From NCBI GenBank assembly GCA_965217775.1, contig CBDCJH010000002.1, positions 736,001 to 800,000 on the forward strand: DNA of 64,000 nt, written 5' to 3'. Positions 1-64,000 of this stretch are shown here, in pieces (the first letter of the stretch is position 1; every line of letters starts with the position of its first letter). Below the pieces are notes generated by a model, which saw nothing but the letters and a program-made list of their open reading frames with translations, ran no database searches and was not told the DNA's origin. Position numbers and translations under genes: made by a program. The DNA is from Acidobacteriota bacterium. GTDB lineage: Bacteria > Acidobacteriota > UBA6911 > RPQK01 > JAJDTT01.

Positions 1-1103
1 TGCATCGCGAACTCGTCGGCGCCCGTATTGCGGCCGACCTGAATCGACTCTCTTCTGATTCTCTCCTTGGGGATGAGATGGTCGAGAACCCCGTTCAGAA
101 TTCCCTCGGCGGGTTCGTCCTCACAAAGCAGATTCAAAGCGTCGCGGGACCGGCCATAGAGCGCATTCCGGATGATGTCCCGGTGGGCCGGGTACAGCGT
201 CACCTGCCCGTCGTCGCCGCGCTCGAGGAAGATCCGTCCATTGCCCGGCACCGAATCGAGCACTACCGGACTGTGGGAAGTGACGATGACCTGCAGATCG
301 TTGCGGAGAGCAAGCTGTTGCAATTGGAGCATGAGAAGCTGTTGCACCCACGGGTGCAGGCCGGCTTCGACTTCGTCGATCAGGACGAGGGCGTCCCTCA
401 GTTGCGCGATTTCCAGGGACAACCGTAGGATGGCGCGTTCTCCCGCCGCCATGTGCAGTTCGGAATAGGAGGCTCCCGTCTCCTGCTCCGCGAACAGCAG
501 ACTCTTTTTCCCGCTGGACAGATGGACGACATCGGAGTAGCTGAACGGCAGCATCTGCTGTGCGAAGTTGATCTGGGAGGCCGTCAGCGATGTCTCCTCG
601 GGTGCATCCTTCAGATGAGACATCCGAAGCACCCGGCGCACCTCCGACGGATTGCTGAGGTTGGTCAGGGTGCGCAGGTAAACGGGGCGTTCGGGTTGCA
701 CAGCGCCCTTGCGGCCGAAGAAGCTTCGATTCCAGCCCTTGACCCGCCGCCAGCGCATGGAACGTCGGCCGTTTGGTGTCGAGTACTCGAACTCGATGGT
801 GACCGGTTGTCGTTCGTCCTCGCGGTCACCGTGCCGGGGACGGTAGTCGGGGAAGAGAGTGGAGGGTACGAAATCCTTCACGCCGGCCCCTGGGACCTTG
901 TAGGCGCTGGCGGTGGCAAAAAGCACGGTGGACTTGCCGCTGGCGTTGCCGCCGGCAATGACGCTTACCGGGTAGTCGAAAGGCACCGTGAGATTCCGGA
1001 TGTCCCGGATTCCGGCAAGGCGAACCTCTTCGAGAAAATGCGGCATGCTCCGCTTTTTCGCTTGAAGTCGCGGCCACAGTTCTTTGAGCCTCCGGGCGGT
1101 CAC
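1..1103 (-). CDS. ABC/AAA-family ATPase (OLD/AAA_21-like) with probable C-terminal TOPRIM-like region; 3' end runs off the window
   Basis: Hand translation (absent from the ORF track because there is no stop in the window): GTG at 1103 overlapping the upstream stop, or ATG at 1046, MPHFLEEVRLAGIRDIRNL...; Walker A GGNASGKST, signature-like HMAAGE, Walker B VLIDEVE, H-loop VTSHSP, then LLCEDE. Confidence 0.85.
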   Translation of the reverse strand, partial: MTARRLKELWPRLQAKKRSMPHFLEEVRLAGIRDIRNLTVPFDYPVSVIAGGNASGKSTVLFATASAYKVPGAGVKDFVPSTLFPDYRPRHGDREDERQPVTIEFEYSTPNGRRSMRWRRVKGWNRSFFGRKGAVQPERPVYLRTLTNLSNPSEVRRVLRMSHLKDAPEETSLTASQINFAQQMLPFSYSDVVHLSSGKKSLLFAEQETGASYSELHMAAGERAILRLSLEIAQLRDALVLIDEVEAGLHPWVQQLLMLQLQQLALRNDLQVIVTSHSPVVLDSVPGNGRIFLERGDDGQVTLYPAHRDIIRNALYGRSRDALNLLCEDEPAEGILNGVLDHLIPKERIRRESIQVGRNTGADEFAM

Positions 1104-4100
1104 GAGGGGTTGTCCTTTCTTCGCGGTTGACGGAAACCCTCCATTGCCTCCGCTGGCGGGGGGAATAGGGGCTTCTGACTGGGTGTTGCTTCACCGTAGT
1201 CGGAACGCCGCTCCGCCACAAGCGGGAGGGAGTCTTCGGACGTGCCATCGCCGGAGGCAGAAACCAAGCGTCCGTATTCACGGGCGCCAAGCAGGTTTCG
1301 GGCGTGCAAGTGGCATTCACGCCAGGACTCGTCGGCGCTTTGAACCAGTTGCCAGTCGAAGCACCGCGGCCCGAGACGGCTTGCGACGGGCTTCGGAGTC
1401 AGTCCAAACAGATTGGGCGAAGCACACGGATGCACCCAGGGATTTAGCTGCACGACAAGTCGTGCCATGTACTTCCTGGCCCGTTCAACCTTGGGTAATG
1501 CTATCTCCGATAGCATACTCCAGACTAAGTGCGCGGCACCGCCGCGCTGTCGGATCTGCCAATCGAAGACAAAGGAATTGAGGTATGCCAGAACGCCAGG
1601 ATCAATGATCTCCGAATCCTTTTCAGAGCAAAACACGGGGGCGGAATGGCCGCACGGAAAAGGAGGAAGCAGTGCGCCAATGAAGGACCTGACATCGGTA
1701 TCACGCGAAATATCTCGAAACCCTACTTTCATGGCGGAAACGTGGCGCTTGTGGTCTCGAGCGTCGTTCATTGGCATTAGATATTGTGGATCCCATACAA
1801 GATTCAGCGGATCAACGTAGTTCCATTTTGCCCTGAGACCGGTCCCGCTCAACCATCCTCTCGCGCTCGGCATGAACGGCTGGATCATGATCCCTTGGTA
1901 CAGTGGTAGTGCGATATCCTCGATGCGGTCCTCCCAGATCCACGCATTTCCTCCGCGTGAGAGGATCACTCCCGCTCGAATCTTTGCCCGCGAAATTGGC
2001 AGTCGATCATAGGGCGGTCGAGCGCAGCGCAGGTACCAGTCGGTGCGGGCGACATCTCCGGGGTTCAGCAGGTGACCGTGGACGAATTGCGTCTCGGCTT
2101 CCCGGCGTTCGGGGCCTGCGGTCGTATCGAACAGCCAATCTTCAAGCTCGATCTCCGCCGGCTCGGGCCGGGACGGATCGACGCCGAGTTCTGCCCAGAG
2201 TTCCTCGATGGGCCGCCAGTCGCCCGGCAGCCACCAGTTGTACTCGTCGGGGCGATAGCCTTTTGCCTCCCACCGCGGGCGGGGCGGGAAGAGGCGGGAG
2301 TCGTTCGTCATGTCGAACTCTCTCGCATAACGGATCCCCCACCCATCCGGCCCGTCATCGCCCAGGAGTACGGAATTGGCGTAGATCTTCTCCAGAATCT
2401 CCAGATCGCGCTTCGACTGGATTTCAAGAATGGCCCGGCTCCGGGGACTAAACCGTTCGACCTGCGCCCGGGTATAAGACGTAGCCAGTCCCTCGGCGCG
2501 CTCCCAGTCGTCCAGATTTCGCCGCATGAACGTCGTGCGGATGGCTTCCGTGGCGCCGCCCTTCTCCACGATGACCGGGTTGAACTTGTAGCTCCTGTGA
2601 ATCGCGAAGACCTTGTTGCGGTTCTCGATACCGAACAGCCATGCCCAACGGCAGCGCTCGAGAAACAGCCGTCTCAACGCGCCCGTCCCGTTGTCGGAGT
2701 ACAGCCCGGAGGGAATGATGAATCCAAACCGGCCGCCGCCTCTCAGCAGCGCGTGTGCGGCTTCCAGAAAGAGCTTGTACAGGTTCAGATCCGCCGAGCC
2801 CTGATGGCGGAATGGATGGGACGGATCGACGAAACCCGTGGCGCGGTCGCGGGCTCTCCTCCATCGTGAGTGAAGCTGTTGGTTCTTGTTTCCCCGAACC
2901 ACCAGGAAGCGACGCTGGCTCTTGGCGTTCTCTTCGGGGTCTCCGAACGGGCTTGCGGCATGGCTCGCGTAGTTGGACTGGGCGCGAAAACGAGCGTTGT
3001 AGTCCAACCAGTCACGCTCCACAGAGGCGTCTTCGAAGTAACTCGACTGCCTCCGCAACGCTTGCTGCTTGCCGTAGGATCGATAAAGAGGATCAATGTT
3101 GGAAAAGAACTCCTTGGAGATGGGTTTGGCGATGTCTCAGGGCGGATTCCCGAGGATTGCATCGAAACCCGAACCCGGTTCTCGATATACGTCCGGGAAC
3201 TCCAATTCCCAATGAAAGAATCGCATCTCGGACTCGATCTGACGGGCCACGTCCCGCGTCTCCTCCGACGGCTCGGCGAAGGTGCTCGGCAACAGAGCGA
3301 CTTCGATCACCGGATAGTGCCGGAACTGGTCGAACCACGCTCCGATCAGAGAGTTTCCACACTTGATCTTGTGGTCGAGGAACCCGAACGGCAGGGTGCG
3401 GTCCATGGTCTCGATCCAGAGGGAGAGACGGCAGAGCTCCACCGCCAGGGGGTCCAGGTCCACGGCGTAGATGCACCGTTCCACCACGTGTCGGCGCAAC
3501 ATCGCCTTGAGGCGCGACTCGAAGCGGTCGTCGTCCGGAGGGCAGGGGATCAGCTCGTCGGCGAGGCGCGGCTCTTGTGTGGTGTCCGGGTGCTTCTCAC
3601 CATCGATGCCCAGCAGCCGGACCAGGGAACGCGCCCCTTCCGGTTCGATGCGGCCGTGATGCTGGAGCGAGGCGTACAGCGCCTCCGTGAGGAAGCGCAA
3701 AGCGGCCAGCGGAAAGGTCCCGGACCCGCAAGCCGGGTCGCAGACCTTGAGCTCCAGGATTCGTTCGGGGAGCTTCGGTGTCCAGTTTGCCGGCGCCGCA
3801 TCCCGATGTACTCGGAGGAGAGATCGGAGAAGTCCACAGGGACCACGGCTCGAGTGCCGCCGCGGCCCTGACGGATCCGGATCGTCGTCCGGGTCAGAAG
3901 CTTCAGCATCTCGTAGACGTCGTGATCCGGCAGGACTTCGCTCTCGAAACAGGCGCTCTCGAACACGGAGAGTGCATGGGAGAGACCCTCCGCCGCATCG
4001 GGCTGTCCCGGTGAGAACAGGTCCCCGCCATACGCCGTCACCGGCAGGTCGGGGTGGTGCGACCCGTCCCGCACCAGCGCGAAGAGGGCCAGCACGCGAG

Positions 4101-5123
4101 GCCACCCACCGAAGCTGTGCGCGAGAGCGCCGGGGCGGGTCGCCGCCCGTTCAAGTTGGTCGAGGAGGCCGTTCAGTCCGTAGCTCTCGTGGTAGAGGGA
4201 GTTGTCGCGGGGCAGCAGTTCCCGGGACTCGGCGAACAGGATCACCACGAGCCGCATCGCAACCCGGCAGGCGGCGCGGTAGATGTCGGCGGGATCGACG
4301 GTGCCGCATCGCTCCTTGAGCGCCTCGCCGTGGCCCTGGATCAGGAGTTCCACAGCCTCGCGGACCCGCTCGCCCAGGACTTCCGAGAGTTCCGCCTGTC
4401 CCTTGCGGGTGTCCCGAATCGCTTGCAGCAGCGGAGCTTCGGCACCCTCGCTCTCAGGCGTCCAGAGTTCCGGCCTCAACAGCGTGCGGAGCGCCGTCAC
4501 CTGCGGGGAGAGTTCGCCATGCTCGAACCACAGTTCCAGGTCCCATTCGCACCAGGCATCGAAGTCGAGCCCGGCGAACAACAGTCTCCACTGTCGGCCG
4601 TTCGTCACTACCGCCAGGTGATCGTTGCCGACGCGCAACCAGCCCAGTACTTGGCTCACGGTGCGGCGGCTCCTGCCGATGCCGAGGCGCTTGCCGCTCC
4701 GGTCCAGGAAGACGGGCAACCTTCCACCGTTGGGACCCGTCCAGAGCTGGCGGGGTTTGACGGTCTCGCCGGTGACGGCGCGGTGTCCCCAGGACGGGGC
4801 GACGTGGCTGCCGCGCGTCCAGTCGCCCGCCGATGGGTCCAGACCACAGACCCGTTCCAGAACGAAGGTTGCGAACGAACGAAGGTTGCGAAGGATGAGG
4901 TGTCGCCGTCCCCGTCCAGCATGGAACTCGCATGCTGGCGGAGCTGGCGCTCGGTGTGTTCGTCGAGAGGACCGGGCGCACTTCGGGCAATTGCGCCCAA
5001 CCGCTTGGGATCCAGGAGCCGTCCGCCGTGGCTGAGGCGCCCCCATCCCGGCAGACCGGGAGTGTGGACTTGGCGCCTTGTTCTCACGATTGGCGCTCCA
5101 ATGGAGCCGCGTGTTGATGTCAA
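1100..5123 (-). pseudogene. Large N6-adenine DNA methyltransferase (type IIG/Eco57I-like, DISARM DrmMI-like), fragmented
   Basis: Consecutive fragments 4656-5123, 3550-~4880, 3137-~3803 and 1100-3058. SAM motif CDPACGSG, YAVDLDPLAVEL..LSLW, IKCGNSL, FHWELEFPDV, GFDAILGNPP followed by in-frame TGA at 3137-3139; frameshifts near 4870 and 3803. Confidence 0.85.
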
Positions 5124-5128
5124 GGTCG

Positions 5129-5519
5129 CTACGCACCGTCGAGTCGAGACATGGCTCTATCGAAAGTGCCGACTGGAGTGTGGCCCGCCTTGCGGGCCGC
5201 CGCCCGCCTTGCGGGCCGCCTCGACAATGAGGCAATCGGAGAATCGGACCGATGGATGGCGCTCAAAGGCCGCGTGCGCCCTCCGGACCGCATCCTCATG
5301 TTGCAAGGCCATCTGGTCGTGTTCCACAAGCATGCCGACGGTGATTCCGATCTGGCGGCGGCTCAGTCCGTAGACGGACTTCAGCACCCAGACGGTCTCC
5401 ATGAGCACCAGAAGCGAAATCCATGCTCCCGGCCCCACGAACGTTTCGGCGTCATGGACCTGTTCCGGGTCGTCCCGGACAATCAACCGGATGAGAACAC
5501 TGGTGTCAACGGCTCGCAT
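5129..5519 (-). pseudogene. vapC: PIN-domain (VapC-like) toxin, frameshifted near the C-terminus
   Basis: MRAVDTSVLIR...ETVWVL...FSDCLI; a 19-bp tandem duplication at 5183-5220 puts the tail GHTPVGTFDRAMSRLDGA* out of frame. Confidence 0.8.
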
Positions 5520-5769
5520 GTTTGCGTCTCATTCGAGATCCGATGCCGTCATCCATGTCCTTAAGGCTCCTGCGGGCCGGAACCGCGGCGAACACGGCTT
5601 CGTGAATGTCCAGCGACGAGTATTTGGTGGCCCGCCGAACGATCACACGTCGTCCCCCTGCTCGCGCCACTCGATTCTTGAACCCGGCGCCAAGCTCAAC
5701 TTACGGCGGATCGCAGCCGGCACCGAAACCTGCCCCTGTGACGTTATCTTGGATTCGATAGGTCTCATA
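5506..5769 (-). pseudogene. AbrB/MazE-family antitoxin, frameshifted
   Basis: MRPIESKITSQGQVSVPAAIRRKLSLAPGSRIEW; a 2-bp GT duplication near 5645 gives TGA, and the continuation VIVRRATKYSSLDIHEAVF...RRKHASR* overlaps the PIN start. Confidence 0.75.
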
Positions 5770-7708
5770 TCCGTGTTTCCTCGATGGCGTTCCTGAAGAC
5801 TGTCTCTCCCATTACCATGGTAAATGAAGCTGGCGCCGACCATCGACTCCCTCGGATTGACCGCTTGGGCAGGCGAATCTCCACTGCCACGGGAAACACC
5901 TGGACACCACCCGCCAGGGTGAATCGGGCCGGCAGGAGGTGATTCAGGATGCGGGAGCGTTCCCGCCCCAGTTGTTCGCGGATTTCTTCGTAGTGGATCC
6001 GTCGGCGCTGGAGTTCCTTTTCTCTTTCCTCGATGGACTGTTCGATCTCTGAGAGGCGTTCAGTGCCATCGAAGAGTCGGCCCTGGCGTTTCCGGGTCTT
6101 GAGGCGCTCGATATCTCGTCTGAGTCGGGCCATGGTCGATTGCTGGATCAGTGCCGACACCTCCCCCTGGCGTTGCCGGTAGCGGTCATCCTCACGTTAG
6201 CGGGCCGCCTCTCCATCGGCTCGAAGCCGGCGGCGAAAGCATTCGGTCAGCTCGTTCGTGTAGTTGCGCAACCATCGGCGCAGTTCTGCGCGCATCTCTT
6301 CCAGGACGTCGTCGGCAAGAATCCGGTCGATCGCATCCTCGGACCCGCACGCCCCGCGAAGCGTCCGGGCGGAAGCATGAGGCAGCGGTTCGTCGAACTC
6401 TCCGTCTCGAACGGGCAGCGCCACCGTTCGCACCCAGCGGTGAAAGGTCTCGCGCAGTTGGTTCACTCCCAGTTCTTCGACGCTGAGCAGGGCCACGGCT
6501 TCGGCGCCGTCGGGAACGCTCCCCAGACGCACCGTCCAGCGGGAGACCTCGCTGCCGCTGCCGGGATAACGGCGCCGGGTGAGGACGCTCAACGCCCGCT
6601 GCATCATGGGGTGGACCAGGTGCATGAGCAGTGCGTCGGGGCGGGGAAGGAAGACGCTCAAGCTCCCAAAAGGTGATCGATGAACGGCTCGGTGCTGAAA
6701 GCGAGGCGCGGCATCGCCCCGTAACCGCCCCCGGGAGCAGGACGCCGCACCGATTCATCGATGACGTTGCGCCAACCTGCGAGACCGGGGTTGCGGACTC
6801 TGTAGAAACCGGGCTCCTCGGCGACCTGGAGTTGCGGCCGGCCGGCGGGAATGGCCATGGCGGTCTCCAAGGTGTCGTAGAGGGCGAGGTCGTCGCCCGC
6901 TGTCTTCGCCGAAGGGGGACGGCATCAGGTTATGGCACTCGTCGACGATCAGCAGGTCCCAGGGCAGATGCGGCGAGCCCGGCGGCGTGCGGCAGGCCGA
7001 CAGGAACTGCTCCTGCACGTCGGGTTGGCGCAGGTAGTGATAGGAGGCGACGATACGGCTGAACGAACGCCACGGGTTGGCGTCCATGCCCAGCCGGCGA
7101 CGCAGGCGCTCGGTCTCCGGACGGTCCACGACCTCGAACCGGAGCGAGAACTTTTCCCAGAGTTCTTCCTGCCATTGCCGGCGCAGCGAGGCCGGCGTCA
7201 GGATCAGGACCCGCTGAATACGGCGGCGAAGCAGCAGCTCGGTGAGGATCAATCCGGCCTCGACGGTTTTGCCGAGACCGACGTCGTCGGCCAGCAACAG
7301 GCTGACGCGGGGCATGCGGAGGGCCTTCAAGAGGGGGACAAGCTGATAGTCCTCGACGCGCACGCTGCCGTGGAACGGACTCGCGACCGGCTGGCGGCTG
7401 GAAATGCCTTCACCTCTCGGGTCTACGTAGGGAGAGAGCGCCGTCCAGCGCGCCGCGCGAAGGAGCGCGTCGAAGTCTTCGGGGCTCATGGGGTCCGCCC
7501 AAGCCGGGTCCGGCAAGTCGGTCGGTTCCAGAAGGTTTCGTTTGGGTTCCAGTTCCCACAGCAGGCGCTCCTCGCCTGGCGCGTGGTCGTCCTGGTATTC
7601 CAAGTGAACGAGGTGGATGCGCCCCTTGTCGCCGTCGAAGGGTTCGACGGACGCGATCACGCCGACCCGATTACGGACGGTGGCGAGCGCCGGTGCGCGG
7701 GATGTCAC
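5765..7708 (-). pseudogene. drmD: SNF2-like helicase DrmD (DISARM class I-like) with large internal deletion, frameshift and nonsense codon
   Basis: EDYQLVPLLKALRMPRVSLLLADDVGLGKTVEAG, TPASLRRQW, IVDECH. The sequence jumps out of frame near 6900 directly into the C-terminal region (helicase C-lobe absent); frameshift near 6665; in-frame TAA at 6197-6199. Confidence 0.8.
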
Positions 7709-8039
7709 CAGTTGCGGTCGGGGTGGTCACGGTTCACTCCGCAAGCGCCGCCTTCGAGCCATGAGGGAAATCCTGGAATGTCTCGTTGAGCGGGGGTCTC
7801 TCTCCCTGCGAATATGATACGAGTCGGATCCAAGATTGGCGAGTGATGGGCGCTGGGATGACGAGGTTGGTGCGGGAAGTTCCGTTCCCTGCGAGGGCTT
7901 GTCGTGTCCAGTCGTAGCTACCTAAGGGTAGCCTGTGCCCGTTCTCGAAGCCTGAGGTTGTCGACTTTTCTGCGTCACACGAATCTTCGTCGACGATCAC
8001 GATGTCTGAGCAAATTCTGAACACCAGAACGAGCGTCCG

Positions 8040-8054
8040 TGTACAATATGTACA
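8040..8054. promoter_or_regulatory. Probable TA autoregulatory operator (TGTACA-ata-TGTACA)
   Basis: Two palindromic TGTACA hexamers about 25 bp upstream of a Phd/YefM antitoxin start; TGTACA is the core of the E. coli yefM-yoeB operator. Confidence 0.5.
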
Positions 8055-8078
8055 GTTCGAGTCATTGAGAAAAAGAGT

Positions 8079-8324
8079 ATGCAGGACAAGACACAGACCG
8101 CGGGCGTCAAAGAAGTCAGAATCAATCTGGCTGCGATTCTTCGGGCGGCCAATAGGGACGGTACGGTGACCGTGGTCACCAGGCGTGGCGTTCCGTACGC
8201 GGCTGTCGTGCCGGTGTCGAAAGCGGTCCCCCAAGGTCCGAAGTTCGGGGCTCTGCGGGGTTCCGCACGGGGTTGCTTCGGCGATGCTGCGAAGTTCGTC
8301 GAGAGGCTGCGCAACGAATGGTGA
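8079..8324 (+). CDS. Phd/YefM-family antitoxin
   Basis: 81 aa, GVKEVRINLAAILRAA...VTRRGVPYAAVVP; stop overlaps the PIN gene start. Confidence 0.8.
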   Translation: MQDKTQTAGVKEVRINLAAILRAANRDGTVTVVTRRGVPYAAVVPVSKAVPQGPKFGALRGSARGCFGDAAKFVERLRNEW

Positions 8325-8767
8325 TGGACGTCGGCGACCTGCCACCGCGCGGGCGAATCGTCGTGGATAGCGCGCCCATTATCTATCTGCTTGAAGATCA
8401 CGCCGTTTTCGCATCTCGCTATGCGCCCCTCTTCGAGCGGGCTGAAGCTCAGCACTACGAGTTGGTGATCTCCACAGTTACACTTCTCGAGGTGCTGACC
8501 GGACCGCTACGCGCCGGCGATTCGGCGTTGGCGGAGAAGTACCGGACCGCCTTGACGTCGCCGCCGACTTGGCGGGTTGTGGATTTGAACGCCTCGATTG
8601 CCCATCGGGCGGCGCAGATCAGAGCGCGTTCACGCCTGCGCCTGCCTGACGCGGTTCAGATGGCAACGGCTCTGGAGACCTCCAGCATCGCGCTGGTGAC
8701 TCATGATCGCGACTTTTCGTCTTCCGCTCTTGATGCGCATTCTGCTGGCGTGACCGTATATTGCTGA
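8324..8767 (+). CDS. vapC: PIN-domain (VapC) toxin
   Basis: IVVDSAPIIY...TLLEVL...LRLPDAVQMATA...LVTHDRDF; start at ATG 8318 or 8324. Confidence 0.85.
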   Translation: MDVGDLPPRGRIVVDSAPIIYLLEDHAVFASRYAPLFERAEAQHYELVISTVTLLEVLTGPLRAGDSALAEKYRTALTSPPTWRVVDLNASIAHRAAQIRARSRLRLPDAVQMATALETSSIALVTHDRDFSSSALDAHSAGVTVYC

Positions 8768-8917
8768 CGCCTGTTGCGGGCTGACTCGGGACAGCGTTCC
8801 AGCGATGCGGTTGCCCTCGAATCCAGAACGACGCGTGCTGAAAAGCTGTACCGGCCGATGCGTTGAGTTCCGTCTCGGCCGGTGTCTCGCTGTGCCGTCG
8901 CGTCGTCGTGGAACCGA

Positions 8918-9535
8918 CTAGGCGAACTCGTCAGGGTTCGTGACTTTAAAGACTAGTGAGGCCGCGACGCCGCCGGCGACAGGTCCCAGAAGGTAGATCC
9001 AGATGTTCCCCAATGAGCCGGAGACGATGTTGTGGCCCAGCGCCACCGCCGGGTTGAAGGCCCCTCCCGAGATGGGACCCACTGAAACGGCGCCGACGAA
9101 GATGGTGAATCCGATGGCCAGTCCGTAGAAGGAGTTGTTCGGGTGGTCCTTGGAGGTGGCGACGTTCAGGACCACCGAGGCCAGGGCGAAGGTCAGGAGG
9201 AACTCGGCCAGGAGCGCATTCGTGGCGCTGACGCCATCACCGGGGGCCACCGTGGTCGCTTGGCCGCTCAGGAAGGTGGCTGTGCAGGCTCCTGCCAGGG
9301 CTCCCAGGATCTGACTCACGATGTAGATTCCCGTGGTAGTTCCGTCCAGAGCGCCTCGGACCAGGCAGGCGATGGAAACGGCCGGGTTGTAGTGGGCCCC
9401 CGAAACGTGGCCTCCCATGTAGACCATGATCATCAGCGTGCCGCCGATGGCCAACGGCGCCAGATCTCCGGATGCCAAGCCGATGACCAGCACCAGGAAG
9501 AATGCCCCTATGAACTCGGTCACGTAGCTATTCAT
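8918..9535 (-). CDS. Aquaporin / MIP-family channel
   Basis: Two NPA boxes (SGAHYNPAVS, GGAFNPAVA) and six hydrophobic segments. Confidence 0.93.
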   Translation of the reverse strand: MNSYVTEFIGAFFLVLVIGLASGDLAPLAIGGTLMIMVYMGGHVSGAHYNPAVSIACLVRGALDGTTTGIYIVSQILGALAGACTATFLSGQATTVAPGDGVSATNALLAEFLLTFALASVVLNVATSKDHPNNSFYGLAIGFTIFVGAVSVGPISGGAFNPAVALGHNIVSGSLGNIWIYLLGPVAGGVAASLVFKVTNPDEFA

Positions 9536-9626
9536 ACCTCTCTACCCCCTCGGTTCTGATTCGAAAAGCGGAAAAATCGGGGCAAATGGTAGCATCCGCA
9601 CGCGGCGGGTTTCCAGCCGGCGGACA

Positions 9627-9649
9627 GGAGCGGCGATTTCCAATCGCCG
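9627..9649 (+). repeat. GGAG-type REP-like palindrome
   Basis: ggagcggcgatttccaatcgccg; related copies near 11062, 11111 (reverse), 26188, 28757, 28845, 28873 and 62847. Confidence 0.6.
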
Positions 9650-9751
9650 AACTCCCAGAGGAACAATGGGGCGAGCGTGTGTAGGTGAATGGAAGAGTGG
9701 GCGACAGGAATGTAGCGCGGCCGGTCGCCCCTTCTATGTGCCTTCGAGATC

Positions 9752-10150
9752 CTAAGATTCGGCGGTGGGTGAGCCTCCGCCCGTCCGTGCCCGACCGCTC
9801 CGGTTGCAGTAGGGGCAGCGAAACTCCACCGTGTCGTCGGTGAATTCGGTGCAGACGATGTAGGAATCATCCACCGGACAGCGGGGCGTGTCCCCTTGAC
9901 GGTACCGTTCCAGGCAGTAGGAGAGCTGAATCGAGGTCCAGGCTTCCCGGTCCCGGTCCTGTTCCCAAATGAATCCGGCGCGGCAGTCGGGGCAATCCAC
10001 ATGGAGCCGGTAGGGAGAATCTCCTGAGGGGTATCGCGATTGGAACCCAAGGTCCTCTCCACAGTCGGGGCAGAGCGGCTCGTCTTCGGACGCCGAGCCG
10101 AAGTACTCCAGGATGATCTCCTCCCGTTCCTTGTCGGTGTAGGCGCTCAT
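9752..10150 (-). CDS. Hypothetical double zinc-ribbon protein
   Basis: CPDC...CPDC...CPVD...CPYC motifs; ATGA overlap with the nfo stop. Confidence 0.7.
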   Translation of the reverse strand: MSAYTDKEREEIILEYFGSASEDEPLCPDCGEDLGFQSRYPSGDSPYRLHVDCPDCRAGFIWEQDRDREAWTSIQLSYCLERYRQGDTPRCPVDDSYIVCTEFTDDTVEFRCPYCNRSGRARTGGGSPTAES

Positions 10151-11022
10151 GGTTCAGGGCTGTCCAAGAGCGAGCGCAGCACCTTCAGGTTCCTCCGGTC
10201 GGCCACCCCCTGGTTCTCCTTCGGGGTCTCCAGCAACTTTGGGACCTGGACCAGCCGGGGGTCGTTCAGAAACCAGCTGAACCCCGCCTTCCCGATATGG
10301 CCCTTTCCGATGTGCTCGTGCCGGTCCACCCGGCTTCCGAAAGCTCGCTTGCTGTCGTTGAAATGGAGGACTTCCAGTCTTTCCAGTCCCACCTTCTGAT
10401 CGAACTGGTCCATGACGCCGATGTAACCCTCCTCGGTTCTGATGTCGTAGCCGGCGGCGAAAACGTGGCACGTGTCCATGCAGACCACGACCTGCTCAGA
10501 AGAACCGCAACCCGCCAGGATGTCCCGCAGATGTTGGAAGCGGTGACCCAGCGTGCTCCCCTGGCCGGCGGTGGTCTCCAGGGCGACCTTGACCCGGTAG
10601 GAGGCTGTTGTCTCCAGGATCCGTTTCAGGGCCGCCGCGATCCGGTCGATGCCCCAGGCCTCGCCGGCCCCCACGTGGGCTCCCGGGTGGGTGACCAGAT
10701 GGCTCAGGCCCAGCCGTTCGCAGCGATCCATCTCATCCAGGAAGGCGGCGATGGACCGTTCCCAGAGTTCCTCTTTGGGCGACGCAAGATTGATCAGGTA
10801 GGAGTCGTGGGCCACCACCTGGCGGATCGGGGATTCGGCCCAGCGTTGCCGGAACTCGTGGACCTCCGGATCGAGCATGACCCGGCCCCGCCACTGGTTG
10901 TTGTTCTTGACGAAGATCTGGAGGACGTTGCAGCCGACGTCCAGGGCCCGGTCGAGGGACTTCGGAATGCCTCCCGCGATCGACATGTGGGCGCCCAGAA
11001 GGGCATCTTGTTGGTTCGGCAT
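10147..11022 (-). CDS. nfo: Endonuclease IV
   Basis: LGAHMSIAGG, HDSYLINLAS, HPG, LETTAGQG, DTCH, HFNDSK, DRHEHIG, LETP. Confidence 0.95.
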   Translation of the reverse strand: MPNQQDALLGAHMSIAGGIPKSLDRALDVGCNVLQIFVKNNNQWRGRVMLDPEVHEFRQRWAESPIRQVVAHDSYLINLASPKEELWERSIAAFLDEMDRCERLGLSHLVTHPGAHVGAGEAWGIDRIAAALKRILETTASYRVKVALETTAGQGSTLGHRFQHLRDILAGCGSSEQVVVCMDTCHVFAAGYDIRTEEGYIGVMDQFDQKVGLERLEVLHFNDSKRAFGSRVDRHEHIGKGHIGKAGFSWFLNDPRLVQVPKLLETPKENQGVADRRNLKVLRSLLDSPEP

Positions 11023-11180
11023 GTCTCTCAGGTTAACTGGGCGGAGGGCGGTGGGGAAGGTAGGAGGAACGATTTCTAGTCTCCCCCTCTCCCACGTTCC
11101 CTCCGGAATTCGGCGGTTGGAAACCGGCGCTCCAATTTGACCTGGAATGGACCGCATTGGAGAATAACCGGCTGTCGGCC

Positions 11181-11464
11181 ATGACCCTTGAAGAGATTTC
11201 CGACTATTGCCGGCTGCGGGATTGCCAAGTCTGGCTGGGGAGTTCCGATACCGGCTTCATCCTTGTCAGTTCGGGGGGCTTGGAACGCTCCAACAACTAT
11301 GGCCGGTTCCTCGCGTTGAGTGAGATGAGAGGCTTGCCATCCACCACGGAGGTGATTCGGCGGGCGGAGTTGTTTCGGGTGGACGGACCCGAAGAAACCC
11401 GCGAGTTGAACCGCGAGGCGTTCCTGCAGGAGTTGGAAGACCTGCTGCGGAAGGTGGGCCTGAG

Positions 11465-11468
<4 letters not shown>
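11181..11468 (+). CDS. Small hypothetical protein
   Basis: ORF whose stop overlaps the ubiD start (ATGA); start uncertain (11157 or 11181). Confidence 0.55.
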
Positions 11469-12934
<1,466 letters not shown>

Positions 12935-12952
12935 TTCTCCCTGCGGTGTCCG

Positions 12953-14380
12953 TCAGTTCGCCGGAATGGCGCCGCCGGTGCCGGCGTTACCTGGGTCGAC
13001 CATCATGGAATGCAAGGTTGCACCCGGATGCCGGCCCCGGAGTCGCCTCAGCGCGACGTTCGCTGAGGAGATCACGTCGGCATTTTCGCTCCGGGTCAGA
13101 GGCTCCACGACTTGCAGGGACGAGGCGTTGCCGCGCTGACCGATCACGTCCAGAAGGCGAATCTGAATGGCGGGTTGCCTGGTGTGGAGGGGGAGGAGGG
13201 GATGGAGCTTGGGAACCTCCTCCGGTTCCAGTTCCAGCAGGTAGAAGTAGGCTTGATCGGTATTGATCCGGTCCACCAGTTCGGGGAGATGCGCCTCAGC
13301 GCCCAGACGAAATAACGCGAAACTCGCGGCCAACAACACCTCGGGCTTTTCCTCCATCTGAAACATGTGCGCTAACGTGGGAACGAGGCTCGAGTCTCCG
13401 AGTCGGCCCAGGCCCTCAGCGCCGTATCGACGGAACGGCGTTCGCTCGTCCGTGATCGCCTCCAGAAGGATCGCCCGGGACCGGGGATCGGCAATGTAGG
13501 CGAGCGCCTCCAGGGTCTTTAGCCTCAGATCGTGGCTTCGGCTCACGGGGACCAGCCCGCCGAGTATTCTCTTCCGCTCCGTGACCCCGCTGTTGTAGAG
13601 TTCCGTCAGCGCCGGGACTGAGGATTCCACCTTCAGGCGTCCCAGAGCGAAGATGGCTTCGTCGTGGACCTTCTTGTCCGGGTCCCAGATCAGGGGAATC
13701 AGCGTGACGCCCGCTTCCGGATCTCCGATCTTGTAAATGGCGCGGATCATCTCCACCTTCACGCCGTTCTCCGGCTCCAGCTCCAAGGCTTCCTGGAGGG
13801 CCGGTAGGCCTCGATGGCCGCGAAGGATTCCCAGCGCATGGGCGGCGTTCCTGCGAATGTCCGCGTCCGCGGAGCCCAGCAAAGTGGCCAGGGTATCGAT
13901 CGCTTCCGGGCTGACGGAAACGTAAGGTTCCACGATCAGGGGGTTGTAGTCATCATTCGCGGGATTCACAAAATCGACGACGCGTTTCATCCCCTGGATG
14001 AAGCCGTCCGGAGTGGTCACATAAAGACTGACCAGTCCGCGAATCGCCATGAGTTGGGTCTGCTTCCTGGAATCGTGGCAGAGAGTCATCAGAGCCGGTA
14101 CAGCCCTGATATCGCCGATCTTGACCAGAGCCCGGGCCAGCGCCATCCGGAGCAGGTCATCCGGATCCTTGACCAGCCTCGACAGTTCTGGGACAGCCCG
14201 CCGAATCCGATGCTTTCCCAGCGCCACGACGGCCGTCTTTCTTCGGTCCAACTCCGGGTGCCTCAGGTCGAAGATGAGTCCATTGACATCCCGCAATTCC
14301 TCTTGGCCGTGCAAGTCGGGCGCGGCAGTCAGGAGCAAGGTTGCAATCAGAGCTACGGTCAGGGCTCGGTTGAAGGACAT
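12953..14380 (-). CDS. Exported HEAT-repeat protein
   Basis: Signal peptide MSFNRALTVALIATLLL after a GGAGG RBS; repeated A..ALG...AVP.L..L..D.D units. Confidence 0.85.
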   Translation of the reverse strand: MSFNRALTVALIATLLLTAAPDLHGQEELRDVNGLIFDLRHPELDRRKTAVVALGKHRIRRAVPELSRLVKDPDDLLRMALARALVKIGDIRAVPALMTLCHDSRKQTQLMAIRGLVSLYVTTPDGFIQGMKRVVDFVNPANDDYNPLIVEPYVSVSPEAIDTLATLLGSADADIRRNAAHALGILRGHRGLPALQEALELEPENGVKVEMIRAIYKIGDPEAGVTLIPLIWDPDKKVHDEAIFALGRLKVESSVPALTELYNSGVTERKRILGGLVPVSRSHDLRLKTLEALAYIADPRSRAILLEAITDERTPFRRYGAEGLGRLGDSSLVPTLAHMFQMEEKPEVLLAASFALFRLGAEAHLPELVDRINTDQAYFYLLELEPEEVPKLHPLLPLHTRQPAIQIRLLDVIGQRGNASSLQVVEPLTRSENADVISSANVALRRLRGRHPGATLHSMMVDPGNAGTGGAIPAN

Positions 14381-14680
14381 GGCTCGTTCCTCCAAAAATT
14401 CAGTCGCGGTTTCGACCCGAATGGGTTCCACCATGGTCAAAGCGACAATCCACCACAATACCCAGGTCAAGGTATCAGGCGGGTCTGACCTGTCGGGAAA
14501 GGAAAGAGGAAAAGAGAAAAAAGGAAAGAGAGAAGAAGAGGTGGCGAAGGTCGCCTCTTCTGATGGCTGGACCTCGCTCGATGCAGGTTGTGCATTCGGG
14601 ACGGAGGGGTGCCGCGGGAAGCGAATGCGGCAGCGAGACTTGCTGCTTGTTGTTAGAGTGCTTCTGACTCGGTGGTCTGA

Positions 14681-15589
14681 ATGCGTTTCCAGGTGCTGAT
14701 ATCGATTGAGATGGTGGCGGTTGCCTGGTTGGTGGTGGGTTCTCCTCTCGTTTCCGCCGCTGGTCAGGAGGGTCCGGCCGAGGTGGAGCGGTTGTTTCTG
14801 GCAGACGAGGCCGGTGCTGGGGATTTCCGGGCGGTGGCTTCGTTTCCCGAATTGCTGGATCGCCGGCCGGTGCAGATAAAGGTCTTCCGGTCCCTGGCCT
14901 CCAAGGATCCCGAAATCTTCCGGGCGGCGGTCGGACTGTGTCTCGAGGCGCCGCGACTGGAATCTTTCGCCATGATCCGGAGGCGGTTGAGTCTGGCATT
15001 CCGCAGTCAGGATGCGTGGAAGCGCAAAGCGATTCTGCAGTTGGCCCGGGACGAACCGGGGCGATTGCGGGATCTCCGTTTCGTGAGTCTCTTGAGCGAG
15101 GCGTTGAGGGACCCGGACCCCGCTCTGGCTGAGTTGGCGCTCGCACTGATTCGAAGCCGGCCTGAACTGCGCGACCTCCCGGCGATCTCAGAAGGCCTGA
15201 CCCAGCTCCCGGGAGAAGGTCCGGCTACGGATCCGGCGCTTCCTTCCCTCCAAGTCTTTCGGGACCGCGTCTTGCCCCTGCTGCAGACAGTGGGAGCCGA
15301 CGACAAGTCCTGCTTCGACTGTCACAAGTCTCACGTCATCTTCCGCCTGGAGCCGGCTCAGGAACGGGCCGGACCGGAAGACGTCCAGGGTTACTATCGT
15401 TCGGCACTGCGGGTCATTGACCTGAAGCGGCCGGAGCAGAGCCTGATGTTGCTGAAGCCCACCCGGGAGCAGCCTCCCCAAGGAACCCGGGCGTCCGGCT
15501 CTGACCAACATGGCGGAGGTGTTCGATGGAATCGGGAGTCCGCGTCCTTCCGAACGATATTGGAATGGGTCCAAACGGGCGGCGACTGA
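14681..15589 (+). CDS. Exported hypothetical protein with HEAT-like region and c-type heme motif
   Basis: Signal peptide; CFDCH; SLMLLKPT...HGGG. Confidence 0.7.
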   Translation: MRFQVLISIEMVAVAWLVVGSPLVSAAGQEGPAEVERLFLADEAGAGDFRAVASFPELLDRRPVQIKVFRSLASKDPEIFRAAVGLCLEAPRLESFAMIRRRLSLAFRSQDAWKRKAILQLARDEPGRLRDLRFVSLLSEALRDPDPALAELALALIRSRPELRDLPAISEGLTQLPGEGPATDPALPSLQVFRDRVLPLLQTVGADDKSCFDCHKSHVIFRLEPAQERAGPEDVQGYYRSALRVIDLKRPEQSLMLLKPTREQPPQGTRASGSDQHGGGVRWNRESASFRTILEWVQTGGD

Positions 15590-15599
15590 GCAGGGGAGA

Positions 15600-16673
15600 T
15601 CAGTCGAATCGGACCAGGGAGATCTCCAGTCGCCGCGTGTTGGATTCGGGCCGGTCCCATTGAACCAGGATGGGGCTCTGGTAGGTTCCGTGGACGATGG
15701 AGCCATGGCCGTTGCCGTTGGCATGGGCGTTGGAGACCAACAGGATCAATGAGCGCTCCATGCCCAGGAAGTGGTCGGCGGGCGCCCTGACGAATCTTTG
15801 CAGCAGCCGTTCGAAGACCGACTCGCTCAACCCCAGCGCGTCCACGGTCTGATTGAGAATCTGGACCAGATCGTATTTGGCGTAATCCCTGGCCCTGCCC
15901 GGAATTGCCCTCGGGTTGCCCAACATCTGCCGGCCGCTCTTCGCCATGAAATGCAGGGGATTCCTCAGGACCCTGGCCAGATCGTGTTTCATCAGCAGGG
16001 TCTCGTACTCGTTCACGGTGAGGCCCGCATTCCGTTCGTCCGGCGCCAGTGAGATATCGATGCGCCCCCGGTCGACACCGTGGGTCCGGATCAGTTCTTG
16101 CACCCGGGTGAAGAATCCAAGTCTGGGATCCATCAGGTTGATGGAATCGATGGGGTGCCGGGACACCGGGACCGGAAGGTCCACACGATCGACCACCTGT
16201 TCCTCATTGAATGCCATCACGGTGGTCCGGCGCCGGCGCCGGATGTCGTTCCAGATGCCGTCCAGGTCCACGAAATAGACGGGGGTATCGGGATTGTTCT
16301 CGTACGTCGCGCAATTGGTGAGGCCGGAACTCATGAAGGTGAGGTGGGAGTCGGCATTGTGGGGCTCCGTGACCTTCTGCTCCTGGCTCAATTCGGTGCG
16401 AAGATCCATCTGGTCGTGGCGGTATCCCCGCCGGGAAGGGAAGAGCGTCTGGAACATCTGCACGAAATTGCGAAGGGCCTCGCCGCTGTGATTCAACTGG
16501 GCCGAGAGCTTCTCACCGAAGTAGCCGGCCGTGGTGTGGTAGGAGTAGAAGACCGACTTGGAATACTTGGAAAACCGGGAGTGGATCCGATCCGGAATCC
16601 GCTCGCGGACGTTGATCACGTCCACCCGGGATTCGGGCTCGATCTCCAGCGTGACCTCAGTTTCCAACGACAT
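15600..16673 (-). CDS. Hypothetical protein, probably tandem YjbQ/UPF0047-like domains
   Basis: YHTTAG, HNADSH, FVDLDG...RRR in the first half; AGLTVNE, GTYQS...RRLEI in the second half. Confidence 0.6.
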   Translation of the reverse strand: MSLETEVTLEIEPESRVDVINVRERIPDRIHSRFSKYSKSVFYSYHTTAGYFGEKLSAQLNHSGEALRNFVQMFQTLFPSRRGYRHDQMDLRTELSQEQKVTEPHNADSHLTFMSSGLTNCATYENNPDTPVYFVDLDGIWNDIRRRRRTTVMAFNEEQVVDRVDLPVPVSRHPIDSINLMDPRLGFFTRVQELIRTHGVDRGRIDISLAPDERNAGLTVNEYETLLMKHDLARVLRNPLHFMAKSGRQMLGNPRAIPGRARDYAKYDLVQILNQTVDALGLSESVFERLLQRFVRAPADHFLGMERSLILLVSNAHANGNGHGSIVHGTYQSPILVQWDRPESNTRRLEISLVRFD

Positions 16674-16877
16674 GGCTCGGCTCCCTACGGATTAGCGTAG
16701 CGGGAACGCCATTTAAGAGGGCATGATATTGAACCGGTCGCGTTTCAGTCAAACCAATCCCAGGCGAACGAAGTGTTTGGGGGCCCATTCCGATTTCTGG
16801 CACGGCCCCCGAAAACCCTCCGTTGCCTTCGGAATCGACCGCCGGAAAGGTGACGACGCGATTTTCGGCGAAGGGCG

Positions 16878-18122
16878 TCAGGGAACCGCTTCGCCTCGGA
16901 CCAGATCCTCGAGCGTTTCTCTGGCCCGGATCTCTCTCCACTCATCTCCATCCACCAGGATCTCGGCAGCCCGCCTCCTGGAATTATAGTTGGAAGATAA
17001 GACAAATCCGTAGGCGCCTGCGCTCATCACCGTCAGGAGGTCTCCCGGGTGGGCGTCGGGAACGCGCTGGCTGCGGGCCAGGAAATCGCCGCTCTCGCAG
17101 ACCGGCCCGACCACGTCGGCCGTGATCCAGGATCGATCCGCCTGTACCGGAAAAATCTGGTGGTGGGCGCCGTAGAGGCTGGGGCGAAGGAGGTCGTTCA
17201 TGGCGGCGTCCACCACCAGGAAGACCTTGCCGCGATTGGTCTTCCGGTAGAGGACACGAGTCAGCAGGACGCCGGCGTTTCCGACGAGATACCGGCCGGG
17301 CTCCATGACGATGCGGTAGCCTTCCCCATGGTGAGCCAAAGCCTCGGCGTACCGTTGTAGATCAGGGCCCGTTTCGCCTTCGTAGGAAATTCCCAGGCCG
17401 CCGCCCAGATCCAGATGTTCCAGTGGAAACCCCCGGTTCCGGATCCGATCAGCGCATTCCCTCAGTCTGTCGAACGCGTCCAGAAACGGCTGGACGTCCA
17501 AGATCTGGGAACCGATGTGGTATCCGAGGCCCACAAGCCGGATTTCGGCGGAGTCCTCGATGATCTTCAACAGGTCGTCGATCTGACCGGCCTCGACCCC
17601 GAACTTGTGTTGGTGCAGACCGGTGGCGATGTAGGGGTGGGTCCCGGCGTCCACGTCCGGATTGATTCTGATGGCCACGCGGGCTTCGCGGCCCATCCTC
17701 CGGCTGATCCGGGCAAGGGTCTCCAGCTCCTGCCGGGACTCGACATTGATGCTGAAGAGCCCCCATTCCAGGGCCATCTCCATCTCCGGGACCGTTTTCC
17801 CGACGCCGCTGAAGACGATGCTCCCGGGGTCGGCGCCGATCTGCTGCAGCCGAAAGAGTTCTCCTCCCGATACCACGTCGAAACCGCTGCCCTCCTCCTG
17901 CAGTATCCTCAGCAGGGAGAGGTTGTCGTTAGCCTTCAGGGAGTAGCAGATCAAGGGATCCACGGCGGCAAAAGCGCTTTCCAGCCGGTGGTAGCGGTCA
18001 CGAATGGCACGCCGGCTGTAGACATAGCTTGGCGTTCCCGCCTGCCGGGCGATTTGCGTCAGGGGAGTTCCTTCGCAGCTGAGCTCCCCGCCGTCATAGA
18101 GAAAGGCGTCGAATCCGGTCAC
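16878..18122 (-). CDS. lysA: Diaminopimelate decarboxylase
   Basis: YSLKAN, DVVSGGE, HIGSQ, LDLGGG, EPGR, GPVCESGD, GAYG...SNYN. Confidence 0.95.
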   Translation of the reverse strand: MTGFDAFLYDGGELSCEGTPLTQIARQAGTPSYVYSRRAIRDRYHRLESAFAAVDPLICYSLKANDNLSLLRILQEEGSGFDVVSGGELFRLQQIGADPGSIVFSGVGKTVPEMEMALEWGLFSINVESRQELETLARISRRMGREARVAIRINPDVDAGTHPYIATGLHQHKFGVEAGQIDDLLKIIEDSAEIRLVGLGYHIGSQILDVQPFLDAFDRLRECADRIRNRGFPLEHLDLGGGLGISYEGETGPDLQRYAEALAHHGEGYRIVMEPGRYLVGNAGVLLTRVLYRKTNRGKVFLVVDAAMNDLLRPSLYGAHHQIFPVQADRSWITADVVGPVCESGDFLARSQRVPDAHPGDLLTVMSAGAYGFVLSSNYNSRRRAAEILVDGDEWREIRARETLEDLVRGEAVP

Positions 18123-18143
18123 GGCGGGATAGTAGCAGAATCT

Positions 18144-18198
18144 GTAGGGGCACCCCTTGTGTGTTTGGTGCCCTCTTCCCCTTGTGGGTGCCCTCTTC
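18144..18198 (+). repeat. GTAG-type REP-like palindrome with internal duplication
   Basis: gtaggggcaccccttgtg...ggtgccctcttc; related to 26251-26278 (reverse) and 44903-44985. Confidence 0.6.
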
Positions 18199-18277
18199 TA
18201 TCATTCCACTCTCCTCAAAAAAGCTGCGAACCATGGTTCGCTTTCATTCGTGCTGTTAGTCTCGTTTTGGGATAGTC

Positions 18278-21058
18278 ATGCAGTTGAAGTTTGGTTCGTG
18301 GCGCACGTTGGCAATGATGGCGGCGTTGTTTCTCGCCGTGGCGGACACCGGCGGCGGGCTTTGGGCCCGAGTGTGGCGTCATGAGGGTTTTCAGGCCTTT
18401 TCCCAGGGGTCTTTCGAGGACTCCGGATCCAATATTTACGTGTCCCGGCGGGGCAGGATCCAGTTGATCAACCGGTTGGATCTGAACCGGGACGGTCACA
18501 TCGATCTGTTCGTGGCCAACGGCCACGGACACAGTGAAGACGAAGACGCCTACGTCTACCTGAACAACGGCGAGACCATCGATCCTCTCCACCGGATCGC
18601 TCTGCCTACTGACGGAGCCGTCGAGGGATTGGTGGCCGACTTGGACCGGGACGGCGTCAGCGACGTCGTGGTGGTCAATGGGACGGGCGGTACCACCAGC
18701 AAGTCCGAGAGCTTCATCTACTACGGGGCCGAGGGACGGTTCCCCGTGTCCAAGCGCCGGCAACTGAGGTCGTGGGCCGGGAAGGAAGCCGCCGTCGGGG
18801 ACTGGAACCGGGATGGGTGGCCGGATCTGGCCTTCGCTTGCGCCAATCCGGGTCGAGAGGCACAGGCAAGCTATTCGGTCGTCTATTGGAATTCGGACCA
18901 TGGTTTCGATCCGGATCGTCGGACTTTGCTCCCCGGCCCCGGGACGGCGGTCCTGGCCGCCGACTTGGCCGGAGACGAAGCGCTCGATCTGGTTCTGGCT
19001 GCTGGATCCAATGTCTTCGTCTACGCGGCGGGGGAGGACGGGTTGGACCTGGAGAAGCCGCTGGTCCTGGATCTGGAGGCGCGGCATCTGGGTGCGGGGG
19101 ATCTGGATCGAGACGGAAGGATCGAGCTGGTTGCCGCCGTCGAATCGGGGGTTCAGGTTCGGGCGGCGGCTGCGGACGGATTTAAGGTCTTGCAGCGGCT
19201 GCCGGTGGAGAACCCTTGGCAGTTGGTGGTTCAGGATCTCAACCGCGACGGACTCCCGGATCTGGCCGTGACCTCTTCCGACCGCGGCGGGAACGGGTAC
19301 ACCGACTCCCTGGTCTTCTGGAACCGGGATGGACGGTTGTCCGAGACCGACCCGACCGCACTGGCAACGGTCCATGCCCGGGGGATCAGCGCCGGAGACC
19401 TGGATGGGGACGGCTGGCCCGAACTGGTAGTGAGCAACAATCATTCCTTCAACGACCTGAACGTCCAGTCCTTCGTCTTCTGGAACCGGGAAGGGAAGTT
19501 CCTCCCGGCGCACAAGTCCATGCTGGACACTCGGAGCGCCCACGGCAACGGCATCGGCGACGTGGACAACGACGGGCGCCCGGACGTGATCTTTTTCAAC
19601 CTGGAAGGGGGGCTCCGGACCGGCTACAACCCAAACTTCATTTACTGGGGCGACGGGACGCGCGACTACTCGACCCAGCGCCGCAGCCAACTGTGGGCGG
19701 GCTATACGGTGGGCACCGCCCAGGCCGATCTGGACGACGACGGCTGGGTGGACCTGGTGTCGGCTGAGGCTCGCTACGCACTGGGCCGGCCGGTGACCCT
19801 CAACGGGGTCTACGTCTGGTATGGGGGAGCCGGCGGCTACGATCCACGACGCCGTACCGTGCTCTCGGTGGAGGACCCGGAAATGGGGGCGGTCACTGTC
19901 GACCTGAACCGGGACGGCTATCTGGATCTGGTGATCGGCGCTGCCGAGCGGGATGCAGACGGTCACCGTGGCTATGTCATCCTCTACGGTGCGGAGAACG
20001 GATTCTCTCCCGCCAGACGCGAGGTGATTCCCATCGGTGGACTGGGTTTTCCCCCGGTGGTGGCCGATTGGAACCGCGACGGGTATCTGGACTTGGCGGG
20101 GGGCTCCGCCAAGCAGGGCCTGCACCTGGTCTACGGTTCGGAGGAAGGGTTTCGAGAGAACCATCAGCGGTTGATTGCCAAAGGAAGGATCCCCTATCTG
20201 GAAGCCGCCGACTTCAACTCGGACGGTTGGTTGGACCTGGTGGCGCCGGTCAACGACTATCCCCGGAACAAGGAAGGCGAGATCCGGATCTACTACGGAT
20301 CCGGGGACGGGTTCCAATTGAGAGAAGGCCGGCCGCTCCGGCACATGTCGGCCCTGGACCCCAGCGTGGCCGACTTCGACCGGGACGGATTCCTGGACCT
20401 GTTCGTGCCCAACTACTCCAGCAACACAGCCAGGAGCATTCCGTGCTTCCTCTACTGGGGAAGCGCCTCCGGTTTCGATCCGAACCGCCGCCTCGACCTG
20501 CCCGGGGACTCCGGGACCGCCTCCCTGGCCGCCGATTTCGATGGCGACGGCTGGACCGACATCTTTCTGCTCAACCACAAGCGGGACGGCAGCCTGCAAC
20601 GCCCCGGGGATCCCATCCAACACACGACGCCGTCGGTCCTCTATTGGAACGGGCCGGACGGGTTTTCCCCGCGGAAACGGACCTGGCTTCCCACCGTCGG
20701 GCCCCACGGCCAGATGATTCGGGACCCGGGCAACATCTACACGCGGGAATTGGCCGAGACCTATGTCTCTCCGCCGCACCGATTCGGGCCGGGCGTCCGT
20801 CCCGTCTCCATCGGATGGGATGCGGAGACTCCCTTGGGAACCACGATCGCGCTCCAGATTCGAACTGCCGAGAGCAAGAAATCCTTACAGGAGGCAGCCT
20901 GGAGGGGTTCCTCCGGTCCAGGCACGTGGATCCTGAAGCCGGGTCCGATTTCGGTCGGCGGGTCTTCCGGCTCCTGGATCCAATACCGGGCTCGGCTCGC
21001 GAGTCCCAATGGCGGAGCCAGCCCCGTTCTGACCCGGGTCGAGGTCAGGTTCCGATAG
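18278..21058 (+). CDS. Secreted FG-GAP/VCBS-repeat protein
   Basis: Signal peptide; more than 10 D(L/F/W)(D/N)xDGxxD(L/I) repeats. Confidence 0.9.
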   Translation: MQLKFGSWRTLAMMAALFLAVADTGGGLWARVWRHEGFQAFSQGSFEDSGSNIYVSRRGRIQLINRLDLNRDGHIDLFVANGHGHSEDEDAYVYLNNGETIDPLHRIALPTDGAVEGLVADLDRDGVSDVVVVNGTGGTTSKSESFIYYGAEGRFPVSKRRQLRSWAGKEAAVGDWNRDGWPDLAFACANPGREAQASYSVVYWNSDHGFDPDRRTLLPGPGTAVLAADLAGDEALDLVLAAGSNVFVYAAGEDGLDLEKPLVLDLEARHLGAGDLDRDGRIELVAAVESGVQVRAAAADGFKVLQRLPVENPWQLVVQDLNRDGLPDLAVTSSDRGGNGYTDSLVFWNRDGRLSETDPTALATVHARGISAGDLDGDGWPELVVSNNHSFNDLNVQSFVFWNREGKFLPAHKSMLDTRSAHGNGIGDVDNDGRPDVIFFNLEGGLRTGYNPNFIYWGDGTRDYSTQRRSQLWAGYTVGTAQADLDDDGWVDLVSAEARYALGRPVTLNGVYVWYGGAGGYDPRRRTVLSVEDPEMGAVTVDLNRDGYLDLVIGAAERDADGHRGYVILYGAENGFSPARREVIPIGGLGFPPVVADWNRDGYLDLAGGSAKQGLHLVYGSEEGFRENHQRLIAKGRIPYLEAADFNSDGWLDLVAPVNDYPRNKEGEIRIYYGSGDGFQLREGRPLRHMSALDPSVADFDRDGFLDLFVPNYSSNTARSIPCFLYWGSASGFDPNRRLDLPGDSGTASLAADFDGDGWTDIFLLNHKRDGSLQRPGDPIQHTTPSVLYWNGPDGFSPRKRTWLPTVGPHGQMIRDPGNIYTRELAETYVSPPHRFGPGVRPVSIGWDAETPLGTTIALQIRTAESKKSLQEAAWRGSSGPGTWILKPGPISVGGSSGSWIQYRARLASPNGGASPVLTRVEVRFR

Positions 21059-21148
21059 CGGCAGGTGTTGCGGACGGGGACGGGGAGTCGTAATCTCACC
21101 CGCAGGTCAGGGAGGCCGGTTCCAGGAATAAATACGGCGAGCGGTGTG

Positions 21149-22396
21149 ATGGAATCGGAAAAGCAGCCCAGATACGGTCTCTTGCAGGCACGTTGGATTC
21201 CCTGGTGCGCCGCCGCCTCCATCGTAGCGTCGCTCATTTCCATCGCGGCGGCCTACATTCTCGCCGGGACCGCCCTGCTCCTCTGGGTCATCGATACTCT
21301 CCGGCGGCGGCGCCTGCGCCTCCGTTGGCCACCTTTCGCGCTACCGCTTCTCCTCTATGTGATTTCCATCGGGATCGCCGTCCTCTTCTCGGAAGACCCC
21401 GGGACCAGTTCGAGCTCTCTAAAGAAGCTGGTGCGCTTCCTCTTCGTTCCCTTGATGTTCACGTGGTTCGGGATTGCTCACGTGGACTGGACCGTGAGGC
21501 GCATTCACTTGGTCTTGGGCGCCAGCGCCGCATACTCTCTGGCGCAATACTACTGGCTGATGGAGCCGGATCTGGCTCACCGGATCACCGGGTTCATGAG
21601 CCATTGGATGACCTTTTCCGGCCAGCTCATGATGGGGGCCGTCTCACTGGGGGTCTATCTGTGCCGGGAGCGGTTCAAGCCAGCCGGTTCCTCGACCGCG
21701 AACGGGGAAGAGAAGGGATGGCGTCGCCTGCCCTCCGTGGGGTTGCTCCTGTTGGGCGTCCTGATTTGGAGCCTGCTGGTGACCTTCACCCGCAACGCGT
21801 GGCTGGGAACGGCCGCGGGCGGCCTGCTGTTGGTGGTCTTGATGAAGAAGACCCGGGTGCTGCTGGTGCTGCTGGTGCTGATGGCCCTGTTGATCCTGTT
21901 GCCCACGCCGTTTCGGGATCGTCTCTACTCCGGCATGGATCTTAGCGACACCACGACCCAAGTCCGCCTGGAGATGGTCCGGGCCGGATCTCGTCTCATT
22001 GCCGACCATCCCTGGACCGGGGTCGGACCCGGCATGGTTTCCCGAGAGGTTCTCAAGTATCGGTCACACCAGGAATACCCCGACTGGGCCTACCAGCACC
22101 TGCACAACAATTTCCTCCAGGTGGCCGCCGAAACCGGCCTCGTGGGGCTGGCGTTCTGGCTGGCGCTCTGGATCGTCCTGATCCGGGACCTGATCCGGAT
22201 GTGGCTCCGGTCCGAATCTGAATGGGTCCGCTTCCTGAGTCTGAACGGGCTCTGCATCTCGGTGGCCTTTCACGTGGCAGGTTGCCTGGAGTACAACTTC
22301 GGCGATTCGGAGGTGCTGATCCTGCTGCTGTTCTTCCTGACGGCTCCGTATGCGGTCCAATACCGCAGGTTGGCGAGGAAGGATCTAAAGGATTGA
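21149..22396 (+). CDS. O-antigen ligase family (Wzy_C) membrane protein
   Basis: Many TM segments, TFTRNAWLG, HPWTGVGPG, HLHNNFLQVAAETG. Confidence 0.88.
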   Translation: MESEKQPRYGLLQARWIPWCAAASIVASLISIAAAYILAGTALLLWVIDTLRRRRLRLRWPPFALPLLLYVISIGIAVLFSEDPGTSSSSLKKLVRFLFVPLMFTWFGIAHVDWTVRRIHLVLGASAAYSLAQYYWLMEPDLAHRITGFMSHWMTFSGQLMMGAVSLGVYLCRERFKPAGSSTANGEEKGWRRLPSVGLLLLGVLIWSLLVTFTRNAWLGTAAGGLLLVVLMKKTRVLLVLLVLMALLILLPTPFRDRLYSGMDLSDTTTQVRLEMVRAGSRLIADHPWTGVGPGMVSREVLKYRSHQEYPDWAYQHLHNNFLQVAAETGLVGLAFWLALWIVLIRDLIRMWLRSESEWVRFLSLNGLCISVAFHVAGCLEYNFGDSEVLILLLFFLTAPYAVQYRRLARKDLKD

Positions 22397-22500
22397 GGCG
22401 TTTCTGAATTGCGGAGAACCGGAGCGTTCTTCCAGCCAACGGCGAAAGGCGACTCATGGATGCCGTGATTCAGGGACGCCGGTAGCACGCGTGAAGGACT

Positions 22501-23477
22501 TCAAGGGCTGGCTTCATCGAGATCGCAATCACCATCGAAACATTTTCGGTCTGGCGGGGTGTTGGTAAACTGGACCGCACCCGATGCCAGTGTGTCCTGC
22601 CGGAGCACCGTAAGGTGTATGAATTTCTCGGCATTGATCATCATGGTTCCCACAAAATCTTCCGGCAGGTCTGGAAACAACTCGTCCACGAACTGAGCCT
22701 GATGCCCCTCCTAGCAGTCCGTGGTGAAAGTCCCGCGAGCACCGAGACCGTTCCTGCGCCCGCCGGACAAGGCGCGATTCGGGTGCATACCGGGAGTATG
22801 TGCCCGAATCGCAACGCCGTCCGCCGGGATGCAGGGACGGTCGAATGCCGTGATGACTTTTGCCACGGGCTGGTAGGGCACCGTCTTGATTTCGAAGGGC
22901 ATACCCTCCGGGTCGAAAATCCCGACGCGAATCTCCTCAGGTCTCAAGGGCACGATGGGGGCTACGGCCACCCAGGCGAACCCGGTTCTGGTGCGGGAGT
23001 TCTGCTGGACCGGAAAGGCGAAATAAAGCCTCCCTCCGTAATGCCGGAGCCCACAGAGTCAATCAGTTGTCCATTTTGTTTCAGTTGGTAGATGAGCGTT
23101 GTAGCGACATCACCGTAAAAGAAAGACCGGTCGCCTTCAATATCGAGGTATCCGGTACGGACCGTAGAGCCACCTGAAATGACGAAGATGGCGGACCCGG
23201 CGGGTTCAAGGGACACCGGAATTTTGTGGAACCACTGAAGTCCTCGCCGTTGACGGCCCATTCCCCCTCCCAGGTCCTGGTCGTCGCCGGTCCCGAGCGT
23301 GATTTCGCCTCTCCATGGTTCAGTGAGAACCTTGTTCGAAACCATGAAAACGCATTCGTAGGATAATCCGGTATCGCTTTCCCCGAGCGGAAATTGGGCG
23401 TAATGGATTCGGGGCCAGCCAGAAGCCATGGACGCGCCGAATACAAGCAGGCAGATTACTGAGATTTTGCCCTTCAT
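22501..23477 (-). pseudogene. Exported hypothetical protein disrupted by a MITE and frameshifts
   Basis: Signal peptide MKGKISVICLLVFGASMASG; coding-like sequence switches frames near 23260 and 23000; removing the MITE plus one target copy restores KTVPYEGHQAQFVDELFP. Confidence 0.7.
22715..22872 (+). mobile_element. 158-bp MITE, family A copy 1
   Basis: Imperfect TIRs cagtccgtggtgaaagtc / gacttttgccacgggctg; flanks ctag/gtag; appears identical to 45630-45787. Confidence 0.9.
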
Positions 23478-23820
23478 CGCGTTTTCCTCCGGTTAGGACG
23501 ATTCTTGACAACCTCGAACCCGATTCCACCGGGTGCCACCTGCAACCCGGTCACTGGAACTGACGGTTCCCGGCGAAGAAAGATTCAGCGGTGTCGGTGT
23601 GGCCCATACCAGCTACGGGCGGACGCATCTACTTCCCGGACGACGAACGGGGATCCTGGTGCACGGCCACTCGCAGCAGCCCGGTCACCGTAGTCGAAGC
23701 TCAAGCGTCGGTTTCATGCTTGGCTTCAGGGAGCCCGCTCTAACTTCTCGATCCTTGCTCATTGACTCGACTATGTGTATGATATGGATCTTAAATACAC
23801 ATCAATCGGAGGATCTCCAT

Positions 23821-24015
23821 ATGCGTACGAACATCGTCATTGACGACGACCTCTTGGAACGCGCCATGCGCGCGACCGGGGCAAAAACCAAGCGCCAAGT
23901 CGTGGAACTCGGCTTGGCCTCGTTGATTAGATTGAAGGAACAGGAAGAAATCCGCGCCTTGCGCGGCAAGCTTCGTTGGACGGGTGATCTGGAGAAGATG
24001 AGGCGAGACCGATGA
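23821..24015 (+). CDS. vapB: VapB-family antitoxin
   Basis: MRTNIVIDDDLLERAMRATGAKTKRQVVELGL...LRWTGDLEKMRRDR; upstream inverted repeat tgtgtat...atacaca. Confidence 0.9.
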   Translation: MRTNIVIDDDLLERAMRATGAKTKRQVVELGLASLIRLKEQEEIRALRGKLRWTGDLEKMRRDR

Positions 24016-24413
24016 TTCTGGTCGATTCCAGTGTCTGGATCGATTTCTTCAATGGTATTCCATCACCAGAAACCGATCGTCTCGATGGCCTGTTGGGACA
24101 GGATATGGTGGCAACCGGCGACCTGATTCTGGTGGAAGTCCTCCAGGGATTTCGCAACGACCCGGATTTCAGGGCGGCGCAGCAAGCACTGTCGAAGCTG
24201 CCGTCTTTCGACCTGCTCGGACGAGAACGGTCGCATCGGGTTGCCGTGCGCTATCGAAGACTGCGCAGGAACGGAGTCACGATCCGCAATACCGTCGACG
24301 TCGTCATCGCCTCCTTTTGCGTCGACGAGGGGATCCCGTTGCTGTTCTCCGACCGTGACTTCCTGCCTATGGTCAAATATCTGGGTCTGAAGCCGGTGAT
24401 ATATCTCCACTGA
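24012..24413 (+). CDS. vapC: VapC PIN toxin
   Basis: MILVDSSVWIDF...EVLQG...TVDVVIA...SDRDF; ATGA overlap. Confidence 0.92.
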   Translation: MILVDSSVWIDFFNGIPSPETDRLDGLLGQDMVATGDLILVEVLQGFRNDPDFRAAQQALSKLPSFDLLGRERSHRVAVRYRRLRRNGVTIRNTVDVVIASFCVDEGIPLLFSDRDFLPMVKYLGLKPVIYLH

Positions 24414-24457
24414 ACTGTCCGTCTGCCGGTCCTCGCACAGCAGCACGATCCTCGTGC

Positions 24458-25269
24458 TCACCGTTCCCAGCCCCGGGCGATGGTTTCCGAAAGCGACAGT
24501 CCGTCTACGGAGACCTTTGGCTCCGGGTGCACCCGCACGGAACCGTCTTCTTCCCGGTAGAACCACCGGCCGCCGGCGCCCGCCATGTAATCGATGGTCA
24601 CCGGATGATGCGAGACGACGACCACTTGCTCCAGCGACTCTCCGCAGCACTCGACGGCGTGAGCCAGCCAAGGCTGAATCTCCCTCAGGGCGAGAAAGTT
24701 GTCCGGTTCGTCGATGAACAACGACGTTCGGCGCTCGCCGGACAGGAGCCGACCACGATGTAGCTCGCCACCTCCTGCTTGAACCGAGTGAGCTTCCGAT
24801 TGTCCGGTCGGGCGTTCAGGACGCCGATTCCCGACTGCGACCAGTCGAACGGGTACGAAGGGCCCTTCCCGTAATCGTCGTGATAGAGCTGCGCTTCGCC
24901 GTTCCTGAACTCGAAAATCGGTTTCTCCCTGTGTTGTAGGGTCTCCTCGATGATCCGCATTCTGCGGTGGTCGGGAGTGTGCTCCACGGTCAGTGTGTAC
25001 CGATAGGAGTCACCGTCGGTGCTGGTTTCTAACTCAAAGCGCTGTTTCCGGCGGTCGTGGTGAGGGTCTTCGTGCAGCGAGATGTCTCGTGCCGGAAACG
25101 CCGCCTCGACCTTCGAACCCCGCACCACCAGGTTCCGGATGCTCCTCAAAACGTTCAGGATCGAGGTCCTGCCCGTGCCGTTGTGCCCCAAGAGGACACA
25201 AGCCTGGTCGAGCTCGACTTCAAAGTTCTTCAGACAGCGGAAGTTGTCCGCGTAGAATCGCTTCAGCAC
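24458..25269 (-). pseudogene. ABC/AAA_21 ATPase with internal deletion
   Basis: MLKRFYADNFRCL, degenerate Walker A GHNGTGRTS; out-of-frame jump near 24735 to FIDEPDN...VVSHHP; the central region is missing. Confidence 0.75.
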
Positions 25270-25364
25270 GAAGAATCACCTCTCCATTCGGCCTGATCCT
25301 GTCGAACCGGACATTTTGAAACCAGCGCCGGAGGCGCGCCTTGGAATCGTCTCGGTGGGGTTAC

Positions 25365-25522
25365 CAGCCCGTGGCAAAAGTCGTCACGGCATTCGACCGG
25401 CCCTGCATCCCGGCGGACTGCGTTGCGACTCGGTCACATACTCCCGGTATGCTCCCTCATCGCGCCTTGCCCGGCGGGCGCAGGACCGGTCTCGGTGCTC
25501 GCGGGACTTTCACCACGGACTG
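25365..25522 (-). mobile_element. 158-bp MITE, family A copy 2 (diverged, inverted)
   Basis: Same TIRs and length; perfect 4-bp TSD ttac (25361-25364 and 25523-25526). Confidence 0.9.
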
Positions 25523-25593
25523 TTACAGGTCAAGCGCCGCGCGGCGGCGGTATTTGACCCACGTCTTCATTCGATGGCCCGATCCGAGAGAGT

Positions 25594-26019
25594 TCAGTAC
25601 TCGGAGGACGCCGGTTTCCGGCGCATTTGCTTGGTCCGGCTGCGATGCGCCTTGTCTTCGAGACGTCGCACTCTGGAGCGAGTCGGAATACGGGTTCCGT
25701 AGCGCTTTTTCCGCTTCTCCAGAGCCGACGCCAGCAACAACCGGAAACGTTTCAGAGTCTCCTGCCGGTTCCTCCATTGACTCCGGTGTCGTTGAGAAAC
25801 CACCCGCAGTTCGCCTCGGCGGTTTAGGTGACTGGCGAGTCGCCGTCGCAGTTCGGCCTTCTGCTCGGTGGCCAGGCTGCCGGAGCTCATCAGGTCGAAG
25901 ACGAGGGTGACCCGGGTGTCCACTTTGTTGACGTTCTGCCCGCCCGGCCCGCTGCTGCGGGAGAAGGAGAAGCGGAGTTCGTTCTCCTCGATGTCGACGC
26001 CTTCCCGGATGTGCACCAT
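25594..26019 (-). CDS. arfB: Alternative ribosome-rescue peptidyl-tRNA hydrolase ArfB
   Basis: RSSGPGGQNVNKV, RSQWRNR, basic C-terminal tail. Confidence 0.93.
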   Translation of the reverse strand: MVHIREGVDIEENELRFSFSRSSGPGGQNVNKVDTRVTLVFDLMSSGSLATEQKAELRRRLASHLNRRGELRVVSQRHRSQWRNRQETLKRFRLLLASALEKRKKRYGTRIPTRSRVRRLEDKAHRSRTKQMRRKPASSEY

Positions 26020-26323
26020 CGTTCGCTCCCTGGGCGGTCCATTGTAGCAATCGGAGCTCCGACGGAGCGGAAGCAGAGGGGTGGCCCGCCGCTGTCGGGC
26101 GTTGCGCCATGGATGAGGGGACCCCGTTGCCGTTCTCCGAGGGTCCACCTCCTAAGCCGGGGTAGCCGGAATCAAAAATTCTTCGCCGGAGCGGCGGCGC
26201 TCCAACTCCCGGGCCTTCAATTGGCAGCGTCTTGCTCCGATTTGGACCGAAGAGGGCGCCCACAAGGGGCGCCCCTACCCCCGACTACGGTGATAATCTC
26301 TGATCTGTAAGGGGAAATGGACC

Positions 26324-27424
26324 ATGGGGATCAAGGTCGGCATCCTGGGCACTCGCGGGATTCCCGCCAACTACGGTGGATTCGAGACCTTTGCCGAGGA
26401 GTTGGCGGTCCGTCTGGTCCGCCGGGGGCACCAGGTCACGGTCTACGGGCGGAGCCATTTCGTGGATCCGAAGCTCACGTCCTACAAGGGAGTGCGCATA
26501 CGGGTCCTGCCTGCGATCCGGCACAAGTACCTGGAGACGGTCTCCCACACTGCCCTTTCCGTCTGGTCCGCCTGTTTTCGAGGCTACGACGTCTACCTGG
26601 TGTGCAACGCTGCCAATGCCTTCCTCTGTTGGCTCCCCCGTTTGGCGGGGCAGAAGGTGGTGCTCAACGTGGACGGCATCGAACGAAAGAGGAAAAAGTG
26701 GAACTGGGCCGGCCGGACCTTCCATCGAATGGGCGAGTCCCTGGCCGTCCGTTTTCCCGATTGCTTCGTGACCGACGCCAGGACGACCCAGGAGTACTAT
26801 CGGCGCCGTTACGGCCGGGAATCGCCGTTCATTCCGTACGGGGCGCCGGTGGGTCGCCTGGAGAGCCGTGAGGTCCTGTCGCAACTGGGCCTGGAGCCAA
26901 ATCGGTATCTGTTGTTCGTGAGCCGGCTGGAACCGGAGAACAACGCCCATCGGGTGATCCGCGCCTATCGGGAATCGGGCCTGGAGATCCCGCTGGTGGT
27001 GGTGGGCGACGCACCTTACAACCGTCCCTACATCGACCATCTGCGGCAGTTGGCGCTCGGGACCAACGTCCTGTTGCCGGGAGCCATTTACGGCCAGGGG
27101 TACCGGGAACTCCTCTCCCACTGCCGCTGCTACGTCTACGGGGGGGAGATCGGCGGGATCCATCCCGGTTTGCTGGAGGCCATGGGAGCCGGTTGCCTGG
27201 TCCTGGTCAACGACATCCCGGAGAACCGGGAGGCCGTGGGCGACGCCGGTATCTTCTACCCCTTCAACCAGGAGGAACGGCTCGCCCAACTCATGGCCAG
27301 GGTCTGCGGGAGGCCTGAAGATTACCGGGAACTGCGGAAGGCGGCGGAGGATCGGGTTCGTCGCCGGTTCGACTGGGAGCGAATCACCGAGCAGTATGAG
27401 GAGTTGTTCTACGGGCTACTGTGA
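26324..27424 (+). CDS. GT4 glycosyltransferase (DUF1972-type N-terminus)
   Basis: GTRGIPANYGGFETFAEEL, NVDGIE, SRLEPENN, LLEAMG. Confidence 0.9.
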   Translation: MGIKVGILGTRGIPANYGGFETFAEELAVRLVRRGHQVTVYGRSHFVDPKLTSYKGVRIRVLPAIRHKYLETVSHTALSVWSACFRGYDVYLVCNAANAFLCWLPRLAGQKVVLNVDGIERKRKKWNWAGRTFHRMGESLAVRFPDCFVTDARTTQEYYRRRYGRESPFIPYGAPVGRLESREVLSQLGLEPNRYLLFVSRLEPENNAHRVIRAYRESGLEIPLVVVGDAPYNRPYIDHLRQLALGTNVLLPGAIYGQGYRELLSHCRCYVYGGEIGGIHPGLLEAMGAGCLVLVNDIPENREAVGDAGIFYPFNQEERLAQLMARVCGRPEDYRELRKAAEDRVRRRFDWERITEQYEELFYGLL

Positions 27425-27442
27425 CTTCGCCGCGGCGTCACC

Positions 27443-28711
27443 CTATGCCTCGACCATCTCCTCGTTCTCGGAATCCCAGGTCATGAGCTTCCTTCGAGCC
27501 CAAGACTCGTTGCACATGACCACGGCGACCACTCCTCGCATGCCCAACTCGGCCGGACACGCCAGTTTCTTGCCGTCCCGAATGGCCGACTGCAGGTTGC
27601 GATGGTGGAGCGCCATGTCCTCGGCGCCCGTCTTCCTGTGGGTGTCCACGACCTTGCCGGTTTTCTGATCCAGGATCTTCCAACCTCTCTTGGTGAAGAG
27701 CAGGGTGGCCTTGTGTCCGCGGATACAGTGCTCGACACCGTGCTTGTTCGCCATGGTGCCCAGCATGTGAAGCGTCATCCCATTGGTGATTCCTTTCACC
27801 GCGGGATATTCGGCGATCATCTCCAGGTTGTCGGGCACGTCCCGGCCGTCGTCCCAGATGTAGATTCCCCCCAGCCCCGCTACCGAGTTCGGATACGTCA
27901 GTTCGCAGGCTTTCAGCACACGGGTGAGACGGTGAATGAACAGGTCCGTCGAGATCCCTCCCGAGTAGTCCCTGTAGTTGCGCCACTCGAAGTAGCGGTG
28001 GGGGGACCAGGGACGCTTGGTCGCCGGCCCCAGCCAGCGGTTCCAGTCCAGATCCGGAGGTTTCGGTGCGTTGGAGCGGATGCCCCTGCGCCAGGGCCCC
28101 TTATGGAGCGGGTGATTGCGGACATACTCCATCTGGGCTTCCACTACGGTGCCCAGCTTGCCGGCCCGGATGGCCCGATTGGCGCTGGAGTAGCTGTTGT
28201 CGCTCATCCCCTGGACACCGACCTGCATCTTGAGACCCGTCTCCCGGACCCGTCGAACCACCTCCTGAGATTCGGGAATGGTGTGGGTCATGGGCTTTTC
28301 GCAATAGACGTGCTTTCCCGCGTCCAGTGCGTCCAGGGTTTGCCGGTGGTGCCAGTGCTCCGGCGTGGCGATGACGACGTAATCCACGTCCTTCATCTCC
28401 AGCAGGTCCTGGTGGTGGACCTTTTCGACGGCTCTCCCACCCGCCTTCGAGATCCGATCCTGGAACTTCCGGGCCCGGCTCCGGTAGACGTCCGACACGG
28501 CCACCACCTCGACGTTGGCGCTCTCGGACATCTTCAGCAGCTTGGGCAGGTGGTGGCTGCCGGCGATCTTTCCGCAGCCGATGATGCCGATGCGGAGCCG
28601 ATGATTGGCCCCCAGGACCCGCCCGTAGCTTCGAGCCGAGAGAGCGGCAGCGGTGAGTGCGGTTTTCCGGAAGAATCCTCTTCGATCGAACTCTGATTTC
28701 TTGAGTGGCAT
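27443..28711 (-). CDS. Gfo/Idh/MocA oxidoreductase with Tat signal
   Basis: DRRGFF, IGIIGCG, IATPEHWH, CEKP. Confidence 0.9.
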   Translation of the reverse strand: MPLKKSEFDRRGFFRKTALTAAALSARSYGRVLGANHRLRIGIIGCGKIAGSHHLPKLLKMSESANVEVVAVSDVYRSRARKFQDRISKAGGRAVEKVHHQDLLEMKDVDYVVIATPEHWHHRQTLDALDAGKHVYCEKPMTHTIPESQEVVRRVRETGLKMQVGVQGMSDNSYSSANRAIRAGKLGTVVEAQMEYVRNHPLHKGPWRRGIRSNAPKPPDLDWNRWLGPATKRPWSPHRYFEWRNYRDYSGGISTDLFIHRLTRVLKACELTYPNSVAGLGGIYIWDDGRDVPDNLEMIAEYPAVKGITNGMTLHMLGTMANKHGVEHCIRGHKATLLFTKRGWKILDQKTGKVVDTHRKTGAEDMALHHRNLQSAIRDGKKLACPAELGMRGVVAVVMCNESWARRKLMTWDSENEEMVEA

Positions 28712-28756
28712 GGCCTGACCACTATAGTCCCGTGCGCCGACAAAAAGGAAGATGCG

Positions 28757-28897
28757 GGGAGCGGCGACTTTCTTGTCGCCGACCAGAGGGGGTTAGGGGG
28801 TTCGGAGTCCCCCCTCTACACTTTCCATTGGTGGAATGGAAGACGGGGCGACTGGAAATCGCCCTTCCGGGTGGGCGACTGGGAAGTCGCCCCTCCG
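28757..28897. repeat. Cluster of GGAG-type REP-like palindromes (BIME-like)
   Basis: ggagcggcgactttcttgtcgccg facing ggggcgactggaaatcgcccttcc and gggcgactgggaagtcgcccctcc. Confidence 0.6.
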
Positions 28898-28906
28898 TGC
28901 GCCGGC

Positions 28907-29677
28907 CTAACTGAACACCCGGCCGCCACAGACGTTGATGGACTGCCCGTTGATGCCTCTGGCTTCGTCCCGGGCCAGTTGAACGGCCAGGATGGCGACC
29001 TCCTCGGGTACCAGGCGGCGGCCCAAAGGCGTGGATTCCTTCTCCAACTGTTCGAAGCTGACTCCCAGCCGTTGCGAGTCGTACTCCAGGCGCCGGTCGT
29101 TGAGGCGGGAGCGCGTCACGCCGGGACAGACGGCATTGGCGGTGATCCCGTGGGGGGCTCCTTCCACGGCCGTGCTGCGGGTCAACCCCAACAGGCCGTG
29201 CTTGCTGGCGCCATAGGCGGCGGCGTGCTCGTTTCCGATCCTGCCGGCGATGGACGAGACATTGATGATTCGTCCCCATCCCTGGTCCATCATGGAAGGG
29301 AGGACCAGCTTGGTGAGGAGGTAGGGAGCGGTCAGGTTGACCCTGAGCGTCAGGTCCCAGAAGTCGTCGTCGAAATCGACCAGGGCTTTGGGATTCTGAC
29401 TGCTTCCCACGCCGGCGTTGTTGACCAGGATCTCGATGGGACCCCAGGTCTCGGTGACGGTTCGGACGATGCGGGCCGGCGCCGATCGGTCGGACAGGTC
29501 GCCGGGGACCACCAGTGCGTCTCCACCCCCGGCTTTCACTTCCCGGGCCAAATTCTCCAGCTCGTCCACGCTGCGCGCGGTGACGGCGACTCGGGCACCT
29601 TCGGCGGCGAGTCCGACCGCGATAGCGCGTCCGATGCCACGGCCGGCCCCGGTCACTAAGGAAATGCGATTCACCAT
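28907..29677 (-). CDS. Short-chain dehydrogenase/reductase
   Basis: TGAGRGIG, NNAG, YGASK. Confidence 0.93.
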   Translation of the reverse strand: MVNRISLVTGAGRGIGRAIAVGLAAEGARVAVTARSVDELENLAREVKAGGGDALVVPGDLSDRSAPARIVRTVTETWGPIEILVNNAGVGSSQNPKALVDFDDDFWDLTLRVNLTAPYLLTKLVLPSMMDQGWGRIINVSSIAGRIGNEHAAAYGASKHGLLGLTRSTAVEGAPHGITANAVCPGVTRSRLNDRRLEYDSQRLGVSFEQLEKESTPLGRRLVPEEVAILAVQLARDEARGINGQSINVCGGRVFS

Positions 29678-29713
29678 GGGATCAGTCCCCCCTCTTGGGA
29701 GTGCGGTGCGGGT

Positions 29714-31660
29714 TCACTCGGGGAAGAAGCTCAAGTCCCAGTCGCCCAATTTTCGCAGTCGTGAGAAGGGCAGCACTTCCGCAGGCTGTCCCGCTCTCAG
29801 CCAGGCGGCGATCTCTTCGGCGTGTCCGAGGCGTCGCAGGGCCAGTGAGGAGGCGCTGCCGTGGATGACCGTGTCCCAGAAAGCCAAATACTCGACTCCC
29901 GAGCCGTACAAGGCATGGGCCTTTCGCCGGTATTCAGCCACCGGCAGGTTGCGGGGCATGACGTTCAGGGCGAGCTTGGTCCCCGTCCCCCGGGTCAGGG
30001 ACAACCACGCGGCCACGTCCTGCGGGTCCTCCCAAGACGGCTGCCAACTGAAGAGGTGTTTGGCCGACGAGTAGGGGATCAGAGTGTCCACCAGCCCCTC
30101 CCGCACCCAGGTCTCGGGATCCAATCCGAATTCCAGGTTCTCCTCCAGGCTGCCGAAGACCCAGGCCGTGATCTCGTAGGGCTGGTCACGGCCCTGCTCC
30201 CGGGCCGATTCTTCCAGCGTCCGGCGCAGGTCCTTCATGAATTGGGTGGCGGCCCGGCTCCGGTAGGCCAACCAGTCGCGCCACTCCGGGCCCTGCTCGT
30301 CCAGCTCCCTGGGGTCCTTGCCGAACTCTCCTTGAAAACCCTCCACCAGGGGAGCTTCATACTCGACGTACGGGGGCTGGCGGTTGTAGAGGATGGCGAT
30401 GCCGTCGACGGAATAGGCGGCCATCTCCCGCACGAAACTCAGCATGTAGTCTCGAACTCCCGGAAAGGCCAGAGACATGGCGGTCCCGGGCGTGCCGTCC
30501 CGGCGCACGGTCCTCCACTCGGGATGCCGGTCCCAGAAGCCTCCCCGGTTGAAGGCTTCCCAGGGCGGCGGCCAGTAGAAGGGTCCCCACCCCAGCCGGT
30601 AGTTGGCGTGGATCTCGAGACCCATCTCGTGGGCGGCGTCGACCGCCACCTGGAGGGGGTCGATGCCCTTCTCCACGTATTCGGTCCAGGTCTCGACCAG
30701 CAGCCGGTCGCCTATCCTGACGAAATCCTCCAGAGGATAGTGTTCCCGGGTCCACATCCTTCCGACTTTGGTGAAATAGTTGCAGACGTCCCCGTGGATC
30801 CCGTCCCAGTAGATCCGACGGAAGTCGGTGTCGCGATAGGGTTCCAGGTGCGAGCGGACGAACTCGGCCGAGGCCGGCTCCGCGCGCCCCCAGGCCACGG
30901 CCCAGGAGTCGTTGTAGCCGAAGAGCCGGCGGGTGCCGGTACGCGCCTGATCCTGATCGAGGGTTGCCACCTCTTCCGAATTCAGCGGTACCAGCTTGAC
31001 ATAGGCGATCCAGGCCTTCTCGCAGGGGTTGCCGTACTCCTGGTCCGGCGGGACGACCCGTTGGCAGGGTTGCCGCAAGATGAGGTCCTGTCCGCTCAGA
31101 TCGGCGGTCTTGAAATAGACGTCCTGAATCCGGGGCCCCCGGACGGTGTCGTCCTCAGGCACCCCCGAGGCCAGGCCCTCCGGAGCCGGCAGGAACAGCG
31201 TCGAAAAAGCCGGGTCGCCACTCAGCTTGGCCCGCACGTTCAGGTTCTGGTAGGGTCTCCAGGCGGTATTGAACATGCCGACGTAGACGTCGTGGACGCC
31301 CGTCGTGTCCAGACCTAGAGTCAGGTCGGGCGCCTGCGCCTCCTCTCCCGCAAAGACCAGGGTTCCCTTGAAGTCCTCGGTTTCGTAGTCGATGAGTCTC
31401 CAGGCGAAGCGTTTCTCCTGGCGGGTCAGGGCCGAGGCCGGCTGGGCCCGGCTGAGATCGGTGAAGTAGATGGGAGTTTCGGTCCGATGGAAGATGGGGA
31501 GTCGGCCGTCCTCCCGAGTCTCGACCGGCGCCGGTTGAGTACAGGCCGGGAATAGAATTGCAGCGGCCAGGACCATGAAGGACAGGGCCCGGTTGCCGGA
31601 GCCGTCCGAAGCGGCGGTGAGATGCTTCCGGTCGGACACGATTTCCGGCTTCATGATCAC
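29714..31660 (-). CDS. Putative lipoprotein with GHL10-like TIM-barrel domain
   Basis: Lipobox-like FPAC; AAHEMGLEIHANYR...HPEW...VDGI...WVREGLVD. Confidence 0.6.
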   Translation of the reverse strand: MIMKPEIVSDRKHLTAASDGSGNRALSFMVLAAAILFPACTQPAPVETREDGRLPIFHRTETPIYFTDLSRAQPASALTRQEKRFAWRLIDYETEDFKGTLVFAGEEAQAPDLTLGLDTTGVHDVYVGMFNTAWRPYQNLNVRAKLSGDPAFSTLFLPAPEGLASGVPEDDTVRGPRIQDVYFKTADLSGQDLILRQPCQRVVPPDQEYGNPCEKAWIAYVKLVPLNSEEVATLDQDQARTGTRRLFGYNDSWAVAWGRAEPASAEFVRSHLEPYRDTDFRRIYWDGIHGDVCNYFTKVGRMWTREHYPLEDFVRIGDRLLVETWTEYVEKGIDPLQVAVDAAHEMGLEIHANYRLGWGPFYWPPPWEAFNRGGFWDRHPEWRTVRRDGTPGTAMSLAFPGVRDYMLSFVREMAAYSVDGIAILYNRQPPYVEYEAPLVEGFQGEFGKDPRELDEQGPEWRDWLAYRSRAATQFMKDLRRTLEESAREQGRDQPYEITAWVFGSLEENLEFGLDPETWVREGLVDTLIPYSSAKHLFSWQPSWEDPQDVAAWLSLTRGTGTKLALNVMPRNLPVAEYRRKAHALYGSGVEYLAFWDTVIHGSASSLALRRLGHAEEIAAWLRAGQPAEVLPFSRLRKLGDWDLSFFPE

Positions 31661-31666
31661 TGTCCT

Positions 31667-33493
31667 CTATTTTTCGGTCTGGCTCTCCTCAAGGATCCAT
31701 TCGGTCAGGAGTTGGAGCTCCTGGTTTCGGAGCCGGTGGGCGAACTTCGGCATCCCGGAATTCTGGTTACCGTAGAAACGAGGTTGGGAAGAATCCCTGA
31801 TGATTCCGTCCAGCCACTCCGCAGAACCATATCCGGTCAGGTCCGGTCCCAGGGCCATTCCCGACCCCGAAACCTCCGGGTGGTCGAGTTGATGGCACAT
31901 GATGCAACCTTGAGCCCCTTCTGAATTTCCTGACGAGAAAACGTGCGCTCCGAGCGCCATGAGTTCCGGGTCCGCCGCCGCTGATTCGGAATCTCTCGTC
32001 TGGTGGATGACGAAAGCGGACACGGCATCGATCTCACGTTCCGTCATGAGGGGGATGTTCTTCCTCGCCCACTGAACCATGGTCCCATCCCGGTGAGGGG
32101 TCTGTCCGAAGAAGCGCTCCGCCGACGGATCCTTCAGAAACTCGGCGACCCATTCCGGAGTCCCGAAACCGGCCAGATCGCTGGCGCCGGGAGGGACGGC
32201 CAGCGATGCTCCGTCCCGGATCTCCGTCACCTGGGCCCCGGTACCGTCATGGCCGTCCCAGCGGTGGCAGGCGGAGCAGTTGTCTCGAAACAGCGTCGGA
32301 CCCTGAGTCTGAGGGTCCCGGTGCAACATCGCCAGGGCGCCGTCGGGAGGAATCCCGTTTTCCCTGGCCAACTCCAGGATGCGCCCGGTCTTCTTCTCCG
32401 CATCGGCCAGTCCCGCCTGGTACATGGGCCGGGTCTGATCTTCCCGAATGGCCGTCACCGTCAGCAGCAGCGCAGCGGTGAGGGTGGCGAAGGTGATCCC
32501 GACGCACAACGCGTGGCCCCGGCGGATGCGGCTCAGAAAAGGGAAGCAGAACATCACTCCCACCACGAACGAGGGAATAACCACAGCGCCGATCACCTCG
32601 CTCCGTCCTGGAAAGTACTTCAGGAACTGGTAGAGAAAGAGCAAGTACCATTCGGGACGTGCCGACGGGGAGGGCCGGGAAGGATCGGCCGGCGCGTCCA
32701 GGGGAGCTCCGCCTTCGGGTCCGAAGACGAAGCCCTGTTCCCAACCGCCCCAGCCTGCCATCGCCGCCAGGACCACCAGCACGGCCAAGCAGGCGAGGCC
32801 GTCCAGAAACGCCTGCCGGGGCCAGAAATAGGTCTCTCCCTTGGCGTCCTCGGGATGGGTCACGCCGTGGCGGCGGAACAGGACGACGTGCAGCACTGTC
32901 ACGAGCACCAGAAGAGCCGGCAACAATCCGGCGTGAAGCGCGAAGAAACGTGTGAGCGTGTGATGTCCGTAGGTGGGTCCGCCCAGAAGAAGGCGCTCCA
33001 GGGTCGGTCCCAGCAGCGGCACGATCCCCAGGATCTTGGTGGTGACCTGGGTGGCCCAGTATCCCCGTTCGTCCCAGGGCAACAGGTATCCGGTGAGGGC
33101 CGTTCCCACCACCAGCCCCATCAGAAGCAGTCCGAACCACCAGTTGATCTCGCGGGGAGAACGGTAGGCACCCGCGATCACCACCTGTATGAGATGGAGG
33201 ACCAGCAGCACGATCATGGCGTGGGAGGCGTAGTGATGCAGCCCCCGGATGAACCAGCCCAGCTCCATCTGGTGCTGGATGAAGTAGACGCTCTCCCAGG
33301 CCGCCCGGATCGACGGACTGTAGGCGGTCCAAAGGAGGAGACCGGTGAAGAGCTGGAGCAGGAAGGTGAAGACCAGGGTGCTCCCCCAGACATAGCGCCA
33401 TCTGGCGCCGCCCGGGATCGACTCGTAAAGCAGCCAGGACACGAGTCGCCGGTAGCCCGTCCTGCGATCCAGCCAGTCGCTCGGGCGGCTCAC
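31667..33493 (-). CDS. qcrB: Cytochrome b fused to diheme cytochrome c
   Basis: RGLHHYASH, TGYLLPWD, RFFALH, PEWY; C-terminal CSACH and CIMCH. Confidence 0.9.
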   Translation of the reverse strand: MSRPSDWLDRRTGYRRLVSWLLYESIPGGARWRYVWGSTLVFTFLLQLFTGLLLWTAYSPSIRAAWESVYFIQHQMELGWFIRGLHHYASHAMIVLLVLHLIQVVIAGAYRSPREINWWFGLLLMGLVVGTALTGYLLPWDERGYWATQVTTKILGIVPLLGPTLERLLLGGPTYGHHTLTRFFALHAGLLPALLVLVTVLHVVLFRRHGVTHPEDAKGETYFWPRQAFLDGLACLAVLVVLAAMAGWGGWEQGFVFGPEGGAPLDAPADPSRPSPSARPEWYLLFLYQFLKYFPGRSEVIGAVVIPSFVVGVMFCFPFLSRIRRGHALCVGITFATLTAALLLTVTAIREDQTRPMYQAGLADAEKKTGRILELARENGIPPDGALAMLHRDPQTQGPTLFRDNCSACHRWDGHDGTGAQVTEIRDGASLAVPPGASDLAGFGTPEWVAEFLKDPSAERFFGQTPHRDGTMVQWARKNIPLMTEREIDAVSAFVIHQTRDSESAAADPELMALGAHVFSSGNSEGAQGCIMCHQLDHPEVSGSGMALGPDLTGYGSAEWLDGIIRDSSQPRFYGNQNSGMPKFAHRLRNQELQLLTEWILEESQTEK

Positions 33494-34002
33494 GAGATGG
33501 CGACCCTCTCGCGTACGCCGGGTCGAAACTCCTGGTAGCGCACCAGGACCTCGCCCTTTTCGATCTTGACCTCCAGTTCGTCCAGACCCCGGGGAGACGG
33601 GCTCTCCGAATCGGCAATGGCGCCGTCCAGCCCGAAGGAGCTGTCGTGGCAGGGACAGAGGAACCGGCGCTTGGCCGTTTCATATCCGACGAAGCATCCG
33701 GCATGGGGACAGATGACCTGGAAGGCCCGGATACCGGTCTCCTGCCGCACCAGGTAAACGGCTCCCAGCGGAACCTGGGCGCCCACTTCCCAGGCGTCCC
33801 GGCGCTGGCCTCGCACCCGGAAGTGACGGGGGGTGCCCATCGGAAGGCTGTCGACGGAGGCCACGCGGTTGAAGCCGTGCTGCTCGGCACGACGGCGAAG
33901 GGGGTTGAGAAGGAAGAGAAGGCCCGCTCCCAGGGGGACGACCAACAGGCCGATTCCTATGACGCCGCCCACCAATTTCTGAAACCACTCGCGTCTTCGC
34001 AT
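33490..34002 (-). CDS. qcrA: Rieske 2Fe-2S protein
   Basis: Tat-like MRRREW plus TM; CPHAGC and CPCHDS. Confidence 0.92.
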   Translation of the reverse strand: MRRREWFQKLVGGVIGIGLLVVPLGAGLLFLLNPLRRRAEQHGFNRVASVDSLPMGTPRHFRVRGQRRDAWEVGAQVPLGAVYLVRQETGIRAFQVICPHAGCFVGYETAKRRFLCPCHDSSFGLDGAIADSESPSPRGLDELEVKIEKGEVLVRYQEFRPGVRERVAIS

Positions 34003-34141
34003 GATCCTTCGATCGCCGGCGCCAAACTCGGGAGCCGATCGCCCGGAAAAGGATACCGCAATCCGGTGCCGGAAGTCGGACTGAAAAAATCACGATTTGA
34101 AGCATTCCGATCCGGGCTGCAACAAACCCGCCGGGCCGTTT

Positions 34142-35443
34142 TCAGCTCTTGCCCGGCACCGGAATCCCATACCGGTGCAACGTGCTCTCCAGGGTCGGAC
34201 GCCCCAGTCGAATCCGCCCGTCATTGAGCAGGTAGGAGAATAGATACCCGGCGCCCAGCATGAGGATGCCGATGAGGAAGCAGTACATGACGGCCCGGTC
34301 GGGGTAGGTGTCCTTCAGATACCCCATGTAGAGCGGTCCGAAGATGCCGGCGGCGGCCCAGGCCGTGAGGATCACGCCATAGATGGTGGACATCTTCCTG
34401 GTGCCGAAGACGTCCAATACGAAGGGAGGCATGGTGGCGAACCCGCCGCCGAAACAGAGGAGCACGTAACAGACCAGGATCGAGAAGATCCAGGGGTTGG
34501 TCTCCGTCATCAGAACCCCGAAGACCACCATCTGGCTGGCCAGCAGGATGCGGAAGACCGCAGCCCGGCCCAGGCGGTCCGAGAGGAGTCCCCAGAAGAG
34601 GCGCCCCACTCCGTTGCAGAGCGAGCTGACGGCGATGAGCGTCGCTCCGTATGCGGCAAGCGTGGTCGGCTCGATCGAGGGATCGGCGAGTCCCCAGACC
34701 TCCTGCAGGAGCTCCGACTGGAAGCTGATCACCGATATCCCGGCGGCGATGTTGAAGAAGAACACCGTCCACATGATGACGAACTGGGTGGTGCCCAAAT
34801 AGGTCCGGGCAGACTGGGGTTCGGCGTCCCGAAGGGAGGTCCGGTTGCCGGCGCCCAGAGGAGCAGGCGCGGGGGGATCGCTCAGGAGGAGACTGCAGGG
34901 AATCAGGATGCAGGCGAATATGATGCCGAGCCAGAAGAAGACCAGCGGCAGCGCTCCTGTCGTCCCGACGATCAGGAACGGCGCCAGTCCCTTGCTCAGA
35001 AGAAACGCGCCGACGCCGAATCCCATCACCACGATGCCGGTGGCCAGCCCCTTGCGGTCGGGAAACCACTTGGCGACCGTGGCGACCGGGGTCACGTATC
35101 CGAAGCCGATCCCGGCGCCGCCGATCACCCCGTAGCCCAGGTAGAAAAGGGGGACCAGATCGAATTGGAGCGCCGTACCCGCGATCAGGTATCCGCCGGA
35201 GAACATGATGCTGCCGGCCAGGGCCAGTATCCGGGGCCCCAGCCGGGGCAGCATGCTTCCCGCCCAGGCCGCCGAAACGCCCAGCGAGAAGATGGCGATG
35301 CTGAAGGCCCAGGCGGTCTGAGTATGGGTCCAGCCCATCTGCCGGACCAGCATCGTCTGAAAGAAGCTCCACGCGTAGACCGTGCCGAAGCAGATTTGAA
35401 GAGTCGTGCAGATGAGAGCTATGACGCTTCGCGGTATGCGCAC
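34142..35443 (-). CDS. OFA-family (oxalate/formate antiporter) MFS transporter
   Basis: GTVYAWS, KWFPDRKGLATG, GRLFWGLLSDRLGR; about 12 TM segments. Confidence 0.88.
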   Translation of the reverse strand: MRIPRSVIALICTTLQICFGTVYAWSFFQTMLVRQMGWTHTQTAWAFSIAIFSLGVSAAWAGSMLPRLGPRILALAGSIMFSGGYLIAGTALQFDLVPLFYLGYGVIGGAGIGFGYVTPVATVAKWFPDRKGLATGIVVMGFGVGAFLLSKGLAPFLIVGTTGALPLVFFWLGIIFACILIPCSLLLSDPPAPAPLGAGNRTSLRDAEPQSARTYLGTTQFVIMWTVFFFNIAAGISVISFQSELLQEVWGLADPSIEPTTLAAYGATLIAVSSLCNGVGRLFWGLLSDRLGRAAVFRILLASQMVVFGVLMTETNPWIFSILVCYVLLCFGGGFATMPPFVLDVFGTRKMSTIYGVILTAWAAAGIFGPLYMGYLKDTYPDRAVMYCFLIGILMLGAGYLFSYLLNDGRIRLGRPTLESTLHRYGIPVPGKS

Positions 35444-35457
35444 CGCTCGACTTCCTC

Positions 35458-36201
35458 CTACCCGGCCTGTCCCGGCGTGGCCCCGGACCGCTTCGAACCG
35501 GACCCGCGTTCGGACACGTAACGAAAGAGGCGGGCCAGGTCTCCGACTTCATCGTCCCGGGCCAGCAGCTCGTCCTCCCTCGACGTGTCCCGTTCCCTGT
35601 CTCCGGCCACGTCGACGGCATAGGCGAGGAGTCCACCCAGAGGCTTTGCCGCCAGGTTGACGAACCAGATTGACGCCAGAACACCGACCACGAGAAAGAT
35701 GCAGATGAGGATGACCTGCTGGCCGATGGCCCGCTGGATCTTGAGTGCGACCAGGTCCAGATCCATTCCCACGTGGACCGTGCCCGCGACACCGGCCAGG
35801 ATGGGGCTGCCCACTTCTACGAAATCCCCCATCCCCGGTATGCTCCGTTCGACCGGTTCGGTGCTGGACGGATCGCTGGCCCGGACCTGCTCGGGTATTC
35901 CCGGCACGAAGGTATGAGCCAGGTATTCGCCCGACTCACTGGTGATGTAGATGTAGCGGATTCCCTGAATCTCCACGAACTGGTCGATCATCGACTGCAG
36001 CGTCGCCAGGTTCCGGTTCAGGAGGATGTCCACGCTGGCGTCGGCAATGGTCTTGGCGATATTCCTGGTGTTGGTCTCGTATTCCGCCGACAACTGGGTG
36101 TCGACGGTGTAGATGCACAGAATCGACGTGGACAGCACGATCAGCCCGAAGAGGGCGAAGATGCCGAAACGGGTTTTTTGGAAAAGCTTCTGAATCTTCA
36201 T
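35458..36201 (-). CDS. Membrane sensor protein with HAMP domain and no output domain
   Basis: TM, periplasmic domain, TM, then KPL...DEVGDLARLF, followed by the stop. Confidence 0.75.
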   Translation of the reverse strand: MKIQKLFQKTRFGIFALFGLIVLSTSILCIYTVDTQLSAEYETNTRNIAKTIADASVDILLNRNLATLQSMIDQFVEIQGIRYIYITSESGEYLAHTFVPGIPEQVRASDPSSTEPVERSIPGMGDFVEVGSPILAGVAGTVHVGMDLDLVALKIQRAIGQQVILICIFLVVGVLASIWFVNLAAKPLGGLLAYAVDVAGDRERDTSREDELLARDDEVGDLARLFRYVSERGSGSKRSGATPGQAG

Positions 36202-36202
36202 C

Positions 36203-37540
36203 TCAAGAGACCCAACTCTGCCAGTCTTCCAAAGTCACGAAGCGCCCGCCCTCGACGACGGTGTAATAGACCATCTGAAGCCCTTGCCGGCGGTCGGGTC
36301 CGAAAGAGACCTTTTCGCCGATCCCGAGGTCGTAGTTCCGCACCGAGAAGACCGCCGTCTCCAGTTTGGCTCGATCGTGCCCGCCCCCCATGCGCCGTAG
36401 AATCTCCGCCATCAACTTGGCGTCGAGGAATCCCTCCAGGCTGACGAAGCTCTGGGGGAACGGACTGTAGGGTTCCTTGACCAGCTCCTCGGGAACGGCA
36501 GGATCGTACCGCTCCATCAGTTCCCGGTACTCGCGCACCGCCGGAATGGAGGTGTTCTCGTAGCTGGGAACCACCTGGGAGTTGACCAGGTGCCGGGTGT
36601 ATCTCTCGGCGTCGCCGCGACCCTCGGTGAGCAGTTGGAGGAGGTTCTCGCTTCCCACGAACGAGAGGTTGGCGATGGGAACCCGAAGCCCCAGGTCCAC
36701 GGCGTCGCGCGCGAAGGCGGCACACGCGGCGTACGAACCGATGCAGATCACGGCGTCGGGGGAAACCGCCTGGAGGATTTCGACCTGGGCTCTCATGGTG
36801 CCGGTGAACCGTTGCCCGCGGCGGTAGGTCGCCTCACCGGCCAGTCGCTCGCCGTGGGCTGCCAGAGCCGCTCGGACGCCCGCCCAGCCGCTCCTGCCGT
36901 AGGCATCGGCCTGGTAGAACACGGCGATGCGCTTCTTGCCGACGCGAAGAAAGTTGTCGACGAGGCCGGCGGTCTCCTGCCGGTAGGACGCCCGGAGGTT
37001 GAAGGCGAAGTCGCCGTAGGGCGGTTCCCTCTGGGGCTGGGCTCCGGTAAAGGGAAAGAAGAGGTAGACCCTTTCGTCCTGAAACTTCTTGAGCAGGGGC
37101 AGCACGCGCGTCACCGTCGGTGTCCCCACGTAGCCGAAGAGGAGGAATACCCGGTCCTCCAGCATGAGCTTCATGGTGTTCCGGACGCAGGGGTCCGGTT
37201 GATAACCGTCGTCGTAGAGCTTCAGAAGGATCTGGCAGCCGTTGACGCCGCCGTTGTCGTTGATGTGGTTGAAGTAGGCTTTGGCTCCGCGGTAAAGCTC
37301 GCTGCCCAAGCCCCGGGAAGGGCCGGAAAAGGCGGCGGACATGCCCAGGACGATCTCATTGTCGGCCGGACCGGAATGTGAATCCGCGTGCCCGCCTTGC
37401 GTTGTCGTCTCGAACCCGGCCGTTCCGGCGAGTGCGGCTCCGAAAGTCGGGCGACTCGTCCACGCTGCTGACGCCAGACCCGCAAGTCCGCGAGTCAACA
37501 GCGATCTTCGCGTCATGGCCGGAGTACGTCGTACCCGCAT
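36203..37540 (-). CDS. Periplasmic binding protein (LivJ-like type 1) with Tat signal
   Basis: TRRSLL; GMSAAFSG, GGVNG, DDGYQP, VGTPT, RASY. Confidence 0.85.
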   Translation of the reverse strand: MRVRRTPAMTRRSLLTRGLAGLASAAWTSRPTFGAALAGTAGFETTTQGGHADSHSGPADNEIVLGMSAAFSGPSRGLGSELYRGAKAYFNHINDNGGVNGCQILLKLYDDGYQPDPCVRNTMKLMLEDRVFLLFGYVGTPTVTRVLPLLKKFQDERVYLFFPFTGAQPQREPPYGDFAFNLRASYRQETAGLVDNFLRVGKKRIAVFYQADAYGRSGWAGVRAALAAHGERLAGEATYRRGQRFTGTMRAQVEILQAVSPDAVICIGSYAACAAFARDAVDLGLRVPIANLSFVGSENLLQLLTEGRGDAERYTRHLVNSQVVPSYENTSIPAVREYRELMERYDPAVPEELVKEPYSPFPQSFVSLEGFLDAKLMAEILRRMGGGHDRAKLETAVFSVRNYDLGIGEKVSFGPDRRQGLQMVYYTVVEGGRFVTLEDWQSWVS

Positions 37541-37751
37541 GGGACTGTTGCCTTCTACGTCGTCAAGGATACCTATTTAGGTTTCTCGACGGAACAGAGC
37601 GGTGTTGAGTTCCAGCCCACACCGTCCGCATTCTGCGGGTTCTCTGCAATGAATTTCCATGCCGTACGGCGACCCGGCGAAGTCACGGTCGAAATCCTTT
37701 CGGGGAGGCGGCGGCATTCGACTTTTCCCAAGACCGCTGGCCGCGATTGGA

Positions 37752-38780
37752 TCACTGGCAGAGGTGGACCTTGATGGAACCGGAGGACTTGTCGGCTGCG
37801 ACGCGGAAGGCTTCCTCGACCGCTTCCAGAGGGAACCGGTGGGTGACGAGGCGGGTCGCGTCCACTCGGCCGGTGGCCATCAGGTCGATGGCCGCTCCGA
37901 AGTCGGTGTCCAATCCGGTCGAGGCGTAGCAGTGGGATCCGGTCACCACCGCCTCGGATTCCAGAACCCGGCCCAGGTCCACCTCCACCGGTTCCGGATA
38001 GCCGGCCACCAGGACCACGGTGCCGCGGGGCCGGACAATCTGCAGGGCGAGATCGAAATTGCCTCCTCCGCCCACCGTCTCGATCACCGCGTCCGGCCGT
38101 GGACCCCGGGCCAGATCGCTCACCCAGTCGTCGAGGTCGCTCCCACCCAGCACGAACACGTGGTCGGCGCCCAGATCCCTGGCCAGCCGGGCCTGTTGCG
38201 GGTACTTGACGGTGATCCAGGCCTCCCGCACGTTGGCTGCCTTGGCCGCCGCCAGGCAGCACTGGCCGATGGTTCCGCCGCCCAGGATCGCCACCCGATC
38301 CCGCCAGGTCGCGCCTGCCTGACCCACCGCCCGGCAACCCACTGCCAGGGGCTCGACCAGGGCCCCTTCTTCAAAGCTCAGGCCCGGAGGGAGCCGGAAG
38401 AGAGCCGAGGCATGAGCGGTCGTGAACTCGGAAAAACCTCCGTGCGTATCCTGCGACACCCATTGCCGTTCCAGGCAGTGATTGTAGTGGCCGCCCCGAC
38501 AGTAGCGGCAGCGACCGCAGTGGGAGAAGCACTCGATGGCGACCCGGTCTCCGGGCTCGACTCCCGTGACCCCCTCTCCCAGTTCCACCACGACGCCGGC
38601 GGTCTCGTGTCCCAGGGCCAAGGTTCTGGGCTGGGGCCAGTGCCCCCGGTAGACATGGAGGTCGCTGCCGCAGATACCGGTCTGCCGGGTATCGATGGTG
38701 ACGTATCCCGGCGGAGGGGGAAGCCTCTCCGCTTCCTGCAGACCGATTCGCCCGATACCCCGATAGATGGCGGCTTTCAT
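37752..38780 (-). CDS. Zinc-dependent alcohol dehydrogenase family protein
   Basis: GICGSD, GHE, CGRCRYC...C, GGGTIG. Confidence 0.92.
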   Translation of the reverse strand: MKAAIYRGIGRIGLQEAERLPPPPGYVTIDTRQTGICGSDLHVYRGHWPQPRTLALGHETAGVVVELGEGVTGVEPGDRVAIECFSHCGRCRYCRGGHYNHCLERQWVSQDTHGGFSEFTTAHASALFRLPPGLSFEEGALVEPLAVGCRAVGQAGATWRDRVAILGGGTIGQCCLAAAKAANVREAWITVKYPQQARLARDLGADHVFVLGGSDLDDWVSDLARGPRPDAVIETVGGGGNFDLALQIVRPRGTVVLVAGYPEPVEVDLGRVLESEAVVTGSHCYASTGLDTDFGAAIDLMATGRVDATRLVTHRFPLEAVEEAFRVAADKSSGSIKVHLCQ

Positions 38781-38838
38781 GGCCTCTGTGGAGCGGCCGG
38801 AACCGGTGGAGACGAGAAAGACAAAAGGTGCGCCCTGC

Positions 38839-40299
38839 CTACGCCAACAGCTTCTCGATCACGTTGCCGGCGACGTCGGTGAGACGGAACTCCCGTCCCT
38901 GGAAACGGAACGTGAGCCGGGTGTGATCCAGTCCCAGCAGATGCAGGATGGTGGCATGGATGTCATGCACGTGGACCGGATCCTCCACCGGAGAGAAGCC
39001 CAGCTCGTCCGTCTTTCCAATCGTCTGACCGGGCCGGATGCCGCCCCCGGCGAACCACATGGTGTAGGCGTCGATGTGGTGGTTGCGTCCGACGGAGTCC
39101 CGTTTCTCCCCCATGGGAGTCCGGCCGAACTCTCCCCCCCAGACCACCAGGGTGGAGTCCAGGAGTCCCCGTTGCTTCAGGTCCCGGACCAGGGCCGCGG
39201 AGGGGCGGTCGGTCTGCCTGGTGACCTTGTCCAGCCCCTCCTGCAGGTTCACGTGGGCGTTTCCGTGATGGTCCCACTCGGCGTGGTAGAGCTGGACGAA
39301 ACGGACCCCCCGCTCCACCAGACGCCGGGCCAAAAGGCAGTTGTTGGCGAATGACCGGGCTCCCGGCTCGGCGCCGTACAGGTCCAGGGTCTGCCGGGTC
39401 TCGCTGGAGTAGTCGATGAGCTCCGGGCCGCTGGTCTGCATCCGGTAGGCCATCTCGTAGGACGCGATCCGGGTGGCGATCTCGGGATCCCCCGTCTCCG
39501 CCAACCGGGCCAGGTTCAGGTTGCGGATCGCCTCCACCCGGCTCGCCTGCCGCTGCCGGCTCATACCGGCGGGACTCGCCAGGTTCAGGATGGGATCGCC
39601 GCTGCTGAAGAAGGGGATCCCCTGGTGGATGGTGGGGAGAAAGCCGCTCTCCCAGTTGGAGACGCCGGCTCGGGGACCTTGCCGGCCGGACTGGAGGACC
39701 ACGAAGGCGGGCAGGTCCTGCGAATCGGTCCCCAGGCCGTAGCTGATCCAGGAACCCATGCTGGGGCTCCCAGGCCGCGGAGACCCGGTGTTGCTGAAGA
39801 TCTGGGCCGGCCCGTGGTTGAAGTTGTCGGTGGAGACGGTGGAGATGAACGCCAGGTCGTCGACGACGGACGCGGTGTGGGGCAGGCACTCGGAGAGGGT
39901 CTTGCCCGATTGGCCGTAAGGTTTGAACTCCCGTTCCGAACCCAGAAGCCGGGGCTTCTCTTTGGTGAAGAAGTCCATGAAAGCGAAGCGCTTGTCCTTC
40001 AGGAAGGAATCGGGAAGCGGTTGGCTGTCCAATTCCCGGAGCTTCGGCTTGTGGTCGAAGAGATCCAGTTGGCTGGGTCCTCCCACCATGTAGAGATAGA
40101 TGACGTTTCGGACTTTGGCGGGGAAATGGGGATCCCGGGCCGCCAAGGGATTCGCCAGATCCGGTTTCGCGGCGAGGAGCCGCCCGTCACTGAGAAGGGA
40201 GGCCAGGGCGACCTGTCCCAAACCGAGGGAGCAACGGCTGAAAAAGTGCCGCCGGGTCTCGGCGAGTAGCCAGGGTTCGTAGCTCTGCATGGGGTTCAC
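38839..40299 (-). CDS. DUF1501 protein
   Basis: TRRHFF, GGPSQLDLFD, CLLARRLVERGVRFV, WDHH, GEFGRTP. Confidence 0.92.
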   Translation of the reverse strand: MNPMQSYEPWLLAETRRHFFSRCSLGLGQVALASLLSDGRLLAAKPDLANPLAARDPHFPAKVRNVIYLYMVGGPSQLDLFDHKPKLRELDSQPLPDSFLKDKRFAFMDFFTKEKPRLLGSEREFKPYGQSGKTLSECLPHTASVVDDLAFISTVSTDNFNHGPAQIFSNTGSPRPGSPSMGSWISYGLGTDSQDLPAFVVLQSGRQGPRAGVSNWESGFLPTIHQGIPFFSSGDPILNLASPAGMSRQRQASRVEAIRNLNLARLAETGDPEIATRIASYEMAYRMQTSGPELIDYSSETRQTLDLYGAEPGARSFANNCLLARRLVERGVRFVQLYHAEWDHHGNAHVNLQEGLDKVTRQTDRPSAALVRDLKQRGLLDSTLVVWGGEFGRTPMGEKRDSVGRNHHIDAYTMWFAGGGIRPGQTIGKTDELGFSPVEDPVHVHDIHATILHLLGLDHTRLTFRFQGREFRLTDVAGNVIEKLLA

Positions 40300-42827
40300 T
40301 CCCGGGTGATGAGCTCGTCCAGGTTCAGGAGCACGCTGGAGAGGAGGGTCCAGGCCGCGAGTTCCTGCGGATCTTCGTCCTCCGATTCCAGGGAAAGCAA
40401 TGTTTGGGCTTCCCGCGGGCGCCGTGCCAGATCATTCCTCTGGTGGTCCAGAAAGCGCTTCAACTGAGTGCTCTCCTCCGCGCTGGGCGGTCTCGACAGG
40501 CAGACGCGGAAGGTGTAGTCGATGCGTTCCGCGTCCTGGTCCGGGCCCTCCCTGAGCACCCGGCGGGCGAGGCCTTGGGCGAACTCGTAGAAGGCCTCGT
40601 CGTTGAGCAGGGTCAGCGCCTGCAGGGGCGAGGTGGAGCGGCTCCGCCGGGTGCAGGTGGTGATTCCGTTGGGACTGTCGAAGACCATCAGGGCGGGGTG
40701 GGGGGTGGAGCGCCAGAAATGGGTGTAGAGGCCGCGTCGAAACCGATCCTCACCTTGGCTGGCCACCCAGGATCGCTTGGAATGACCCAGACGGCTGCTC
40801 CCCTGAGGTTGGGGGGGGAAGACTGGAGGCCCGCCGAGGGCCCGGTTCCAGAGTCCGCTGGCAGCCAGGCAGACATCTCGCACCACCTCCGACTCCAGGC
40901 GCAGGCGGTGTTGCCGGGCCAGTAGCCGATTCGCCGGGTCCGCCTTGGCGGCATCCTCGCGATGGCGGGAGGACTGGCGATAGGTCGCCGAGGTGACGAT
41001 CAGCCGGTGGATCGCCTTCAGGCTCCAACCCTTGCGAATCAGTTCCGAGGCCAGCCAGTCCAGGAGCGCCGGGTGGGAGGGACGGGTCCCCTGAGTTCCG
41101 AAGTCGTTCTCGGTCTCCACCAGCCCGGCGCCGAAGTAGCGTTGCCAAATGCGGTTCACGGTGACTCGGGCGGTGAGAGGATGTCCCGGGTCCACCAGCC
41201 ATCGCGCCAAGTCCATCCGGTCGGGCCTGGACTGGGCCGTCAGCGGAGGCAGGACGGCGGGCACGTCCGGTTGAACGGTATCTCCCCGGCGGGTGAACTC
41301 GCCGCCCAGATGGATGTAGGCCTCCCGGGGCTCCGGCAACTCCTTCATCACCAGGGTGCTGGGCAACTTCGGTTCGGCCTGCTTCAGGGAGTCGATGCCG
41401 GCCTTCCGGGTCGCATGGCCCAGATCCTGCTCCTTGTAGAGCAGATGGAGGGTCTTGAGCTGAATCTCGTTCCGCTCTTCGGCGGGCAGCGCCAGAATTC
41501 TCTGAATTTCGGGCGGGTACTCGCGCCGCCGCTCCGGGGCCAGTTCCTGCTCCCATTGCGGCAAACGGGCGAGAAGCTCTTTTTCGTAGGTCTGCAGCTC
41601 CTCCTCCAGGAGCCCCAACTGACTCCGGATGATGTCTCGCCGGGCGAACTCTTCGTCGCTTCCGAGCTCCAGAAAGGGCCAGTGCCGGGGCCGGTCCGTC
41701 TCTTCCAGTTCGGGGCTCCTCTCCTCGATGTTGTTGAAGAAGGAGTAGAGCTGGAAGAATTCCTGCTGAGAGACGGAATCGTACTTGTGGTCATGGCAGC
41801 GGGCGCAACCGACGGTCAGACCCAGAAAAGCGGCTCCGGTGGTCGCGACCCGGTCCACGACGCGCTCGACGCGATATTGCTCCACGTCGATGCCCCCCTC
41901 CTGGTTCAGGAGCGTATTCCGGTGGAATCCGGTGGCGACGATCTGTTCCTTGGAAGCATCCGGAATCAGGTCGCCCGCCAACTGCTGGATGGTGAACCGG
42001 TCGAACGGCAGATCGCGATTCAGGGACCGGACCACCCAGTCGCGGTACATCCAGATCTGACGGGATCCGTCGGAGAATCCGTCCGAGTCGGCGTAGCGGG
42101 CCACGTCCAGCCAGTGCCGGCCCCACCGCTCTCCATAGTGGGGTGAGGCGAGCAGGCGTTCCACGAGCCGCTCGTAGGCGCCGGGGCGAGTGTCCTCCAG
42201 GAAACGGTCGACGGCGGCCGGTGAGGGAGGCAGACCCAGGAGATCCAGGCTGAGGCGGCGCAACAGCGTGATCCGGGAGGCTTCCGGGGACGGTTCCAGA
42301 CCCTCCGCCTCCAACCGCTGCAAGATGAACCGGTCGATGGGAGTGCGGACCCACCGCGCATCGGACACCTGGGGCGGCGCGGGACGCCGGACGGGTTGGA
42401 AGGACCAGTGACCGCCCTTGCCGGAATCGCCCGGCTCGTCCCAAGGTGCTCCCAGGGCCACCCATTGACGCAGTGCGCGGATCTCCGCCTGGGGCAGCTT
42501 TCCGCCCGGAGGCATATTCAGATCGGACGAATGAGCCAACGCCTGGATCAGCCGGCTCCGCTCCGAGTCTCCGGGCAGAACGGCGGGACCCCGGCTTCCC
42601 CCCGTCAGGATCTCCGAGCGGCTCTCGATCGAAAGTCCGCTGCTGCGAACCTTCTGGTTATGGCAGGACAGACAGCGGTTCTGGAGTATCGGCTGGACCG
42701 TCTCCCGGAAGAGCAGCGACCCGTCGGCCGTTGCGTCTTCCCCGAGCTGGCCCATCAGAGGACAGACGGCCAGGATCAGGGTGAGGAGGGTGCCGGATCG
42801 ACCTTTCATGATGGGAGCCAGCGCCAT
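40296..42827 (-). CDS. PSD1 / planctomycete cytochrome c protein (DUF1549/DUF1553)
   Basis: CLSCH, YGERWGRHWLD, CARCHDHKYD, PLQALTLLND, NLDELITRE. Confidence 0.92.
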   Translation of the reverse strand: MALAPIMKGRSGTLLTLILAVCPLMGQLGEDATADGSLLFRETVQPILQNRCLSCHNQKVRSSGLSIESRSEILTGGSRGPAVLPGDSERSRLIQALAHSSDLNMPPGGKLPQAEIRALRQWVALGAPWDEPGDSGKGGHWSFQPVRRPAPPQVSDARWVRTPIDRFILQRLEAEGLEPSPEASRITLLRRLSLDLLGLPPSPAAVDRFLEDTRPGAYERLVERLLASPHYGERWGRHWLDVARYADSDGFSDGSRQIWMYRDWVVRSLNRDLPFDRFTIQQLAGDLIPDASKEQIVATGFHRNTLLNQEGGIDVEQYRVERVVDRVATTGAAFLGLTVGCARCHDHKYDSVSQQEFFQLYSFFNNIEERSPELEETDRPRHWPFLELGSDEEFARRDIIRSQLGLLEEELQTYEKELLARLPQWEQELAPERRREYPPEIQRILALPAEERNEIQLKTLHLLYKEQDLGHATRKAGIDSLKQAEPKLPSTLVMKELPEPREAYIHLGGEFTRRGDTVQPDVPAVLPPLTAQSRPDRMDLARWLVDPGHPLTARVTVNRIWQRYFGAGLVETENDFGTQGTRPSHPALLDWLASELIRKGWSLKAIHRLIVTSATYRQSSRHREDAAKADPANRLLARQHRLRLESEVVRDVCLAASGLWNRALGGPPVFPPQPQGSSRLGHSKRSWVASQGEDRFRRGLYTHFWRSTPHPALMVFDSPNGITTCTRRSRSTSPLQALTLLNDEAFYEFAQGLARRVLREGPDQDAERIDYTFRVCLSRPPSAEESTQLKRFLDHQRNDLARRPREAQTLLSLESEDEDPQELAAWTLLSSVLLNLDELITRE

Positions 42828-42938
42828 TTTGGGCCAAGGCGGTGCCGTCTGGCAAGAATCCGTGTGGATCCGGTACCTGGGTGAAGGCCAGGACGTTCTC
42901 TCCAGGCCGCTTTCCCACGCGAATCCTGAGACATCCCA

Positions 42939-44120
42939 TCAGGACGGGTGTTTTTCCAATACTAGCCGGTAGCACTGCAACCAGTTGCGCAGGAAGCAGT
43001 GCGCCGATCCCCACAGGTAGAGTCGAAAACGCCGGTATTCGGCCTCGCCGAATTTCTCGATGATGGATTCCTTATTGGAGTCGAGGCGCTTGGCCCAACC
43101 GACGCAAGTCCAGTAGTAGCTGATCCGGTCGTCCCAGACACCCTTCAAATCGAACGGAAAAGACGCCATCGACTTCAGAAAATCGTGGAGCACGAGAAAC
43201 GAATTATTGCCAGGGTAGATCTGCCGCGTAATGAACGACGACATCTCGTACTTCCGGCTACAGGCGCCGGCGTCGATAAAGACCCGGCCGCCCGGTTTCA
43301 GCAACCGGTCAATGCGCGCCAATACCCGCGGGTAGTCGGGCATGTGCTCCATGATTCCCAGCACCACGACGGCGTCGAACTGTTTCTCCGACTCGAACTC
43401 CAGGAAATCGCACATCAACGTGGTTATCGGCAGATTCTCCTCGGCGGTCAGCCGATTCATGAAATCGAGCGAATGCCTGGAAATCGTGACGCCCGTAATT
43501 TCGATCCCCTTGCGCGCCGCGTACGCCGCGAATGCGCCCCAGCCAGGACCGACTTCCAGCACCTGGCTGCCGGGAGCCAATCGGCATTCTTCGACGACAC
43601 AATCCATCTTTCGACGAAACGCCACCTCGAGGTCCTCGTCCGGCGACAGGAAGACGCCCTGGGTGTAGCAATGGAAACTCTCGTCCAGGAAAGTCAGAAA
43701 GAACTCCGAATCCCGCTCGTAGTGCCGGACGATGGTCGACTTGTTGACTGCGACCTGTCCCATTAATAGGGGTGCGATGAACCGCCAGAGCCAATGCAAG
43801 GGGTGCCGGTCATGCAACTGCTCACGTAGATCGAAGATCTTGATGAAGTCGCCCTCGACGTCGAACCTGCCGTCGACATAGGCCTGTCCAATCGTTCCCT
43901 CGTCGAGCGAGGCGATCGCCTTCAACGCCGACGGATGCGTGATGTTCACCCTGAAGCTGGCGGGACCGGCGCCGAAACGGTGTGTATTCCTGTCATGGGT
44001 GGTCATCTCGAAACCGATGGCGCTGTCTTGCAACCGTCTCTGCATGTACTTCAATAACCAGGCATTTCTGCGAGATCCGGCGAATGGCGCCGCGCCTGCC
44101 GCTGATACGTCCGTTGTCAT
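42939..44120 (-). CDS. cfa: Cyclopropane-fatty-acyl-phospholipid synthase-like SAM methyltransferase
   Basis: GQAYVDG..DVEGD, HYE, LEVGPGWG, GIMEH, IYPG, YRRFRLYL. Confidence 0.82.
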   Translation of the reverse strand: MTTDVSAAGAAPFAGSRRNAWLLKYMQRRLQDSAIGFEMTTHDRNTHRFGAGPASFRVNITHPSALKAIASLDEGTIGQAYVDGRFDVEGDFIKIFDLREQLHDRHPLHWLWRFIAPLLMGQVAVNKSTIVRHYERDSEFFLTFLDESFHCYTQGVFLSPDEDLEVAFRRKMDCVVEECRLAPGSQVLEVGPGWGAFAAYAARKGIEITGVTISRHSLDFMNRLTAEENLPITTLMCDFLEFESEKQFDAVVVLGIMEHMPDYPRVLARIDRLLKPGGRVFIDAGACSRKYEMSSFITRQIYPGNNSFLVLHDFLKSMASFPFDLKGVWDDRISYYWTCVGWAKRLDSNKESIIEKFGEAEYRRFRLYLWGSAHCFLRNWLQCYRLVLEKHPS

Positions 44121-44129
44121 GATGAACCT

Positions 44130-44465
44130 CTATTCTCCGTACATCTCCGTGATAATGCGCCGGAGCTGGCCCGCTTCCCCGGCGGACAACCGGTCGAGCC
44201 TGTTCCCCAGTCGCTGTTTGCTGATGGCCCGGATCTGGTCGACTGCAATTTCAGCCCTCTTTCCCTCATATCTAATCTGTAGGCGGCTCCGCCACTGAGG
44301 AGGTAGTGTGGAAGTCAGAGGACACACGACAATCTTATCCAGAAACTGATTCAATTGGTTTTGACTAACCACCACGACGGGCCGCACCTTGCGGATCTCG
44401 CCACCCAGTGTGGGATTGAGGGCGGCAAAGAAGATGCCGTATCGCCTGGGAAAGCTCGCCGTCAA
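44130..44465 (-). CDS. mazF: PemK/MazF toxin
   Basis: LNPTLGGEIRKVRPVVVVS, VCPLTS, DQIRAISKQRL. Confidence 0.88.
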   Translation of the reverse strand: MTASFPRRYGIFFAALNPTLGGEIRKVRPVVVVSQNQLNQFLDKIVVCPLTSTLPPQWRSRLQIRYEGKRAEIAVDQIRAISKQRLGNRLDRLSAGEAGQLRRIITEMYGE

Positions 44466-44717
44466 TCCAGACCGTCAGCGACAGTTGAGTCCAGATCACT
44501 CCAATCTTCATCATCGCGAGCCATGGCGCGATAGGTGTCCTCCCAGGACAGCTTGTTCCCTTCTTTGCCATGCAGCACGATGCCGTCCTCCCTTTCCTCC
44601 AGGATGAGCGAGCCGCTCCACCCGTATTTTTCGCAACAGTACTTTTGGAAGGCGGATGCCCTGGGAGTTGCCGATGGCGATCAATTTCACCTCTCTTGCG
44701 ACTGCTGCTCTGCTCAA
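44462..44717 (-). pseudogene. mazE: AbrB/MazE antitoxin with +1 frameshift
   Basis: KLIAIGNSQGIRLPK; removing one base from the T5 run at 44627-44631 restores KYGWSGSLILEERED...STVADGLD* overlapping the toxin start. Confidence 0.78.
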
Positions 44718-44902
44718 TTTCGCGACCTCCGTCGAGTCGTGGCGGCAGGGACTTACAGTAATTACTTGTATGAATTCTGTCTAACCTTCAGGTTGCAGGA
44801 TTTTCCCATTTTTCTGGCAGTTCGGGAGAACAGGGGAAGCAGCGTTAGACGAGGATCGCGACGAAGCGGTCCCAATCCCGTGCTCCGGCCTCACCGGAGC
44901 GA

Positions 44903-44985
44903 CGTGGGGGCACCCCTGAGGGTGCCCGCTTACGTCCCAACCTCCGTGGCTGGCGGAGTAGGGCGACCACAAGGTGTCGCCCTAC
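44903..44985. repeat. GTAG-type REP-like doublet
   Basis: gtgggggcacccctgagggtgccc ... gtagggcgaccacaaggtgtcgccctac. Confidence 0.6.
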
Positions 44986-45280
44986 TCCCATGCATGGAAA
45001 ATTCGACCGACTCCACCAATTCAGTCAGAAACCGATCCAGCTCGTCGTCTGCTCGGCCGTGCAATCGGGTGATTCGGGGACGCCGCAATACGGTCGAGTC
45101 TTCCGCGAGCAGCGCGCTTGACATCAGATAAAGAAGATCGCCATCCAGCATGGCGTCCAGGATACGTGTGGGGGGGCTGTTGGGGTCGGCTCCGATGAGC
45201 CCGGACACGATGACGCTGGTGTCCACGACGAAGACCTGCCTTGCCGTCGGATCTGTTGGGCCCCGCGCACCTGCCCGCAT
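44930..45280 (-). pseudogene. PIN-family toxin, 3'-truncated
   Basis: VFVVDTSVIVSGLI...VLRRPRI; PIN-like sequence stops near 45000 at the REP doublet, so the C-terminal acidic motifs are missing. Confidence 0.65.
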
Positions 45281-45292
45281 GCACTGACTCAG

Positions 45293-45532
45293 CTATCGTC
45301 CTTCGCGGTGAAGCCGAGTTTCCTTCACCGCCACGATCGTTGCCTCCTCATCTTTCAGTCTGGAATGAGCCCGTGCCCTGGCGACAATCTCTCTGGCGGT
45401 GTCGTAAGTCTGAAGGCCCCGAAGTACCAGGCTTTCTTCGATGATTGAACCCATGGAACGCTGCTGGCGTGCGGCGGCTTCCTTTAACGCGCGGTGGGTG
45501 CGGTCGGTGAGGCTGATGGTCAGTCGGGGCAT
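45293..45532 (-). CDS. Ribbon-helix-helix antitoxin
   Basis: MPRLTISLTDRTHRALKEAAARQQRSMGSIIEESL; directly upstream of the PIN gene. Confidence 0.75.
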   Translation of the reverse strand: MPRLTISLTDRTHRALKEAAARQQRSMGSIIEESLVLRGLQTYDTAREIVARARAHSRLKDEEATIVAVKETRLHREGR

Positions 45533-45629
45533 ATTTTGGTCTGCATACTTACGGTGTGATGAGTGAACACTTTCACACAATTATACCAACATCCGTGGTG
45601 ACATCTACCCGACGTCATCTTCGGCTTAA

Positions 45630-45787
45630 CAGTCCGTGGTGAAAGTCCCGCGAGCACCGAGACCGTTCCTGCGCCCGCCGGACAAGGCGCGATTCGGGTG
45701 CATACCGGGAGTATGTGCCCGAATCGCAACGCCGTCCGCCGGGATGCAGGGACGGTCGAATGCCGTGATGACTTTTGCCACGGGCTG
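45630..45787 (+). mobile_element. 158-bp MITE, family A copy 3
   Basis: Perfect 4-bp TSD ttaa (45626-45629 and 45788-45791); appears identical to copy 1. Confidence 0.92.
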
Positions 45788-45911
45788 TTAAGGCTGAAAG
45801 CACGATGAAAAAGCCATCCTCGGTGCTACTGGTTCGTCGTCCAAGAGAATTCGATCCTTCCGGCGGAGGACACCCGGATCTGCGACAATGCTCCACTCTG
45901 GAGGCAAGTTC

Positions 45912-47414
45912 ATGAGAACAGGACCGATAGTCATCATTCTCGCTGCTCTGTTGTTTGGTTCGACGGCGTCGTTGACCGGCAGCAGCCACAAGACGGCGGC
46001 CGACCCCATCGAGATCGGCTCCCGCCTGGAGCCCTTCGTCGACGACTTTCTGATCGAGAGCATGAGCGGCGGCCTCTCCCTGCGCCTGCACCGGCCCCGG
46101 CTTACCGAGCCGGTTCTAAAGTTCGATGCCCCCTGGGAAGGACCGGGCAATCACTACATCACCGTCTTCAAGGATGGGGACCTCTACCGCATGTACTACC
46201 GGTGCGTGCGGGCCGGAGACATGCCGGCCAGCGGCAAGGGGTGGCCCATGAACACGTGTTATGCCGAGAGCCGCGACGGCACCCGTTGGACCCGGCCCAA
46301 GCTGGGTCTGGTCGAATTCGAGGGGAGCAAGGAGAACAACATCATCCTGACCGGGCCCCCAGGGGACTGGGGCAGCCCCACCAGCAACTTCTTCGCCTTT
46401 CGGGACACCAATCCGCAAGTGGCGCCGGAGGAACTCTACAAGGGAGTCGGGGGCATCAACCGCGGGCTCTACCTGCTCGTTTCCGCCGACGGGATCCACT
46501 GGAAGGCCAAGGGCAGCGGACCCTTCATGAAGCACGACATGTCCACGGTCCCCATGATCAACGGGTTCGACAGCCACAACGTGATCTTCTGGGACGCCGG
46601 ACGGGAGCGTTACCAGGCCTATCTGCGGGACATGTACCTGTCGCCGGGGCTCGGCGAGCGGACCCGCAGCGTCCGGGTGACGACCTCCGACGACTTCGTC
46701 AACTGGAGTTACCCCGATTGGATCGACATGGGAGAGGCGCCGCCGGATCAGCTCTACACCTTCTCCGCGACCCCTTACTTCAGGGCGCCGCACATCTATA
46801 TGGCCTTTCCCAAGCGATTGATGAAGTACCGCCGTTCCGAGCTGCCCGAAAAATACGATGCAACGCGTGGAGTCGGCCTCTCCGATACCGTGTTCATGTT
46901 CAGCCGCGGCGGCGCGAACTGGGACCGGCGCTATCTGGAGGGCTTCGTCCGTCCCGGATCGGATCCCCTCGACTGGACCGACCGGAGCAACTACGTGGCC
47001 GCCGGGCTGGTGCCCACCGGGTCCGATGAGATGTCCGTGTATGTCCTGCGGCATTTCCGGCTCCCCAGCATCCACCTGCGCCGGGGAGTCCTGCGCGCCG
47101 ACGGCTTCGTCTCCGTCAACGCTTCCTACCGGGGCGGGGAACTGGTGACGCGGCCCCTGGTCTTCCAAGGCAAGAACCTGATCGTGAACTACGCCACTTC
47201 CGCGGCGGGAAGCGTTCGAGTGGAGATTCAGGACGAGGCGGGAAATCCCTTGCCCGGATACGGTCTGATGCAGGCCGTGGAGCATTACGGAAACAGCATC
47301 GAGCAGGTCGTCACCTGGGACCGGGGTTCGGACCTGTCCCATCTGGCCGGCAGCCCCGTACGGCTGCGGATTCTGATCCGGGACGGCGATCTCTATTCGA
47401 TTCGCTTCAAGTGA
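45912..47414 (+). CDS. Secreted five-bladed beta-propeller glycoside-hydrolase-like protein
   Basis: Signal peptide; DAPWEG, YAESRDG..W, SADGIHW, FDSHN, LRADGFVS. Confidence 0.7.
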   Translation: MRTGPIVIILAALLFGSTASLTGSSHKTAADPIEIGSRLEPFVDDFLIESMSGGLSLRLHRPRLTEPVLKFDAPWEGPGNHYITVFKDGDLYRMYYRCVRAGDMPASGKGWPMNTCYAESRDGTRWTRPKLGLVEFEGSKENNIILTGPPGDWGSPTSNFFAFRDTNPQVAPEELYKGVGGINRGLYLLVSADGIHWKAKGSGPFMKHDMSTVPMINGFDSHNVIFWDAGRERYQAYLRDMYLSPGLGERTRSVRVTTSDDFVNWSYPDWIDMGEAPPDQLYTFSATPYFRAPHIYMAFPKRLMKYRRSELPEKYDATRGVGLSDTVFMFSRGGANWDRRYLEGFVRPGSDPLDWTDRSNYVAAGLVPTGSDEMSVYVLRHFRLPSIHLRRGVLRADGFVSVNASYRGGELVTRPLVFQGKNLIVNYATSAAGSVRVEIQDEAGNPLPGYGLMQAVEHYGNSIEQVVTWDRGSDLSHLAGSPVRLRILIRDGDLYSIRFK

Positions 47415-47489
47415 CGTCATGAAGGTCTTGTCGCGGTTGACTTTTGACGATGAATCCATGTAGGAACTAGCTCAGTCGGGAATAGTCTC

Positions 47490-50084
47490 TTGAAGCATTT
47501 CAACCTCCTAGTTCTGGTCTTTTCCTTGCTGTCGTTCGGTCTGGCGGCACCACAATCGTCCGACCTGCCGCCGCCAGCCGAAAAGACCGTCGATTTTTCC
47601 AGGGACGTTGCGCCGTTGCTGGAGAGTCGCTGCCATCTCTGTCACGGCCCGCAACAGCAGATGAAGGGTCTGCGGCTGGACCGGGCCGAGGACGCCCTGC
47701 GGGGAGGCGAGTCAGGCACTGTGATTCGACCCGGCGACAGTGCCGGGAGCCGGCTCATCCAGCTCGTCGCCGGCGTGATCCCGGGTCAGGTCATGCCACC
47801 TGGAGGGACTGGACTCACTTCCGGCGAGGTCGGACTCCTGCGCGCCTGGATCGATCAGGGTGCCCGCTGGACGGAGCTGGAGGCCGACGCGGACGCGGAT
47901 CCGGATACGAGAGCCGAGTCTTCACACTGGGCATTCCGGACCCTGGTTCGGCCGGTTCCGCCGGCGGTGAAAGACTCGTCCTGGATCCGGCATCCGGTGG
48001 ATCGGTTCGTCCTGGCCAAATTGGAAGCCGAGGGCGTCGAGCCTTCACCGGAGGCGGACCAGGCGACCCTCCTGCGGCGCCTCAGCCTGGACCTCACCGG
48101 GCTCCCTCCCACGCTCGGCGATCTGGACGGGTTTCTGGCGGAGGAGAACGAGACAGCCTATGAGACTGCCGTCGACCGCCTTCTGGAGTCGTCCCACTTC
48201 GGCGAGAAATGGGCACGCCATTGGCTGGACTTGGCCCGGTATTCCGACAGCGACGGTTACCGCCAGGACGACTTCCGGGCCCATGCCTGGCGCTATCGCC
48301 ACTGGGTCATCCAAGCCCTGAATAAGGACCTGCCCTTCGATCGCTTCACCCTGGAGCAGATCGCCGGGGACCTTCTCCCGGACGGCGGAATCGAGTCCAA
48401 GGTGGCCACGGGGTTTCACCGCAACACGCCCAGCAACCGGGAAGGCGGAACCAACATGGTGCGGTTCCGCTTCGAGCAGGTGGTCAACCGGATCAACACC
48501 GTGGGGACGGTCTGGTTGGGACTCACGGTGGGATGTGCTCAATGCCACGATCACAAGTACGATCCCTTGAGCCAGCAGGATTATTACCGGCTTTTCTCCT
48601 TCTTCAATGACGCGGAAGAGGTGAACATCGATGCTCCTTTGCCGGGGGAGATGGGCCCCTATCTGCGGGAAGTGGTTTCGTATCGGAAGCAACGAGCCGA
48701 GTTGCTGGCCGAATACCGCGTCCCCGAGCTCCAGCCGGCGTGGGAGGCCAAGCTGCTGGAGGCCATGGCCCATCCAGGCCGGTGGCAGAACTGGGACAAG
48801 GCAGTGGGGACGGTCCGAGTCGGCGACATGCACCCGGTGTACGGGATGGGGGAGAAGATCCTCCGAAAGGACCCGTCGGAACGGAGCGAGAAGGAAGCCA
48901 AGATCATCACCGAGCACTTCGTTCGGTACTCCAGCCAAGTGGTGCCCAAGAAGGTCTACGAGGAGAAGCTCAAGTTTGGAGAGTTGCTGAAGAAGCTCAA
49001 GGAGCTGGACGCCAAGTTTCCGGCTCTGAGCCAGGCCCAGACCATTGCCACCGAGGCGGAGGGCCGTGCCAACCATATCCACGTCCGCGGCGAGTTCAAC
49101 CGCACGGGGGAACCGGTCGAGCCCGGAGTGCCCGGATTTCTGCACCCGGAGCCCGACAATGCCTCCCGGCCCAGGATCCGGCTGGCCAAGTGGATCACCA
49201 GTCCCGAGAATCCCCTCACGGCCAGAGTGGCGGTGAACCGCCTCTGGCAGGAGCTGTTCGGACGGGGAATCGTTGTCACCACAGAGAACTTCGGGACGCA
49301 GGGTGAGAAACCGTCCCATCCCGAACTTCTGGACTGGCTCGCCAGGGATTTCCGCGAGAACGGCTGGAGCCTGAAGGGCGCCATCAAGACCATGGTCATG
49401 TCCGCCGCCTACCGGCAGTCCTCGGCGGTCCGGCCGGACCTTCAGGCGCGGGACCCGGACAACGTCCTGCTGGCGCGCCAGGTGAGGATGCGTTTGCCGG
49501 CGGAGTTGATCAGAGATTCGGCTCTCGCGGTGAGCGGTCTGTTGAATCCTGCCGTAGGGGGAAAGAGCGTTCGTCCGCCCCAGCCCGGGGGGAAGATGCA
49601 GCGGAGGAAGTGGGTGGAGAGCGAGGGGCAGGACCGCTACCGCCGCGGCCTCTACATCCAGTACCAGCGCATGTTCCCCTATCCGTTCCTGGCCAACTTC
49701 GACATGCCGGGCGGTTATGACGCCGTGTGTCGCCGGGGCCGGTCCAACTCTCCGTTGCAGGCATTGAATCTGCTCAACGACGAGGTTTTCTTCGAAGCCG
49801 CACAGGCGCTGGCGTTCCGGATTCTGGCGGAAGGACCCGCCGACCCTCGGGAGCGCCTGGAGCACGCCTTTCGGCTCTGTCTTGCCCGATCACCGGCCTC
49901 CGAGGAACTGGAGTGGTTGGAAACGGCCATGCGCCGCCAGTCAGAGATTCTGGAGCAGGAGCAGGAGCTGGCGCGGTTGAGCCTGCCCGTGGAGTTTCCC
50001 GGAATCGCTCCGGAAGAGGCGGCCTCCTGGGTCGGCGCCAGCCGGATTCTCTTGAACCTGGACGAGTTCATCACGCGGGAGTAG
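47490..50084 (+). CDS. PSD1 / planctomycete cytochrome c protein (DUF1549/DUF1553)
   Basis: CHLCH, GEKWARHWLD, CAQCHDHKYD, NLDEFITRE. Confidence 0.92.
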   Translation: MKHFNLLVLVFSLLSFGLAAPQSSDLPPPAEKTVDFSRDVAPLLESRCHLCHGPQQQMKGLRLDRAEDALRGGESGTVIRPGDSAGSRLIQLVAGVIPGQVMPPGGTGLTSGEVGLLRAWIDQGARWTELEADADADPDTRAESSHWAFRTLVRPVPPAVKDSSWIRHPVDRFVLAKLEAEGVEPSPEADQATLLRRLSLDLTGLPPTLGDLDGFLAEENETAYETAVDRLLESSHFGEKWARHWLDLARYSDSDGYRQDDFRAHAWRYRHWVIQALNKDLPFDRFTLEQIAGDLLPDGGIESKVATGFHRNTPSNREGGTNMVRFRFEQVVNRINTVGTVWLGLTVGCAQCHDHKYDPLSQQDYYRLFSFFNDAEEVNIDAPLPGEMGPYLREVVSYRKQRAELLAEYRVPELQPAWEAKLLEAMAHPGRWQNWDKAVGTVRVGDMHPVYGMGEKILRKDPSERSEKEAKIITEHFVRYSSQVVPKKVYEEKLKFGELLKKLKELDAKFPALSQAQTIATEAEGRANHIHVRGEFNRTGEPVEPGVPGFLHPEPDNASRPRIRLAKWITSPENPLTARVAVNRLWQELFGRGIVVTTENFGTQGEKPSHPELLDWLARDFRENGWSLKGAIKTMVMSAAYRQSSAVRPDLQARDPDNVLLARQVRMRLPAELIRDSALAVSGLLNPAVGGKSVRPPQPGGKMQRRKWVESEGQDRYRRGLYIQYQRMFPYPFLANFDMPGGYDAVCRRGRSNSPLQALNLLNDEVFFEAAQALAFRILAEGPADPRERLEHAFRLCLARSPASEELEWLETAMRRQSEILEQEQELARLSLPVEFPGIAPEEAASWVGASRILLNLDEFITRE

Positions 50085-50088
50085 TCTC

Positions 50089-51540
50089 ATGAATCCTGAT
50101 CACATTGGCCCAATGTCGAATCGGCGCTTGTTCCTGGAGCGGACGGCCGCCGGTTTCGGCTCCCTGGCCCTGGCCCATCTCATGGCGAGCGAGGGCCTGA
50201 CCGCCGCGGTGCCCAACGGGAACGGAGTCGTGAATCCCCTGCAGCCCAGGGGGCCTCATTTCCCGGCCACGGCCAAGCACGTGATCTTCCTCTACATGTC
50301 GGGAGGTCCCAGTCAGGTCGATCTCTTCGACCCCAAGCCGGCGCTGAAGAAGTGGCACGGACAGCAGTTGCCCGTCTCCTTGAGGAAGAACCTGAAGCAG
50401 GCCTTCCTGAAGCCCACGGCCACTCTCATGGGCAGCCCCCGGGAGTTCAAGCCCCACGGACAATGCGGCACCGAGTTTTCCGACTACCTCCCCTACACGG
50501 CGGCCCACGCCGACGACATCTGCCTGATTCGCAGCATGCAGACCGACGCCGTGAACCACGACCCGGGCGAACTGCTCCTCAATGCGGGCACCAGCATCCT
50601 GGGGCATCCCACCATGGGATCGTGGGTGACCTACGGGCTGGGAAGCGAGTCGCAGGATCTGCCCGGCTACGTGGTTTTGAGCACGGGCAGCCGGCCCAGC
50701 GCGGGGGAGAACAACTGGTCCAACGGATTCCTGCCCTCCATCTACCAGGGGACCCCGTTCATGAGCACGGGGGATCCGATCCTTTACCTTTCGGATCCTC
50801 CCGGTGTCAATTCCCGGATCCAGCGAGTGCATCTGGATGCGCTCCGGCTCCTGAACGAGAAGCGGTTCCGGGACACCGGCGACGCCGAGATCGGCGCCCG
50901 CATCGCCTCCTACGAACTGGCCTTCCGGATGCAGATGGCGGCGCCGGAGCTGCTGGACTTCTCGCAGGAGTCGCCGAAGCTGCTGGAGGAGTACGGCGTC
51001 AACCGGGAAGGGAAGCGGGCCAAGTCGTACGGGGTCAACTGCCTCCTGGCCCGCCGGCTGGTGGAGCGGGGCGTCCGGTTCGTCATGCTCAATCACGCCA
51101 ACTGGGATTTTCACTACCGGATCGACGAGAGGCTGAAGGGCTACTGCCACGATACGGACCAGCCCACGGCCGCCCTCCTGAAGGATCTGAAACAGCGGGG
51201 ACTGCTGGAGGACACCCTGGTGCTCTGGGGCGGGGAGTTCGGCCGTACGCCCATGGGCGAGCCGGAGATCCACGGCGGAGACCCGGGACGGGACCACCAT
51301 CCCACCTGTTTCAGCATGTGGCTGGCCGGCGGCGGCATCCGCGGCGGACAGGTGGTGGGCCGGTCCGATGAGCTGGGCCTCAATCCGGTGGAGGATCCGG
51401 TGCACGTCCACGACCTCCAGGCCACTCTGCTGCACTGCCTGGGGCTGGATCACACCCGCCTCACCTACCACCACATGGGCCGCGACTTCCGGCTGACGGA
51501 CGTGGGCGGCAACGTGGTGAACAAAGTGCTCGACGCCTGA
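50089..51540 (+). CDS. DUF1501 protein
   Basis: NRRLFL, GGPSQVDLFD, CLLARRLVERGVRFV, GEFGRTP. Confidence 0.92.
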   Translation: MNPDHIGPMSNRRLFLERTAAGFGSLALAHLMASEGLTAAVPNGNGVVNPLQPRGPHFPATAKHVIFLYMSGGPSQVDLFDPKPALKKWHGQQLPVSLRKNLKQAFLKPTATLMGSPREFKPHGQCGTEFSDYLPYTAAHADDICLIRSMQTDAVNHDPGELLLNAGTSILGHPTMGSWVTYGLGSESQDLPGYVVLSTGSRPSAGENNWSNGFLPSIYQGTPFMSTGDPILYLSDPPGVNSRIQRVHLDALRLLNEKRFRDTGDAEIGARIASYELAFRMQMAAPELLDFSQESPKLLEEYGVNREGKRAKSYGVNCLLARRLVERGVRFVMLNHANWDFHYRIDERLKGYCHDTDQPTAALLKDLKQRGLLEDTLVLWGGEFGRTPMGEPEIHGGDPGRDHHPTCFSMWLAGGGIRGGQVVGRSDELGLNPVEDPVHVHDLQATLLHCLGLDHTRLTYHHMGRDFRLTDVGGNVVNKVLDA

Positions 51541-51580
51541 ATCCCGAAAAACGCCAAGAGACCGATCGGGGGGAACGATC

Positions 51581-52018
51581 ATGGGAGAGTTGAAGCTCGC
51601 GTACAAAGCCCGAAGTTACAGCACCGGCACCCTCGGGCGGGCCATCTGCAGCGCCCGAACTCACCATTTCGTCGCCGACGACCTGGGAGGAGAGGAGGTG
51701 GGAGCCGGCGAGCTCTTCTTCTCCGGTGTCGCCGCCTGCGCTGTCAACATGGTGGAGCGGATCGCCGCGGCCGACGAGACCCCGCTGGAGTGGATGGACG
51801 TCTCAGTCGAGGCCTACCGTGATCCCGACAAGGACCACGGCGAGTTGACCCTCTACGATTCGGTCCGGGTCCGGATCGAAATGTGGGGCGTGAGCGACGA
51901 CGCCGCCGAAGTGCTGACGGGGTTCTGGAAGGCGCGCTGTCCCCTCTACGGCACGGTCGCCGCCGCGACTCCCGACACCACCGTTTCGCTGGTGTCCCAC
52001 CCCGATTCGCGTCGCTGA
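51581..52018 (+). CDS. OsmC/Ohr-family protein
   Basis: ELFFSGVAAC...ARCPLYGT (two conserved Cys). Confidence 0.75.
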   Translation: MGELKLAYKARSYSTGTLGRAICSARTHHFVADDLGGEEVGAGELFFSGVAACAVNMVERIAAADETPLEWMDVSVEAYRDPDKDHGELTLYDSVRVRIEMWGVSDDAAEVLTGFWKARCPLYGTVAAATPDTTVSLVSHPDSRR

Positions 52019-52174
52019 TACGGAGGCGTCGAGGAGTCCGGATCGTCGTCGTTACTGTTCGCCCGGTCGGCTAGGCTGCTACCGATCCAGGTCCTGTTTC
52101 ATATTGGTGTGAGGATGGTTCTCGCAATGGGCTCGTCACACTAGTATCCGATGGGATACAGGGGGGAGATAATC

Positions 52175-52480
52175 ATGGCAAAGATAAGTACCCGTCCATG
52201 GGATGCGGCCGAACATCTTGAGACCGACGAGGATATGGCTGCCTACCTGGAGGCGGCGCTCGAAGACGGTGACCCTGCGCTGATATTTGCTGTTTTGGGG
52301 GACATCGCACGCGCCAAGGGTATGACTGGAATCGCACGGAATGCGGGTCTGGGACGGGAGAGTCTTTACAAGGCGTTGTCTCCCGGCGGCAATCCGAGAT
52401 TCGCCACCGTGCTCAAAGTCGTACGGACGCTGGGACTCCAGCTTCACGCGGCGCCGGCTCGAGGTTCAACCAATCAGTAA
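52175..52480 (+). CDS. Addiction-module antidote protein (HI1420/HigA-like HTH), orphan
   Basis: WDAAEHL...AYLEAALE...IARAKGMT...RESLYKALSPGGNPRFAT; no toxin ORF upstream. Confidence 0.88.
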   Translation: MAKISTRPWDAAEHLETDEDMAAYLEAALEDGDPALIFAVLGDIARAKGMTGIARNAGLGRESLYKALSPGGNPRFATVLKVVRTLGLQLHAAPARGSTNQ

Positions 52481-52536
52481 AGGGCCGGGGAGTTCGGGAC
52501 GACGTCAGCCGACTTCCGAGGACCTCACCCGGCGGC

Positions 52537-52971
52537 TTACTTTTCGCACCTCAACAGGCACATGCCCATCGCCCCCAGAAGCAGCGGCAGTGCGGCGTCG
52601 ATGATCCCCCAGACCAGTGTGACCGTATCCGTACCCACTGCAGTAAAGCCGGGACTCACGTAGTTGAACCAGTTCCGGAAGAACAGGATTCCAACGAAAA
52701 CGAAGCCATAGAACAACGTGTTGGCTGCCAGGTAATAGCGGGTGACCGGAGCATCGCCTCCCTCACGGTCGGCTCTTCTCTTGCAGCCATAGCTGCATAC
52801 CAGGCTCAGCGCAACGGCCAGGGCCATCAGCGGGTTGATGTAGCTCCAATTCGGGGTGTAGGGGGCGGCTTCGGTGGAGGTGTGATACAGCGGCTCGATG
52901 ATCGTGTGGACGGCTACGATCACCGCAACCGCGATCAGATAGACGCCGATGATTCGTTTGAGTTGTTTCAT
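52537..52971 (-). CDS. Hypothetical four-TM membrane protein
   Basis: AGGAGG RBS; four hydrophobic segments. Confidence 0.7.
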   Translation of the reverse strand: MKQLKRIIGVYLIAVAVIVAVHTIIEPLYHTSTEAAPYTPNWSYINPLMALAVALSLVCSYGCKRRADREGGDAPVTRYYLAANTLFYGFVFVGILFFRNWFNYVSPGFTAVGTDTVTLVWGIIDAALPLLLGAMGMCLLRCEK

Positions 52972-53098
52972 GGGTTTACGCCTCCTGTTCAATGTCTCCG
53001 ATCATGCATTTTCGGATCAAGGCGCGTCAAAACGCCGTTCCCGCTGCCGGGTACGGCAACGCCGTTGGACAAGCCAAAGGCCGGCAAATTCGACTCGG

Positions 53099-53506
53099 CT
53101 ATGGAACGACCTCGAACCCCATCTGCTGGAAGTGATGGTCCAACGTCAAGACCCTGCGAATTCGCAGTTCCCGCATGACAACGAAGCTGCAGCAGTCGGT
53201 GAAGGAGAAGTCCTTGTCACGGTAGCGGAAGAAAAGCGATCGTGCGCGTTCTCTTCGCGCTTCACCGACCGACTCCATGCGAAGTCGGGTCGACCCTTCG
53301 ATTTGCCGCCACCAGGCTTCAGCGGCGTCGAGACCGAGGCGAAACCGGATCGTGGTCAGGGTCTCGTCGACCACGTAGTCGGTCGTCACCAGGATGCCGC
53401 CCTCCGAAAGCCATCGATCCCGAGTCTGCCGTACGAACGGGCCCGAGGTATCGGCGCTGTCGGCGGCGGAAACCCATGCGGCCGTATCCACGTAGATGGG
53501 CTTCAT
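53099..53506 (-). CDS. vapC: PIN-domain toxin
   Basis: IYVDTAAW, TTDYVVDET, FSFTDC, TLDHHF. Confidence 0.9.
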   Translation of the reverse strand: MKPIYVDTAAWVSAADSADTSGPFVRQTRDRWLSEGGILVTTDYVVDETLTTIRFRLGLDAAEAWWRQIEGSTRLRMESVGEARRERARSLFFRYRDKDFSFTDCCSFVVMRELRIRRVLTLDHHFQQMGFEVVP

Positions 53507-53748
53507 CGATAAAGCAGCTCGTCGTGCCTCGCGGCGGCGTCCCCCGAGTCGGAAGAGCCGACGGGTGCGGCCCGGAACAGCGAATCCGATTCCAAGGGCA
53601 CGCTTTCGACAGAGGGAGCGCCTACCGGGACGATGTCGAAGGCCGGGCGGCTCCGGTACAGGACGGTGAACTTTTCACCATGTCTCACCTTCTCGACGAT
53701 GTCCTTCAATCTCTCTCGGAGCTGTTTGGCGTTGAGAATCTCATGCAT
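53503..53748 (-). CDS. Phd/YefM-family antitoxin
   Basis: NAKQLRERLKDIVEKVRHGEKFTVLYRSRP...HDELLYR; ATGA overlap. Confidence 0.85.
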   Translation of the reverse strand: MHEILNAKQLRERLKDIVEKVRHGEKFTVLYRSRPAFDIVPVGAPSVESVPLESDSLFRAAPVGSSDSGDAAARHDELLYR

Positions 53749-53789
53749 CGGAGTGCTCTCGTCACAAAGTTCAACTTAAGTTAATCTTT

Positions 53790-53900
53790 GGGGCTTATAT
53801 ACCTAAGTGCCCTTGGCATACAGTTCTGGCACCACGCTTTCCCCAACGAGATACGTTCCGGTGCCCAGGGCAAGAACCCCAGCCCTGAGAATGTTCAGGG
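53790..53900 (-). ncRNA. Putative TnpB omegaRNA/reRNA scaffold overlapping the tnpB 3' end (5' boundary uncertain)
   Basis: Stems agggc...gccct and ctgggcacc...aacgt...agcgt-ggtgccag-aa directly after the NAALNI codons, where TnpB scaffolds normally lie. Confidence 0.55.
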
Positions 53901-54978
53901 CGGCATTGTGGTCCCTGTCCATTCCAAGTCCGCAGGCCCTGCACCGGAAGGTTTCGCTCCGTCCTGGATCGTGGCGGGCGCCGCACCGGTGGCAGTCCTG
54001 CGAGGTATATGCGGGATTCACTTCTACGAACTCCCGACCGGCCCATTCTGCCTTGTACTGGAGTTGATTCCGCAGAAGCCCCCATGATTGCGTCAGTATT
54101 TCTCGATTCAGCCCCTTCTTCTTCGAGCCCTTCGTTACCATCCCTTGGATGTTCAGCTTCTCCACAGCGATCAGACCGTGCTCACGAATGATCCTGCTGG
54201 AGAGACGATGGCAGGCATTACGGTTTCGGACCGATTCCCGGTGACGGAGCCGAGATAGCTGTACGATCCGCTTCCGTCTGGTCTTGGAAATCTTCTTGCA
54301 CCTGGAGACCTTTCTCTGCTGCTTTCGGATCTCCCCCCAGTCCCGTCTCTTCCGTTCGATCCTCTCACCCGTGGACAGCACCGCTCGCTTGCGGACGCCC
54401 AGGTCGATCCCCACCGAAGACTCGCATTTCGGTAGCGGCGGCTTCTCCACCTCGTAGGTCAGGTCCACATACACCCGGTTCGGCTTGCGGACAATCCGCA
54501 ACGCTTTCAACGGGCATCCGTCCGGCAACGGCCGGGACGGAAATACCCGGATCGTCGGAAAGCCCTTGGGGCGGATGGCGTATCCGCGCGCCCGCTTCTT
54601 CACCACGGTCGCCTTGGGGTCGACGATGTCGATGGTCTCCATCCTCGCCAGGGGCCGGAACCGAGGATACCCCGGCTTCTCCCCCGCCTTGCAGCGACGG
54701 AAGAACGCCTGGAAGGCCCGGTCCAACCGCATCAACATCCCACGCTCCGCCTTGACCGCCACCGACCCGAGCCCCTCCGGATCGTCCTTCCTCTGGGAGG
54801 TCAACCCCTTCATCTGATCGTACAGGGTCACGCCGCGTTGCTCGGATTCCCAGGCCGTCCTGCGTTCCTCCAGTGCAGCGTTGTACAGCCGATTCAGGAT
54901 GGACCTCACCCCGTCCAACCGCCGGATTCCACCCTTGGACAGCTTGGCTCTGCACTGGATAGTTGCGTGGCCTTTCAT
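53803..54978 (-). CDS. tnpB: RNA-guided endonuclease TnpB
   Basis: LYNAALEER, KPGYPRFR, RuvC-I GIDLG, RuvC-II AVEKL, YTSQDCHRC...CRAC zinc finger, RuvC-III DRDHNAALNI. Confidence 0.95.
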   Translation of the reverse strand: MKGHATIQCRAKLSKGGIRRLDGVRSILNRLYNAALEERRTAWESEQRGVTLYDQMKGLTSQRKDDPEGLGSVAVKAERGMLMRLDRAFQAFFRRCKAGEKPGYPRFRPLARMETIDIVDPKATVVKKRARGYAIRPKGFPTIRVFPSRPLPDGCPLKALRIVRKPNRVYVDLTYEVEKPPLPKCESSVGIDLGVRKRAVLSTGERIERKRRDWGEIRKQQRKVSRCKKISKTRRKRIVQLSRLRHRESVRNRNACHRLSSRIIREHGLIAVEKLNIQGMVTKGSKKKGLNREILTQSWGLLRNQLQYKAEWAGREFVEVNPAYTSQDCHRCGARHDPGRSETFRCRACGLGMDRDHNAALNILRAGVLALGTGTYLVGESVVPELYAKGT

Positions 54979-55112
54979 GGTCGGAATTGTAAACCATCAG
55001 CCTGAATTCTCGGCACTTACGTATATAATCTCTTAATCTTTCCTGAGAATTGAGGCAACTGGGCCGCGCCGCATGGCGCTTGCATGAACCGTCCAACCAG
55101 TGAGGATTTGTT

Positions 55113-55939
55113 ATGAGGAAGTGGGGCACGCCGGACGATCCCCGCCGGGCGCGGGTCGAGGAAATGCTTGAATCGTCCCGGGTCGTCGAAATTTTCAAGG
55201 GGGTTCACGACTTCAACATCGACGAACCGGCGGAGGACTTCCCGATCTTGAGCATGGCCTTCGGGTCATGGACCTCGACCGTTCGATTCCAGGTCCCGCA
55301 GTTCGGCCGTTGGCTGGCCGCCACCGGTTCACAACGTGCCTACGCTCACCACCGCAGCATCATGCAGAATTACACGTGGCAGCGCCGGCAACGTCAGCCT
55401 GGGCACCCGGGCAATGGCTGTTCAAGATGCCATTTCAACTCATGGAGTTGGAGACCTGGGCGAGACCTATCCCGACGCCCTTTTCATCCGGACGCACCGT
55501 AGCCCCAGCCAATTCATGGGTTCCTGGAACAGCTTCGTGGAAAAGGCGCGTTCGCTCTCCGTCCATCCACAGCCCCGAGAAAGCCTCGGCGCCGAACTGC
55601 TGGACTTCATGAGCCGCATGATGGATCGAGCCGTGCATTTCGGGGAAACCCATCCCGAACTGGAGCACCGCATGGATGGACGTGAACTACATCGATCTGG
55701 TGGAAGACCCGCTGACCGTGGTGCACGGTATCTATGAGCGGTTCAATTGGCCGCTCAAACGGTCGGTCCTGAACACCATGGACGACTGGCTGTTCCAGCA
55801 GGCGGCGCGCCGCCATAAGGAGCCGAAACATCGCTACGATCTGGCGGACTACGGCCTGACACCCGAGGACGTCAACACTGCGTTTGGGGGTTATCGAGAT
55901 TTTCTGACCCGCGCCGGAATTCGCGAATCCGGTTCGTGA
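55113..55939 (+). pseudogene. Sulfotransferase-family relic, N-terminally truncated and frameshifted
   Basis: Fragments in different frames: EPAED, WLFKMPF, YPDALFIRTHRSP, HRYDLADYGLT. Confidence 0.75.
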
Positions 55940-55993
55940 TCCGGCTCGGTTGGCAAGTCAGCGCGCCGCTTGCGGTGAGCCGGGACTTCTCAA

Positions 55994-56234
55994 CCCGCAT
56001 TTCTCACCAGGCCGCTATGCTTATGCTGAAAAAGAATTCATTTTTCAGCATTTACCCGGCTATTGCCAAGGTCTCTCAGGGACAGACTGCGCGCTCGCGC
56101 GCCCTCGCTGGTCTTTTCGCCCTCAGCGCGCACATGCTCCCTCAAACGTAGCCACCACTACGCTTTCGGTCGCGAGCACGCGCTGAGGGCGAAAATCCTG
56201 CGCGATCATCGCGCTCCCTTCTGAGAAATGCGGG
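55994..56234. mobile_element. About 241-bp MITE, family B
   Basis: Perfect TIRs (a)cccgcatttctca / tgagaaatgcggg(t); flanks tcaa/tcat; long internal hairpins; no credible ORF. Confidence 0.7.
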
Positions 56235-56288
56235 TCATTGGCGGTCGCGCCATTGCGGACCGTCTGGGCGTGACCGGCACCGGTGCCG

Positions 56289-56936
56289 CTAATCCGTCCT
56301 CGCTATGACCTCGTCCAGCGCCTTATCAGCGGAGCTGAACATTTCCTCAAGAATCTTCTGGCGCCGGGTTCTCAGGCGCTCGACGAACCTCCACAGGGAA
56401 TTCGTAATTTCAGCGATCGCCGCCTCCCGTGCCTGGAGCGAGAGAGTTCGGTCGTTTTTGTATTCGTATTTTTCGATCGTGAAATTGGCAATGTCCCGGA
56501 TGTTTTCTCCGACGATGTCGAAGTTGACCGCGTTCCTCATCGGAATGGTGTTACGAGTCGCCCTTGCTCCCGGATCACTCCCGATACCCGTCTGTCCCGT
56601 GATGGCTTCGATTGCCGCACTCTGCGAGTCGTAAAGCGAAATGATCTGATCAAAGCCGCTCACCGTGACGATATCGCGGATCGATTTGGAGAGGTTGCAG
56701 ATGCCGAAGGCCTTTCCCGGCTGGTTGAACTTCTTGGCAATGAGCAGGCAAACGCGAAGACCCGCGCTGCTGATGTAGCCTAATTGCGCAATGTCCAGAA
56801 TCATGGTGTTCTCGTCGGGATCGATTCCCGACTCCAGGATATTCTGGCATTCGAGGTAGTTGCTCCCGTCGATCCGGCCGACGGGCATCGCAATCAGAAT
56901 TCCTGCTCTCCGGCTCCATTTGATCAGTGGGGGCAT
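56289..56936 (-). CDS. STAS-domain (anti-sigma antagonist) protein with C-terminal helical extension
   Basis: GRIDG, LDIAQLGYISSAGLR, SGFD; AAGGAG RBS. Confidence 0.82.
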   Translation of the reverse strand: MPPLIKWSRRAGILIAMPVGRIDGSNYLECQNILESGIDPDENTMILDIAQLGYISSAGLRVCLLIAKKFNQPGKAFGICNLSKSIRDIVTVSGFDQIISLYDSQSAAIEAITGQTGIGSDPGARATRNTIPMRNAVNFDIVGENIRDIANFTIEKYEYKNDRTLSLQAREAAIAEITNSLWRFVERLRTRRQKILEEMFSSADKALDEVIARTD

Positions 56937-57413
56937 ATTCTTACTCCTTTGAAAATTCGAATGGGCAAAGGTTGAGATTGACTTACCCGTCCCTGGAGGA
57001 CGGCTCCGAATCGCCGGCGGGAGGCAGCTTGCCACCACCGCCGGGGAGTTGGGAAACTGTGGGAAAAATGCGAGGCACTGCCCGCGAAGGGTGATTTTCT
57101 CGACAGGAGGAATCGCTGGTTGGGCGGAAACGAACCGATCGGTTCCCCGGACATCGCTTCAGACTTTCCGATCACCATTGGCCAATTTCTGGCGTCCGGC
57201 GTCCGGCGCAACGCACATTCTGCTGCATCGACGACAAACAGCCGGATCATAGCATTTTCCCCGGCCGACTCGTAGCCACATCGATACCTGCAACAATCGA
57301 AAGCCGTACCGCTTGTCTGCCGGGTCCGGGTTTGATAACGAAGGGATGTCCGGCACAATATGGCCGGAGATCGGGGTGCGGCGGACGACCGGGCCGCCGG
57401 GGAGTTCGACAGC

Positions 57414-58259
57414 ATGGATCCCAAATGTCTCGACTATCGCCTCACCGCAAAGGAACGCCGTCAGTTTGAGCAGGAGGGTTATTTCATCATTCCCGACGCC
57501 CTGCCGGCGTCATTGGTCCAAGACTTGGGGGTGGTCGTGGACCGGCTGGATCGGCAGTCTCGCCGGAAACACGGCATCGACAGCCGGGAGATGATCCACA
57601 TCCTGGACTTCATCGGCCGGGACGACCTCTTCCTCCGATTGCTGGACTGGCCTCTGACCTTCCCCAAGGTGTGGGGAATCCTGGGTTGGAACATCCAGCT
57701 CTATCATTCCGATATGGTCATCACACCGCCCCGGGGAGTTCATTCTGCTGAAAAGAGACGGTTGAGTTGGCATCAGGACAGCGGTCGCCTGAACCTGGAA
57801 CTGGAAGGCGACCCCCGGCCCCGGGTCTCGCTGAAGATCGGATTCTTCCTCACGGACACGTCGGTGCCCGGTTGCGGAAACTTCACCATCGTGCCCGGAA
57901 GCCACCGTCGTAACCGATTGCACTTTCCGGAAGACGGCGTTTCCGACCCGGACGATGCCTTGACCGTCTGCGTGCCGCCGGGTGCCGCGGTCTGCTTCGA
58001 CCGCCGTCTCTGGCACTCGGGAAGTCCCAACGATTCGGACTGGACCCGGAAAGTTCTGTTCTACGGTTACAGCTATCGCTGGCTCCGGCCCCGGGACGAC
58101 ATGACCGTCGATCATGTGATGGACCGTTGCGACCCGATTCGGCAGCAACTCCTGGGCGCCGGCACCGGCGGCATGGGCTACACTTCGCCGGGCCCCGAGG
58201 ACGTCCCCCTGAAGGCTTGGATGGAACAATATCTGCCGCCGGAAGAAGTGCCCTTGTGA
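57414..58259 (+). CDS. PhyH-family Fe(II)/2OG dioxygenase
   Basis: WHQD, VPGSH, FDRRLWH. Confidence 0.9.
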   Translation: MDPKCLDYRLTAKERRQFEQEGYFIIPDALPASLVQDLGVVVDRLDRQSRRKHGIDSREMIHILDFIGRDDLFLRLLDWPLTFPKVWGILGWNIQLYHSDMVITPPRGVHSAEKRRLSWHQDSGRLNLELEGDPRPRVSLKIGFFLTDTSVPGCGNFTIVPGSHRRNRLHFPEDGVSDPDDALTVCVPPGAAVCFDRRLWHSGSPNDSDWTRKVLFYGYSYRWLRPRDDMTVDHVMDRCDPIRQQLLGAGTGGMGYTSPGPEDVPLKAWMEQYLPPEEVPL

Positions 58260-58427
58260 GCAGTTTCTTCCGGCTCCAATCCTGCTCTCCTCGCCTTCGG
58301 CTGCTGGCGGAGGTCGTAGTGAGAGGGTATATTGTCGAACATCGGTTTGACGGCACTGCCCATTTCGGGAGCACCGTGATCCGTCGGCCTGCTTGAAACC
58401 ACGGGACGTTTTCCAAGGAGATCGCTC

Positions 58428-59771
58428 ATGCTGCAAAATCGTCGATCATTCCTGAGAGCCGCCGGGGTGAGCATGGCCCTGCCGTGGCTGGAGTCGATTC
58501 CCGGCGTGGTGGCCGCGCCGGTGGGAGACGTTGCGGCCGGGCCCCCGATTCGCTTCGTGGCGAATTTCTTTCCCCTGGGCGTCAACACCCATGAGTGGGG
58601 CGCTTCCGGCGAGGGCTCGGCCCTCGCCCTGAAGCCGACCCTGGAACCGCTCCGGCCGATGCAGCACAAGGTCAACATCCTGCAGGACCTGTCCCATCCC
58701 CACTTGAAGAAGCTGCGGGGACACGCCGGGAAGGTGGCTTCCCTGTACACCGGCGAACCGGGCGGACGCGACCACAGCCGTGCCGGGACCTCCATCGACC
58801 AGCACATCGCCAACCGGATCGGGCACCATACCGAGTTTCCGTCTCTGGCGCTGGGAATTGCGCCCTCCAGAAACCGCCGCGGGTTCTACGACTCCGCCGT
58901 CTCCTGGATCAGCCCCGACAAGCCCTTGGCCAAGGAGATCGATCCGGCCATGACCTTCGACGCCCTCTTCGGCGACAAGTCGTGGTTGAAGCGGGACCGG
59001 AGCGTTCTGGACCTGGTGCTGGATCAGGCCAAGACTCTGGAGCGGCGTCTGAGCGCTCAGGACAGCCAGACCCTGTCGGAATACTTCCAGGGCATTCGCG
59101 AGGTGGAGCAGCGGATCGCCCGCCTCGACCGGGACAAGGCCGATTGGCAGCGCCAGCAGCAGTCCGCAGGCGGCTCCATCTCCCGGCGCTTTCATCCCGA
59201 AGATCCCCGAGGGGCGGGGGAGACTCCCGACTTCGCCCTCTATCAGCCGGAGAACTTCCGCGAGCACACCCGGCTCATGCTGGACCTGATCGTGTTGGCT
59301 CTGCGGATGGACAAGACCCGGGTGCTGAGCTTCATGTTCGACAGCTACGGACCCAAGTACAGCGATTTCAGCTTCATTCCAGGTGTACGGGGAGAGTGGC
59401 ACGCCCTGAGCCACCACAAGGAAACTCCCAGTTCGCTGCACCAGTATCACCTCATCAACCGCTGGCACGTCTCCGAGTACACTTATCTGCTCCGGAAGAT
59501 GGACGAGGTGAAGGAAGGGGAGGGAACCCTGCTGGATCATTCCATGGTCATGATCGGCTCTAGCATGTGGGACGGGAATCGCCACACCTGCAACCAGTAT
59601 CCGATCCTGTTGGCCGGAAGTGCGGGCGGCCGGATCAAGACCGGCCGAGCCATCGATTTCCAGGGCGGATCCATGTCTCAGCTCTTTCTGTCGCTGGCCG
59701 AGAACATGGGAGCGCCCATGGACCGGTTCAAAGAAGCCACCGCGTCACTCGGGTCCACGCTTTCCGGTTGA
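58428..59771 (+). CDS. DUF1552 protein
   Basis: NRRSFLRAAGVSMALPWLES, SIDQ, TRVLSFM, EGTLLDHS. Confidence 0.9.
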   Translation: MLQNRRSFLRAAGVSMALPWLESIPGVVAAPVGDVAAGPPIRFVANFFPLGVNTHEWGASGEGSALALKPTLEPLRPMQHKVNILQDLSHPHLKKLRGHAGKVASLYTGEPGGRDHSRAGTSIDQHIANRIGHHTEFPSLALGIAPSRNRRGFYDSAVSWISPDKPLAKEIDPAMTFDALFGDKSWLKRDRSVLDLVLDQAKTLERRLSAQDSQTLSEYFQGIREVEQRIARLDRDKADWQRQQQSAGGSISRRFHPEDPRGAGETPDFALYQPENFREHTRLMLDLIVLALRMDKTRVLSFMFDSYGPKYSDFSFIPGVRGEWHALSHHKETPSSLHQYHLINRWHVSEYTYLLRKMDEVKEGEGTLLDHSMVMIGSSMWDGNRHTCNQYPILLAGSAGGRIKTGRAIDFQGGSMSQLFLSLAENMGAPMDRFKEATASLGSTLSG

Positions 59772-59781
59772 GGAGGCTGTT

Positions 59782-62127
59782 ATGACGTCCGCTCCCGGAC
59801 GTTGCTCGTCCCGCATCCGAACCTTCGGATTCCTGTGGGCTCTGCTCATGGGTGCGGCGGGTCCAGGCGTGCTGGGCCGTCCGGCCCCTCCGCCCGGCGA
59901 CTGGGACGCCAAGATCGGCCCCATCTTCGGCCGTTTCTGCCAGGGTTGCCACGGTGCGGAAAATCCGCAGGGCGGCCTGCGCCTGGACCGGTTCGAGAAC
60001 GCCCTTCGGGGCAGCGACAGCGGCCGGGTGATGGTTGCCGGAAATTCGGCTGGAAGCCGCCTGGTCCGGCGTCTCAGCCTGCCTCTCGACCATCCTGAGA
60101 CCATGCCCCCCAAGGGCCTTCCCCGGCCTGCGGCGGAGCAGATCGCCATGCTGGCCGACTGGATCGACCGCGCGTCCTCCTGGCCGGAACCGGCGGACCT
60201 TGCGGCCGAGAAGGCCTCCGAGCCGGCAATTCCCTATACCGAGCTCCAGGGACCTGCTTCCGAGTTGAAATTCAAGGAGCACATCCACCCCTTTCTGAAA
60301 CACTACTGCTACGGCTGTCATGACAACGCCACACGGGAAGGGGGGCTCGACCTGCAAGAGAGTGTCGAGATGCGGTTCGATGACGAACTGCGGAAATGGC
60401 ACAAGACCTGGGGCAACGTGACCCGGGCCATCACCACCGGATCCATGCCCCATCCTGCCCAGAAGCAGCAGCCGTCGGAACGGGAGCGGGAGCTCTTCGC
60501 CAGGTGGTACGAGCGGGCGCTGGAGGAGAGGGTGACGCCCGAGTCCTCCCGGGCCAGCAATGCCCGTCTGCGGCAGTTGACTCCCTTCGAGTACGACAAC
60601 ACGGTTCGCGACTTGACCGGACTCGACCTGGACCTGAGCCGCCTCACCCAACCGGGGGGCGTGGCCAGCGACGGCGGCTTCGCCAATCGGGGTCATGAGA
60701 TGCAGTTGTCGCCCACCAAGCTGACGCGGTACATGCAAGCGGGCGACCGGATCGCCTCCCACGCCATCCTGGACCCGGACCGGGGTCTCCGATTCGGGCC
60801 GCCGGATTCTGTTGTAACTCCGGATCCGCTTCCGGCCGATGCTTGGCGCACCCGGGCCCTGCACCATCTGCTGGTTTTTGCCGAACGGGCCTACCGCCGG
60901 CCGTTGAGGGAGCCGGAAGTCAGAGGTCTGACCGCTTTTCTGGACAATCGGATCCGGGAGGGGATGGATCGCCAGACCGCCGCCCGCAAGGTGGTGCAGG
61001 GCATTCTGGCCTCGCCCCAGTTCGTCTATCTGGCCGAAGAGCACGGCTGGGAGAGGAAGCAGATCAACTGGAGCGACAAGAAACGGAAGCCGTCCAAGGC
61101 CACCGGGCCGCTTGGGCACCACGCGGTGGCGTCGCGTCTCTCCTACTTCATATGGTCAGGACCGCCTGATTGGGAGCTTTTCCGGCTGGCACTGGAGGAA
61201 CGGCTCCACGACCCGGTTGTCCTGGCGGCCCAGGTGAAGCGAATGCTGCGGGATCCCCGGGCCGCGGCTCTGGCCACCCAGTTCGTGGGCCAGTGGCTCA
61301 GGTTCAACAAGGTGAGGGACCATCTGAACGTCTCGCGGGAGCAGTTCCCCACGTTCTCCGAGTCGCTTCAGGGGGCCATGTACGGAGAGATCCGAAGCTT
61401 CGTCGAGGAGATCATTCGGCAGGATTTGAGCATCCTGAATCTCCTGGACTCGGACTTCACCTTCGTCAACGGAGAGCTCGCCGACTTCTACGGCATGAAG
61501 GGGATCGAAGGCGACGCCTTCCGGAAGGTTTCGTTGTCCGAGAGCGACAGCCGCGGCGGCCTGCTGGGCATGGCGGGCATCCTGAGTCTCACCTCCCACC
61601 CGAATCGCCGCAGCGCCATCGAGCGCGGCGCCTACATCCTGGATGAGATCCTGGGCACGCCCACGCTGCCGCCGCCGGTGGAGACGGGCAAGCTGGAGGA
61701 CTCCCAGGACGGGGACGGGTCCGAGTTGAGTTTGCGCGAGGTGATGGAGAGGCACCGCCAGGACACGCGCTGCGCCGGTTGTCACAACCGCATCGATCCT
61801 CTGGGTTTGGCGCTGGAGGAGTTCGACGCCATCGGACGCCGGCGCCAGGATCCGGTGTCGGATCCCGAGCCATTGCCGGACGGCACCCTGGTGCGGGGTC
61901 TGCAGGACCTGAAGCGCTACCTGCTCCGGGAACATCGGAGGCGGACGTTCGTCCGGAACTTTGCCGAAAATCTGGTCGTATACGCCCTGACCCGGGAGCT
62001 CCAGTCCGGCGACTTCTACACGGTGCTGTCGGTGCGGCGCGCTCTGGAAGAGAACGACTATCGAATCTCCGCTGCGATCGCGGCGGTCGCCACCAGCGAC
62101 GTCTTCTTGCGGCGGTCCGAGGAATAG
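59782..62127 (+). CDS. DUF1592/DUF1588/DUF1585 multi-cytochrome c protein
   Basis: CQGCH, CYGCH, EYDNTVRDL, ASRLSYFIWSGPPD, RGGLLG, CAGCHNRIDPLG. Confidence 0.9.
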   Translation: MTSAPGRCSSRIRTFGFLWALLMGAAGPGVLGRPAPPPGDWDAKIGPIFGRFCQGCHGAENPQGGLRLDRFENALRGSDSGRVMVAGNSAGSRLVRRLSLPLDHPETMPPKGLPRPAAEQIAMLADWIDRASSWPEPADLAAEKASEPAIPYTELQGPASELKFKEHIHPFLKHYCYGCHDNATREGGLDLQESVEMRFDDELRKWHKTWGNVTRAITTGSMPHPAQKQQPSERERELFARWYERALEERVTPESSRASNARLRQLTPFEYDNTVRDLTGLDLDLSRLTQPGGVASDGGFANRGHEMQLSPTKLTRYMQAGDRIASHAILDPDRGLRFGPPDSVVTPDPLPADAWRTRALHHLLVFAERAYRRPLREPEVRGLTAFLDNRIREGMDRQTAARKVVQGILASPQFVYLAEEHGWERKQINWSDKKRKPSKATGPLGHHAVASRLSYFIWSGPPDWELFRLALEERLHDPVVLAAQVKRMLRDPRAAALATQFVGQWLRFNKVRDHLNVSREQFPTFSESLQGAMYGEIRSFVEEIIRQDLSILNLLDSDFTFVNGELADFYGMKGIEGDAFRKVSLSESDSRGGLLGMAGILSLTSHPNRRSAIERGAYILDEILGTPTLPPPVETGKLEDSQDGDGSELSLREVMERHRQDTRCAGCHNRIDPLGLALEEFDAIGRRRQDPVSDPEPLPDGTLVRGLQDLKRYLLREHRRRTFVRNFAENLVVYALTRELQSGDFYTVLSVRRALEENDYRISAAIAAVATSDVFLRRSEE

Positions 62128-62187
62128 GCAGGAACTCGAAACAGCATCACCGGCTCCCGGACGGCGCGCCGGAATGTGGGAGAGAAC

Positions 62188-62844
<657 letters not shown>

Positions 62845-63110
62845 CAGGAGGGGCGATTTCCAATCCCGTCTTCCCCTCAGTCAAGAACTACTAAACATTA
62901 ATGTTTTCAGCAACTTACCGGGTTCTTCGCCGAATCGGTAAAGTGGTTGGCTCCCTATGTTTGGCGTCCTGAACAGGCACCAAACAGGCAGCAGCATCGG
63001 CTCTCGAAAGCTGACTCACTCTTCCTATTTTCTCTTGTTCCCCAGGTTCGGAACACTTGGTGCTTGCGCTGGGTCGTTCTTAGGCCAGCACCGCGGGGCA
63101 ACGCTCGAAC

Positions 63111-63173
63111 CCTCAGTATCTCGTCCCCCAGCACCTGCACCGCACTGTCGTTGGTCTCCAGTGCATCGTAGAA
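63111..63173 (-). pseudogene. Short relic of type I restriction subunit R C-terminal domain
   Basis: Reads FYDALETNDSAVQVLGDEILR, resembling the conserved HsdR C-terminal (DUF3387) block. Confidence 0.55.
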
Positions 63174-63324
63174 GTGCAGGTCAACCGGCCTTCAAAGGCC
63201 AGATCTGAAGGGGAAGTGGAGGAAGATCATTATTGGCCCCTTCTGATACCCTCTCCCACGTTTTGGTCCCCAACGAGGAGGATCGGATCTCATTCTGATG
63301 GGAGAGGGAGAGGAGGAGATTGAC

Positions 63325-64000
63325 ATGGAACATCTCGCCGTGACACCCGGGGACGACCGTGGGGATGCTGGGGAGCGACAGCGAGAGCTTCTTCTTTCCT
63401 GTTTCGCCAGGAGCCGCCTTTGGATCTGTGCCTGTTGCCTCGTCCTTACGGGACTATTCGTCAGTGCTCAAGAGCCCGACGAAGAGATCCCCTACCAGCT
63501 CAAACACTACGCGTTGCAGCCCGAGATCGTGTTTCCGCATTTTCTCCCCGATACGCGCCTGGTCATCATCAACAGCGAGAGCAGCGACACGCCCCGGGCC
63601 GGAGAATACGAAGGGGCGGCCTTCGATCCGACTCCGTGGTACGAAATCTATGACCACACAGGGCGACGTCGATATGGGGGGTCTCTGTTCGTATCCGGCT
63701 ATGGCGTGCGAGATCGAGTCTTGGTGCGGCAACGAGACCTTCGCGCCCGGTCTTTTCACGGAACCTTGGTCATCAAGGGCTATACCATCGGCCTCCGAAC
63801 GTCCCTGGTCTACGAAAACCTGGGCTTCAAGATGTCCGCCCGGTCCGCGACACTGGCCCGTGCGAGCCGGATATTCGTCAGCCGGAACCCGCGCGAGAAG
63901 ACCGGGCTCGCCATCTACAACGCCTCTCCCAATCCCGCCACCATCAGCTTGGTCTTGTATTTGGACGACGGGCAGCATCCCGGCGGAGTCCCCGTGGAGG
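63325..64000 (+). CDS. Exported hypothetical protein, runs off the window
   Basis: Hand translation: GGAGGAG RBS, ATG at 63325, open to the window end; hydrophobic LWICACCLVLTGLFVSAQE, IVFPHF, TGLAIYNAS. Confidence 0.7.
   Translation, partial: MEHLAVTPGDDRGDAGERQRELLLSCFARSRLWICACCLVLTGLFVSAQEPDEEIPYQLKHYALQPEIVFPHFLPDTRLVIINSESSDTPRAGEYEGAAFDPTPWYEIYDHTGRRRYGGSLFVSGYGVRDRVLVRQRDLRARSFHGTLVIKGYTIGLRTSLVYENLGFKMSARSATLARASRIFVSRNPREKTGLAIYNASPNPATISLVLYLDDGQHPGGVPVE

Follow-up and report, generated by a model that had tools for sequence, protein, structure and literature searches.

A tnpB gene of an Acidobacteriota bacterium lies between the inverted repeats of an IS1595-family element that has no transposase gene of its own, and this cassette transposes as a DDE element, with inverted repeats, 8-bp duplications that vary from site to site and a precise empty site. 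It is very probable that the cassette has IS1595 ends and is mobilised in trans. The whole account, in which an IS1595-ended cassette without a transposase carries TnpB and its omega RNA module as its sole cargo, is in our judgement likely to be right. A broader reading is offered tentatively, at slightly less than an even chance. It holds that a TnpB lineage spanning several phyla exists solely as a passenger between IS1595 ends, with no transposase of its own, and that the repeat bound by the DDE transposase doubles as the last omega RNA stem and as a pseudoknot strand. Each transposition would then reset the guide to the new duplication and flank, and the nuclease would select the insertions that survive, with a G on the left and in one orientation. 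Throughout, the window is the whole stretch of 64,000 nt that was analysed (Acidobacteriota bacterium GCA_965217775.1, contig CBDCJH010000002.1, 736,001-800,000), and positions follow its numbering.

A mobile insertion cassette with IS1595-type ends

The first-pass annotation of this DNA had described a 391-aa TnpB with an intact D/E/D triad filling a 1,244-bp unit, inverted-repeat ends flanked by a perfect 8-bp direct repeat, some 55 bp upstream of the start, a stop codon inside the terminal repeat, and no transposase. All of this is borne out (Table 1): the tnpB start codon is found 55 bp in from the left end, the stop codon (53803-53805) falls within the right repeat, and tnpB is the sole open reading frame. 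In the window copy the inverted repeats (53790-53811 and 55012-55033) are identical at 18 of 22 bases, and no inverted repeat in the region is longer than their 17-nt core (94%). This core has 35 matches in the genome with at most 2 mismatches, compared with 1 for a reversed control, and the matches pair up into elements. The left-end tip is AGAG in the window copy; the other family-A copies have GGGG (10/11) or GGGA (1/11). A 9-bp duplication that includes the G was considered and ruled out, as the right junction has, in the matching place, a C that belongs to the repeat.

Table 1. Features of the tnpB cassette and its flanks (window numbering).
Feature	Position	Strand	Basis or remark
Non-autonomous cassette, 1,244 bp	53790..55033	-	tnpB on -; limits set by empty sites and 12 genome copies
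tnpB, 391 aa; RuvC D192/E273/D356 and zinc finger intact	53803..54978	-	Profile matches; alignment to ISDra2 TnpB
TSD copy at right end, TAATCTTT	53782..53789	.	Single in the empty site of 6 relatives; read as guide nt 1-8
TSD copy at left end, TAATCTTT	55034..55041	.	
Right-end inverted repeat, inward GGGGCTTATATACCTAAGTGCCCTT; includes tnpB stop codon	53790..53814	-	19/25 against the autonomous IS repeat
Left-end inverted repeat, here AGAGATTATATACGTAAGTGCCGAG; family consensus begins GGGG	55009..55033	-	Consensus 23/25 against the autonomous IS repeat
Flank outside left-end duplication, TCAGG on -; final G = 55042	55042..55046	-	Proposed target-adjacent motif position
Predicted pseudoknot 3' strand, AGCCCC; last 6 bases of element = repeat tip	53790..53795	-	Pairs with 53875-53880; compensatory variants across families and phyla
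Right-end hairpin: inner repeat and complementary arm unique to right end	53796..53822	-	Fold of the window copy
Conserved structured RNA module overlapping final tnpB codons; first loop (53875-53880, GGGGTT) = predicted pseudoknot 5' strand	53828..53887	-	

The annotation had gone on to propose that TnpB was captured by IS1595 ends and is mobilised in trans, and had named sister copies, a matching transposase, an empty allele and the boundaries of homologues as the places to look. The copies, a partner IS and the empty sites support the proposal. The source genome holds 12 family-A cassettes with the same ends, of which 10 have an 8/8 duplication, 1 has 7/8 and 1 is unmatched; the eleven duplications with at most one mismatch are all different sequences. 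An uninterrupted site with a single TAATCTTT is present in 6 of 8 other genomes of the same genus. Homologues down to 43% identity have IS1595-type repeat ends and 8-bp duplications, and no Y1 or IS607 ends were found among close homologues down to that identity. The TnpB lineage spans Acidobacteriota, Binatia and Chloroflexota, and probably Alphaproteobacteria. The same duplications, namely ATAAAATA, ATTGGTAA and CTATTTTA, recur at different loci among the related insertions, and target choice is therefore not random.

With twelve copies sharing inverted ends around differing 8-bp duplications, a single repeat copy in the empty site, and duplications with no more than one mismatch in 40 of 54 related insertions, it is hardly credible that this is an ordinary IS200/IS605 (IS1341-type) or IS607 TnpB element whose inverted and direct repeats are coincidental. 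The NCBIfam models IS200_TnpB and IS607_TnpB do match the protein, both below their cut-offs, and three weak Y1_Tnp matches occur elsewhere in the genome, but a Y1 or serine recombinase gene is absent inside and beside every copy. We class the element as a mobile insertion cassette (MIC) of the IS1595 family and not as an IS, because tnpB is its only open reading frame and the 2.5 kb around each of 79 related tnpB loci are free of IS1595 transposases.

The partner in the same genome is a 1,762-bp IS of the IS1595 family, present in 5 copies that each have an 8/8 duplication, with 8 further copies in the genome of a relative. Its 334-aa transposase scores 132 bits against Pfam DDE_Tnp_IS1595 and 177 bits against NCBIfam transpos_IS1595, and the gene stands between inverted repeats that agree at 24/24 positions, which the cassette ends match at 23/25 (left consensus) and 19/25 (right). 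Family-A cassettes and this IS co-occur in two genomes (G000 and G006). Mobilisation in trans by the IS1595 transposase is inferred because the ends match and the elements co-occur, and the 1,762-bp IS is the likely source of the transposase. In one genome (G041), which has some 30 cassettes, no IS1595 transposase scored above the cut-off. When the partner IS of other subfamilies was sought by an automatic repeat-pair search, pairs were returned at 4 of 17 IS1595 loci; it is our impression that the cassette and IS repeats co-diversify.

The nuclease and its predicted guide RNA

The protein is a predicted TnpB, that is, an OMEGA RNA-guided nuclease, with putative cleavage activity. It matches NCBIfam guided_TnpB at 215 bits (cut-off 100) and, in Pfam, OrfB_IS605 at 65 bits and Cas12f1-like_TNB at 91 bits; a cluster look-up returned no name for TnpB or for the passenger open reading frame. 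When the protein is aligned with ISDra2 TnpB (PDB 8bf8), D192, E273 and D356 fall in the DED columns, and the cysteines of its two CxxC pairs (C329/C332 and C346/C349) in those of the zinc finger; the RuvC catalytic residues are invariant across subfamilies. Judged from the nine tnpB copies of the source genome that were compared (dN/dS = 0.30), TnpB is maintained intact by purifying selection.

At the 3' end of the gene, the alignment of the family predicts an RNA whose helices and pseudoknot are paired in 98.5% of cells, against 28-48% in slid controls. Eleven pairs are changed on both sides, a number that 0 of 500 shuffles reach. The predicted pseudoknot joins a loop to the element's terminal six bases, about 90 nt downstream, and 15 of 16 family representatives have a complementary run of at least 5 bases; the sets of pairs are GGGGUU:AGCCCC, GGGGC:GCCCC, GGGAAU:AUUCCC and GGGACU:AGUCCC. 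In ISDra2, the pseudoknot joins positions -2 to -6 with positions -102 to -106 (PMC10097598). By comparison, the repeat tip and the loop occupy the pseudoknot position of a predicted TnpB guide-RNA scaffold, and the guide should therefore begin at the duplicated target. A scaffold that ends before the repeat, with the repeat itself as the guide, was ruled out, since the tip of the repeat forms one strand of the pseudoknot. Folding is also more stable at the right end than at the left, by a mean of 7.3 kcal/mol, in 14 of 15 family representatives.

The RNA structure was judged by covariation and not by the single-sequence fold, which for the 3' 171 nt was little better than that of shuffled sequences (z = -1.98) and disagreed with the alignment fold. 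Rfam returned nothing for 53000-56000 at E values up to 1. Neither a promoter on the tnpB strand nor a terminator turned up in a scan for such signals, which is uninformative on expression. The element is covered by metatranscriptome contigs from two studies, with strand and ends not readable from contigs and DNA carry-over possible; four such contigs cross the right end into other flanks, where the same carry-over may apply. The depth profile of the contigs was not used as a sign of a small RNA, as it cannot rank parts of a gene.

Together, the protein and the RNA bear on whether TnpB is a decaying passive passenger with no function in the life cycle of the cassette. Such decay would fit the broken tnpB copies of the genome, one of which is split (L012/L017), one of which has a stop (L013) and three of which are fragments (L014-L016), and also the mutated left tip of the window copy. 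It is nonetheless very improbable, as 10 full-length open copies are present in the same genome with the low dN/dS given above, the catalytic residues do not vary across subfamilies, and the RNA structure and pseudoknot are preserved through compensatory change across phyla.

A one-sided G and a proposed retention step

The insertions of the clade share an asymmetric flank. A G stands just outside the left-end duplication in 51 of 54 cases, against 17 of 54 on the other side (Fisher p = 4e-12), and at all 27 sites with an intact duplication and a G on one side only, the left end is on the G side. We read this G as part of a putative target-adjacent motif of the nuclease. Known TnpB motifs are 4-5 nt long, and one near-invariant base is weak beside them. 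Among the residues with which ISDra2 TnpB contacts its motif, only Y52 (here Y53) is clearly conserved and the alignment is shifted in that region; a transfer of the motif from ISDra2 was dropped on these grounds.

In the mechanism that we propose, the IS1595 transposase would mobilise the cassette in trans, and transcription crossing the right end would yield a guide made of the duplicated 8 bp and the right flank. TnpB would recognise the unoccupied site through a motif formed by the last left-flank bases and ending in G, and the occupied right junction would be spared from cutting because a C stands at the motif place. Empty or vacated sites would be cut and then repaired from a filled copy, by which insertions adjacent to the motif would persist; the one-sided G would arise because insertions elsewhere or in the opposite orientation are lost. 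We rate the motif and the retention step at slightly better than even. A review (PMC13565253) argues that restorative homing brings little gain to cut-and-paste DDE elements.

The one-sided G, together with an A at +1, could instead be an asymmetric target preference of the transposase itself, with IS1595 moving the cassette and TnpB as functional cargo that does not shape the sites of its copies. Other IS1595 relatives in these genomes (L091, L074, L099, L075) have G outside the duplication at 7 of 7 ends, so a preference at the level of the transposase may exist, and the recurrence of three duplications at different loci points the same way. The family-A partner is unbiased, however: G stands at 8 of 25 ends of the TnpB-less 1,762-bp IS (5/13 on one side, 3/12 on the other), a control that represents one IS family in 13 copies. 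Furthermore, the Caldilineaceae cassettes have repeats identical at 20/20 positions and still show G only on the tnpB-upstream side, and the repeats alone therefore cannot set the orientation. The bias is seen in several phyla and in no fewer than 12 subfamilies of repeats, presumably with different transposases, where the conserved part is TnpB and its RNA. Taken with this evidence, a transposase preference is an unlikely source of the asymmetry.

A further alternative keeps TnpB and its RNA active, at the left junction of the cassette itself and not at empty sites, where a partial match could regulate tnpB transcription or the access of the transposase. Every DDE insertion places the motif base and the 8 bp of the guide start beside the left repeat through the duplication, and the one-sided G fits this action as well as it fits homing. 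Nuclease-dead relatives of TnpB, the TldR proteins, serve as RNA-guided repressors. We consider the alternative quite improbable, given that the RuvC triad is intact and conserved, which would be needless in a pure binder, and that 8 bp of matching sequence is little to sustain stable binding.

Relation to known systems and significance

TnpB proteins in DDE transposons have been described before. Altae-Tran et al. (2023, PNAS; PMC10691335) reported DDE-transposase-associated TnpB branches, DDE-1 to DDE-6, with inverted terminal repeats, and solo TnpBs with the same ends that are presumed to be moved in trans. The DDE families named with TnpB are IS630 in that paper, and ISL2, IS630 and IS1031 in the review (PMC13565253). 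The view of the first-pass annotation that the pairing seemed undescribed therefore stands in part: DDE-linked and solo TnpBs are known, and IS1595 is unnamed in the main text of PMC10691335 and in the 2026 review PMC13565253, while the supplements of the former may name it. The cassette resembles those branches in having TnpB inside an inverted-repeat transposon, the 3' end of tnpB near the transposon end, and solo copies. It differs in that the transposase is never beside tnpB (79 loci), and its repeat-tip pseudoknot and one-sided flank base are not found in the passages of the two sources that were consulted.

As a member of the IS1595 family and its MICs, the cassette has the expected repeats starting GGGG or GGGA, 8-bp AT-rich duplications, a cognate IS1595 transposase and a passenger without a transposase; IS1595 forms with passenger genes ("transporter IS") were treated by Siguier, Gagnevin and Chandler (2009), cited in PMC3129680. 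Unlike those forms, it carries a predicted RNA-guided nuclease, and the repeat itself forms part of the predicted guide-RNA scaffold. Among natural proteins of solved structure, the best match is ISDra2 TnpB (PDB 8bf8, 8exa, 8h1j; E = 4e-31), with which the protein shares the RuvC DED and zinc finger, and the RNA a scaffold over the gene 3' end and a pseudoknot from the pre-guide bases to about 100 nt upstream (PMC10097598). In contrast to ISDra2, the cassette lacks a Y1 transposase and subterminal hairpin ends and has inverted repeats and a duplication; its motif cannot be the whole TTGAT, and the contact residues K76, F77 and Q80 have no identical aligned residues.

IS200/IS605 elements have subterminal hairpins, form neither inverted repeats nor a duplication, and insert 3' of a fixed tetra- or pentanucleotide (PMC13565253). 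The cassette departs from them, including the IS1341 type, in its inverted repeats and variable 8-bp duplications. IS607 elements use a serine recombinase and likewise have no inverted repeats or duplication, whereas the cassette has both and no serine recombinase is found in or beside it. Fanzor proteins, the eukaryotic homologues of TnpB, also ride DDE transposons, and the duplication made by these transposons interacts with motif and guide definition there as it may here; Fanzor1 has no 3' pseudoknot, and its scaffold includes the 3' duplication (PMC13565253). The cassette is prokaryotic, and its predicted scaffold, unlike that of Fanzor1, retains the pseudoknot, which reaches exactly to the element's final base.

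Cas12 descends from TnpB, which is also a compact genome editor. To our knowledge, what TnpB does in nature has been clarified only in IS200/IS605 and IS607 elements, both of which excise without a scar. The benefit of such a system to DDE transposons, and its rarity in prokaryotes, are listed as open questions in section 6.2 of the review (PMC13565253). The present family provides a concrete test case, with a defined pair of transposase and cassette within one genome, a predicted guide-RNA scaffold made from the binding site of the transposase itself, and an insertion-site signature (every informative site has the expected orientation) from which a motif is predicted. Because the transposase is never adjacent, the clade escapes gene-neighbourhood surveys, which would class it as "solo". 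If the proposed mechanism is true, RNA-guided retention would not be bound to scarless excision, and this family would provide the first sequence-level evidence of RNA-guided retention for a prokaryotic cut-and-paste DDE transposon.

The TnpB cassette and its probable IS1595 partner

The 391-aa TnpB of the window fills an element with inverted-repeat ends, whose coordinates are collected in the table together with those of associated features. NCBIfam guided_TnpB matches the reading frame with 215 bits (cut-off 100), and the best solved natural relative is ISDra2 TnpB (PDB 8bf8, E = 4e-31), with whose catalytic and zinc-finger columns D192, E273, D356 and two CxxC pairs are aligned. The longest inverted repeat of the region is the cassette-end core, 17 nt at 94%. 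The start codon lies 55 bp inward from the left end (the start side of tnpB) and the stop codon falls within the right repeat. Protein, repeats, duplication and start and stop spacing are all where the first-pass annotation had placed them.

Features of the cassette, its surroundings and related elements (L049, a 1,762-bp IS copy; G000, the window's own genome; G041, a Caldilineaceae genome)
Feature	Position	Strand	Details
Gene pair, Phd/YefM-like antitoxin and PIN-domain protein	53099-53748	-	20 bits (below cut-off) and 38 bits
109-aa ORF, 'probable addiction module antidote' family dnstrm_HI1420	52151-52480	+	110 bits
Cassette with inverted-repeat ends	53790-55033		1,244 bp
tnpB ORF, 391 aa	53803-54978	-	Pfam OrfB_IS605 and Cas12f1-like_TNB
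8-bp target duplication TAATCTTT	53782-53789 and 55034-55041		both cassette flanks
110-aa passenger ORF of the partner IS, downstream of the transposase	L049:314-646	-	G000:C2:445385-447146 and four sister copies
Internal-deletion derivatives L190-L194	G041:C1:1488120-1488900, 1688855-1689635, 2632300-2632745, 3260075-3260370, 3273010-3274220		222-1,135 bp

The window's own genome holds 18 matches to the protein, of which 10 are open over the full length and 94-100% identical. Allowing up to 2 mismatches, the repeat core is matched 35 times and its reversed control once; pairing of the core matches yields 12 cassettes of this family (family A), of exactly 1,244 bp in 9. The duplications are perfect over 8 bp in 10 of the 12 and agree at 7 of 8 bases in one, and the flanks of the last are unrelated; all 11 duplications with 7 or 8 matching bases differ in sequence. 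The left flank of the window's cassette is present in 7 of the 8 other genomes of the genus, and in six genomes the site is empty, reading AACTTAAGT-TAATCTTT-CCTGAG or nearly so, and holds a single 8-mer and no element; one flank among them is 99% identical to the window's. Of the remaining two, one matches the distal part of the flank only and the other has no match. The cassette boundaries and the duplication are accordingly exact, and the window's insertion is recent. Copies with the same ends and different duplications, as well as an empty allele with one repeat copy, had been named as checks at first pass, and both exist; the family is a transposing one, with DDE-type insertions.

The left-end tip of the window's copy (55030-55033) reads AGAG, where the other 11 family-A copies have GGGG (10) or GGGA (1), and the transposase may by now use this copy poorly. 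Another copy (G000:C1:22575-23818) is on the assembly's second contig, a small one of 144 kb, which may be a plasmid or other separate replicon. Genes of toxin-antitoxin type are abundant around the cassette, which stands 41 bp upstream of the antitoxin/PIN pair with tnpB directed towards it, so that read-through at the right end would enter that operon.

The same pattern search returned five elements of 1,760-1,762 bp, whose repeats match at 24/24 positions and each of which has its own perfect 8-bp duplication. This partner IS encodes a 334-aa protein that scores 132 bits (E = 1.8e-38) against Pfam DDE_Tnp_IS1595 and 177 bits (cut-off 75) against NCBIfam transpos_IS1595, and the IS repeat agrees with the cassette consensus at 23/25 positions on the left and 19/25 on the right. 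An IS1595 transposase gene between near-identical repeats is therefore present in the same genome, as the earlier reading called for; a second genome of the genus has family-A cassettes plus 8 partner-IS copies at 98% identity. No match to the genome's two IS1595 transposases was found by tblastn at 79 related tnpB loci, within 2.5 kb on each side, so TnpB is always alone between the repeats in this clade. Three weak Y1-transposase-like matches occur in the genome, none adjoining a tnpB copy. Shared ends, duplications and the empty site support the first-pass annotation's proposal that TnpB was captured by, and is mobilised in trans by, an IS1595-type DDE transposase, and we hold this identity and mode of mobilisation to be very probable.

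The passenger ORF of the partner IS has weak restriction-endonuclease-fold matches (NA-iREase1, 31.9 bits; Mrr_cat, 21.7 bits) and 119 members in its 90%-identity cluster. Inner repeats are also alike between cassette subfamilies and other IS1595 copies: TTGACTAG is common to subfamily B and the IS1595 locus L084, and TTGACA occurs in subfamilies C and E and in L079, both loci belonging to another genome of the comparison set (G004). This hints that cassettes and IS partners diversify together.

The wider clade and published relatives

The genus holds at least seven cassette subfamilies, with protein identities of 75-86%, 8-bp duplications and differing inner repeats; their ends have a GGGG- or GGGA-type tip (one or two tip changes in a few copies) followed by (A/C)TTATA-like bases. 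Relatives at 43-54% identity, from Binatia, Bryobacterales, Caldilineaceae, Dehalococcoidia and SAR202 (one genome per species scanned), carry GGGAATTATATAC-type repeats and 8-bp duplications, so the homologues keep IS1595-type boundaries rather than the other kinds of end against which the first reading had asked to be checked. Further partial loci, among them one on an Alphaproteobacteria contig, likewise have right ends of this type, and 15 relatives at 27-33% identity have no such ends. A quick maximum-likelihood tree of 34 rows contains a branch (SH-aLRT 99) that parts 16 repeat-bearing rows, together with two rows whose ends are unreadable (in one, because the contig stops there), from 16 repeat-less rows; the tree is unrooted, so it places the repeats to one side of a branch and dates no origin.

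The Caldilineaceae genome has 66 repeat matches, making about 30 TnpB cassettes, and its whole chromosome contains no IS1595 transposase above the Pfam cut-off (best 24.7 bits); the supplier there is absent or unrecognised. Its internal-deletion derivatives retain, besides the left end, the guide-RNA region in the final 80-380 nt, and may be stand-alone guide-RNA carriers; three have intact duplications, all with G at -1 on the left side. Duplications are swapped between copies at five further loci of this genome (L142, L145, L147, L143 and L144), the right 8-mer of L147 being, for example, the left 8-mer of L142, and identical 8-mers (ATTGGTAA, CTATTTTA, ATAAAATA) stand at unrelated loci. The swaps point to rearrangement through recombination between copies.

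TnpB borne by DDE transposons is, as a kind, already known. Altae-Tran et al. 2023 (PMC10691335) report six TnpB branches associated with DDE transposases, each bearing inverted terminal repeats, and name IS630 in the main text; a 2026 review (PMC13565253) lists ISL2, IS630 and IS1031. 'IS1595' is absent from both main texts, and the supplements of the former may name families. Full-text literature searches, with hits judged mostly by title and the start of the abstract, found no description of a TnpB-IS1595 pairing. Within these searches the earlier claim of an undescribed pairing stands for IS1595; DDE-associated TnpB with inverted repeats in general had been described. No publication that they reached describes the IS1595 pairing, a life strictly in trans, a repeat that doubles as guide-RNA scaffold or a one-sided flank base.

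The inverted repeat and the guide RNA

Among nine full tnpB copies in the genome, median dN/dS is 0.30 and synonymous divergence is 0.021 in the last 61 codons vs 0.050 overall; both the nuclease and its RNA are maintained. When the last 280 nt of ten cassettes, drawn from the seven subfamilies, are aligned and folded, conserved helices emerge (53828-53887 in the window, minus strand). With the structure fixed, 98.5% of cells are paired vs 28-48% with slid partners, a control that is somewhat flattering, the sequences being related and the structure derived from the same alignment; 11 pairs vary at both positions, and none of 500 shuffles attains these values. Of 15 family representatives, 14 form a hairpin within the terminal 42 nt of the right end, with the inner repeat as 3' arm and, as 5' arm, a complementary stretch present at the right end only; the left end, with the same repeat, folds on average 7.3 kcal/mol less favourably.

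The repeat tip, which supplies the final 5-7 bases of the element, is complementary in 15 of 16 representatives to the loop start of a conserved hairpin with a GC stem, 68-103 nt upstream. The pairs of this pseudoknot covary (GGGGUU/AGCCCC, GGGGC/GCCCC, GGGAAU(U)/(A)AUUCCC, GGGACU/AGUCCC), one subfamily retaining just GGGG/CCCC, and on the alignment the helix is 95% paired, with two pairs changing on both sides. The inverted repeat accordingly appears to be part of the guide RNA. The ISDra2 omega RNA has the same geometry: its pseudoknot pairs positions -102 to -106 with -2 to -6, the latter just 5' of the guide (PMC10097598). By this likeness, an inference from covariation, the scaffold would end at the last element base, and the predicted guide consists of the 8-bp duplication followed by right-flank sequence. 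The element is covered, at 90-100% identity, by contigs of four metatranscriptome libraries (two studies), and four contigs cross the right end (53787/53789) into flanks unlike the window's. This agrees with read-through beyond the right end of other copies, though contigs of this kind reveal neither strand nor ends and may derive from DNA.

A one-sided base at the insertion sites

We oriented 54 different insertion sites by tnpB (13 from this genome, 14 from genus relatives and 27 from other phyla), counting only loci with a readable repeat pair and omitting one whose pair was unconvincing. Just outside the duplication, at -1, the left side has G in 51/54 (A in the other 3) and the right side, read as reverse complement, in 17/54 (Fisher p 4e-12). 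Weaker biases affect A at +1, the first duplicated base (41/54 vs 18/54, p 2e-5), and A at -5 (28/54 vs 13/54, p 0.005). Among the 40 sites with a duplication of 7 or 8 of 8, G stands on one side only in 27, at the left end in 27/27, on both sides in 12 and on neither in 1. The three exceptions to the left-side G are a copy whose tnpB is disrupted and two copies whose duplications are broken.

An asymmetry at the level of the transposase is a possible cause, and other IS1595 relatives in these genomes do have G at 7/7 ends seen. The TnpB-less partner IS has G at 5/13 and 3/12 ends, and Caldilineaceae cassettes with repeats identical at 20/20 positions have the one-sided G too, from which it follows that the repeats alone cannot tell the transposase the orientation of insertion. 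With a scaffold ending at the last element base, the target-adjacent motif of an unoccupied site would fall at -1 on the left side; at the occupied right junction, the C of the repeat tip takes the motif position. We lean, by a modest degree, towards the one-sided G being the 3' base of the target-adjacent motif and the bias being an outcome of RNA-guided retention. Under RNA-guided retention, TnpB would cut empty or vacated sites, the cut sites would be repaired from a filled copy, and insertions flanked by the motif would thereby become sticky.
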